From positions 1 through 64,000 of the forward strand of contig CT868241.1 of the NCBI GenBank assembly GCA_000165425.1: a stretch of DNA of 64,000 nucleotides, written 5' to 3'. This stretch comes from Paramecium tetraurelia (taxonomy: Eukaryota). The position numbers were made by a program, and so were the translations under genes. Numbering within the stretch: position 1 is the stretch's first letter; each line of letters opens with the position of its first letter. Below the pieces are notes generated by a model, which saw only the letters and a program-made list of their open reading frames with translations, did no database searches and had not been told where the DNA came from. This document shows, in pieces, positions 1 to 64,000 of this stretch.

Positions 1-1131
1 ATTATATAGGAAGTGGGAAATAATTGGAGATTATATGAAGGGAAAATTTTGTTAGTTAAAAGAAAAATTAATGTAATATTAGAAAAAAAAAATGATATAG
101 AGGAATTGAGAAAAGAAATTTAAAAAATAGATAATAAATATGAATAGGAATAATAAAATGTAATTGATAATGAATAGAATATAAATAATATTGAGAGAAA
201 ACTGACAAAATAATTGAAACCATTGAAAGAATCATCAAAGCAAGCTGAAAATCAGTAAGAGCTTGAAAACTTATAAATCACATAAAAAGATTTAAGATAA
301 TTAAAGCAATAGGTAGCTTATCTACATTAAAAAATATTGAAATAATATGATAGAATTAAAAATTTAGAAGATGATAATATTAAGTTGAAATAACAGGATG
401 GATATCAAATATAACAATCAATGCTGCTATTGGAAAAAAGTGAAAATAAACATTAATTCATATATTACAAAGCATTGTTTTGGAAATTATATTATTACTT
501 GTCGGCAATGTTACAAATCTCTACAGAATTATATTAAGCAAACAGAGATGCTATGATAGAAAGCTAATCTGAAAAAGTGCTAGATATAGTTCAAAAGGTG
601 TTCAATGTAGGGTCTAAAGTGGTAGGAGTTATCCCAATAGGTGGAGAAGCATCTTAACTTATAAATGAAGCGCTAGATTACACAATTGAATAGAAAAAAG
701 AAAATAAATTTAAGGTCAGACTTAATAAATTAACAAATATTTTAAAATGGTATAATATTATTAGCCCTGTAGAATTAGAAAACGAAGTAAAGGTAGCTGC
801 AATTGAACTTGCAAAAAAACAATAAATTGACCTAAATGCTAGAAACTATTAACAATTTGATGAATTTGTAAATAAATTGAGCAAATCCGAAAAAATAGAT
901 GATAATAAGAATTTGCATTGGAAAAACGGCACCAATGATGCTTTGGTTATTTTAAAGTATTTAGATGATTAGTCAGAAACCATACTAGAGACAGATGATA
1001 AAAAGTTAAGAGAAATATTTTAATATGCTATTGAGAAAAATACAAAAACATAAACTGAAGTTTTACAACAGTAAAATGCAAAACCAATTTCATAAGTTGT
1101 TACTGTATCACATTGCTGTGTCATTTATTGA
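1..1131 (+). CDS. 3' part of a coiled-coil hypothetical protein ending in a CaaX-like motif (..SHCCVIY*)
   Basis: Frame 1 open in ciliate code from base 1 (IIQEVGNNWRLYEGK..) to TGA at 1129-1131; E/K/Q-rich heptads, then a hydrophobic hairpin (VGSKVVGVIPIGGEASQLINEALD); 5' end outside window. Confidence 0.8.
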
Positions 1132-3127
1132 GATAATACAATTTTTTTGTTTATCATTTGTATATAAAAGCTTATTAATCTGATGAATTCATTACTTTAT
1201 AACTTGTTTGTTTATTGAATATGAATTTTATGATCTTTTTATAAGACAAATATGAAGTACTTCTATATTAAATTTCAATTCTTATTGGAGAGTGTGTATT
1301 TTATAAAAGTCTATTATAAACAGAAGGATGATTTCCCTTTTTATGAAATTCAAATTAAATATCACCTTCTTCATAGTAAAACAATATTTTTTGTTAAGTT
1401 CAGCAATTTTAATGGGCGAATATTAATATTATTATTTAAATATTATAATTATAATATGAAATTAATCTTTCAAAGGGAATGATTTATGGTGAGTTAAAAG
1501 ATTAAAATTTATTTTACGCTGAATTAGATATTCTAGCAACTTTCTTCTTGAATGGATGAGAGAATTTTCTTAATTTATAACATTATCTTCCCTTTATAGT
1601 ATATTTTTGTCCTTTGAATAGATTATATAATAGAAGTGGAAAAATTACATAAATTCCAATGTATTTATTTATTTAAAAATATTGAAGATTTGTTTTTGTC
1701 TCTTTCATTAAAAATGTAAAGTCTAAAGACAAATAATTCATTTATTTCATCTTTTGAATCTCTCCTTTGGTATGGATCCCTTATCCATTTTATTTCACAT
1801 TTATATTAATCAATTTCTGCTCTTGAGTGGATGAGCATGAGCCAATTTGAAGAATAATCAAACAAGTATTTTTCAATTTATTTTGAAGTATCTTAGTACC
1901 TACGTTTATTAATTAATAAAGTCGAAGAGTATATTCTTAAATAAAATAGACTCTCTCATAATTTAACAATAAAACTACCTAATAAACAGACTATGTAAGA
2001 TTGCTATTAAATTTTTCAATTTTCTGAATACATAGAAAATATGTAGTTTTATTCTTAATATAATATTAATCATTAATATTCTCAAATTTTGAAATTTGAT
2101 GATCGATGCAGGGTTGTAATTTTTAAAATAGGTAAATTATTATTTTGATTTTTTTAAATCATTTTCTTCTATATATCTATAAAGGGCAAAGGAAATTGAA
2201 AAAATTACTAAAACACATTCATTATTTGATAAATCATTTAGAAAACTTTAGTATTATCATCACAAGTACAGTTTTATCCTGATCAATGCTATTCTAGCAT
2301 GTTTTTAGCTGTAATGAAAATTATTTTTGAGAAATATAATTGTGATGATAAATTATGATAATAATGTTTTATAATCGTAAAAATAGTTAATCCAAGTGCG
2401 AAATAGATTTAACTCGCATAATCTATCTAAAGTCACATTGATATTTAAAAATTATTGTGAGATTTTTAGTTCCAGAAGAGATATTTTTAGAGATGAAATA
2501 TACTATTTTAAAAGGGAACCTCATTTATTTTCAGGGAAAGGCAACAGTAATATTACTAATATTTACAGTTCTATGCCATTATCATTATTTTCTTTAGATG
2601 AATAAATTAATACTGCAATTGCTTAATTAATGAAATTAATGAGAAAGTGATATATTTGAATGCTATTATTTTTATGAAAAAATTAAATTTATGTTGATTT
2701 ATTCTGAATATTATTTCCAATATTTATCCTTAGAAATAGAATTTTAGAATACTATAAATTAATTGGCTTAACGAGAATTTACTTTTAGGATAATAACAAT
2801 TTTGTATTGATTTAAATTACTCAAATTTTAACGTCATTAAGGAATAGTATATCGATATATCTAAATGTTGAGAGGCTTTATTCTAGTTTGATTGAGGAAA
2901 CAAATTTCAAAATGACTTATTGTTCTTTAATGTATTTATAATATTCCTCAATAGTTATAAATTTTTTAATTCAGGAATTTATCTTAAGTTGTAAGATGGT
3001 AAAAAAGGTTAATATAATTATTTGAATTAGGATGTAAACCATAACAAAGTGAATTTGCTTATAACATGAAATATTATATTATAATATAATCATTTAAAAA
3101 GTGTATATTAGTATATAAAATAACAAA

Positions 3128-4515
3128 ATGAGTGATTAAGTATGTGATCCTGATAAGGGGTGTTGGCTTTTGAGTAATTGTGAATGGAATGGTATAATTT
3201 ACACTTGTGTACATGATCCAATATTGGAATTGACACTTTATACAGGTTTTGTTTTTTCTTTAATACCAATATTTTTGGGAATTGGTATTTTAGGAGGCTT
3301 AGGAACAGGAATGGTTAAAAGGCCTATTTTAAATCTTATGTTAAATTATCCTGCTAGTATTGCCACTTAAGTTGGTGATTGTTTTTTATTTGTAACAACA
3401 ACATTGAATTCTTTGTTATTAATTTTTGAAAAGTATCTTTAATTATGATATGAAGACATCCAGATCATCCAGAATTACCGCTCGTTAACTTTGAAATTAG
3501 TATAATCTTTAATTAAACTATTCCTTTGGCCTGGAGTGTCGGGGCTTTCCTTTAATAAAGAATACCTTAGTTTGCTATATATCTCTTTTAACTTTGCTTT
3601 ATGCTTGGAGCAATACCATTTTTATGGAAATTCAGTAATTATAACTAATATTTCAGCTCATAGCTAAAAGTAATTAGAAATAGATAAGAGAGACAAAAAA
3701 GTGTTAGTAATCGAGAAAATAAAAACTAAAGAAGATATGGCAAATGAGACAAGTTTAAATGCCAAAGAATTATAACAATATGAGATATTCTATATTCTCA
3801 ATCATAAGAAAATACAGATAAAAAATCTGTGTTTCATTTTTGGATCCTTTATAGTTAATCAAACTATAGTTCTTATGAGATCAAACAAATTTAATAATTC
3901 TATTATTGGAATAGATGCTTGCACTCTTGAGAATAACTTAATCCTTATTTTGATTTTGTGTGCCAATTGTATCTATACAATCTTAGTGTATTGGAATAAA
4001 AGGAATGAAGAATTTTATAAAGACTTAGTATAATATAGACCAGATTATAGGTACTTTACGCCCAAAAAAACATTTTGGTTTTATTATCTAGGAGGTTGTT
4101 TGGCAGGATTTAGCACAGGATTCATAGGGATGGGAGGTGGACTAATTATGGTTTCTATACTATTACATAAAAAAATCATAGCCAGAGAAGCAGCTGCTAC
4201 TGCAGGCTTTGGAACTTTTATGATTGCCCTCAATAGTTTAATCTAACTGTTTTTATAAAAAACTATAACTACAGGCCAGATGTTTACATTTTTTGGGTTA
4301 GGAGTATATTTCTCAACTATTATTAGATAATTGGGTTGGCATTTATCACTAAACCTGCATATATTTTAATGAATAAGTTTAAAGTTGGATATGTTGTGTT
4401 GATTGTTGATATTATATCAGTGACCAATAATGTCCTTGCAATCATAGCCTTAATTATAATAAATTCTACACTTTATGGATTTGACAGAATGTTAAATTAT
4501 CATGAACATTGCTGA
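3128..4515 (+). CDS. Sulfite exporter TauE/SafE family membrane protein
   Basis: ATG 3128; GIGILGGLGTGMVKRPIL and GGCLAGFSTGFIGMGGGLIMV motifs, HPDHPELPLVNFEI loop; introns ~3433-3455, 3635-3656, 4304-4326; TGA 4513-4515. Confidence 0.85.
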
Positions 4516-4871
4516 AACTTTATTAATTGGATTAATTTATCATTTTTTCAAGTTATTATTATTTATTATTATTTCATTCTCTTTGCTGTCATTGTTCTTA
4601 TTGAAAGCATTCTTCTGAAGAGTTGATTTTCTTAAAATTATACATAATGCAAAAAGTTTTAAAAATTTGCATTATAAGTAGAATCTTGGAGAATTTTCTA
4701 TTATTTAATAGACCAAAATGTAAGAAATTGGATTTAAATAAAAACTAAAACTGTATATCATATGATAAAGACAGATTAGGAAATTGATTAAAATCAAATA
4801 ATAAATTTTTATTAAAATGATAAAACAATATTTAATCATTTTAATTATGATTTAAAAAATAAACAATTATT

Positions 4872-6365
4872 ATGAAAAACTAAATAACTGAAAAGGCCTC
4901 CATAAATGTGAGATGTGATAAATGTAATCGAAAAAACGATCTCATTGCTGAATGTTGTGTTGTGACTTCACATACACATACTCTAATTTGTTGTCATCAA
5001 TGTGTTAAAGTTTTAGAAAAATAATAAAAATTATATGTTGAATAAATAAATGACATTTTATCAGAATGCGAATAAATAAAATAATTCATTAAATGCAATA
5101 ATTTAGTTGAGCTAATATCAAATTCAATTTTTGCAAAAACTTTAAAAATGTCTAAGCCTCTAATTGAGTTACTTAAAGAATCGAAAGAATTCCAATAGAG
5201 CAGCAATGTAAATGGGATATAATTTAAAAATTATTGTAAATAGAGAACAATTTACAAACAGTTATTAGAAGATCATGCCATTAAAGATTCAATTGAAAAA
5301 GCTTTTTAAAATTATAAAAGCACTATCAGATAATACTTTTATGATGAAGAAAGTACCCTCTTTTTCTCTATTACAATTCCATAGAGCAAATATAGCGTAT
5401 TATATTTTAAAGTACTATCACATTATTTTCTAATTTTAAAATATTTTACTCAATTAGAATATTTATCTCAAATTGATTAAGAAGCAGCCGAAAATATAGT
5501 AATGGATTAATATGAGCCAAGTATTTATGTTTCGATTTATGACCTAAATAGCAAAACAAATATTTATGAGGAGCTGTTAATTTAAAATTTAAACTTACAA
5601 TTTTTTAATGAAGAATTAATTAAGTCATACTTATTCGAGTAAAATAAAATTATCTATATCTGTATAAAAGATGAGTATTATGAAATTCATCTATCTCCTA
5701 AATAACCTCCGAAATAGATTAATAATATAAAATTTGATGTTATTAGTGACAACCTTATATATTTGGGTTTGGATACTTTGGTAAAATTTGATCCTATTGA
5801 ATTTGAAATTATTTAATAAAAATAGATTTTTGAGAGAAACTGGTAGGATAATCAATTTTTGATTTCTTATGACAAAAAAATACATTCATTTATTATGTAT
5901 TCTTGTCCTATTTAATAAGAAAATGAAATATTCGAAATAATTCAACTTGATTCTTTAAGATGCACTAAAAGAATAATATTCGCTAATTATGATAGATATG
6001 ATTACAATAGCTTTTCATATCATAATTCATTCAACTATTTAATCAATATTAGTACTGTCGTGCTTTTTCGTGAATCTCATGCAAAAAAAAGTGGATTTTT
6101 GATACTCTTTAATCTGCAAAGAAACAAAATAATTAGAAAAATTCCAATAGTTTATTCTAAGTGGCTGGAAAAATTGGATTTTTTGAGAAATCAAAGTATA
6201 ATATGTGTAAAATATAAATGTGATAATTTACATTTATTTTAAATTTCAACTGGAAGAAATATTCTTCAATTTGAATAATTGTAAACCTACCCAATTATGC
6301 AAAACGAACAGCTTGCTGTCTGTATAAAATAAGATAATGTCAAAATATTAAAATTAGCCTAATGA
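4872..6365 (+). CDS. Hypothetical protein: N-terminal Cys/His Zn-binding motif, helical middle, beta-rich C-terminal region
   Basis: ATG 4872 to TGA 6363-6365 in one frame (contains track ORF 6060-6242); CDKC..ECC..SHTH..ICCHQC at N-terminus. Confidence 0.7.
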
Positions 6366-6617
6366 TATTAAGATAAGGATAAATGAATAAAATTATTTTA
6401 AATTATCTTTTATTTATAATATGGTGTTATGTATTAATGATTTTGATTATTAAGGAATATTGTTTTCATATTTGAGTTTCAATTATAGAATACATATAGT
6501 GGTATATTCTTTAATAGCAATAATTACCATTAAATCTCAGTAACATTCAAAACAAATATTCTCTTTAATATTAAAATTGTATATGAATTTGAAAGTAAAA
6601 GAAAATAAATATGTCGA

Positions 6618-9600
6618 TCATTATTTTTGAGTTGGAGTATTACATGAATGAAATACAAGTCTTTAAAGAGGATTGTCATAATAATTATTAAGTTCTTGCA
6701 ATTTCTTTTAATGTTATAGTCTTGCATAATTAATTCTAGCCTTTTTTATAGATTCTGAGACATCAATTACCAGATTAATAATTAATAATAATGAAATCAT
6801 AGAAATATGAATCCATCCAAATAGCATTTGTTAATCCTTACTAAATTCGAAAGTGTAAATTAAGAGAGATCCTGTAATGAGCATAAAAAAGAATTCTCTA
6901 TATTTTAACTTATTTAAATCATAAGGTGATTGCAAAGGTGCAAACTTAATCAAGTATATTAAATAAAAGAAAGACTGCATTGATAATAATAATGATTGCA
7001 CTTATGGATAGTCAATAAACTTCACTATTATAAAAATATAGACAATGATTCTATAAAGTAGGAATGATTTGCAATTTGCTGCCCAAAATTCCATCTTAGA
7101 ATCCTTTAAAAAATATTTCCACTTTTGTTTATCTTTGATAAGAGTACATGTGATTGACATTAAGTATAAGCTTGTAACGGAAATAAACAATAAGCTAATT
7201 ATGGCATTAATACTATTGAATATTTAAAAGGGAGAATTAAAGTTATAATCTGGAAATTACAAAAATGAGCTGAATACAAATTGATGAAGGATTGCTTGAT
7301 AAACATTAAAAATTCCGAATGAAAAATATTCATTTTTGAACTTTAAAGCTGATAGTTAAACTTTCTATTAAAATAAAATAATTATTTTGAGAATCCTTCC
7401 ATTTTATTCAAATTTTTTGGATAAATTATAGAATAAAGTATTTAGTTAATTTGAAGATGCAATGCAACAAGCAAAAAAAATCAAAATGGATGTAATGACC
7501 GAGAAATAACAGCTTTTAGCATTTATCAGAAAGAATTAATTCAAAGAACTTGTTTAGCTCAAATTTTTATTAGATTTCTATTAAAAAGGTAAAGTTCCAC
7601 CATTCAATTTAATAAATAATTCATTTATTTGTAATTAATCTAGAATTGGTTAAAGTGAAACTTTAGTGTAAGTATTTAAGAATTCAATTAAATGAGGTGG
7701 AAATTGATATTACATATATCTTAGGTAAGACAATGATTACAAAAGGTCTAAGAGATTGAAAAACATTACAAAATTTCCAGTAACAATGGCTAAACCTGAA
7801 ATGGCTATCAGGGAATACATAGTAGCTTCATTTAACTTAACAACAGATTATAGCTTCTATTGAGTTTCTTCTGATAATATAAAAGGGTTTCCAAGGTTGA
7901 TTTTCATCTCGTATTTTTATAAGGTTAAATCAAACTCATTCAAGATGGCTTATTTACTTATTTTAATTTCAAATACAGGATCCTATATTGGTTGCTCAAA
8001 TATAATATAAATATGATAAACAGGGTAGTTAAGGGTTGTTGATAGATTCTAGATAGAATAAATAGTCAAGGTATAATTAGTTAAAGGGGTAATACTAAAC
8101 TTTGCTAGATCTTCTAGTGTTAAATCAGCTTCTAATTTCACTTATTAGGAGAAGGTGAGTTCAACTATTTGTGTTGAATTTACTTTTTCTGAGAGTACTT
8201 TTAAAAAGAATTAAGGAGAATTGATGAATGTGCATTAACTTAATTATCCTTGAGTATTTAAACATTGATAAGAATCTTCAATTACACAATTTTGAGAGCA
8301 TCCATCACCTCCCAAATAGTTGCCATCATCACATATCTCGAATTCAGTATTTAATTCTCCATTACCACATTAATTAATACAAACGTTATCAATTAGTAAG
8401 TAATTAATTTAACATCTTACTTCACTTAATTAGAAAAGTGAAGGTTCAAGCTCATTGATATTATTTATAACATCCTATATAACACATTTATGAGTTTAAT
8501 TATCCAATTAAAATTAATTGCTGTCACATTTTCTACATTAATTGGATTACTCACATTCAATGCAACCTAATGAACATTGAAATTAACATTAATAACAACC
8601 ATCAAATGGTGTATCGTTTCCATCTTCACACTGTTCAAGACCAGATATAATGAAACCATCTCCACAAATAGGAAGGCAAACAGAATCACTTAATTGAAAA
8701 TACTCCTCACAAATGATGCAAACATTTCCAATTTTACATTCGATACAAAAATCAGGACAAGCAATTTCAACTGGATCTATATCAACAATGGTTGGTTCTT
8801 CCATTTTATAACATACACCAAATGAACATGTTAGACATTAAGGATCACATGAATAGTTACAAATATGACATCCGTCATATGGTTCTAGATTAGCATCTTC
8901 ACATTCTTCAGGATCAACAATAATCATATCTCCGCAAATAGGTTTACATTTAAATTGATCTCTTAAGTATCCTGATTTACAAAGTTCACATATTCCGTTT
9001 GTACAAATTAAACATCCACTTCCACAATTTTATTTGCAACTTAAACAACCTGTAGAGACATCTTAATAAATGTCTATGTATTCACATTCTTCATCGCCTA
9101 CTTTTAAACCATCTCCACACTATTATTCACATTTATTATTTCTTAATTGATACCCATATTCACATTAGAGACATTCATCATATTCACACAGCGAACAATT
9201 ACTATCACAATTAAACTTGCATTGATTACAAGAATGAAAAACTTCTGAAAGCCCAACTTCACATTATTCATAACCTACTATCAGTGAATCTCCACAGATA
9301 GGTAAACACTATTTAGTTTTATGTGATTATCTAAATCCCACTTAACATCTTAAACATATACCATTATAACAAAATATACAGTGTTCAGAACATCCCAAAA
9401 GACAATGATCACAGAGATCAAATGGATTGCTATTTTTTGTCATCACATTACTCATAATCTCTATTTATAATTCCATCTCCACAAATTTATTAACAATGAT
9501 TGAAAGCGTTGAGATACCATCCATCAATTTCATTACATTTGAAACATTTTCCATTATGACAATGAGTACAATGAGCATCACATACAAATTTACAAATATG

Positions 9601-12303
9601 ACATCCATCTAAAGCATTATTATTACCATCATCACATTATTCATCTCCTTAGATCTTCTAGTCTCCACATCTTTCTAAACACTGATAAGTACCTTATTCA
9701 TAAGTAAATCCATCTTTACATTAATAACACTTACCTTGATGACAATTCTAACATTCATCCTAACATTTGTATTTACATTGATCACACCCGTCGAATGGAT
9801 TGCTATTTCCATCATCACAATCTTCCCCATCTACAATCAATTGATCTCCGCATATTGGCACACACTCTAAATTATATCCATCGTCATAAAATCCAACCAA
9901 ACATTGGCACTTAAATTTACTGATTGATCTATGGAAATCAGGATTACAAGAATAACATTAATCATAATCTGATCCAAAACAACTTTCACAATATTGGTTG
10001 CATTCTTTAATTACTGATTAAATTATTACTTAGACATTAATTGGTTGATAAATATTGAGATGGGTAACAAATGCACTCACCTTAATCCAAATAGAATTAT
10101 AAACTATCTGAGAATTCACATCTTGTACAAACTGATTCACTTATACATTCTAGACACCCTATTTAATTACAAGCTTAACAACTGTGGCTTTAGGTTATAC
10201 TATCAAATTTGACGTATTCGGTTGGTCTGCAATAATGAGTTGAATTATATCCAGTATATGATCCAAAATCACAATGTGATATTGTCGGTCCTGTGCATGA
10301 AGAACAAAAAGGTACACACTAGACATATTAACAATTCATACATAATTAACTACGACAAAATATTCTGAAACGTACATAAATGCCTCATCCAGATCAGTTT
10401 TTTATGTATCAGCCGATAATATTATATCTAATTAATTTGAGTTATGAGTAAATTGATGTTAATGAAAAATAGTAGTCTCATATCCATAATCTCCAACTAA
10501 ATTTTTTACCCCATTTTTAGGATTTTATATTTAACCAGATTAATGAGAGTCCAATTAATATTGAAACCAACCATCATTATAATCTCCATATGTAAAATTT
10601 ATTCTAAAACTCACTTAATAATGCGGCTTTAAATTTATAAATGTTTTTTAAAATTTTCCCTTACTCCAAACTAAAACTCCCCCTAACACTGATTTTTCCG
10701 GGACAAAAGAGTAAATAGCTCCTGTAAACGATGATTAAATAGTGTTATTTAAATAGGTGAAATTATCAACTACTTTAGAAACTTCTTCAAAAGTCGTGTT
10801 CATGTCATAAAATGCTTTTATTAAATATCTGCTATCTAAAATTAACAATATTTTATACTATCTATAAGATCTTCATAGTCTTCGCAAAAATTAATGTTAA
10901 ATTATGAGTGCATAGGACAAACGTTAACACACGTTCCTCTAAATAATTTAAAACCCAATTCACAAATTAAGCATTTAGAAAAAGTTTCACACTTTGTACA
11001 ATTACTTTAACATAATCCTTAATCAATAGTTACATTATTGAAACTCCAGAATTCGCTATCAAGTTTTTAAATAGCATAAAATTTAATAACGGGAGCCATG
11101 GTATATGTTTTTAAAACAGTTTCAATTCTCAAAAAGTCATAATTCATAGATGAACAAGTTAAACTTTCAAATATATTTAACTTTCCATTGACTATAGTGT
11201 AATTATCCATAGTTTTCTCTATTCTCATTTGAGAATATTAATCTACCGTTATGATTAATACAGAAGTTGGTTACCAACCAAAAAAGTGGAAGGATGCTCT
11301 TATCCTTAAGTAGACTAAACCTTCATTTTGTGGCAATTTCAATTACATTGATGAACTATAAGTAAATTTTCCAACTTAATCTTTTCCAGAACAAGTAACT
11401 ATCATATCTGAATTACTAACATGAAATGGATCTGGTTCATATATCCATGGGTCATAAGGTATTTTATCTCCATTACTAATCGTGGAAAATGCAAAATATT
11501 TAACCATAGATTTAATTCCTATTGTTAATTTTTTAATTACTTGGGTCAAATTAACAATAATTGGAGCTATCTGCTATATAGTAATCTATGGGGCATTCTT
11601 ATACACAACCAATCAACCTATGAGCATATTTATTAGCTTCATCGCATAAGCAAACACCTCCTATAAGTGATCCCTGGTAACAGGTAAGACAGTTAAATTT
11701 CGTGTCTCCGTCACACGAGGCACATGAAATATGGCATGAATTAGCATAAATTAAAATGTTTCTTAAACCAATACGCATTTCTTTATCCTCAAATTACATA
11801 CAATATGAAATTGTAAAGATAGGAGTTAAATGGTTTATTGTATCAGAAATAAAAGTCTTAATTTCTATTCTCTTTTTATTTAAAGTACAAGTGTATGAGC
11901 ATTATTAATCGCACACTTTAAAGTATTCTTATAAAGAGATTTAATCATAAAATCTTTCAAAAATCGACTGCTTTGATCCTGGTGAATCAATTATTTGAAT
12001 TTAAAAAGCAGAATTTATACCATTTTTTGATCGAATATAAATAACATCTGTGATTATTCTAAGTTAATAGTGAGGGTAATAAAATTTTTTCTCAAGGCTA
12101 CTTTTACTGTCAGATAATCTCATAAATTCTAAGTTATTTGTCAAACATTGCTTAGTCTGTGTTTCTTCTCTATCCTAATCTGAACATGTTTTATATGAAT
12201 TCCAACTATCTTATTTTATTATTAATAATTAATAAAAGTCACTGTAGATTAACATCCATTCAGAATTAGCCATCTGAATTAAGGCAACTAATATAAAAAG
12301 CAT
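6618..12303 (-). CDS. Large Cys-rich surface/membrane protein with 8 Myxococcus-type cysteine-rich repeats, furin/IGFBP-like repeats and multi-TM C-terminus
   Basis: Signal peptide [18 protein letters not shown](D/N)x..E.C.D.N..PFDGC-type repeats at ~9850, 9670, 9480, 9295, 9115, 8935, 8665, 8368; hydrophobic helices ~6780-7830; short introns near 11520-11540 and 10836-10858 (at least one more needed for frame); TGA 6620-6618. Confidence 0.85.
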
Positions 12304-13311
12304 TTATTAATTTATTGTTTTATGTATTTTAAATGCAGTTATAATATAAATTGGACATTAATGTATGTAGAATTCTACAAATTTGGAGTGTTTGTGAAAT
12401 ATTTTTTAAACATTAAATAGTAATATTATTGAAGATGTAGATTATTTATATTGAATCCTATTTCCCAAATTATTATACTAATTTAAAAATTCTAAAATAA
12501 TTCATAAATAGAGAAATATATAGTAAACTAAAATTATTAATTATCTTTTATTGTATAAATAATTTATTATCATCAACACTAATTATTATAATATTCTAAT
12601 AATAGAACTAATTCGAAGGCCAAATATTATTCGTTGTATTTTTAATTTAATTACACATATATTAAGGATAAATTAATAAAGATTCATATATTAGTTAAAT
12701 TTGATTTTTATTTATAAGATAACTTTTTTATATTAGTTTGAGTTGATAATCAAATAATTAGAACTTAAAATATGTTGGTCACAGATTATAAATGAATTTG
12801 TTAAGTTGATTTATGTTTATTTTAGAGATAAAATTGGTTCAATAAAAAAGATAATAATTATTTATTTATATAATTTCTTTACATTTCCCTTCAATTTCAG
12901 ATATTTGTTTAATTGAGATTTTAAGTTTAGTAACAATAACATTCCTCTAATTTACAATAAAGATGAGATATCCCTTTCATATTTTGATAATTTACTACAA
13001 ATTTAATCTTAGATCTAACTTTAATTCTACACTAATATTTGAAATAATGTTTATAATGAAAATTGTTAAAAAAAGTTTGCCAATTGTATTCATTTTAGAT
13101 TGAAATAATCTACATAATTTTATCCATAATACATTTGTTTATTGAGGAATTAGATTAGTAAATATATTAATAGTATAAATCAAGATTTCTTATATTACAT
13201 CGTAATAATGAGTGCAATGGAAGGCTGAGCAAATTATTTTTATTTACTCATTTAGTTTAAATATTAAATATTATTATAAAAAATTATAAATAATATCGTA
13301 TAAACATCTAA

Positions 13312-16300
13312 TCATTTTTTTTATTCATATAAGGGGATTAGGTCAATTCTTAAATTTGAAATGATAGTTGAATTTTATATAATTGTTTATTTAGCTTATA
13401 TTAAACGGCTTGTGGCTATTGCTTTATAACATGTAATTGGATTAAGTTTCATTCTGATATTTGACCAAGAAAAATTATTAGCTTAAAAGGATTGTGTAAA
13501 TTATTAAACAAATTTACGATTTTTTAATTACTTCTATAAATTTAATTAAGTTTTAGATAGTTTAAATTGTTATAAGAAGGGATTTTTAGTTGCTTCCTAT
13601 AGAGTAGAATATTTTTGGAAACTTTATACTACTAATCCTGACTAAATAGCCAATAGATGTATAGAACAATCAGAGTTTTTGGCAATCAAAAATTCTGAAT
13701 CTTATGAAAAGGCTAGAGAATGCATTAAATCTAAGTTATTTTCAATTATTTTTATTTCTCCTTTTATTATATAATATAGGAATATGGTATTATTTTTATT
13801 TACCATAGCCAATATTTAATTATCAGCGGAGAAAATAGTTGCCCAAACAACCCCTAAATTCACTTCTAACAATTCAACTTATTCTCCAGTATCTAAGCTC
13901 CATTACCTAATAGTATTGTCATTTGATGTAGACACCAAAAGCTTTCCTTCAGGATTAAAAACCACTTATTGTATTGCCTCTGTATGACCTTTCAATACTT
14001 TCTCTTAATTTGTATCTTTTACAACCCAAATACGTATTGTAGTATCGCTACTTCCAGATGCCAATCTTAAACCATCATTAGAGAATCGAAGAGACCATAT
14101 AGTAGCTGAATGAGCAATTAGTATCTAAACATCTATTTGTGATTTCAGATTCCACAATCTTATTTTCTTGTCTCTTCCTGCAGATGCCATGGTTTGACCA
14201 TCAGCAGAAAAGGCAATCACTTCTACTTAATCAGAATGTCCAATTAATTTTTATCTTTCTTTTTCAGATTTCAGGTCCCATAATCTTATTGAGTAATCTA
14301 TACAAGCTAATGCCAGTGATTACTAATCAGGAGATTAAGCTACTGAATATATCCACATAGTATCACCATTTATTTATTGCATTTCTTTAATCGATTTGGT
14401 ATTCCATAATAATATAGAGTTGTCTTCACTTGCTGATACTAATGCCTCTCCATTAGGGGAAAATGCAATAGAATATACACATCCAGTATGTCCATCTATT
14501 TTCTACATTTCTGTACCAGTTGTTATATCCCAAATTCTAATTGAATGGTCGCTACTTCCAGATGCAAGAACTTTTCCATCTGGATAAAATGCTATTGATT
14601 ATACTGCATCTGTATGACCTTCTAGTTTCATTATGTCTTACCCTGAAACTGCATCCCATAATTATATGATATAATCTCCTCCAGCTGATGCCAAAATCTG
14701 TCCATTTGGAGAAAAGATCACACATTATAATGAATCATTATGTTCACTTAATTCTAATATTTCTTATCCTAATTTTGTATCCCATATTTTAACCAAATAA
14801 TCACCACTAGCAGAGGCTAATCTAGAACCATCACAAGAAAATGCAACTGACTATACAGAATCGCTGTGTCCTAGTAATTTAGTAATTAATTTTCCTGTTT
14901 TAATATGCCATAATATGATCGATTGATCTTCACTTCCAGATGCTAATAAATCTTCTTTTGGTGAAAATGCAACTGAGCACACCCAATTAAGATGTCCTTC
15001 TAATTTTGAGATTTCTTTTCCTGATTCTACATCCCATAATCTAACAGATGTATCACTACTACCAGATGCTATCAATTATCCTTTTGGACAAAATGCAATT
15101 GATTATACCCATCCAGAATGACCATCTAATCTACATAATTCTTTCCCAGATTTCAGATCCCAAATTCTTATTGATTAATCTTGACCTCCACCAGAAGCAA
15201 AGACTAATCCATCTGGAGAGAATGCTACAGAAGTGATTAATCCAAGATGACCTTCTAACATGTTCATTTCCCTTCCAGATTTAGTATCCCAAAGTCTTAT
15301 TGATTAATCATCACTGGCAGATCCTAAGATTGAACCATCTGGGGAATAAGCAACACTGTAAACAGTTTTTGTATGTCCTTCCAATCTCTAGATATTCTTT
15401 CCTGATTTGACATCCCAGATTCTAATAGTTGTATCGTTACTAGCAGACGCTAAAAACTATCCATCAATCGAAAAGGCAACAGACCATATCCCATCGTCAT
15501 GATCAGTTAATTTTTTTAGCTCCTTTCCACTTTTAATATCCCATAATATTATTGTTCTATCAAAACTTCCAGATGCTAATAATTGGCTGTCTGGCGTAAA
15601 TGCAACTGAATGAACAGGAGCTGAATGGCCTTCTAATTTTCTAATCTCTAAACATTACTTTAGATCCCATATTCTTATAGTTAAATCATCACTGCCAGAT
15701 GCCAATAAATGACCTACAAATGAAAAGGTTGCTGACCATATCCAGCCATCATGTCCATTCAACTTATTAACTTATTGACCTGAAATAGGATCCCATAAAC
15801 GGATAGATTTATCATTACTTGCAGAGGCAATCATTTAACCATCAGGTGAAAATTACACTGAGCGTACCTAATCTGTATGTCCCTCCAATTTCAATATCAA
15901 ATATCCGAAACTCACATCCCATAGTCTCACTGTATTATCACTGCTCCCAGAGGCTATGATTAAACCATCTGGAGAATAGGCAATTGACCTAACCCAACCG
16001 GTATGTCCTGATAATTTCAAAATCTCTTTTCCTGATTTGGTATCCCATACTCTTACTGTATAATCATTACTAGCGGAAGCCAATGTTTATCCATCTGGAG
16101 AGAAGGCTACTGAAGAAACTGAATCAGAATGACCTTTTAGTGTTGGTAGTTCATTTGAATTGATATTAATCCATCTACAGTTTGATAATTAAGCCCTGTT
16201 GAAATTGCATTAACTAATATTTACATTATCCATTTTAGATTCATTTAATTTAGTACTATAAAATGAGGCACCGTTAAGATTGGCATTTTTTATTTAAATG

Positions 16301-19300
16301 TGTCCTAAATCTAAATAGTTAAAAACCTCTCCTATTTAATTAAGTATAAATAAAGAATTCCCTGCCTCTTGTTAGATGGGTTCTAAGCAGGATAATTTTA
16401 CTATTGCCATTAGAACCTCCTTTAATCTTTGATTTTAACTAATTTCAGACTTTAAAAAGTGAATCATTCCTTAATATTATTCTTCTGAAAAATTGAGAGT
16501 ATTAAACTTGCTCTCTTTTATTGTCCTCACAATTAATTCAACCAATTTTTATACATTCTCTTTGCCAACACTAATAAACTCTTTATCCAAGTTAATTAAT
16601 TTATTTTTGTCTTATTAATTTCTTAATTTATCATTGATGTAAACATTTAGATCTTCTAGATTTAGAGTAGGTAATCTAAATAGGAAATCAAGGATGTATT
16701 TAGATACATAAAATTCTTAAATGGATTTATGAATAAATGAGATAGTATTGCCTTTCTGATTAAGAAGTGCGCATTTTCTTAGTAGATATTTTTATTCTGC
16801 TATTATTCCTTGTTGGCCAAAGTATTTATCAATCCATTCTTGTTGTTGAGTTCTTCCGTCATTTGAAAATTCTACTTAACTCTTTTTATTATATTGGGCT
16901 TGAGTTAACTACCTTTCTGTTAATTCTAAAGCAAGGGACTATGAAATATTTAATAGATCTGTAAAGAAGATTTCCTAATCAATTGCTTTGCCAATCATTT
17001 TTAGCTTTTGCACTTATTAATTATGATAGTAATCTATGAAAGCTTGATAAAAGGCGTATGGTGTATAATTCTAATTCTTTAAAGCTTATTTGATTAATTG
17101 TGCTTCTTATCCAAAATCAAAGGATTCATCATTAATCACTAAGAGTTTTCTCTCAATTTTAATTTAACTCAAAGGAGAATAATTTTTAAAGATTGATTTC
17201 ATTTCCAATTGTTTCCAGTGATTGAATGCACTCAACTGTTCAACTTCAATATCGAATACTTAATCTAAGTTTTGGGAATATTTCTTAATCAAATATTATT
17301 ATTCTTTTAAATTAACATAATTTTTTAGGAAATTACTTTTAACTTAATTGATATCAGAGGTTGCTGATGTCAATTTAGGAAAGATTTAAGCTACTATTTC
17401 AAGCATAAATGGCATTTACACAATACTTCTAATATTAATTTCATCCATAATCTCTATATATCGATTGGCACTCCAGATTTCTGATAGTTCTTTCTACAAA
17501 CTTTAGAGCAATTCTTCATGTTGGTCCTATCTTATTTCTATTTTAGGATTTTATGTGATAGAATTAATAATTGAAGTAATTTGATTCCTATTTAAAAATA
17601 AATTCATAAAGTTTTTGCCTTCTAAACTTTTTGATACAATCATTTAATTAATGGGCAACCATATTTTTTCGAATTCTTCAAAGCTGAAAAGTTTTCGCTC
17701 AATTTATATGCAATATTCATAAAAGTTGAGGATTTTTTATTTAACTAATTAAAGTACAAAACTTTTAAAGTATTGATTTTATTGTAGAGATGAAAACGAT
17801 TACAATTCCACTTCCTTCAATTTTCCATTGCCTTCAAACCATGTTTGATATAGATTTGAATTCAAGATTTCAGTTCTTGAAGTATAGATAACTTTTGGTT
17901 TCCTCCATATTTCATTTAATCTATTAAGAACGTATAAATTCTATTGTGAATACTCAGTTTTTAGTTCGTCATACCCATCCATAATTATAATAAGAGACAT
18001 CTTACCTTTTTGTATTTCTTCTTTTAATTGGTTAATTTAAATTTTGTCAAAGGATAATTGTTCAGATTACAGTGTCTCTTCTATGGCACTATGTAAAGGA
18101 TCCTTTAAACTTGGCAATGAAACAAAAATTGGTATTAGTATTTGTTCCTTTTTATGTTGTGTTTGCTATTATTCCCAAAGATATTCTTCTATTTTCCTCG
18201 CTATTGTACTTTTGCCAGATCCTGCTTAACCATGTATCAATAAAATATCTGATTAATCTTTGTACTCTTTTCCTGAATGATCATGCCATATAAAGTTATT
18301 AACTATTGAAATCTTATTTTAATTATCATCATCGAACATGGGTATCAACTTAGATTCTACACCATTTGATTTTTCTCTGCCATAGAGTGGAACAAATATT
18401 TTTGTTAAATCTATTTTCTTCTTATTTAAAAGAACAGTCTACTTTCTCAAATCAAGGAGTTATTAAAAGGACTTGCCTCTAAGGATAGAAATGTCTCTTC
18501 CTATTATATTTATAGTATTCTGAAGGTTTTCCAATTTATTCATTATCTATCCCAAATCTTTTTTAATATCTACTAAAAAGTACAAAGTAATATTTAACAA
18601 TTATTGCATCTCATTTATATTCCCAAGAAACTCCTAAAATTATTGATACTCAGATTGCATAGTTGATATTTTTTGATTTCTACTATCATCGTCAAACTCT
18701 TATCTAATCTCTTATTCTAATTCATTGATGTATTTTAATTTCATTTAAAATGCCTTTCTTAACTTCTCATTAATTGTAACTTAATTTCTTGAAAACAATT
18801 ATTGTTGTAATGATATTATCTCTTTATTCTTCAAGAGTGCTCTTACTCTTTGATCTTTTTCTATGCCCCATACTTAAATGAGCAGTTCTGTCACATAGGA
18901 TTAGATTTATTATTCTTCTGATAAACTCTGTATCTCAAGCAATTAAAATACCAAGCATTCTCTTATTTGATATTCATTATTATTGATAAAGTCTTTGATT
19001 TCTTCTAATTGCTTTTAGACTAATTTCTTAATATATTACTCAGATGATTAAATTGAATCTATACTCTCTTAAAACAAATCTTCATTCAAATATTTCAATA
19101 TTGCATTTAAAAATTCCATGTCATAATTTAAATTGTTTAGCATTTCAAATAACTATTTTGTCTTGATTTTTCCCAGCAATTCAACTATTTCATTAATATA
19201 TAAATTATTTAATTCTTATTTAAAGTTATATACTATCTACTGCCAACTAGTCTGATCAATTTCTTTTTTGTTTACAAACTTTTGAAGTTCTTAGAATTTA

Positions 19301-22113
19301 TTCATTAATGTTTGAGTATCTTAAGATTTAGTGATTAATTTGTAAATTAACTCCTTATTTATATTGCTTTTCTCAATAATCTCATCAAGTATTTAAATAT
19401 CTCCCTTTAATTTAGCTAGTATTTCTTTGTAATAGATATCAAGTTCGTTTTATTGTAGGTCCTCTACATCATTACAATCTACTTTAAGAAGATCCTATTG
19501 CAATGTTGACAATAAGACTAAGACATCTTAAATTTCAGAATTAAACGCATTTTGATCAGCCAAATTAATTAATGATTCGATTACATCGATATTCTTGACT
19601 GTTTAGTATAGTGACTTCAATGGATTGGCTTTTTCAGATAAGGAATGAACTCCTATGAAGTTATCATTGAATTTTGATAGATGCTATTTTAATTCACTTT
19701 ATAATCGATAATGCTACATTAGAATAGTCTTGCTCTTTTCAAATTTCTCTCTTTCATCAAACATATTGGATTATTTTTATAAGGCATTGATCATAAATTA
19801 GAAATACTCATCTAAACTTAATTTGAACTTTTCTATTAATACACCTTCTCTTTTTGATTCCATTTATGATATAATGACTATCTCAGATTGTTTTTGAATT
19901 AATTTATTGATATTTAAGTACTCTTGTCTAAACATGTCTAATATTTTATTAAATAATTCAACTTGTCTACAAAATGTTGAAAGTTTTACAGAAAATTAAA
20001 TCATTGTAATTTCCTTTTACTTGAAGTTATCAACTGATAGACTATACTACAAATCCTATTTTGTTTCTTCTAAATTCATTAAGTAATTCCATTATATATT
20101 TTCTATCTACTTTAAAGATTAAAATATGTTTTCAAAATTAATTTTACAGTGTTTGTTATTTAACAGAGGAATAGAATGTGACTCAAACTGTAGCTAAATT
20201 ACAATAAGCTCCTAATAAATCAAATTTTGATCTTAAATTTACCTTTTGTTCTAATTCTTCACTTTTTCTACCTAATCTTCAATAATTTCACTATAGATAT
20301 GATACTGTAAGGAAGTATCAGATATATAAGTTGATTTACTTATATTTTTTAAACTTAGAGAATCAAGAAAGATTTTATCTTAAGATATAGACTTAGATAA
20401 TTTAGTCAAAACATTTGAAAAGGAAGATTCAAAATCAGTTAAAGAAGTTTGTGTTTGAATTAAGTTTTCAATATGTGAATTCGAGGTTGAATGATTATAT
20501 GAAGTTAATTACAACTTAATGACATGATACGATCCATATAATTTTGATTAAACAGTGATTAACTACAAGAGGAGTGGGACAGTTTGATATATTAAATCCT
20601 CATTTTTTTGAATTATTTCTTATAAATCTTGAGTTTGCTCAATAGACTCCTTTTATTATTAAATGGTGTTTACTAACTCTATTAGTCTAGGATTGTTTTC
20701 CTCCATTTAAGAATTGTGAGTTTCTAGATTCATAATTCTTATAATTTAGTTTTAATTTTCTTTATTTTGGAAAAGCAATTAATATATTTCTGAAATGAAA
20801 GGATCTATTGAATTGAATAGTTTTGTATGGGATGAAAAATGAAAAGTGACATAGTTATCTAATGCATTAAATTTTAGGGTTTTGGTCTTCTCAATCAATA
20901 GCAAGGATAGAGATTTAAAATTGTATAAGCCAAATTACTACAATATCGGTTTTACTTTTTTGTCTAATGTAAACTCTAAATTTAGTTTAATGGAATTAGA
21001 ATCGTAAGGTAAAGGTTTTAAATTGTATTAAGTAATAAATGATTCCCAAGTTCCTAAGCTATTTTGTGAATTTGATTAGTATTTGATCCAATCTTATTTT
21101 TATATAATTGGACGAAAAAGCAACAAATCTGATAAGAAATATATCCATAAGAAATGGATAGTGGAACTTTTAGATTCTCTGATTTGCTCTTCATATAATT
21201 TTTCTAGTTGTTTGACTACTCTGCTAATTCCTTGATCATTATTTTTTAGGTAGGCAATCATTGACCATTTCAAACATTCAAAATTGTAATATTTTTGATA
21301 TATCTTTTCGCTTTTATACTCTTTGTATTTATCATAGATTTCTTCAGCAGCTTTAAATAAGAACTTAATCAAATCATCACTTGGAGTAAGAGTTGCAGCA
21401 GATGTAATTAAACCTTTCACAAATAACTGAAAAAGTTGGAAATTTCCATCGACAGGAATTAGCTAAATAGCAGCTTTGACAATTGAGATATGGTAGTTGA
21501 TCCCATTTTACCAAAGTGTATAGGCTTCTACTGATACATGAGATTCTAATTCTTTGATAGTGTTTAAAATATTCTTCTTATCTTCCTTCCTCATACATCT
21601 ATCATTGTTTTGTCTATAAAAATTAAATATGGTTTTGGATAAATCTGAGCATATTTTCAAAAGATAGAAACAATATAATCCTGATGTTCTTACATAAATT
21701 AAAGCGGATTGCAACAGTTATAAGAAGCATTCTAAAATGCAATCATAAAATAATTATGAATTCTCCTTTTCTCCTATCCAATGAATTTATTCTCTAGAAT
21801 CATATAGCCATTAATAGCAAATCGAGAATTCTGCCCTTTGATTTTCTTCGTTTATTGTTTTAGCAATTTGCACTATTATTTTTGATCTATATCTCAAATT
21901 CTCTAAAAAATCTTTAGGCAAGTTCTCTATTAAATGTTCATCTTGATTTTTCACAAGGAATGGATTCTGATTCTATTACTTTGAACCTACACACCCACCT
22001 CCTCTTAGATTAGATAATTTATCTAATGTTATTATTTTTACTTCATTTTGGAAGTTACTTTCCTTACTTTTTCTTGATACTACAAGAGATTTTTAAATCA
22101 TTTTTTGTTGCAT
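13312..22113 (-). CDS. NACHT (STAND NTPase) + pentapeptide + WD40 NLR-like protein, ~2933 aa, apparently intronless
   Basis: All minus-strand track fragments share one frame with ATG 22113 and TGA 13314-13312; Walker A LIHGQAGSGKST (18231-18205), Walker [10 protein letters not shown] (~17990-17965), pentapeptide stretch [23 protein letters not shown] (~16290-16170), ~20 WD40 repeats 16140-13640. Confidence 0.92.
13640..16140 (-). repeat. Array of ~126-nt (42-aa) WD40 repeats: 18 canonical + 2 degenerate
   Basis: L.GH...[22 protein letters not shown] periodic every ~126 nt. Confidence 0.9.
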
Positions 22114-22293
22114 TTCAATTTAAAAATAGAAATATTATATAATGATAATAGTTAGAACTAGGAATAAATTTAACAATAATTCTTGAAACTGTTAATCCCT
22201 TAATTTAGTAACAGTATTTAAAATAAGGAATAATATGTTGATATATATAAGATTTATTTAGATAATATCATATATTTTGATTATTTATCAAAC

Positions 22294-23590
22294 TCATTAA
22301 AATATGATTTCAAATATTTAACACTCTACAATATTTGGAGTTAACTATCCAAATAAATAAGTGGAATTTTCTTAATTGCCAAACTTCCAAACATTTTGCA
22401 TTCTTTGTTATGGAATTAAAAATGTATATCCAAGTTTCGAATATCCATCAGCAAAATCTGTGTCAATGTATAGATCATGACCGGCTCCAAAAATAGGTCC
22501 ACTTTATGCACGACAGCAAATTGCTCCATTTTCATATCCTAATCTTTATTCATAAATCTCGTTCTTATCTTATGAAAATAGAAATGTTGAGTATGATGGA
22601 TCAGATCTGTGAGTAATCAGTTATTCACATATCCATTAACATGGAGAATACCCTCCAAATATTGCTTAACTAGATGACTTGAATACCATTAACAAATTAG
22701 ATTTTTTATTACAGATTTTCCAAAATGAATTAGCATTCAATCCATCCCTTGTACCTTAAAAAATCAATTCAGCATTTTTTATTTCATACTGCTACTTTTT
22801 TTTTATCTAATTGATGATTTTATTATAAAAACTATCATTTAAAAGATAACGAGTAGGAGGCTTTGGTTATAATTGTTTAATAAATTCACAGTGTGTAAGT
22901 ATTAAGGATTTAAGCAAAGCCTCTAATTTTTGAAATTCAGGAAAATTAACAGGGTCTTCATTTTTTAATTTCTATTAACTCAATACGGAACTTTCTTATA
23001 TTCTTTATAATAAGGAATTTTTGCATTCTTATGAAACATTCTAAAAGTATTAGTGCACATCTGTTTCTGCTTATTCAATAGCTTTGGGATTGATTGAATC
23101 TCCTAATTGCTCTAGATTAGTCATAATTGACTTAAACTCATGGAATTTCATTATCTATTATTTATTCATATATACCTATTCTAAATTCTATCGAATTACA
23201 GACTTTGAATCCAAAAATAATTTAATATTTTGTTACAATTCCTCTAACATCTTTGTAAATCCATTTTAAATATCTAAAATAAAGGATTCAAATTGTTTGA
23301 TTTATTTATTTAAACTAATTTCATCATGTTTTGCAAATTCTCCAAAAAAATCCTTTATATCTCCAGACACTTCTAGTTTGGAGAATAGAAATTCTGGTGA
23401 CTTCAATCCCTTATATAATGAAAAACTAAATTACTGTACTCATATTTATGAGATTCTAAAAATTAAATTTCGGATTCGTGTCAATTAAGTCCTGTTAGCA
23501 CTAATCACAAATGAATTCGGTTCTGTCTTTATCAGTACTTATGAATTGGACATACGAACCATCATGTTTATAGCATGGTATTTTATACAT
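22294..23590 (-). CDS. TLDc-domain protein with N-terminal CxxH..CxxC motif and coiled coil
   Basis: MYKIPCYKHDG..FICDQC; TLDc motifs LIFQGTRDG, IFGGYSPCQW, TFLFSQDKNEIY, GPIFGAGHDLYI; 25-nt intron ~23410-23434; TGA 22296-22294. Confidence 0.88.
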
Positions 23591-23630
23591 TTGTAAATTG
23601 ATATTAATTTATAAAATGAATTAACATAAA

Positions 23631-24140
23631 ATGATTGAAAAAGAAGTATCAACTATTATGTTTAATTAATCACCAAATTTTAATCAAAAAGTATTACAAA
23701 TAATGATTTCAACTTGTAAAGAGGAAATTAAGATATGGACCTCTAACAAGGTAAAAGTTAATTATTGAATAACTCTAAGGGCACAGAAGATGTAAATTGC
23801 TTGGCGTATAGTAAATTCACTCATGTCTTATATCTGGTTCTGATGATTAAACTATTAGACTTTGGAAGTAATAGAATGGAGCTCATTGGAGTAGTAGATA
23901 AGAATATAAATAGCATAAAGGATATGTATAATGTAAATTTTTAGGTAACACTGAATCTGAACTTCTTTCTGGAGAAACTGATAAGTCAATTAAAGTTTGG
24001 AGAGTAATTTAGACAAAAATGAAGTAGATTTTTTGTAATATTTGGATTAAAATGAATAAAGGGTATTTCGGATTAACATAGAAACAATAGAAATCTTATT
24101 TAGTATCCTGTGGAGAAGATAGAAAAATTCTACTGATATC
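23631..24140 (+). pseudogene. Frameshifted WD40-repeat gene relic
   Basis: LQGH, TEDVNCLAYSK, ISGSDDQTIRLWK, LLSGETDKSIKVW, LVSCGEDRKI lie in different frames with no GT..AG intron able to join them. Confidence 0.7.
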
Positions 24141-24242
24141 TCTCAATCAAAAAATAGTCTATTTATTTATGAAAAGGTGTATATTTATTTCTCTAATAGA
24201 ATATAACATAAAAAAATGGATTTTATTTCTTTATTTAAATCC

Positions 24243-25692
24243 TCAAAATTCCTTAAAACTTCTGATTTAGATTTCCTTCGAGCCTGCATCCCATGTGACT
24301 AACAACTCTCCATCATCAGTCATTTGCCCAAAAATATGATAATCATTAAATTAAATTGACTATTCAACCACAAAGCGACCATTTTTTTACATTCTCATTA
24401 AATTCACAAAATTGCCATTTTTATTTAATAGAAGGCATTTTGACTTAGAGTAGAATTATGAAAAGGAACTATCACATTTATTAGATCCAGACTTAACAGC
24501 AATTTCACTCGTCCTCCTAAACTAATTAGTAACTCTATCGATTTCGTATACATGCATTTAATCTTGAGCTGAAGGTTGGAATGTAAATAATTTATCATTA
24601 ATAAAGCATAATCTAAGTCCTTTTTAATCAACTTTGATCTTTTATCTAACATTCCAATTTGAATCTAATTCTGACCTTTCTATCACTAATATTTAATAAT
24701 CAAGCGAACTAGAAATCAATTTATTTTATTATTCATTTAAACTAATAGAAATTACGCTTTCGGTATGATCAGTAATAGTTTATGAACACTTCCACTAATT
24801 CTATTTTATCCAAAATTTAATAGTTTTATCTTAACTAGCTGATATAATTAAATCATCTTTATTATTCAATAATAAACACAATATCGAACCTAAATGTCCA
24901 TTCAATATTTATTCAAAATTCCATTAATTTTCTGCATTTTCCTTCCATATTATAATTGAATTATCTATAAATCCAGACACAAAATTATTTGAATTCTTCA
25001 TAAAGTTTAAAGTGTAAACTTAATTTTTATTCTAACATATTTATAGTAATTCCAACTTCCCCTAAATATATTAAAATACTTTAATATCATTTTGACTTGC
25101 TGCTACAACAAGTGAAGAATTTTTATTTAAAGCAATAGCATTACACCATTAAAGTTATTTATATGAATAGGTATTAGTGAGCTTAAAGGATAGTGGCTTC
25201 TTTCCCTTTTAATCTTCTCTATTTTATTTTTATGTTAAGTTGTTTTTATTATTGAATTTTTGAATTACTTGGTCTTTTTGTTCCAAATATTCCATTTATT
25301 CTCTCTATCTTTCTTCAATTAGTGAATCATATTTCTGCTAAATCAACATAGTTTCAGATCTCAATGTTTATTCCTTATTATTAACTTCTCTTGAGATAAT
25401 AAAATTTAAAGATGCTTTAATCTCAAAAATTATTTGATTTGTTAGAATTGGGTGTAAGAAATTTGGTGAAAAATTAGATTATGATTAAATTAAGGGTTTA
25501 CTGCTGACTTTACAAATTTAAAAACTTGAAGGAGGATGGAGTACATCCAATTGAATTTGATCAAGAAACGAACTAATTCTCTAATAGGAAATCTATGATG
25601 AAAATATAATATATTCTTACTTCAATTGATTATTAAACACCATTGAAACAATCTTCTGATATATTCTTAAAATATTTTGTCGAAATAGACAT
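24243..25692 (-). CDS. WD40-repeat protein (ciliate-expanded family)
   Basis: WCNAIALNKNSSLVVAAS, GHLGSILCLLLNNKDDLIISASQDKTIKFW, C-terminal FGQMTDDGELLVTWDAGSKEIQIRSFKEF*; start tentative (28-nt first intron). Confidence 0.8.
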
Positions 25693-26941
25693 TTAATGAT
25701 ATTCTATTAGAATTAATCTAAATAATATCTTATCTGTTATTCTCCAAATTATGAAATTTTTATGCATTATATTAAGAGATATCAATTTCCCATTCAACTA
25801 ATAATTCAAGTATCATCTATTTTCAAAAGAGTCACAAATAATATCTTATAAAGAAAGAATCAAGAAATAATGGGAATATAAATATCTTGTTAGTTATAAA
25901 ATAATCAATATGCGAATATGGGTCTAGAGTATATTTTTAAAATTTGATGAATTTATTTGAATGACTGTAGAAGATGTGAGTAAGCGTTCTGCTTAAATCT
26001 TTGAAATGAAAAATGGATATTTTTATTACTATTTATTTTATAAGAGAACAGCTTAATGGGTAAGATAAGATAATTACAGAATAATGTGTTCTTGGTAGGA
26101 TAATTAAGATAGTGTAGTTGTTTTGGATTTTGGAACTAAAAAATATCATATTTACGATATATAAATTAGATATATAATGTTTAAAAATAAATATTGAATA
26201 AATCAATTCTAGGTATATTCAAAACAATATTTCATATAGTATGATAATTGTTTACCCTGAAATTATATTGCTTGATAAAGGTTAAATGTTCATGTTAAAA
26301 ATAACCATATTACAGATTAATTAAAACTTAATCCAGTCTATTTTATGAATTTCACAAGGATATGTCTATCTCAATTTTGATAATTAGTGAATAGGGCATG
26401 CAAACACTAGTTTAAGTTATGGTGCTTTATTCAAGCAAAATTTAATCTAATTTTTTATCGATAATAATTTCCCAAAAGATAATCTTAGATTACTCATAAT
26501 TGTCTTTTATAAATTAGCTAAATATCTTAATAGTACCCAACTCTAATTTCAATTTAGACCTATTTTGTATGACACTTTTAGAACTAATCAATTGTAGAGA
26601 ATAAAAGCTTATTCTTTTTTATTGAATATTCACCTTTTATAAATAATGATTAATTAATAATCCTTGAATTAATAGCTTTCACTATTTTTCAGGCATGATT
26701 TATTTGTCAGGATCTTAATAAGGATCAATTAATATAAATCAAAATTTAAAGATGATTATAAATAAATTATAACTCTACAAAATTAATAAGTAAGTAGATA
26801 ATTAAATACATGATGTCTATATGATATTAAAAGATAAAAGAAAAAGTCTCATAAAACAACTGTGTTATTGATGTGAAATCAATGAAAAGATAATATATAT
26901 TGACTTCATTTCCAATACTTAGAACTATTATTAATATATAT

Positions 26942-27635
26942 TCATTATAAAAGTTTACAATATTCATCATTTTCATTTAACTAAATTTAATTAGCAAGAT
27001 ATTATAAGCATTCTTGAAATAGTTATTCTGAAATATTAGTAATTTCTAAAATTTTCCCTTTTGTCAAGGGTTACTTTTCTATTAATTAGAGAATGCAAGA
27101 GGATTGATATTGAATCGATTTAGCTTTGATCAATTCTTATTGTTCTTAATTGTTATCTAATTAAGTTAAATATGAAATTGATTTGCGATATTCATAGGCT
27201 TTAATGCAATCAATCAAATGTAATGTGATAATATTAAAATTTTTGATTAATTCCATGTAAACACACTAAAACACAATTTCTTATTTGAATTATTTAGGAA
27301 TGATGACGCATCTGACATATGAGGGTTATTTAGGATTTTCTTGGATTAGTTTCTATGTTTATAATTTAGATTACATCTAGCCAATAGGGTTATTATTGTG
27401 TTAAGGGAGTAATGACTTAGATATTGCCTGTGCTATCTTCAATCAAAGCTTGGAATTCTTGTATTTCATTGATAATCAACAATTCAACAGAGAAGCCAAC
27501 AATTAAGATGGTGTTAATAGGATGGCCTTCATTAATCACGTAATCCAATTAAGTGTGTAATGTAGATTTCATTCCCTTTTTGATCATGCTGATAGTCATA
27601 GGCTAGATGGTTTAAGAGATGTTGAATCTGTCCAT
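26942..27635 (-). CDS. RPA32/STN1-like OB-fold + winged-helix protein (223 aa)
   Basis: IQPMTISMI..TILIVG..ALIEDSTGNIQV..SYVRCVI..NFNIITLHLIDCI follows the RPA32 OB-fold pattern; short helical C-terminus; one 22-nt intron restores frame. Confidence 0.7.
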
Positions 27636-27685
27636 TTGAGAAAATAATAAATTAGAAATAATTGTGTTTTTGTTTGTAATATTGT

Positions 27686-28851
27686 TCAAACTTTGACTTA
27701 TTAGGCAACTATAGTATAAGCTTATGTGATAATTTTGACTTCATTTTCTCTCCTGGCAGATCTCAAATTATAGTTAGACTAGACTATTTCCCTTTCATTT
27801 CTATATTATTAGAGTAAATCTAATGCGATAGGTAAGTCCTTTTATATTTGATTTCTGCTTTTAGTAGATAATGCCTATTTTGATAGTTGATATAACATTA
27901 CATTTTCTTCGTTTCTTCTCTTTAAGTTAACAAGTGTTCTTGAATAATTAGCACTGAGTCTTTCTCTAACTTCAGTGACTTCTTTAAGTGTGACTTCATA
28001 AGATTATGTAACTTTAACAGCATATTCATCAGCACCTGCATTTTCTTGTATTCTTTGGTCTCGAATGTTCTCAAGCAATTGGATAATCCTGGTAACGGTT
28101 GGTACATCGAATCTGATATAGGAGAGAGAGATACTTAGTGGTTACTGAGACAAGAGCTGTAATAGGATGGTTAGGTCCCAATGAATTAGCAAGTTGATCA
28201 ACATATTGTTTGGTGTGTTGTTATGAGAGCACAGTTGTTTTACTCTATTCAGCAAATACAGCCTATTATAGTTTTGCAATCATTTCATTCAATCCATCAA
28301 TTGATTTTATATTGTTTGTTGTTCTTTGCTAGAAATATTGAAGAGATATACTGAAATAGTTTCAATTTCCAATTTGTATTGGTTTCTGATGTCTTCTTCC
28401 TTGGAATTTAAAGTTGATAATTATTTTTCTTATGATTATTGAGTGCCAATTAGTTTACTAATGTCTTCATTTAAATCTGCAATTTATTGATTGAGTCTTT
28501 GCAATTCTTTAGCCAATTTTTCAGTTTAGATTTCCAAGATTTCAATTTCCACATTCAATTATCCAATTTTCTAATGAAATAAATGTGTTGTATATATACT
28601 TTGGCAAATTCTTGATCTTCCACAGTTTGATCTGCAATTAATTGATCTCTGATTCCTTTGATTTCTTTTAAGACTTCTTCAACGTAAGAACTCTATAACA
28701 TTTTGAGTTCAATTAAACCAGCAAGTTGCTTTGAAAATTCGTTTTTAAGTGCCATTTTGTCCATTTGTGCCATCACAACATCAACTTTAGATGACAACGA
28801 AGTCTGGAGAGTCAGAGTAATCAGCATTACTAGAAAAATGACTTATTTCAT
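27686..28851 (-). CDS. Trichocyst matrix protein-like secretory granule protein
   Basis: Signal peptide MKQVIFLVMLITLTLQT, LAGLIELKM..VEEVLKEIKGIRDQL..Q..ED coiled coils, RRENEVKII near the end; 3-4 short introns; ~350-360 aa. Confidence 0.75.
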
Positions 28852-28927
28852 TAAAAACGGTATAATAATAAAAATATAATAGAGTATTTGGCAAATGTAA
28901 ATGTGATCTATGATAGATATAAATAAA

Positions 28928-30685
28928 TCATTTAGATGAAAACAATTTGATTTATCCATCTGCACCCAGAGATGCAAATAGATTATAACTTCCATGATGA
29001 ACCAGATTGTGAATGTTCTCATCATATTTAGATTGATGTCCTTGAAGTTCCTATATGAATTATTATCTTCTTGTATCCCAAACTCTAATTACAATTCAAT
29101 TTATATAATTACTTAATAACATTGCCAGTTGCAATATAGATGTTTGTGTTGCTAAGATTAGTAATAGCTGAAGTAATTGGTTCATTTCCACAAATGATTT
29201 GTGAGATTAATTTTGCTAGTGTATAATTGAATAAAGATACATTATTGAAGATCAAAAATTCTTAATTTTCCATCATCATGTGATGAGATCAAACAGGATT
29301 GTTGAAATTGTGTCAACTAATTAATTTATGCTGATGCATTGTTTTCTTATAAGTATTTAATATTTTGAACATTTCTCCCATTTTCTGTATCAAAAATGGA
29401 CAGAATAGCAGAATTCATGAATCCGGATGCAAAGAGATTTGGGTTATGTTACAACCAGGCTATGGCTGTAGGTGAATCAACAAAATGACCATATTGATTT
29501 TTCTATCCGAATTAGTAGAGTTATTTAGGTTCACTTTGGGAATCTTAAATTGGCCATAATTTGATTAGAGAATCGGCAGCAGAAGACAACAATAAGTTTT
29601 ATTGGGAATTCACCTTTAATTACCAAATTGCATCTTGATGAGCTTGCCAAGTCATTCTGCATTATTAGAATTCTTCTGTTTATCCTAATTAATCACATTC
29701 ATCTGGCAATGGGAAATACCACATCTTAATTGCTCCTTCAGCTCCTGCACTAAAAATAGCATTCTAGATTCCTTTCTGTCTTTATTCAATTCCTGCAATT
29801 GCAAACAAAGGTCCTGTATGATCTCTCAATGTCAAATATGGTTCAATCTAATTCTACTGTTATTAGTAATTTTGATAGTCCCACAATTTCAATTGACAAT
29901 CTTCTGAGACTGTTGCTAAAATAGTCATATTGTTGAAGAAGTAAGCATCACGTACACCATCTAGATGATGTCTCAATGTATTCTATAATTAAACAGGATC
30001 TTTTGAAACTATCTATGGTTGCTCTTCATTAATATTTTATGATTTGCTTCTGCTATGGGTTGGAAATCCGCTGGTACTATTCATGTTAGTGGGACTCTGT
30101 CGACCTGAATTTTAGACAATAGATGTCACATTCTAATTAGGTGTTAACATCACTGATGGTCTGTTTGAGTGTTCTATTTTAGGAGAACTTGGAGGGGAGA
30201 ATATTGATTACAACCCTACTTCTTAGATTATTCTAAGGCATAACAAATATGTGTATACTTTTGTAATAAGGGTCGATAAGGTTTGGCCTTTCTCTTTGGA
30301 ATGGTTTAGTAATTTTGTATTTAACTCTGATTCTCTATGTTCTCCTTGAGTAATTGATTCAAATAATCAGGCACTTATCCGTTCTATTGGTATTTCAATC
30401 TTTCTTATCGCAATGCTACTTCCAGCATTTTACATCTTTTGCCCAAATCAGTTATTACTCTCTCTTGTGCTTTGACTACTCCTTCCAACTCATTAATTTT
30501 CTACTGCATTTGTGATTTCTCCAAGGCCCATTCACAATCCTTGTATTAAACTTGTTTATGCTATTCATGTAAAAATTCCAATACTCCTACCCAATTGTAT
30601 TGTGTCTTGATATATTGATTTAACTTACATTTTATTGAGCATTCTTCTGTATCAAAGTGCTTATCGAAACGGACTCTGATGACAT
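28928..30685 (-). CDS. STRN: Striatin family WD40 protein (STRIPAK scaffold)
   Basis: YNWVGVLEFLHEQH..EWALEKSQMQQKINELEG..DLGKRCKMLEVALRQERLKY; LRHHLDGVRD, LRDHTGPLFA, AHQDAIW, GHQSKYDENIH..FASLGADGQIKLF. Confidence 0.9.
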
Positions 30686-30731
30686 TATTATTATTATTAT
30701 TCAAATTTAAATTATTGCTTTAAATTACAAA

Positions 30732-31028
30732 ATGCTAGTTAATTATTCTGATAGTGAGGATGATTAAAAATAAAATGACAATCCTGTGGTCAACAATATT
30801 CCACCACAAGAATAGATTAAGCCAACCAAACTTATACCAATTGAGCCTTCCATTGTGAAAAAGAGAAAACCAAATCCAAAGGAATGCAAAATACCTGATG
30901 TCTTCTTGAAATCAGATGGAAAGATCGATTAAGAAATAAATTAATAAGTAGGTTAACAATAAAGTTAAGGAAATAAATTCATTCCCAGATAACTATTATG
31001 CAAAAAAAGCAATGTTTCCATTGAATGA
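30732..31028 (+). CDS. Small (98 aa) uncharacterised protein, MLVNYSDSEDD...FIPRQL..KSNVSIE*
   Basis: Clean ATG..TGA frame between AT-only spacers; motif-like termini. Confidence 0.7.
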
Positions 31029-31055
31029 TAGCATATTTATTAATATTTAATAATA

Positions 31056-32795
31056 ATGAATAAATTAGAAATATTAAATAGTCCTAGATTAACCACTTAA
31101 ACAGAGCATGTGAAAAGATCATTCTATAGCAAAAATGAGAAGAATTAAGAGACTTCCTGGTATCATCCAAGAACTTAAAAAAACGATGGTACATGCAGTC
31201 CATCTAATCTGCAAAATGAGACGATGTTAGAATAGATTAGAAGATTGAAGGACAAGATTAAATTGCAATAGAAGGAGATCGAAAGATTGTCATGCATCAA
31301 CGAATATTTAATATAGGCAAATCAAGCCAAACTCAATATATTATAATCAGAAAGATAGTTTCATTCAAAAAAAGTTACAATTAAATTAGGCCATAATAAG
31401 ACACTGAGTGAAAAGAAGAATTATCTAAATAAATTCTTAGATGATACATCCTAACAAAGTCCAAGTATCAAGCGAAGAATCTATCGGAATCCAACATTGG
31501 CACGTCTACATTTAGAGTAAGAGAGTGAATAATAGAAGAATGAAAAGCAGACTTAAAAGGCATCCACTTTTTATGATACTTTGTAATAGGAGGATTGCTT
31601 TAGAACTAATGCAATTCTAAATATCTAATTGTCTGATGAAGATGCTCTGTAATAATATAAATAAGATGGAACTGTATCCTTAATGAGAGAATTATTAGAT
31701 AACGAAGATTCATTTGGTGATATCATCCAAAACATGTCTGCTTAGAAGTTGTCATTTCTTTATGATAAATTTAAACGAATAATGTCGGATCATCATCAAT
31801 TGTTCATCCTTATATTGAGATTAAAGAAAATCGTTATGGGAGCTCTCCAAATGAACTCATCGATCTTATTAGATGATGCTTTGTAAACAATAATAAATAA
31901 GTGTGTGGATTGTTTGGAATGCGATAGGGCATCATGTTTTATAGTTGATGAAAGCAAGAAGGAATTGTGGACTAAAGTGGCCAAAGGAACATCAACCACT
32001 ATTCGTTTATAAGTAGGTCAAGGTATTGCTGGGTTTGTGGCATAATCCAAAAGTATTTTGAACATAGAAGATGCTTATAGAGATCAGAGATTCAACTCAC
32101 AATAAGATATCAAAAATAATTATAAGACCAAAACATTATTGGTATGTCCAATCATGGAAAATGACAAATGTGTTGGAGTGCTACAATGTGTTAACAAATA
32201 AAGTGGATATTTCACAAAGGATGATGAAGCCTTATTACAAATAATGTGTGAATTCTCAAGGTCTGTTCTCAAAAATGCCATGAATCATGATGCTCAAATG
32301 TTAATTCAAAATAAATTGAGACATCTCATTAAAACTGGTGTATTGCTACAATCCAAATAGAATGAAGTTCACACATTAATTCAATAAGCTGAAGAGAGAT
32401 TGAGATCACTCATGAATGTAGATTTTGGCAAAATAATTTACAACGATATGCAAACCAATAAAGTCATCCACATCAATAAGGAAGGCAAATTAGATGAATG
32501 TGATAACTCACTTGGGATTATGGGCAATTGCATTCAAAGTTAATCCATTTTAGCCATTAGTAATTGCTATATCAACCCTCTTTTCAATCCTAACATTGAC
32601 ATTGAAACAAACATGCCAATTATTTGTATGCCTCTGAAATACAGCAATCAGATCATTGGAGCACTATAGGTTGTCAATGTTAAAGGCATCGGAGGTAGTG
32701 ATTCCAAAGTCAATTCTATAGATCTAGAAATGTTAGAATTATTTTGTCTATAAACTACTTAATGTTTGATATAAATGAGAAGCAATAAAAATTGA
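31056..32795 (+). CDS. Tandem GAF-domain protein without catalytic domain (579 aa)
   Basis: CDRASCFIVD..ELW..GQGIAGFVA..LNIEDAYRDQRFN..D..NYKTKTLLVCPI..VGVLQCVNK..FTKDDE; second GAF ..FNPNID..PIICMPL..IIGALQVVN; intronless frame. Confidence 0.88.
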
Positions 32796-32831
32796 ATATT
32801 TATAAATTATTATCATTTCCAACATACACCC

Positions 32832-34472
32832 ATGGAGAAGTAATTATTGCATAAATACATCTTAATATAGTTAACAAGAACAGCAGATTACATTCTAGGA
32901 TTATATCATAAACTCATTGGGGCAGATTATTCAAAGTGACCTCTTGGCATACTAGAAATGTAATTCTATCATCTCTAAGTAATTAATAATTGCATGAAAT
33001 TAGTTAATTTTCAACTTGGCTTTATTATGAATTGATCTCCACTATCAACTTGAATAGTAATATCTTTAATAGAAATCCAACTCCATAGTATTTATTTTAT
33101 AAATATAAGACTTATATTTCTATGTTCAGAGCTATTCGAGAATGCTAACTAGGAGTTCATCGATTACTTATTTGACCTTGTCGAAGGTTTGAGTGAAGAC
33201 TAGGCAGAAACGAAGCGTGGCTTATTTCGCTACTTAATTAGTGTTGTGGAATAAGACTTTATTGCAGAAACAACGTGTGGGTATTTTTATAAAGTGATGA
33301 ATTCGATCATCTAAAAAAGAGGTGCAGATGTTTGCAACTTTTTGGAAAATGATTAAAGGATAATATCCTCATTTTTAAAGCATGTAGACTAACCTCACAT
33401 CTGCAGAATTATCACAGAATTGATTCTGTTTGCCAATTAACCCTCCAAGATTTTAGACTACTCTTATCTAGCCTAATAAATTTCCGATAGACTATTCAAG
33501 ATAATGGAAAGGAAATCACATCAAATCACAATTGTTGATAATATTTGTGAAATATTTGTAGAAATACTAACAAGAAAATCACAAAATCCAAATTTGGATA
33601 TCCAAAAACTCATATCAATAAAACCAAGTTAGTTATTTTAAATAGCAGTTTAATCAAATTCAGAAGGACCTCATAGTCTCTTAATTCTGCTTTTGGAATA
33701 TGCAAAAAATAACCAACAAGATCATGTGGATTCTTTCATTGATATTTCACATTTGATACCTTTAGAGTTTGAGAAAACCTATTTAACAAATATACAATAA
33801 GATAGATATTTTAATAAACTATTTGGCAGAAAAAATATGAAATTATTATTTCTTACTTCGTAATTGATTTAGTAAAATATATCTTTAACAATTTAGATTA
33901 AATAATAAATCAATTAATTCTAAATTAATAGATAATGGACTTGTCAATGTACTAGTCAACACAATATAAGAATTTCCGATTCACAATCAGCTTCATTTCA
34001 CAGCATTTGAGATATTCGAAAAACTTATAGAGAGCGAGCAAATCGATAACATCTTAGATGTAACTTATCATTTTTATTTAGATGATTGATTCCTTATGCA
34101 ATTTTATTGTCACCTAACTAAATTAAACACAAAACTATGTTGGATATAGAGCATTCTTGAGTAAATTAGCTAATTATTTGATTAATAAACAACATATTCC
34201 TGCGATTCAAAAAGCGTTGAAAAATAACTAATATTGGGAGGGATTTGTTCAAACAAGGTTAAAAGATATCAATTAAGTAGAATTGAATTTCCTTTTTAAT
34301 ATTAATCCAAGATGTAAAATTTTGACATGATTTCTTAGAAACCTCTAGTGAATAATCTGGCAATATACAATAGGATGGGAATTAATAGGGGATATGGGCA
34401 GAAACCTCATCATAAGAATAAATTTCACAAGAAAATTAATACTAGGATGAATAATTAAAATAATAGGAATGA
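32832..34472 (+). CDS. SIT4/PP6 phosphatase-associated (SAPS) family protein
   Basis: TTCGYFYKVMNSIIQKR..FLKHVDQPHI, LFGRKNMKLL, YVGYRAFLSKLANYL..YWEGFVQTRLKDINQVE; several short introns, exact 5' structure tentative. Confidence 0.75.
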
Positions 34473-34508
34473 CCAATCACATATATATCTATCTTAATTA
34501 TTTATATT

Positions 34509-36273
34509 TCAAAATTAATCATCTAAATATTGCTTATACTATTCTTTAGTTAAACCAATATCTTTTGAAATCAGATCTTTGAAGGCATTATAATTAGGTG
34601 GTTGAGGGCCTAATAAGGATTAAATGTTGTAATATCCCTTTAATAGTTTCGAAGTGATAAACATAAACTTTAGATGTGTTTCTCCATAGGTTTTAATCTG
34701 TTCGTAATCAAAACATTTAGGTATGAATTAGTTTTTTAATACTCTACAATATTCTTGAATATAAAATATTCTATCCAACTTAGCCTCTATTTTAAATTCT
34801 ATATCGCATTTGTTAGCCTATTGATACTTTTATATATATTCAATTATTTATTCTATAGTTATGGTTTGTTCAAATTGCATAATAGCCAGATTCAAACATA
34901 AATCGCAATAATTTCTGTATATCGGAATCACAATTTAACTTTCACAACTATTTTAAATAATTTAAATATATTACCATTTTTCAATGAACAACAGTCTATA
35001 TTATTAAATCCAATCTTGCACACTCTTTTAAGGTAGGATCATTACTATCTTTGGAGGATTAAATGTGATAGAAGCCATCTTGACAGGAAGCATAATAGCG
35101 CTATCTCTATTGTACATAGTTCCAAGTCTTAATCCATACCATGAACTGAGCGACGGGAAATCAATTCTTTCGACAGGAGAATAAGTAATCATTCTTTCGA
35201 TCAATTAGCAAGTACTTGGAGATATATTAAACTGAGGAGGGATCTTAAAAGGAGTAATCTTTAATCTTTAAATAAAGTCATTAATCCCAGACATTGATAA
35301 TTCAAAAGGATATGTACCAGTTAAAAGATGATAAAATAGAATTCCAAACTATTAAATTATATATTATCTATACTGAATAAATATCGACTTTGTGTAGCAA
35401 CTTTACTTTTTTCTCTTTGTCATCAAATGTTCCTTTGAATGGAGCATTCTAAAAATTAGTTAATATTTTAACCTATTGCATAGTACCCTATTGCATAATG
35501 CTGCCTTGCATCATGTTGCCTTGCATCATGTTACCTTGCATCATGTTGCCTTGCATAGTGCTGCCTTGTAGGGGTGAAGGATTAGTTGAAAATCTTGGTT
35601 GATTTCCTTGAATATACAATATATCAGCTAAATAACAATGAAATTTAATCATACATGGGGAGTATTCATAGTTTCCTTATAATTCAGGTGCTTTAAATAC
35701 AGGTGTTCCATTCTTTGTGATATTTAACAAATTCTAATCTGATTAATAAATCTTGCCGACTCCGAAATCAGCAATCTAAAGATACTTTTGATCATTACTT
35801 TGTATTTTCCTTATGAAGTCAATATATTGGCTGGTTTTATATCTCTATGGATGACCTGACTTTGATAAAGTACTCTATATCCATTAAATAATTGTTTCAT
35901 TATTTCAATGGCCTCTTGTTCTGTATATCTCCGTTGTTAACCTCTACTTTTAATTTCCTTTTCTAAGTCTGAATCACATTTTTCCATGATTATAACAAAG
36001 AATCCTTTATCTGGAACGAAGTTACTATAATACACATTAACTATATTCTCATTTTGCTTGTTTTTCATAAAATTCAGAATATCTAACTCTTTCTAGACAT
36101 TTTAAGAATTTCCGTTCACAATCTAAATATTAATTCATAAATCATACTTTAGCACAATACTATTTAGTATCATTTTTTCTGTTTGCAGCAAAGACTTTAC
36201 CACATGCTCCTTAACCCAGCAAGGCACAAAAATCGATATAAAAGTCCTCAATATATGCAATCTATTCGTTCAT
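34509..36273 (-). CDS. Ser/Thr protein kinase with low-complexity insert
   Basis: LGQGACGKV, YCAK, IHRDIKPANIL, IADFGVGK, GTPVFKAPE, KVDIYSFGILFY; six or more 22-27 nt introns. Confidence 0.9.
35474..35570 (-). repeat. 15-bp tandem repeat (~6 copies) encoding (MQGNM)n-like peptide
   Basis: ccttgcatcatgttg units on + strand; reads QGSTMQGNMMQGNMMQGNMMQGSIMQQGTMQQ on - strand. Confidence 0.9.
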
Positions 36274-37147
36274 AATGCTTATTTCTATTAATTAATTAAT
36301 TTTAATCAAAATTCATTCCAACTTATAAATTACTAGGTTTTGATGATATATTTAGATATTATTTGACTAACTTTCATTTCATTTGATTTCCTTATTTAAT
36401 TTAATCAACTCCCTTCTTATTTAGTGTTTCTAAGAAAACTAGTTTGAGATTTTTCTAATTTTTAATGAAATATAAACGAAAATCAATTCATTTTATTCTT
36501 AAAATCCTCTTATCATTATACATATATTAACCCTTAAGCAATCCTCAAAAAAACAATCTTATATTCTATTAAAACAACCATCCTTAATTCAAGAATTGAT
36601 AACCCATTTATATCTATAAATATTTAATAAAAGATAGCAAAATGCATCATCAGATTTAAAATAATATATAATATTTAAGATCTGATTTAATTTATTTTTT
36701 TGTATTTAATTATTTAAAGGATAGTTAAAATTAAAATAAGTTCGATGAATTTTTTTAAAATTCTATTATTACCACATAACAATATTTTGACTTTTTTAAT
36801 TACAAAAAGAATAAACTCTAATTATTTTTATCAAATCATTAAAGTTACTTTGTCTGGCCTTAATGGAATATCTCTTCTATAAGTTTTAGAAATTTATTCA
36901 AGAAATATCATTATTTTCAGAAATTGTTGTTTAGATTGATTCTTGTTTTCTCAATTTTCCTAAAAGTTTCACCTTTAAGATTTAGGAATAATTTATTTAT
37001 TTTTACAAATATTAACAAGAGTAGTTTTATGTTTTTAATGGTTATTATATTTAATAGCAGTGAATTTTATTTATTAAACATTGTAAATCTATTAAACTAA
37101 ATTGTAATAAAAAACACAAAATTTATCATAATAACTCAGTAGATTTA

Positions 37148-39574
37148 TCACATGTGCTTTTCAATAGATTAACTAATGAATAAGTTTTTAATTTGTAATT
37201 CGTCACTTAATTTCAAAAATAGTTCCTTCACATCCTTCAAAAAGATGGGTTTACTTATAACATGCGTCATTCCAGCATTAATGCACTTCAAATGAGTTTC
37301 ATAATCATCATGTGCAGTACATCCAATTATGTTTATATAATCTATTTACTTTTATTCCATCATTTTTATCAAGATTTCTGTTGTCTAGAATAAAATATAA
37401 TTGTACTTAAAGTCCTCCTAAAATTGGCATATCCAAATCCATGAATATCAATTGAATTCTAGACTTCTTTTTCATAACTATGTCTAAACATTGTTGGCCA
37501 TTGTAAGCTGTAACAAACCTATTGAGTCCTAACTTTTTGAGCATCAAACATAATATGTCATGATTGAAGGGTTCATCATCAACAATCAATATTTCTTATT
37601 CATTCTCCAAATCTATAGATTCACAAAGAACTCCTTTTTTCAATAAATAGAACTGGTTTTCATCTGCCCTTTGGGTAAGTGATATGCTTGGTTATCTATG
37701 GGAGTATCTGTTCTTAAATTGTTACAATTCATTTTTGTTCTGATTTAATGGCATTTATGGTGATGGTTCTATTATTATTGAACTTGAATAACTGCATATT
37801 GAACCATTATCTTGTTCTATATTTTGCAGACCTTTTACTGATTTACTAGTTTTTGAATTCTAAATGATTTTTTATGAACTTGAAAACTGATTCTAAATTT
37901 TAGTACTAATAAAGAATTCAAAAGCAGCTCCTTGTTAAGAACTGTTTAATTGTAGGCTTGAATGTTAATCACTCAAAGCAGAGATTAGATGATTTGTAAT
38001 TTGTAAAGATATTCCGAATTTTACATGGATTTTAAAATGATGATACTTATCTTAATGGTGATTTTGTACTAAGTGAAATTTATTTTGTAAAAGTGCTTAT
38101 TAATTTATAAACTTGATTTAGTCTTAAGTGAATCCTTCACCATTATCAGAAACTCTAAAAAATGCTTTTGATTCCTATTCATCAATCGAGATATCTATGC
38201 TTATTGTATTGTTCGACGGAGAGTATCTATAACTATTATTGAGTAAATTGATTAATATTCTTTCTAATTTTTATTAATCTGTATAAATGTAAATTGGCTT
38301 TTAGTTTTTGATATCAACATTATTAAGATTATATTAGAGCTTTATCTATTTTGTTTTGCATTACTACTCTAACAACTCATTTACACTCAATAGTAATTTT
38401 ACCAAATTGGTTTTTGTAACTTGTAATGCTAATTATGTGGAATCCTAGTAGAGATAATCCAATAGATCTTGTATTTAATATAATTAAAGTTTAGAATTTA
38501 GCATAGCAGGAATCAAATATAATTATTTAAATTAATCAGATACTGATATATCATTTATTGATTAATTTAAATAGCCAAATGTTGCATTTAAAGGTGTTTT
38601 TAATTTATTAGTGAAGATGGAAGCTAATTATTATTTAAACTAAGTTAATTTATTTTATTGTTTTATCAAATAGACTTAGTCAAGTTTGATGAAAGCAACA
38701 ATAATATAATTGGAAATACTTTAAGATATAATAAGTTTGTATTTGGTTTTCTGTCCAGTTTTATAATCGTATTCATTGGCTATGATCAATTACTCACTAA
38801 TCTTAGTATCATTCAAGTATTATTTAATTAAGTCTTTGATATTGGTGTATGTTTGATCTTTTTAAGTGGAAGATTGAAGTGAATCACCCGATAAACTAAT
38901 ATTATCATAAAATTTATAGGTTTTGAAATTAATCTATTTATTTTAAGGTTGGTTATTTGCAAAATTATCATTACTTTTTGATTGTCTTGTAGTGTAAATT
39001 GAAGGAGATGAAAAATGATCAACATTTTATGGTTTGGAAAGTATATTTGGAGTTAGATCATTTAGTTAATCGTCATAGATTTTAATTACACAGTCTTCAA
39101 TAAGTATATCAAGTATGAGTTATCTAGCCTTGTGTCCAATTTTAGTGGACATAAGAAGGTTATAAAATTCGAATAAAATAATGAGTAAAATTGTTATCTT
39201 AGAGTGCAACTCAGTTTAGGTAAATAAGGAGTCAGGGTTTATCAAATCCAAGGTCGCAGTAAATAGGTATAATAAAAATATAAAAAACTTTGTCTGATTT
39301 GTGAGTTTAAAGTTGCCGACTAAAGGGTAGAGATACCATAGTTAGTGCAGTCCAAAAAATAAGCAGTTTTAAACAAAATGTATTATAACCAAAAAGCAAA
39401 GTTGTTTTTTAGTTTTGTTCTGATAGATTAAACAAACTAATGTTATCATAAGACTATACTTATATTTAAGATAAATAGAATGCTTCTGGAGTACAGTTAA
39501 TTATATTGCTATTCAATTGTGGCGAAAGTGATGTCTTTAATGTCTAGTGATATAAGAATTATAAATAAAATCAT
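37148..39574 (-). CDS. Membrane hybrid histidine kinase/response regulator (H-box His replaced by Asn)
   Basis: FTNKLKTPLNA (H-box), LERILINLLNNS (N), VSDNGEGF (G1), receiver ILIVDDEPFN..IFMDLDMP..GCTAH..ISKP; hydrophobic N-terminus; start codon uncertain. Confidence 0.85.
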
Positions 39575-40130
39575 GAAAGTAATTTTATAAATATATATTC
39601 ATCTCATTAAAATTAGAAGGGGAACATTACACTTTCTAAAAGAAAGATTTCAACAAAATAGTGCCATTATTGCTCTCATGTATTTTCTATGAGTCTTGTA
39701 TTTCTAGAGTTTAATAAAATTTCTTTTATACTAAATCTGTAATCTAAAAAACATATGATTTCAAACTAATTTAGTAAGATAAATTATTTATTATAAATAG
39801 ATTGTTCATTTTAAGAGGTTATATTTAAAAGTAAAAATGTCTTATTCCCACTAATTTTATATATAATATCGATATTAGAATTGTAATAAAATGATTAATT
39901 AAATAACAAATTCTTCAGATAAAGTGAGTTATTAATTTTTAATTAGAATTTTAAACAATAATTGTATTTATGAATCTTATTATTTACTATTAATTCGTAA
40001 TTTTTGATAACTACAATTCAGGTATTAGTTTAATACTAAAAATCTTGAAAATTTTAGATAGAATAATCAATTTTTTTCTAAGCATATTTTAATAAATAAT
40101 TTGATTAAATATCTTCATTTAATTTGTTGA

Positions 40131-40920
40131 GGGTTATACTCTACTATCATGGCCAAAGAGACCCAATCCTCCATTTCATTTAGAAATATCGAGGAAAGGA
40201 GAAAAAAATTCAACTGAAGAAAATTAGCAATGTACTCATAATAAGATTAATTAGAAAACACCTTATTTATGAGGGAAGCATTAATATAAGTGATATGATT
40301 TTAGATAATCCTAAAATAAGTAATAAGAATGCTGTATTGCAATAATAAATACAAATGGAAAATGAATTTTATAGTTATTATTTGGGAAGTGCATATGGAA
40401 CTTTTGTCATTAAAGCTTGGATACCTACAAATTTATTTCATAAATTAAACCCATATGATGAATTGAAATTTGGATAAAGCCTAAGAGTGTATATTTTGAG
40501 ATTCCAAAATTTTGAAAAGTAAATTAAATAAAAAAGGATGTCAAATGAATAAGATTAGGAATAAGGATGAAGAAGATAATGCTGTTAAAATTAAAATGAT
40601 ACTAAAGTCCAATCAACTCAAGTAAACTTAATCATAGGTTCAACACAAACAACTAATTCTTCAGTAATTTTACAATTAAGGAATTAGAGAGAATAGTAAG
40701 AAATAGAATAAGATGAAGAGGTGAATTAGAAAAAGCTAAAAAAACATTTTGAATGAGAAGCTGAAAAGAAAGTTTAAGGTAAAATGGAGAGTTTAAGAAA
40801 TATTATATTACTATGATCAAGAGTAATACAAGAATTGATCATGTAAAAATAATAGCAGGTACAAAAAGCAAACCTTCACCTCTGAAATTCTAGGGGATGT
40901 GAAATAGAAAAGAATGAATT
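40131..40920 (+). pseudogene. Degenerate FHA-domain (kanadaptin-like) gene
   Basis: SWPKRPNPPFHLEI..PYL*GK / DMILDNPKISNKNAVLQ..YLGSAYGTFV..KLNPYDELKFGQSLRVYILR with in-frame TGA 40270-40272, frameshift, no start codon. Confidence 0.65.
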
Positions 40921-40948
40921 ATGTCTATATAACGAAGTTTTAATGAAA

Positions 40949-41568
40949 TCATTTATATTATAATTGTAATTAATTCATAACTTTTTATAATTTACCTACA
41001 AACTATTCAAGTTCTTCCTTGGTCATTTCAAATCTTATCTTTTTTTTATTAGCAATATTATCCAAAGTTTGTAAATGCAATTCCACAATAATTGTAGGTA
41101 TCTATGACTTCGCTATTTTATTGGATGATATTGTTAACTATATAGAATTGATGGAATTTACATTCAAATTCCAATTGTAATCGATTAACACATATTTGGA
41201 TAATGCTATATGTGTGTATAATGCCTATTTGCACATTCCTTTGAAGTTCTCGGTTATTATCCTTGTGAAGATCTAGTGTTTCTCTGGGTCTATTTGAGAT
41301 TTCAATTTATCCAATAGTCTTTACACCTGATTACAATATAAATGATTAGTACTTCTTCTCTATTTTAATTATTCATTTCTAGCAAATATTCACTGAATTG
41401 CTGCATAAATTGTTGAGCCTCCACGATTAGATTGTAGTGATTAATTTCTGGAAATTAGCTCAAATATGGTAATTTGATTCCATGAACACAGTCAGCCACA
41501 AGATCTTCAATGAATTTCTCAAATTGGTTATTATCTGTGAATACATTGAATACCTATGGCAAATTCAT
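40949..41568 (-). CDS. COMM-domain protein (COMMD8-like)
   Basis: C-terminal LIDYNWNLNLTISSNKIAKSQIPTIIVELHL..RFEMTKEELEQFVGKL; two short introns. Confidence 0.82.
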
Positions 41569-41616
41569 TAAAATAATAATTACTATAAATCAATATATTA
41601 TTAATTCAAACTTAAA

Positions 41617-42722
41617 ATGAAACCATAAGAATATAAATGGAATGAAAAACTATGGAAACCTATTGTTAGACCTCCAAGAAATTGTTACCATCTAAAAGAT
41701 CTAGGGAACGATCTATTTAAAATTAAAGATACAATCACAAAAAGAACAGACTTTGAGATATATAATAATAGAAATCAGAAATTACAATGTAGGTGAGAGT
41801 CAAACTATATTAAGTTTATTCGAACCTATCAAAATGCAGGGAAATCCTCATCCTTGCATGATATACTTGCATGGTAATTCAAGTAGTAGGATAGAGGCAT
41901 TCACAATAATTGAATATTTAATTCCAGCGAACATTTCAGTTTGTGGTATTGATTTATCTGGTATTTAAAATTAAGTAGATAAGGTTCTGGATTATCTGAA
42001 GGAGAATATATATCCTTGGGATTTCACGAGTGTCATGATGTTGTATGCTTATACGATTACTTAAGAGAAAACAAAGTAATCATTTAATAGAATATCAGTT
42101 TGATAGAGTTATATTACATCTATTGGATTATGGGGTAGATCTATGGGTTCGGTGACTGCCATTTTAGCTGCTTATAATAATATTGATTTTAAAGTTTTAG
42201 TTTGTGATAGTCCGTTCTCGAATTTAACTTTGTTATGTAAAGAACTAGCTAAGACAAACTATAAAATACCTAATTGTTGTTTCAATTGTTTTTGGTGCTA
42301 TGTAAAATCTAAAATTCATTAAGAAGTTCAATTCAATATTGATGAATTGAATATAGTTTAAATAATACAAGGTAATAGCTTACTAATTATAAGTATTACC
42401 TTAGGATGTTCATATATTATTTTTGTCTGCATAATAAGATGATTTGATCAGAGAAAGTCGCCCGAAATTGCTAATGAAACAATTTCGTGGGCAAAATAAG
42501 GAATTGTTTAGTTTTGAGGGAACTCATAATTCCAAGAGACCAGCAAAAATAATGGAAGATTCAGTTGCCTTTGTATTAAAGGCTTTTGGATAAAATGTGT
42601 GGACTGCATCTAATATCAAATATGCGATGAAATACTCATAGAATTAACTATCTAAATAAGTTCCTTTATTAAAGGGAGATAAGAGAAGTGTGCAACCCCA
42701 TATGGAAAAAGAAGATTATTGA
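41617..42722 (+). CDS. Alpha/beta hydrolase
   Basis: IVRPPR, IYLHGNSSSRIE, DLSGSGLSEGEYISLG, nucleophile GLWGRSMG, DSPF, FEGTHNS; four short introns. Confidence 0.92.
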
Positions 42723-42750
42723 TGATTAATTTATATATAATTTATAATTA

Positions 42751-43003
42751 ATGTCTGAATTGGAAGCATAATGTATTCGAATGGTTAAATTTGGATAGAG
42801 TAACATAGAAAAAACTATTCAGTTCTTTGACAATAAATTATTAGATTAGATAATTAATGATTATTCAAAAATGGAGCAGAATCTACTACAAACTTCTAAT
42901 GTATGAAATATGTATTATGCTCAAGAATTTAAACAGATCATTAATAGAAGCAGAGTCTTCAAATACAAAGTTAAAAGAAATAGTTTCTTTAGTAAGCAAA
43001 TGA
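42751..43003 (+). CDS. Small coiled-coil hypothetical protein (75 aa)
   Basis: MSELEAQCIRMVKFG.. with 25-nt intron 42901-42925 giving a clean frame to TGA 43001-43003. Confidence 0.55.
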
Positions 43004-43045
43004 GGATAAACTTGAAGTATAAATATATATAAATAATTAAATACG

Positions 43046-44160
43046 ATGGATAGTATGTACTCAAAATATATCATTCCCAATTAATCAGAGAAAAAGTAGA
43101 GTTCATCTCCGCATTCCTAAGTAACATTCAACAACATACAAGTTTATATATTCACTAAAATTTCTAGTAATTTTTAGAAGACTACACTCCCTCCCATCGT
43201 AGGCTCAGCTTCTCCGAAGACAGGATTCAAGAACTCAAGAATTCTCAGTAACTTTCAAGTCATAATAAATTAAGCCACGATTTCCAAAGCGAGTTTGTCA
43301 ATTCTCAAGTAAGAATTATTCAATTAATCCTAATAATAGATGAAACAAACCTAATTAAGTATTGATATCAATAAAAAAGAATAATAAGAGTTTTAAGAGA
43401 TTAAAGATGATTAAATCATTTAAACTAACACCATCATTGATTCACCTACTAAGATGAATACAGATGATTCTCCAAAAAAGAATAAATTCAAAGCCTTCGG
43501 AAATTTACTATTAAGTATAAGAAGATTATAATAGAACTTAGTTGAACGTATTTCAAACATAGTATATTAACTAGATAATTATATTAGGATTAATTAAAAG
43601 AATCCATCATTAAACCATCCACTAATACAAATGCTTCAAAAATACATCCAGATCCTTCATCAAGAGATAGTGAAAACATCAATGAAATCCTATCCAACTT
43701 GAAATTAGTTGATAGATTCATTTATTATTCCGAATAAGGATCATAAAACGATATTCAAAAGATGATTAAATTATTATAAATTTATCCTAAAAAGTAAACT
43801 TTGATATTATTTAGACATTTGTATTGTCCCACGGACCCAAAACATATACTAAACTCGTTCAATAAGTTTGGATAGAACTCTTTATATATTTCTTGCAAAA
43901 ATGGAAATATTGCTGTCATTAAATTCCTTTTAGACTAATAAGCCAATCCTTTTATAAAAAGTAAGGTTTATGAAAACTTTTATGAATCTCCTTTGGAAGT
44001 CTCAATCAGATGGAACCATTTCGATTGTGTCTAATTGCTACTTGAAAAATCTAACTATTCAAACAAAGAATTAAAAGCAGCCATTCAATAAACTTCAAAT
44101 CCTTAAATCAAATAACTCATTAAATCAAATCTCAAATCAGATACTTTTTGCTGCTATTGA
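43046..44160 (+). CDS. Ankyrin-repeat protein ending in FCCY*
   Basis: GQNSLYISCKNGNIAVIKFLLDQQANP, ESPLEVSIRWNHFDCVQLLLE; low-complexity N-terminus with short introns. Confidence 0.8.
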
Positions 44161-44870
44161 TAAGTAAATAAAGAAAATATTCTCCATATATACATTTATA
44201 ATTTATTTCAAAGTAGTTCCATAAAATTATATAATAATCTATTCTAATCAATCATCGTCAATATTTTTGGTTATTTTTGATTTCGTTAACTGGTTTAAAA
44301 AGTATAATCAGTAAAATGATTAATTGATAACACTTGAAATTAATTTTATTATTAGAAAATGCCAGGTTTTTCAAATGTTTAGATTTATCTATATGAGATG
44401 CCAATTTCTTAATATTCTATTAAGCATTACCCACAACTTGTGTTCATGTTTATTTAAATAATTTCTTTTTCCTTTTTATCATTTATTATATCTTTTTATA
44501 ATTACACAAATTAGTTTTTATTCCTTGATTCCAGAGAAAACTTAATAATATAAGGGGTTGACTAATTTAATTAATAAAATTATTACATAAAATTTCAATT
44601 TCTGATAGGAAATCGATTAAACTTAGATTCCCATTCAAAATAATAATGAGAATGATATAAAATAAATTGTATATTATTTAATAAGTTGTCATTACACACT
44701 ATTGTTAAACAATTAATTTAATGGATAAACCTTAGCTTCTATTTTGAAAATGCTAATATATATAATAAGAAGGTTAAAGCAAAGTAAGATAGTTTGAGGA
44801 TGAGATATTTATTAATAATTTCTGAAGATTGAGAAATTATTATTAATTATAAATTTTATTTAAATATATA

Positions 44871-46410
44871 ATGGTTAAGAAAGCTGCTCCAAAGAAATAA
44901 GAGACTAAAAAAGCCCCAATTAGAAGAACAAGAACAATATCTACTTTAATAAAAGACAATGAAAATATTGTACATCAAAAATTGGGATAGACTAGAAGTA
45001 AAAGCAATGGTAAATATCTTTTTTATCATTTCAGGTGTATTACAAAAGAAGATTACAAAGTAGACTTAAGAAACAAAATAAAAGAATGTACTTAACGAAA
45101 AGGAAAAGAATGCGCCTAAAAAGAATTCAAATTAAAAAGAAGAAAAATAACCAATTAAAGATGATACTAAATAAAAAAAATAACCAGAAGTCAAAGATAC
45201 TAAAAAACCTATTCAAACTAGATAGAAAGTGAATCCTGTATAAAAAAAGTAATAAGTAAAAAAAAAAGTACTCCAAAAAAAAGTCCTGTTAAAAAAAGTA
45301 CACCCAAAAAAACTCCCGTTAAAGAAACTGTGGCTAAGGAAGTGACGAAACCAAAGCCTGCGGAAAAGAAAAACGAAAAGGAAGGAAGTAAAAGTGAAAA
45401 AAAGGTAGAAGAAAAATCTGAAAAGAAAAATAATGATAAAAGTGTAAAGAAAGATACAGATAAATCTGATAAAAAAGAAGCAGAAAAATCAGATAAGAAA
45501 GTTAATGATAAAAGTGAAAAGAAACCTGTTGAGAAACCGGAAAAGAAAGCAAATGATAAAAGTGAAAAGAAGCCTGTTGAGAAATCAGACAAGAAAAGTG
45601 ATAAAAAAGGAAAAAGTGAAAAAAAAGAATAAAGTTAAGAATAACAAGAATAAAAATAAACAGATTCTGCAAAGATACCCAGAAGAACAGAAAGCAAAGC
45701 TATAGCTGGTATTGTTGATGTTGTCTTTTGTGTAGACACCACCTAATCTATGTCTCAATTTTTATATTAAACAAAAGTAATTCATACTTAATTATGTAGA
45801 ATACTGTAAAAGAAATTATTAAAAACATAAAAGTTAAAGCTTAAAATGAAGATATTAGTGTTAAATTTGGGTTTGTTTGCTATAGAGATCACCCTCCTTA
45901 AGATTACACCTATGTAACTAAAATCTAAGGATTATGTGGAGAACAAGAAATACTTGATTTTATAGATTAACAAGGCGCCTAAGGAGGAGGAGATGTTCCT
46001 GAAGCTGTTTTGGATGGATTGTATGATGCTGCAAAAAAGATTGAATGGAGAGATGCCAGTCATACACCTTCATTAAGATATATCTTTCATGTAGCTGATG
46101 CACCTCCTCATGGAAAAGAATTTTCTGATTAAGCTTCAGCTTGGCCTAATGGTGTTCCGTATTATTTAGCATATATTTTAGATCTGGTGTAACACTTGAT
46201 AAAGTAGCTCATGTGATTAATATCAGGGAAATCCATTATAGATTGATAAATGTTAACAAACTAAAATTATTAGATAATATGAAAAAGTTATTTAAGGAAA
46301 AATTTACGAATTATGAAGAAACAGAATTAGCAAATGCAAAGGAAATGGATTTCAGAGTTAGTGATATGATCATTAGAGAATTATTACCGGATGTTGATTA
46401 TAATGATTGA
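44871..46410 (+). CDS. vWA-domain protein with long Lys/Glu-rich, H1-like N-terminus
   Basis: DVVFCVDTTQSM (MIDAS), FGFVCYRDHPPQD, GGGDVPEAVLDGL, IFHVADAPPHG; three short introns. Confidence 0.88.
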
Positions 46411-46488
46411 ATCATCATCGCAGTATAAACAATTATAATTAGTTATAGAAAGATATATATAATAATTAAAGGTATTAATTCATGGTTA

Positions 46489-46704
46489 TCATCTCAATTA
46501 TATAGTGGGGGAGAACTTTAATTAGTTCTATTCCCGAATTGATACTTCCCATTCTCTTCTCTTTGGATATAATATATCAGTAATATCTGTTAGAGGGAGA
46601 TAACTAATTCCTTTTTTATGATTTCGATGTCCTTAGTAAGAGCCTTCGTTCTCCTTATCTGGATTTTCTACCTCCTTTTAAAATTTTAACTATTTTGAGT
46701 TCAT
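46489..46704 (-). CDS. 71-aa microprotein with KEN box, PLTDIT motif and C-terminal LR (candidate APC/C regulator)
   Basis: MNSKQLKFQKEVENPDKENEGSYQGHRNHKKGISYLPLTDITDILYPKRREWEVSIREQNQLKFSPTIQLR*; GC-richer than flanks, clean ATG..TGA. Confidence 0.7.
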
Positions 46705-46958
46705 TTGAAATTCAAATTCAATTATTAATAAAAATATTTCAAATATTAAGAAATTAAAATCATAAAAATAATTAATTTCTCTACAATTATTACAAGTAAA
46801 TATACTATTCAAAACTGAAATTGCATTTGTAGCAATCAAAGTTCCTAATAACCTTTTATTTTTCATCATTATAGCTTATTATTTAATTTGAAGCATCCAA
46901 AGTTTTGGCATAGATTCATAAATCAGTTTTTAATAATATAAATATATTATTAATTTAA

Positions 46959-49090
46959 ATGGGTAATTTGTGTCTTAGAAAGAAGGAGAAATCCTAATAG
47001 CCCTAAGTATATAATTTTTTAACAAAAGTACAACATTGCTGATGAAAATCACATCACCTATACTCCTGCCACTTTAGATGAGTTAGAAAAAAAAATTAAA
47101 ATTGAATCATAAGGTATGTACAATTACCATATTTTAGATGACAATAGCTCGGGTATCTATATTATGTATTTCTAGAAGCTTTGATATTGAATGTTGACAA
47201 TAAATAAGACTAGTTTTAATAAGGGAATAACCAAGCGACGATTCAAATTCTTAATGATCTAGATAAGGATGCCCAAAAGCTTATTAAACAAGGAGAAATA
47301 GCTAAAGCAGAATTATCAAAAATTAAATAATAGGTAATAATTAAACTAGTTTTAGTAAATTGATGATGCTGTTTTGAATATGGAGCAACAGACATTGTAG
47401 TAAAATCTTCTAAACAAGCCTTAAGAAAGTGATGTATAAAGAGCATAGTTTGAAGAAGAAAGAAATAGAGAGCATTAGGAAGCTTAAAAAAAAAGAGAAA
47501 AGTAATAATAGGAAGAAATGATTCGAAAAGAAAAAGAAGCTGAAATTTTAAGGTAGTAAAAAGAGCAAGAAGCAAGAATTGCATAAGAATAAGAAAACGA
47601 AAAAAGAAGGTAACTTCAATAAGAATAGGAAAGAATAAGAATTGAGTAAGAGCATGAAAGACAAAGATAACTTTAAATTGAATAAGAGGCTCAAAAATTA
47701 AGATTAAAATAAGAAGAAGAGGAAAGAATTAGATAAGAATAAGAAGCTGAAAGATTGAAAATAAAACAAAAAGAAGAAGAACGAATAAGATAATAACAAG
47801 AGGCTGAAAAATTAAGATTATAATAATTGGAGAAAGAGAAAATTAAATAAGAATAAGAGGCTGAAAGACTCAGATTAAAATAAGAAGAGGAAGAAAGAAT
47901 AAGGCAAGAATAAGAAGCTGAAAGATTGAGATTAAAATAACAAGAAGAAGAAAGGATTAAATAAGAATAAGAAGCCGAAAAATTGAGATTATTAAAATTA
48001 GAAGAAGAAAAAATTAGATAAGAACAAGAAGCTGAAAAATTGAGGCTTTAAAAATTAGAGGAAGAAAGAATTTAGTCAGAATAAGAAGCTGAAAAATAAA
48101 GGCTATAATAAATAGAGGAGGAGAGAATTAGATAGGAATAAGAAGCTGAAAAGTAAAGGCTTTAATAATTAGAGGAAGAGAGAATTAGATAAGAATAAGA
48201 AGCTGAAAAATTGAGGCTTTAAAAATTAGAAGAAGAAAGGATTAAATAGGAATAAGAAGCTGAAAAATAAAGGCTATAATAAATAGAGGAGGAGAGGATC
48301 AGATAGGAATAAGAGGCTGAAAAATTGAGATTATAAAAATTAGAAGAAGAAAGAATTAAATAGGAATAAGAAGCTGAAAAATTAAGGCTTTAATAATTAG
48401 AAGAAGAAAGGATTAAATAGGAATAAGAAGCCGAAAATTTGAGGCTTTAACAATTAGAAGAAGAAAGAATTAGATAAGAATAAGAAGCTGAAAAATTGAG
48501 GTTATAAAAATTAGAAGAAGAAAGAATTTAATAAGAATAGGAAGCTGAAAAGTAAAGGCTTTAATAATTAGAAGAAGAAAGAATTAAATAAGAATAGGAA
48601 GCTGAAAAATTGAAGCTTATATAATTAGAAGAAGAAAGAATCAGACAAGAATAGGAAGCAGAATAATAAAAGCTTAAATAATTAGAAGAAGAAGAAGCTG
48701 AAAAATAAAGGATTTAATAATTAGAAGAAGAAAAAATTAGATAAGAGTAGGAGGCCGAACAATTATAATAATAACAAGAAGAATAGAATTAAAATGAAAA
48801 CTTAGATTAAAATAAAAATAATCTATATAAATTTGTTTGGTAATTTTATTTAATTATTTAAGGGCTCAAGGAGGTAGCAAGGTTTTGATAACTGGAAGCT
48901 GGTTAAATTGGACAGATAAAATCGAATTAATATAAATTGATAATAAGTAAATTTAGTTTAATTTTAAAGATTTGAAATTGAAGTATAATTACCTTCGGGT
49001 AAGTATGAATTCAAGTTTATTGTAGACGATGATTGGAAAGTCAGCGATTAATATGAGTATGATGGTTAAAATAATTTCATCATTATTTGA
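46959..49090 (+). CDS. N-myristoylation-motif protein with long charged repeat and C-terminal CBM48 (AMPK-beta-type glycogen-binding) domain
   Basis: MGNLCLRK; FVW-AQGGSKVLITGSWLNW..LPSGKYEFKFIVDDDW..NNFI*; several short introns. Confidence 0.85.
47670..48780 (+). repeat. 57-bp tandem repeat, ~19 copies (EQEAEKLRLQQLEEERIRQ)
   Basis: ga(a/g)gctgaaaa recurs every 57 nt from ~47688 to ~48660, then a shortened unit. Confidence 0.92.
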
Positions 49091-49836
49091 GTAAAGATTG
49101 AATTAATTTCATAATAAAATAAATAAGATCATTATTAGTATATAACTGTTAGATCATTTATTAAATATAATTATAAATGTTAAAATTTATATCAATTGAT
49201 ATAGAAATTAATATGATTATAATATATCAACTTGATTTAAAATGTATACGTTTTTGTTTCACTTCATAAAATATTATTAATACATCACATTTTAAGATTT
49301 CATCTATCTTTGGGAATTTACCGTCTCTCAAATATTCTTTTAATTTTAAATCCATTCTATATTCACATTTCCTTCTACACATTAATCCAATAACATCTTT
49401 GAAAATGGACTTAAGTAATATTTTTTCAGGGTTTTTTTAAGTTCATTATTGTATTTAATTTTAGACGAACTTATAAGGAAATCATTCATTAAAAAATGAA
49501 TTTAAATGGATTATTGATAAATTTTGATTATTTATGTATTAAAAAATTGATCATTATATTTGCATAAAGTTGAAGTTTACTGAACAGTTTAGTAGACATT
49601 CAATTTAATATATTACCATAATCTATTATGATAAGTATTATAATCAAAATTTTTCTTGTTCCTTTAAAAAATCTTCATGTTAGGTTGATATACAATACTT
49701 GAATAAAAAATCAGTTTGGCTAATTTAATAGAATCATAAAAGGAAAGTAATTGTGAATTCAAACTAATTTAAAGAAGAAATAGAAAGAATAGACTTAGAA
49801 AAAATTTTATTATAAAAATAAAAAATTGTTAAGTAA

Positions 49837-50769
49837 ATGAAATCAGTATCAGCTCCTAAAAATAATTATCAGAGAACTTTGAATAGCAGCTTTAGTACGC
49901 CTGACAAGAAAATAAATAAAGTATGCGTATGAAATATATAAGAGTAGGTTAAATACTCAATCAACCTTGAAGCTGAGCGGCGAAATGATGTCCGTTTAAA
50001 GTTATTTATATGAGTAAGCTCATTTAAAGGAGGAGGCTTCAAAGAAAGAGATTATGAGGCAAATCAGATCTGTGATTGACAATCTTGAGAAGAATAAAAG
50101 TGTTAAGTAGTTAAATTAATAACTCTCAAAATTGATAGTAGGATTAAGGACATGCATTCATTAATAGGAAGTATCAAGCTATATCATTTAATTAATCTAA
50201 ATTATGAGAGAAATCACGAATAATCATTAAAACCAAAAATAAAATCTGTATGATAAGGATAAAGCAATTTTGATTTAAAGAATTCATGAGTTAGAATAAC
50301 AGGCAAAAGAAAATTAATTTTAATTGGGTATGTATTTGTATAGAAACGGTTAGAATTACAGATGCAAAGGAATAAAGCACAGGAAAGGATTAAGAATCTT
50401 GAGGTTCAATTAGAGTAAATAAAACAGATAAAAAATTAAAACCAAAATTAACCTAAAAAATAGTAAACAAATACGAAAGAAAAGATGGAATTAAAAAATC
50501 ATATAAAATTGATGCAAACTAAAATATAGACACTTTCTGAGAAGGAGAAGAAATTAATCTAATTAGTAAAAGCGGTAAAATCTAGAGGGATTGATGTTGA
50601 GTATATCTATAAAAATATCAATTAGGTCTCAAGCAGAGATAGTAATACTACAAATCAAGAGGATAAGGATGAGTTTATTGATAATTAGAATTCAGATTTC
50701 GCAGACATTTCTCAATTTGATATTGGTTAGAGTAGTATCAAAAGGAATCAAAAATTCTTATTAGATTGA
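49837..50769 (+). CDS. Coiled-coil hypothetical protein
   Basis: MKSVSAPKNNYQR.. to TGA 50767-50769; EKEKKLIQLVKAVKSRGIDVE; intron positions and start tentative. Confidence 0.6.
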
Positions 50770-50823
50770 CATTTTTATTTCTATATATATAAAGAGTTTA
50801 ATCATAAATAAAATTTATTAACA

Positions 50824-51696
50824 ATGTATAATTCAAGATCTTTATGTAAATTTATTAACTATCCTTACTAGACTAATAAGTGTCTCCAAGCAGTGGAAGA
50901 ATTTAGAAGATATCAGAAAAATTATCAACCATATAAATAGGAGTAGAGAACGAGAGATTCTAAAAACTTGAATAAGCTGAATAAAGAATCCAATAAGCTG
51001 AAGATGCATTTAATGAATTTTAAGAATAAATTTTTACTAAACTCAATGGACTTAGAGATCAAGTATTATTTTATCTCATATATCAGTTAGGAAAATTGCA
51101 AAAATAAGTTGAAGAAGATAAATTAGCAAAAGAATAAGCTAATGAGACTAAAAATAGGGAAGTGTTAGCTTTAGAAAAGAAATTTGAAAATGCAATTGAA
51201 AATGAGAATCAAGCAAGAAAGGAAGGAGAATCTAAAGTGCTGCGTCTGTTAGAGGATAAAACTGCATTATTGAGAACCGAAGTTTAGAAAGAAACAGCCA
51301 GCAGAGTTGATGCCATAGAAGGAATTCATCAAGGGTTATAAAATGATTTACCAAAAATCCAAGAAGCCATAAGAAATGAATCAAATGAAAGAGATGAATC
51401 TGATTAAAATGTATAGATTTAGCCATCTACTATTAGGTTATGAAATCAATTACCGACGAACTTGTGAAATTAAGTAATTTAATTAATGTGGAGAAGAGAA
51501 ACAGAGATGAAAGCGAATAATCGATCTTCGAAATGTTAAAGGATATCGTTAATAGAGTGAAAGTTGAATTGGATTAAGAAAAAAAAACAAGGTAACTAGA
51601 TAATCACAAATTATTATTAGAGAATAATCAGAAGAACATCTCTTAAGTCTGTTAGAAGATACATGCAATAAATTAAGTATTGCAGCAAATCTATGA
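50824..51696 (+). CDS. SF-assemblin/beta-giardin family striated fibre protein
   Basis: RIQKISEKLSTIQIGVENER, E..ARKEGE, C-terminal REQSEEHLLSLLEDTCNKL; four short introns. Confidence 0.85.
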
Positions 51697-51735
51697 TCAA
51701 TTATAAATATATTAAATATTAAAATTAATTCCTCG

Positions 51736-53287
51736 ATGTCCAAAGAAGTAGTAATAATATTTTTTATACATGAAAGAGATCTATATCAGCACATGAATCT
51801 ATAATTAAGTATATAAAACTTTAGACATAAAGAAAGTAATTCAATTTTATATAATAGTTATGCGAATATTTCCAAGATTTGGCCTGAAAATGATTATTAC
51901 GATAAAGAAACTCTCTATTTCTAAATAAAATCTCTCAAAGAAGAAATGAATATTATTAGAGCAGAAAATATTAAGTTAAAAACTAGAATTTAATAATAAG
52001 ATGTATTTGAATGTTAAATTTGATAGAAAGAACTCTATAATTTTGAGAAATATATTGAAGAACTGTAAATTAAACCAAATTCCTTAGCTAAAAATAATGA
52101 GTACATCATTTAGTAGATTAAAAAATAAAATAAAGATTTATAGTTCTAGTTATAAGAGAAATTATGTTAAATAGAGCAAATGAAAAAAAATGCTAAAGTT
52201 ACAAAAGTGTAAGAATTAAAGATTGAAAATTAATTATATAAAGAGGAGATCAACAAATTGAAAAAGCTGTTACAAGATCAAGAAAAAAGCACACAAGAGT
52301 ATGATAATAATATCTATTCAAGATTTATAAATCAATAATCTATGATAAAAGATAATTTTGAAAGAACGTAATAGGGCTTTATCAAATAGTAATTAGAAAT
52401 AAATGGTTTGAAATAAAAATAATAAAATGACAATTAAAAAATCACCTAATTACAAGTATTTTTTTAAGTGTTATTAGAATGAAGTCTCAAAATTAAATCA
52501 GATTAAAGTCAATTTAGAAGATAAAATCTAAAGAATATCAACTGAATAAAATAAAAAAAGTTCAACAAATTCGTTTAAAAGTAATAAATTCTAAGCCACA
52601 ACCGAAATATCCTCCACCCAATTAAGATCAAAAACTCAAGAAGAACTTTAATATAAATTAATAATGCGAGGTATCACATATGAATAATTTACTTAAATGA
52701 TCCAAGAATTAAAATAGCAAGCAATTGATTTAAAAAAATAAATTGAGATAGAGGATATTGAATATATACTAAGCTAAGAACCCTTTTCATTAGGTTAAGA
52801 TAGAATATAGGAAGTTGTTAAATCATTGTACGCATATGGAAATAAATTAGCAGATTCTCTGTTAAATTAAATAGGAAAATATAAAACATTTCTGGATTAC
52901 CCTGATTTTAAAATAGAGGAAGCAGAAAAAATGATTAAATAAACTCTAAAATAACCAGAAATCGCAGAATATGTTCAAAAAAAACAGGTTTAAATTTGGA
53001 ATAAAGAGGAGGTTGTATAAATGATTAAATATCTGAAGATCACCTGGAACGAATCTGTTTTTTTATTTTATCTTTTAAATGTATAATGTTCTATAGAATT
53101 TTAGTTATTTGAAAAATCTGGATAGATACTTGAATTCAAGAGTGATACAATAATTGACCCCTTTCCATAATTGGTACAGAAAGAGTCTTCGAGAATAATT
53201 GAGGAAAGTGACGAAGATTTATTTGATTAATAATCAGATGCTTCTTAGAATATGATAATTTAAGATGCTGATCATTATATAGCATGA
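51736..53287 (+). CDS. Coiled-coil hypothetical protein
   Basis: YDKETLY..LKEEMNIIRAENIKLKTRIQQ long heptad region, acidic tail; short introns; TGA 53285-53287. Confidence 0.7.
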
Positions 53288-53310
53288 AATTTACTATTAT
53301 ATACAATTAA

Positions 53311-53960
53311 TCATTTTTTTGAATATGTGTTTTCTAGATGCATTTTCATAGTAGCTAAGGGATTATCTTAAAATGGTTTAATCTAGAAAACTTATTTCAT
53401 TCTGAGTTGATCTTCCTTCAACAATTTATTTCTTAAATGACTAGATGTTCCTTTATTTTTCTCTAATTCTAATTACTTTTGTTTTTCTTAGTGTTATTTA
53501 TCAATATCTAATAAGTTATTTTTCAAAGAATCTAAGATGAAAGTCTAAGGTTCTTACTTCTATTTGGTAATGATGTATTTATCCAACAACTAAAATAGTA
53601 ATGAATTATTACCTTCTTTTTAAGAATCTTTTGTTTTTTCAACAATCTATCCCTTTATCCTTTTGTGGATGTTTTTGGAATCTGAATCTGTTATTCAAGA
53701 TTTTTATTGAATTCCTTAAATATTTCAGCTTTCTTTTGGGTATCAGTTTGAGTTGAAGTTTTGATTTGATTGAGTTAATTTACTTTCTTTTTAAGCTGCT
53801 TTTATTTGATTTACTCACTAGTTTATTTGATCACTTTCTTCTTAATACCAATTGGTTTCTCAACATCCATATCTCCTTTAGATTAAACTGTCTTCTTTTT
53901 ATTAAGCTTTTTATCCTTCTTTAAGTTTTTATCCTCTTTCTCTAATTAAATTTTACCCAT
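53311..53960 (-). CDS. SLX9: Ribosome biogenesis protein SLX9/FAM207-like
   Basis: Lys-rich body; C-terminal EDQLRMKQVFQIKPFQDNPLATMKMHLENT; one 23-nt intron. Confidence 0.75.
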
Positions 53961-54526
53961 AATTTTTTAATATAATAATTAGTTAACAAATTTTTTATAT
54001 AAAATGAAATTTTTTATATAATATTACAAATTAAAGTTTAGGGCAACCAATTAAAAATAGTATAACCAAGTACCATAATTAGCCTCACATTAACTGATTT
54101 AATTAATCAAGAGATATCATATCAGATTATAAATTTTATGTATAAATGGGCAATTAAACCTTACTTAAAAAAAATGATCCCAAGGTAAATTAAGTGGAGT
54201 AGCACAATGTTGTTAATTCAAATCTATGATACAAATTAAGTAACCATTGTTAAGTTGGTTTAATAACTGAAAAAATTATTATTTTTATTAAATATTGGCT
54301 AGACACTTGTTATTATTAGCGAGAATTCGGAAAATTCAGAGAATAAACCTTCAAAATAAAAAATTCAAATTTATAGACTATAAGATTAAACATTATAGTT
54401 GCGATTATTATAAGCTAACAAAAATGGCTATAAATCTTCCTGTTAATAATTGTATAATTTAGTATCTTTTTCCTTAGGTATTTTATTTATTCATATTTAT
54501 TTAATTAAATTATTTGAGATTTAAAT

Positions 54527-54780
54527 ATGGGATGTACCCAATAGAAAATTTCAAAGAAGGATTAATTGATGGAGGTTCCTAAATAAAATCTATAAACTGG
54601 ACCAATTATCATGAGCAACAAAATCGTATTGTTACAAATTTCATATTACAACGGAAGGTAATCCCTGAAATCCATTGGTAATAAATAGAACTATATTAAG
54701 ATTAAAGCACCATATTGAAAAGAAGAAGAACTAAAGAATAAATAACTGAGCAATCCTCCCCAACGAAAATTTACAAGTGA
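54527..54780 (+). CDS. 73-aa MGC-initiated microprotein
   Basis: MGCTQQK..; 32-nt intron 54626-54657 gives frame ..QDQSTILKRRRTKE..IYK*. Confidence 0.55.
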
Positions 54781-55831
54781 CTATTATATAATCAATTAAT
54801 CATATTCACATTATTTGAATCATTTCAAATAGTTGATTTCATTCAGATAAATCACTTAAATTCTTATTTCAACTTTCTAAACCACTTTACTGCTAAAATT
54901 GAGACTATACTGATATTATATGCTTAAGATATGATTTTTTTGTATTCAATTATGATTTATTTTATCATAAATTATAAAATGGCTAAGCTTGAACAATAAA
55001 AAAAGGTTAATTAAACTAAATTGCCATTTATAATATAATGTTTTGAAAAAAGTGTGATGATAATGATAAAATGTAAATTTAATGGAAAAATTTATTATAA
55101 AAAATATTAAAAATAAATAATTAGAGATTTTAAGGTGAATTTTAGATAGATAGATAAAATATTAAACCATTAGAATTGGGAATATCAGAAACAATTAAAA
55201 TTAAGATTGTAAAAGGTTATGTTATGTTAAAAAACTTAGAACTGGATATATATTTGCTTTAATTTTTATCTGTATCTTTAAAAGCCTTTTGAAATGACAG
55301 AATTAATTGGAATTTATTTTTAGAAGAGAGTTCAGATTGAATTTTCAATAGTTTATCCCTTGTTATTTGTTTTAAGATTTTTTGAAACTATACATTAACA
55401 AAATAATAAATGTTAATATATAGGATTCGAACCTCATAAATTAATTTGTTGTTTCAGATTACGAGCCTCCTGATATTGATGAATTCTGATAGAAAAGTCA
55501 AATTTTTATCGTAAATGCATAATTATTTTCTATACAAATATTCTATATTTATTTTAAGTAATTGTATTAAAAATGTGTAAAAATCTTCATGATTTTTAAT
55601 ATGGATTTTTTAATATTTGGAAATAAAATGAAACTGTTGAACAATTTATTAGTTATGTAGATACATAGAATTTATTTTTGTTGAGATGAGAATTTTAATG
55701 ATGGCTGAATATTGAACTTAGTTTATTTAGGCCAAACAATTAGATAATTTTATCTGATAGATGTAGTTTAAATCAAAAATGAAAAATTATTAATAAATAT
55801 TTTCTCTATTATTTTATACCAATTCTTGAAG

Positions 55832-57682
55832 ATGATGAAAAAGGAGGTAGCTGGTTTTAAGATCAACTTGAGTAAGCAATTAGGAAGAGGAGCATTTGCA
55901 ACAGTTTATGAATGCTAGAAAGAAGGGATAATAATGCCATTATGTGTGAAAGTATATTTTATAGTTATTAATAAGGTAATCCATTTGATGTCAGACGATG
56001 TATATGATTAGTAGGCACTGATAAGGGAGACAAACATCTTGAAATATTTAACAAGCTTTCACCATCCTCATATAATTAATGTAGTTGACATACATCAGGA
56101 TTAGTAGCAGAGGGTTTTTTATGTGTTTATGGAGAAATGTATTCAAGGTCATATAGAGAATACAATTAAAGCAAGAGCTTCAACTAAATAATTCTTCAGT
56201 GCAGCAGAAATAATAGAAATGACCACACAAATTATTTAAGGTTACAGTCTTTTATACAAAAACTCAATAATTCATAGAGATTTAAAACCAGAAAATTTGC
56301 TTTATGGAAATGATGGAAAGATCAAAGTAAAAATCATGATAAGCATTAGATCTCAGATTTTGGAATGAGCAAAATATTAGACAAAGAAGCTCGAAATCAA
56401 TTAGTCTTTCAATCTTAAGTAGGAACACCTTATTATGCATCTCCTTAAGTGTTAGATGATGGTAAATATTCATCTAAAACTGATGTCTTTAGTGTAAATT
56501 GTAATTTAATAATGATAGCTTGGGGTGATAGTGTACTACTTTACATTCTTAAAACTACCATTTGACAAGAAAACTTTTACCGAATTGAAATTACAACAAA
56601 TGGCTTTATTAAAAAATAAAACTTTGGTATTTCCTGAGATGAAGATTCAAGGTGAAAACTACGAAAAGGATCTCTTAATTCGATTCATGTCTGAAACTAT
56701 TACATTTTATGAAGAAACTAGAATAGATTGGCCAACAATATTTAAGATGTTCTTGCCTCCAGAAGAAAGCGTTGAATCAGCTGCATTGGTACCACAATAA
56801 AGCTTTGAATCTATAATATAACCTAAGTCTGATGCCATAATTGATAATAGAGGGTAATAGCGATCTGAAAAAGCATTTTAATCCTATCAAGTTAGAACAT
56901 TAATAAGCAATTTAATGGCTAGAGAAGAATTAGCTAGTTCCGTTTAGTAATATTTGATATGCTTGTAATTATTTTTAACTAAAATTAGAAATAAATACAC
57001 TTCAATATTTAGTAATTAAGATAAAAACATGTTAAAGGCTGCACTGTGTGGATATCAGATGGCAATTAACTTAAATTAAATATTCTTAATTTCTAATTAA
57101 TATGATTAGGTTTGTAAATAAATACAGGAGACTTTTAGAGAGAATAACATAAAAATTGAATGTGAATCTTATATGAATGACAAATATGAAAAAGTAGAGA
57201 TTTAGAAACAGCAAGTCCAAAAAAATTCTCAAAGTAATTTGATCTAATTCAAAGTAAATAAAACTTAATATTTTAGGAATCAATCTAATAGGTTCTTCAA
57301 GGGGAAGCAGAGATAAAAGACGAGGCTTTGAAAAAATTTAAGATTCTCTTAAGTAAAGCAGAATAACAACCAAACTATGAAATTTATGCCCAATGGTTTA
57401 ATTATTATTACTAAAAATACATCATCTCCAAGATGCAAAAGTATTTAAATTAAGCTTAAGAAGAGGAAACTTTGATGTTTAAACTAAGATATATCTTTTA
57501 GGTTTTTGGCTTTGAGCAAGAAATTCGTAGCAGTTGAAAAGGATTACCCAATTAAAGACTTCTTTTCTATAATTCCATTATATATTTCCTATATGGACAC
57601 TGAAAAAGAGTATTTAAAGCAATATCTTCGAGCAAACCCACAATAATAATAAATAATAGATTCGAATAGAAATGAAAAATGA
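55832..57682 (+). CDS. Ser/Thr protein kinase
   Basis: [52 protein letters not shown]; short introns. Confidence 0.9.
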
Positions 57683-57691
57683 CAATTTATC

Positions 57692-59513
<1,822 letters not shown>

Positions 59514-59562
59514 ATATATGTCAATCAATAAATTATATGATTATACTTTTAATTATATTCAA

Positions 59563-59814
59563 TCAGTTTTATTTGCTGTTCATTTAAGAATTTATGTGTT
59601 AAACAGATTTCTCATCCAAATTCAAAGTCTTTGCCATATGTTCAATGAATTATTTTCTGAATTCTGTTACTAATCTTTAGCATCTCTAATATTCCTCTGA
59701 TTTTACATTGGGTTACTACTTTTTATCTATTGCCAGAAACAAAATGTTCTCCATGCATTAATTAGCCTCATTTTGAAGCTAATTATAATCCATCTTTGTG
59801 ATTTCATTCTCCAT
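59563..59814 (-). CDS. Small helical hypothetical protein (76-83 aa)
   Basis: (MENEITK)MDYNQLQNEANQCMENILFLAIDKK..YQRCQRLVTEFRKQFIEHMAKTLNLDE..*; ATG at 59814 or 59793. Confidence 0.6.
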
Positions 59815-59817
59815 TAA

Positions 59818-60372
59818 ATGAATTAATAATATATAAACCTAATAACCAATTTGTTTAGCTTATCATTGTCACAACTCCTATTTAAATTTCAAGTATATCC
59901 AACAGAATGCTTTCATTAGAAATCGGCTGTTGGATTAACCATTTGGAGTTTAAAGTAGTCATTGCTGAGTGAATATGTAGACAAATTGATTCAACAATTG
60001 CAAGATCTCATATCCATATTAGAAGGCATAGAAATATAAATTAAATAAGATAATAAGGTTCTTACTACTTATACAATCAACATAGTTTTTAATTAAGAAA
60101 ATAATGAATAATTCTCTTAATTCGACTCGGATATTTAACTCAAGACTTTGATTTATACATTGAATTAAAGGTTAAAAACATTGAAAGTTGATGATAAACC
60201 AAAGACCTTTAGTGTTAATTTTTTAACTAATGGCGCCGAAACTTAAAATAAAGGAGTTTAAGAAACTTTGCTATAAAATTGGATACTCATCAAAGAATCC
60301 AAAAAAAGAGAGACTCAATTAGTTAACTCACTTCATATGCCAAATTTAGATATCTTGGTTGGATTGATTTGA
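59818..60372 (+). CDS. HORMA-domain protein, REV7/MAD2L2-like (184 aa, intronless)
   Basis: QLLFKFQVYPTECFHQK..IW..LSEYVDKLI..IEIQIKQD..TYTINI..LKTLIYTL..KTFSVNFLT..NWILI parallels the REV7 pattern (VYPxxxF, LxxYI, TFTV, PWI). Confidence 0.68.
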
Positions 60373-61319
60373 TCATTATATAATAATGAATTATAATTAT
60401 ATTTAAATGTGAATAACATCTCATAAGAAACACAATCATCTTTTAACAAAACTATTTTTAGTATTCTTAGAGCAATTAAAGTAGATGTTATATGTTTAGT
60501 TTAAAAAGACATAGGATCTTAATAATCAAATAAATATAGTATCAAGCAAAGATTATGTATCTTTAATCGATTTTATATTTATTCGATTAGATGGGAAAAA
60601 GAAATTAAATATCTTAATCTCCACATTTTCAACTTTAATAAAGAATTGTTGAAAATATTCAATTCATAGTATTTCTTATAACTTAGAGAAATCAAGTCTA
60701 TACACAGAGAAGGAGGAAAGAAACAATGGTATTAATTTTCAATAACTTAGAGTCAATTAGAGAGAGAAGAGCATGGGGAAATTTTTAATTTTGATTTTGA
60801 TTTTAAATAAAGAGAAATCTATAGAGCGGCATAGATGCGCATTGAATTAAGAAGTTGCTCAATAGCAAACTTAATTTAATGATTTTAGCTAATCAAACAG
60901 ATTCCTTTATTGATTTTGAAGAAATGATTTAACACTGTGAAGGATTTAATTAACATTTTAGAAGGGCATTAAGAGAAATGGATGTATAAATCAACATTCA
61001 GGATAATGAATATGTATCTTGTTAATAGTTATATTTAAAAAATAATAAATTTCAATAGGGTGAATAAATTATTCATTCTCAATTTAATTTAGTGTTTTAA
61101 TATAATTAAATTAAAATGAGATTCTGAATTTTAGTACTATAATTTATTTATCGAATTTGTGGTTTGCAAACTAATATCTTTGTGTTCTTTAAGCAGAGCT
61201 GGTATCATTTGGAATAGGACATCAAATAAGATATTTAATCATAATTTGTAAGTAGAAATAATTTGAATTATAAATAAATATCAACTGTTTTTAATTTTAA
61301 TATATATCAATGATGAAAT

Positions 61320-61764
61320 TCAAAAAGGATTGAATTTTTGATGATGAGATCTACATTGTGAAGGAGATCGTGATTTAATCACAATAGACATTTATTTAAA
61401 GATCTTCTCCTGCTTTTTCATGTCTGATTTCATCATAATTTCTTTATTTGTTTCTATAAATTACAAGTATAAACGATGTTCCTTTTTTGTCCAGTGACCT
61501 AGCTTTTAATTATTGTTTTACCATTATTATACATTTTTTTTGAATTTTTCTTTCTAGTTTTTTTTATTTGTTTCTTTTAGTTTGAGTTCTATTCCACGGA
61601 CTATATGGTTGATTTTGATTCAATTCGTTATTCACTAGGAATTATGTAATATCATACTCTAAGCCATCCTCCACCTTTATTGTAGACTAGACATCGCTCA
61701 TGACTTATTGTTATGACCACTGTTGAAGCGTCAGAAATTAAAAATAAGGATGAAAGACATTCAT
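61320..61764 (-). CDS. Single Myb/SANT (SHAQKY-class-like) DNA-binding protein (132 aa)
   Basis: NNGHWTKKEHRLYLQFI..IFKQMSIVIKSRSPSQCRSHHQKFNPF*; two 23-nt introns. Confidence 0.88.
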
Positions 61765-62864
61765 GAACCATTATTATTCAAATCTAATCAAATTCAAGTA
61801 TTACCTAATGAAGAGAAAGTATTCTGGAACATTGATTTCAAAAGATTTTAGATTCTTTAGTAGAAAAAATGATAAATTTTAATAATGTTCAAATAGCAAA
61901 AACAAATACAAAAATTCACAAAATACTAAGATACATACATTTTCATTGATTTCATCACACATTAATTGTTTTTCTATTGATATAAATGAATGATCATTTC
62001 TGAAGCATAGAGCATTTCCAACTTCAATTTCTAATCAATTTATAAAGAAACCAACTTTCATTTCTGAATGTTGTAAATTATAAATTTTTTAAGTATTAAT
62101 ATCAAATTGATATTTTATCAATATTTATGCTCAAAACCCAATATCTTCAATTAATTAAAAGGGAATCATGGCAATATATGTTTTCTAAGATCATTTCACC
62201 ATACAATAAAAGCATATATATTTTCCTACACTAATATTTATGTATATCACTCAAGTAATTTAAGAATAATCTGGAAATAATTATGAAATCTTCTTAAATA
62301 ATTGATAATTTAGATCTTAATAAATGTGTAGAATTTCAAATAGTGAGTAAAACAGTATTTCATTATTTCTAATATTTTTGGATATCATTTAATACTACAA
62401 TAATAGTTTATAATTAATAAATAGTTTTAAGTTATTGAAGATTTTGGTGAAGAAATTTTAAAGTATCCCTAATATAAATATTGTCACCTTGAAGGCTTTC
62501 GATTATTAAAGCAATTTAAAATTAGCTGGGATTGCTTGAAAATATTTTAGCTGGATTTTATCTTTCTTCATTAAAGCCTGATATTTAAATTATCATGCAT
62601 AGATGATTAAAGAATCTAGAATAATTAGTTCAAGGGCAAATATTACAGTTGTATAAATGAGTTTGTCATAACATAATTAAAGCGATCTTTATGAATATCC
62701 TTGAATTTATAATCTATGGTATTTCATGCTCAGGATTGAATGAAAGGATATTCGAAGATAAAATAATTATCTTTTATTTTGTGTTGTTAGGAGTGTAATC
62801 TTTTAGTCTTATATTCAAGATAGTTTTCTCAATTTCATAAATAAAATACTAACAGTTATAAACA

Positions 62865-63597
62865 ATGGAATACGATTCTGTCTCAAAAATATAAGAAGAA
62901 CTTGGATATTATAAGAAGTATTGCTAATAGTTAGAGAATTAAAATGCTGCTTTAAATCAATAGCTGTTTAATAACATTCAAGGGAAGGTTTTGACTGCGC
63001 ATGATGGCAATCAAAGTAATAAAAAATAGAATGAGAATAACTCTAACTCTCATAAAGAATGTGAATAAAGGTCAAAATTGATGGAGAAATAATTAAAGCA
63101 AAAGTTAATGGAAGAGTAATTATGGCTTAAAAGATATGAAACTTAATTAAATCAAATCGTTGAGTTAAAGGTACGAAATATTATTATTAAAGGCAACTCA
63201 TGCACAATACATTTAAGAGAGTGAGCTAGAGGATAATTAAAAAACAAAAGAAATTGAAATCATGAAAGAGGAAATAGAACACTATAAAAAGCAAATAGAA
63301 ATTTATAAATAAGAAACTAATTCATAAATCTATTTAGAAGAAATAAAAGAAATGAGGAGACAACTAGAAGCATCAGAAATTAAATTGGAATAAATGACGA
63401 AGGAATTGCAAATTAAGGATCAATAATTATGTAACATATTCACCTTTATATTTTAAGATTAAAAATAAGGAAATATTAAATAATCATTATTGTAATTCAA
63501 ATAAAAATTTGATATTGAATTAAAAAATGAAAATCTAAGCACTGAACCAGATATATCAAGCAATAGTTTTTCCAATATTATGCTCAGAGATATATGA
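62865..63597 (+). CDS. Coiled-coil hypothetical protein
   Basis: MEYDSVSKIQEELGYYKKYCQQLE..; 22- and 27-nt introns; TGA 63595-63597. Confidence 0.72.
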
Positions 63598-63638
63598 TTT
63601 ACTACTTATAAATATATATATATATATGTGTATTTAAA

Positions 63639-64000
63639 TCAAAAGCAGTCATAGTGTGAATCTCCTAATGCTTCATATAACATTTCTGTGAAGTCATTAT
63701 TAGGTGAGTTGAAATCTATTTAAAGTAGAGATTATTTTTTTATGGTAGAATTTCTAAAACTAGGAGATTGAGAATTATCAATCTCTATAGTTTAAGAGAG
63801 AGCAGAAGTACAATCTCTATTTCTATTATCAGTTTAACTGAGATTTAAGTTGGATTGACTGTTGTCTCTCTTGTGATAATCTCTAATTTTTTCTAATAGT
63901 CCTAAATTAACAGAAACCTGCAGGATATCTTTATTTTAACAGTTTTACACTTTCTTAAGTCGATCTAATATAATAATTCATATGTACTATTAATTTATGG
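63639..64000 (-). CDS. 3' end of a hypothetical protein (continues beyond window)
   Basis: ..IDFNSPNNDFTEMLYEALGDSHYDCF* with TGA 63641-63639. Confidence 0.6.

What the first reader, a model, noticed from the sequence alone, without database searches (positions are those of the whole stretch)
21979..22008. NLR-like protein carries a ubiquitin-type LRGG cleavage site fused to a cryptic myristoylation/palmitoylation signal
Seen: residues 36-45 of the 2933-aa NACHT-WD40 protein read [10 protein letters not shown], preceded only by a 35-aa low-complexity leader. Established: LRGG is the ubiquitin/ISG15 C-terminus after which deubiquitinases (and viral PLpro-type proteases, LXGG) cut. G-x-x-x-S-K is the N-myristoyltransferase consensus, and a Cys at position 2 is a typical palmitoylation site. 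Inference: cleavage after LRGG would expose GCVGSK and send the STAND receptor to membranes. This could be constitutive DUB processing, or a tripwire for pathogen/endosymbiont deubiquitinases, and would be a protease-gated innate-immune system in a ciliate.
Basis: partly seen in the sequence, partly recalled or inferred. Interest (0 to 1): 0.82.

Follow-up and report, generated by a model that had tools for sequence, protein, structure and literature searches.

The report
Conserved LRGG–Gly-Cys lipid-anchor site in Paramecium NLRs
A family of giant NACHT-WD40 proteins in Paramecium keeps, behind a throw-away leader, an almost invariant ten-residue site that reads like a ubiquitin-tail cut site joined in register to a fatty-acid anchor signal, which suggests a protease-exposed membrane anchor that nobody has yet tested.

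Summary
Residues 36-45 of a 2933-aa intron-less NACHT-WD40 ORF (window 13312-22113, minus strand, ciliate code) read [10 protein letters not shown]. The organism is a Paramecium of the aurelia complex.

The motif is not chance. It is the hallmark of a Paramecium gene family:
- 27 of 38 proteins gathered here carry it within their first 200 residues.
- Of the other 11, nine are N-truncated models or fragments and two are odd models.
- Among 23 distinct versions, Leu is kept 22 times, Arg 22, Gly 23, Gly 22, Gly 23 and Cys 21. Ser/Thr follows at +5 (18) and Lys/Arg at +6 (15).
- The leaders in front (7-138 aa) and the linker behind are unconserved.
- Elsewhere the paralogs are only 22-35% identical.
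- A P. bursaria member and a distant metagenome relative (LLGG-GNSSSK) keep the same logic.

The Ser/Lys register fits N-myristoyltransferase only if the cut falls after LxGG. AlphaFold puts the motif in a disordered tail ahead of an ARM/HEAT-like helical domain.

My best reading, at about 0.55, is a propeptide cut that exposes Gly-Cys for myristoylation and palmitoylation. Cleavage, lipidation and the protease are not shown. The leaders are not ubiquitin-like, so an ordinary deubiquitinase is doubtful. The pathogen-tripwire idea remains speculation.

The parts
13312..22113 (-). Whole gene: intron-less ORF of 2933 aa (ciliate code). Order of parts: leader, [10 protein letters not shown], alpha-solenoid domain, long helical region, NACHT, WD40 array.
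   Evidence: Gap-free 94% identity over 2913 aa to the P. octaurelia protein P0003.
22009..22113 (-). Leader (proposed propeptide), residues 1-35. Second ATG at codon 5.
   Evidence: The P. octaurelia ortholog starts 16 residues later. Leaders in the family span 7-138 aa and share no conserved column.
21997..22008 (-). L36-R37-G38-G39: proposed P4-P1 of the cut site.
   Evidence: Among 23 distinct family versions: L 22, R 22, G 23, G 22. L36, G38 and G39 are invariant in alignment A2.
21979..21996 (-). G40-C41-V42-G43-S44-K45: proposed new N-terminus, a Gly-Cys-x-x-Ser-Lys dual-acylation consensus.
   Evidence: Among 23 distinct versions: G 23, C 21, S/T at +5 18, K/R at +6 15. 23 of 27 fit the pattern G-{EDRKHPFYW}-x(2)-[STAGCN]-{P}, against 24.6% of all Gly positions in these proteins.
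21064..21948 (-). All-alpha N-terminal domain, residues about 56-350, ARM/HEAT-like solenoid with no Pfam family.
   Evidence: AF2 with 14-sequence alignment: mean pLDDT 76.1, pTM 0.72, residues 1-61 below 50. VIA-align best Z 10.6 to importin-beta and exportin, which is generic. No Pfam family.
17761..18246 (-). NACHT NTPase domain, residues 1290-1451. Walker A GQAGSGKS and Walker [11 protein letters not shown] are visible in the sequence.
   Evidence: sequence.
13864..16158 (-). WD40 propeller array, residues 1986-2750.
   Evidence: 17 WD40 stretches, E 3.5e-193.
22288..22296 (-). TGA-GTT-TGA ending the upstream TLDc gene in the same frame. It bounds the 5' limit of the NLR ORF.

Best explanation
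L-R-G-G | G-C-x-x-S/T-K is a maturation site shared by a Paramecium family of NACHT-WD40 (NLR-architecture) proteins. An endoprotease with ubiquitin-tail-like LxGG specificity removes a dispensable N-terminal leader. The exposed Gly is then N-myristoylated post-translationally by N-myristoyltransferase, and the neighbouring Cys is S-palmitoylated. This tethers the ARM/HEAT-like N-terminal domain, and with it the NACHT-WD40 machine, to a membrane. Shown here: the motif, its near-invariance, its position in a disordered tail, the variable leader, and the register. Inferred: the cut, both lipidations, membrane targeting and the identity of the protease. The whole family keeps leader+LxGG instead of simply starting M-G-C. 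From this I infer that the exposure step itself matters, that is, it is gated or delayed rather than merely constitutive.
For: (1) Family hallmark. phmmer of the N-terminal 600 aa against 1.84e9 representatives gave 28 hits. Together with 7 long hits and 2 cluster members, 27 of 38 proteins carry [LIMVA]xG[GC]G in the first 200 aa and 25 have exact LRGG. All 9 other full-length proteins (2564-3552 aa: P0003, P0032-P0039) have LRGGGC once, at residues 12-57. (2) A sharp island of conservation. In 23 distinct versions P4 L 22, P3 R 22, P2 G 23, P1 G 22, P1' G 23, P2' C 21, P5' S/T 18, P6' K/R 15, while positions before P4 and after P6' are unconserved. In A2 (14 sequences, mean column identity 34%) the only invariant columns are L36, G38, G39, G40 and W102. 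(3) The invariant positions are the ones the model needs. P4 Leu and P2-P1 Gly-Gly are what LxGG proteases require, and P1' Gly is an absolute NMT requirement (established enzymology, recalled). (4) Register. S/T at 5 and K/R at 6 score 18 and 15 of 23 when the new N-terminus is P1' Gly, against 1 and 0, or 11 and 0, for the other two Gly registers. (5) Phylogenetic depth. P. bursaria P0039 has LRGG-GCGLCK. A 21-24%-identical metagenome protein has LLGG-GNSSSK, a second classical myristoylation-type sequence, behind a 113-codon leader that is open in the standard code. Its codons differ from the window's (CTA AGA GGA GGT GGG against TTG TTA GGA GGA GGA), so selection acts on the protein. (6) The motif lies in a segment with pLDDT below 50 in both AF2 models, followed by a linker and a confident helical domain. 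(7) The leader start is labile even between 94%-identical orthologs.
Against: There is no experimental or RNA evidence for the 5' end. The three RNA-type runs that were laid leave 21334-22321 uncovered. The leaders show no ubiquitin-like family or fold, and cellular USP/UCH enzymes use the ubiquitin body for affinity (recalled), so the protease is unknown. One subfamily (GCGSF[KR]: 4 of 27 proteins, 2 of 23 distinct versions) has Phe at +5, which is poor for NMT. The simple PROSITE-type myristoylation pattern is permissive: it fits 24.6% of all Gly positions and 22 of 27 in the other registers too. Family members are paralogs and orthologs, not independent samples. Two models (P0017 AGGGC, P0025 no motif) deviate, though they look mis-modelled. 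The N-domain gives no functional clue because its fold match is generic.
Confidence: 0.55

Rival explanations
1. An uncleaved short linear motif. The ten residues act in place, for example as a palmitoylated Cys on a flexible Gly hinge, or as a docking peptide for a partner or for the protein's own WD40 propellers (autoinhibition). The leader is merely a tolerated N-terminal extension.
For: The motif sits in a disordered segment, as linear motifs do. No protease is identified, and the leaders lack a ubiquitin fold. The GCGSF[KR] subfamily fits NMT poorly.
Against: This reading does not explain why the conserved positions coincide with two independent enzyme consensus sequences in the correct order and register. 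It does not explain why the distant relative swaps Cys for Asn yet keeps LxGG-G-x-x-x-S-K. It does not explain why everything N-terminal of P4 is free to vary in length from 7 to 138 aa.
Confidence: 0.25
2. A gene-model artefact. The real protein starts M-G-C by some route not seen in the ORF, such as a 5' micro-exon, an unusual initiation or a different transcription start, and the leader is not part of the protein.
For: With TGA as the only stop, upstream in-frame ATGs arise easily. Annotated leaders differ widely in length. RNA data do not cover the 5' end.
Against: No ATG adjoins GGG-TGT. By my reading, the AG dinucleotides inside AGA-GGA-GGT could only give M-x-G-G-G-C or M-G-G-C, never M-G-C. 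Leu and Arg before the Gly run are conserved as amino acids with different codons. The 113-codon leader of L001 is open in the standard code. In the window gene the next Met is +135, beyond conserved helices. The P. octaurelia model is also intron-less and aligns without gaps.
Confidence: 0.05
3. Self-processing at Gly-Cys. An N-to-S acyl shift at G40-C41, as in Hedgehog/intein or Ntn-hydrolase chemistry, releases the leader and leaves an N-terminal Cys.
For: Cys41 is kept in 21 of 23 distinct versions directly after Gly. Gly-Cys is the Hedgehog and intein scissile pair (recalled).
Against: The domain after the Cys is an alpha-solenoid in the AF2 model, with no Hint or Ntn-type beta fold modelled. 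The metagenome relative has Asn and P0012 has Ser-Cys at that place. This reading does not explain Leu at P4 or the Ser/Lys register.
Confidence: 0.04
4. A chance resemblance with no function.
For: LRGG is only four residues, and the myristoylation pattern is permissive (24.6% of Gly positions).
Against: The motif is near-invariant in 23 distinct versions at 22-35% overall identity, across Paramecium species including P. bursaria. LRGG is found nowhere else in 46,367 family residues.
Confidence: 0.01

Closest known systems
Ubiquitin-fusion and UBL precursors (polyubiquitin, Ub-ribosomal protein fusions, NEDD8 and ISG15 precursors) cut after LRGG by deubiquitinases
   Same: Identical P4-P1 (LRGG). 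The cut would free the N-terminus of the downstream protein, and Gly follows the cut as in the NEDD8 precursor (recalled).
   Different: The part in front is 7-138 aa, unconserved, and shows no ubiquitin family or beta-grasp. The ubiquitin body that these enzymes grip is absent.
Cryptic post-translational N-myristoylation after caspase cleavage (BID, actin, gelsolin, PAK2; recalled)
   Same: An internal Gly that fits NMT is exposed by endoproteolysis and then acylated to retarget the protein to membranes.
   Different: The site is LxGG, not Asp-X. It lies at the very N-terminus behind a short leader, is conserved across a whole gene family, and is combined with a Cys for palmitate.
SH4-type dual acylation signal M-G-C-x-x-S/T (Src-family kinases, G-alpha i/o; recalled)
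   Same: G-C-[GCV]-x-[ST]-K consensus.
   Different: The Gly is not next to the initiator Met, so co-translational myristoylation is impossible as encoded.
LXGG sites of viral papain-like proteases (coronavirus PLpro) and (M/I/L)XGG-X or GG-X sites of clan-CE maturation proteases (adenain, ASFV pS273R; recalled). Also LRGG leader joints on giant-virus proteins noted earlier in this scan (e1-5981988, e1-5523392, unchecked).
   Same: A linear LxGG|G site in a non-ubiquitin context, at the boundary between a variable N-terminal leader and the cargo.
   Different: Here the carrier is a host (ciliate) protein family. No viral or host protease gene is linked to it in the window.
Protease 'tripwire' NLRs (NLRP1, CARD8; recalled)
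   Same: NLR-architecture protein with a protease-accessible site in a disordered N-terminal stretch.
   Different: Those work by N-degron 'functional degradation' through a FIIND domain, and their sites evolve fast. Here the site is invariant, no FIIND is present, and the predicted outcome is acylation.
Plant CC-NLRs anchored by N-terminal myristate and palmitate (for example RPS5; recalled)
   Same: A STAND immune receptor held at a membrane by Gly-myristate plus Cys-palmitate.
   Different: The plant proteins start directly M-G. There is no leader and no cut site.

Membership tests
NACHT / STAND NTPase (NLR architecture) | NACHT domain with Walker A and Walker B | tested here: met
   PF05729 E 1.3e-13, 51.6 bits against a cut-off of 26.7, residues 1290-1451. 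GQAGSGKS and [10 protein letters not shown] are visible.
NACHT / STAND NTPase (NLR architecture) | C-terminal repeat sensor array | tested here: met
   17 WD40 stretches, residues 1986-2750.
NACHT / STAND NTPase (NLR architecture) | Role in immunity or cell death | not testable with these tools
   No functional data. The N-domain fold match is generic.
Ubiquitin-fusion precursor | Beta-grasp ubiquitin-like fold N-terminal of LRGG | tested here: not met
   Leaders can be as short as 7 aa. No Pfam family in 7 proteins scanned. The window leader is disordered in AF2. The L001 leader is modelled as two helices plus disorder, at low confidence.
Ubiquitin-fusion precursor | LRGG immediately before the released protein | tested here: met
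   25 of 27 exact LRGG.
LxGG protease substrate (DUB / PLpro / clan-CE type) | Leu (or aliphatic) at P4, Gly at P2 and P1, small P1' | tested here: met
   L 22, G 23, G 22, G 23 of 23.
LxGG protease substrate (DUB / PLpro / clan-CE type) | Actual cleavage | not testable with these tools
   Needs proteomics or in vitro assays.
N-myristoylated protein (NMT substrate) | N-terminal Gly after Met removal | tested here: not met
   As encoded, Gly40 is internal. The feature is met only if the proposed cut happens.
N-myristoylated protein (NMT substrate) | Sequence after the Gly fits G-{EDRKHPFYW}-x(2)-[STAGCN]-{P}, with preferred Ser/Thr at 5 and Lys at 6 | tested here: met
   23 of 27 fit the pattern. 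S/T at 5 in 20 of 27 and K/R at 6 in 19 of 27. The pattern itself is recalled from PROSITE PS00008.
N-myristoylated protein (NMT substrate) | Covalent myristate (and palmitate on Cys) | not testable with these tools
   Needs metabolic labelling or mass spectrometry.

The most novel reading that the evidence does not exclude
The leader-LRGG joint is a bait. A pathogen protease that must recognise ubiquitin-tail-like LxGG joints would clip the leader. Candidates are a viral clan-CE or PLpro-type maturation protease, or a deubiquitinase effector of an intracellular bacterium. The freed Gly-Cys would then be acylated and drive the NACHT-WD40 receptor onto membranes to switch it on. This would be a protease-gated lipid switch in a protist NLR family, and the site would stay invariant because the pathogen cannot change what its protease cuts.
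Probability: 0.12. Interest if true: 0.9.

Novelty: new variant of a known kind. Interest (0 to 1): 0.7.

Why it matters
If the cut and the lipidation are real, this is the first family-wide case where an LxGG (ubiquitin-tail-type) cleavage, rather than caspase cleavage or Met removal, exposes an N-myristoylation/palmitoylation signal. It would sit on the N-terminus of NLR-architecture proteins in a ciliate, a lineage where nothing is known about how such proteins are deployed. It makes a concrete, cheap test possible: one peptide by mass spectrometry, or three point mutants of a 60-residue reporter. It also points to an unidentified protease with linear LxGG specificity in Paramecium or in its parasites. 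Full-text searches found no paper that joins LRGG with Paramecium (0 papers) or LXGG with tripwire (0 papers). From titles and abstract starts only, none of the papers returned for LRGG+myristoylation (all 3), post-translational myristoylation+deubiquitinase (all 5), Paramecium+NACHT (20 of 32 listed) or ciliates+NLR+NACHT+WD40 (1 listed of 2) is about this.

Tried and rejected
**RNA support for the 5' end.**
- One search listed 24 runs. Four were laid: X16 (probably DNA), X18 and X19 (RNA by guess) and X20 (RNA).
- The RNA-type contigs cover only the upstream gene (22322/22378-22700) and two short low-depth pieces of this gene (21184-21333 and 20818-20985).
- Nothing lies over 21334-22321 and there are no joints, so the start and any splicing are undecided.

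**Searches that gave nothing or failed.**
- Own genome: none is held.
- Pfam on the N-domain and the leaders: nothing meaningful.
- Foldseek against PDB: no match at E<=1e-3.
- VIA-align wide: only generic helical-repeat matches, Z up to 10.6, below the about 13 that the tool gives as noise for helical repeats.
- ESM Atlas on the L001 leader: no usable hit. Two further Atlas calls were not accepted.
- Metagenome search with alignment A2: failed for lack of a 7-10 column conserved block. The single-protein search returned only the contig of P0022 itself.
- Profile search A2 'near': returned only P0022 because the candidates were crowded out.
- Neighbouring genes: a TLDc protein, a WD40 protein, a DUF4215 protein and one ORF without a hit. 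No protease or NMT among them.
- The paper search was badly designed (min_terms 2) and says nothing about LRGG.

**Ideas rejected.**
- Splicing to M-G-C: the AG positions do not allow it, and there is no ATGG|GT donor in the leader (read by eye).
- Mitochondrial presequence with Arg at -2: some leaders are 7 aa and acidic, and the cargo is a 2,900-aa cytosolic-type protein.
- Bacteriocin-type double-glycine leader: no conserved -7/-12 hydrophobic pattern.
- N-domain as a cis-protease: no invariant Cys/His pair.
Full report
**What is there**

The window has about 25% G+C. Read with the ciliate code, it carries on the minus strand one uninterrupted ORF of 2933 codons, 13312-22113. Pfam places a NACHT NTPase at residues 1290-1451 and 17 WD40 stretches at 1986-2750.

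The closest database protein is a 2922-aa 'NACHT domain-containing protein' of Paramecium octaurelia. It is 94% identical over 2913 aligned residues with no gap. So the gene is intron-less and the organism is a close relative of that species.

M1 is the first in-frame ATG behind the double TGA that closes the upstream gene 180 nt away. A second ATG is codon 5. The octaurelia model starts 16 residues later (MKRHFQNEV...), so the beginning of the leader is not fixed even between near-identical orthologs.

**Is the motif more than chance?**

Yes, clearly. I searched the first 600 residues against 1.84 billion representative proteins and got 28 hits at E<=1e-3, 22-41% identical. I fetched the 14 whose alignment reaches the query's residues 14-35:
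- 11 carry exact LRGGGC.
- 3 carry variants: LRGGGSC, IRGCGCC and AGGGC.

A profile search for longer proteins added seven full-length NACHT-WD40 proteins, and cluster look-ups added two more. All nine (2564-3552 aa) have LRGGGC once, at residues 12-57, and nowhere else.

- 27 have the motif in the first 200 residues, and 25 of them have exact LRGG.
- Of the 11 without it, nine are N-terminally truncated models or fragments by their alignment coordinates (P0009, P0015, P0021, P0023, P0024, P0028-P0031).
- P0015 starts at a Met just behind the position of the motif in its relative P0016.
- P0017 has AGGGC.
- P0025 reads KWRRLL where P0017 reads AGGGCV. This looks like the same DNA read in another frame; that is my inference from the protein sequences only.

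LRGG occurs 25 times in the 46,367 residues of these proteins, always at this site. It occurs once in the six-frame translation of the whole window.

**Shape of the conservation**

Collapsing identical 12-mers leaves 23 distinct versions:

| Position | Residue | Count of 23 |
|---|---|---|
| P4 | Leu | 22 |
| P3 | Arg | 22 |
| P2 | Gly | 23 |
| P1 | Gly | 22 |
| P1' | Gly | 23 |
| P2' | Cys | 21 |
| P3' | Gly, Cys or Val | 20 |
| P5' | Ser or Thr | 18 |
| P6' | Lys or Arg | 15 |

The columns immediately before P4 and after P6' show no preference.

In a 14-sequence alignment with 34% mean column identity, the only invariant columns of 400 residues are L36, G38, G39, G40 and W102. That alignment includes the variants, P. 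bursaria and the metagenome relative. An earlier 10-sequence alignment gave L36-C41 plus four others, but I had picked motif-bearing sequences for it.

Leaders in front are 7 to 138 residues as annotated. From the nearest Met they are typically about 7-60 residues.

**Does it fit the two enzyme consensus sequences in register?**

The simple myristoylation pattern (recalled from PROSITE) fits 23 of 27. It is permissive, though: it fits 24.6% of all Gly positions in these proteins, and 22 of 27 for the two neighbouring Gly registers as well.

The stronger NMT determinants are Ser/Thr at position 5 and Lys/Arg at position 6 counted from the Gly. These discriminate:
- 18 and 15 of 23 when the new N-terminus is the Gly after LxGG.
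- 1 and 0 for one of the other two registers.
- 11 and 0 for the other.

So the positions that never vary are exactly those that an LxGG-specific protease (P4, P2, P1) and NMT (P1' Gly) cannot do without. The preferred positions follow in the right frame. The specificity rules are established knowledge that I recall, not results of a call.

**Depth and independence**

All named members are Paramecium: tetraurelia, octaurelia, primaurelia, pentaurelia, sonneborni and, more distantly, bursaria.

One unnamed metagenome contig (L001) encodes a 461-aa relative, 21-24% identical, that consists only of leader plus helical domain.
- Its ORF has no TAA or TAG until a terminal TAA, so its owner probably uses a standard-like code.
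- Its 113-codon leader is therefore truly coding.
- Its site reads LLGG-GNSSSK.
- The Cys is replaced by Asn, giving another classical myristoylation-type start, while LxGG-G-x-x-x-S-K is kept.
- The codons for Leu and two of the Gly differ from those in the window. This points to selection on the peptide, not on the DNA.

**Structure**

AlphaFold2 with the 14-sequence alignment gives mean pLDDT 76 and pTM 0.72. Residues 1-61 are below 50, and a confident all-helical domain runs from about 56 to 350.
- Foldseek finds nothing at E<=1e-3.
- The aligner that does not depend on Foldseek gives Z up to 10.6 with importin-beta, exportin-4, HspBP1 and similar ARM/HEAT solenoids. By the tool's own note this is within the range of unspecific helical-repeat matches.
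- The domain has no Pfam family and no invariant Cys/His pair that could make it a protease.

The model of the metagenome protein is poorer (pLDDT 58.6). It shows two helices in the leader and again a low-confidence stretch around LLGG. I found no ubiquitin-like family or beta-grasp in any leader examined.

**How it most likely works**

My best explanation, at about 0.55, has four steps:
1. The leader is a propeptide.
2. A protease cuts after LxGG.
3. The new Gly is myristoylated post-translationally and the Cys is palmitoylated.
4. The solenoid-NACHT-WD40 protein is thereby attached to a membrane.

All four steps are inferred. What is shown is a sequence pattern that matches each of them.

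One further inference follows. A protein that only needed constitutive acylation could start M-G-C. Retention of a leader plus cut site in at least 23 diverged copies argues that the exposure step itself is useful, that is, delayed or conditional.

Such enzymes bind the ubiquitin globule, and short LRGG peptides are very poor substrates (recalled). Proteases that cut linear LxGG joints are mostly viral (PLpro, adenain, ASFV pS273R; recalled). Earlier unchecked notes of this scan describe LRGG joints behind leaders on giant-virus proteins. That keeps the tripwire idea alive at about 0.12, but nothing here tests it.

**Rivals**
- An uncleaved linear motif, either a palmitoyl hinge or a docking peptide (0.25), cannot be excluded without experiments. 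It does not explain the double consensus in register.
- A gene-model artefact (0.05) is contradicted by the conserved Leu-Arg, the open 113-codon leader of L001, the absence of a usable ATG or splice acceptor, and the next Met lying 135 residues downstream in this gene.
- Hedgehog- or intein-like self-cleavage at Gly-Cys (0.04) lacks the required fold, and the Cys is replaced in two members.
- Chance is excluded (0.01).

**Known or new?**

Each piece is known: LRGG processing of ubiquitin-type precursors, protease-exposed cryptic myristoylation, Gly-Cys dual acylation, and acylated plant NLRs. The combination appears undescribed in what I could search: a short non-ubiquitin leader, an LxGG joint and a dual-acylation signal as the conserved N-terminal signature of an NLR-architecture family in a ciliate.
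- 0 papers hold LRGG with Paramecium.
- 0 hold LXGG with tripwire.
- 3 hold LRGG with myristoylation, and 5 hold post-translational myristoylation with deubiquitinase.
- 32 hold Paramecium with NACHT, of which 20 were listed. 2 hold ciliates, NLR, NACHT and WD40, of which 1 was listed.
- Of the papers listed in these four searches, none concerns this. I judged that from titles and abstract starts only and read no paper.

Subscription-only literature was not searched. I rate the finding a new variant of a known kind, interest 0.7. It is a sharp, well-supported sequence prediction with cheap decisive tests, but there is no biochemical evidence yet.

Noticed in passing
window 22294-23250 (-): The upstream neighbour is a 318-aa TLDc-domain protein (PF07534, E 4.9e-26). 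It is the well-covered gene in the RNA-type contigs. Contigs of two runs (X18, X19) both stop at 22322, 26 nt before its TGA at 22294-22296, without loose ends. The 3' end is unexplained.
   Followed up: partly
L001 1-1750 (metagenome contig): This is a stand-alone 461-aa protein made of a 113-aa leader, LLGG-GNSSSK and the same helical domain, with no NACHT. It ends in TAA and has no in-frame TAA or TAG, so it comes from an organism with a standard-like code. The N-domain plus site therefore exists as an independent module.
   Followed up: partly
proteins P0017 and P0025 (Paramecium octaurelia / primaurelia models): P0025 reads ...IHFKWRRLLFSQNKPTG where its relative P0017 reads ...IHFAGGGCVLVNQLKSG. 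WRRLL is what GGGC-type codons would give one base out of frame, so P0025 may be a frameshifted copy or a mis-modelled gene. There is no DNA to check this.
   Followed up: no
window 47191-48888 (+): A 565-codon ORF in which 101 codons are TAA or TAG (read as Gln). It lies in a stretch of strong positive GC and AT skew at 44-52 kb. It is either an extremely Gln-rich protein or a non-coding region.
   Followed up: no
window 6618-9830 (-): A 1070-aa protein with five Cys-rich DUF4215 repeats (E 7.1e-40), followed by a long hydrophobic C-terminal part that looks multi-pass membrane by eye.
   Followed up: no
window 24243-25643 (-): A separate 466-aa WD40-repeat protein two genes upstream of the NLR gene.
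   Followed up: no
window about 16160-16310 (-), residues about 1935-1985: Between the NACHT region and the WD40 array the sequence ([39 protein letters not shown]) looks like pentapeptide repeats by eye. The paralog P0034 carries PF13599 in its precomputed Pfam list. Not scanned separately.
   Followed up: no
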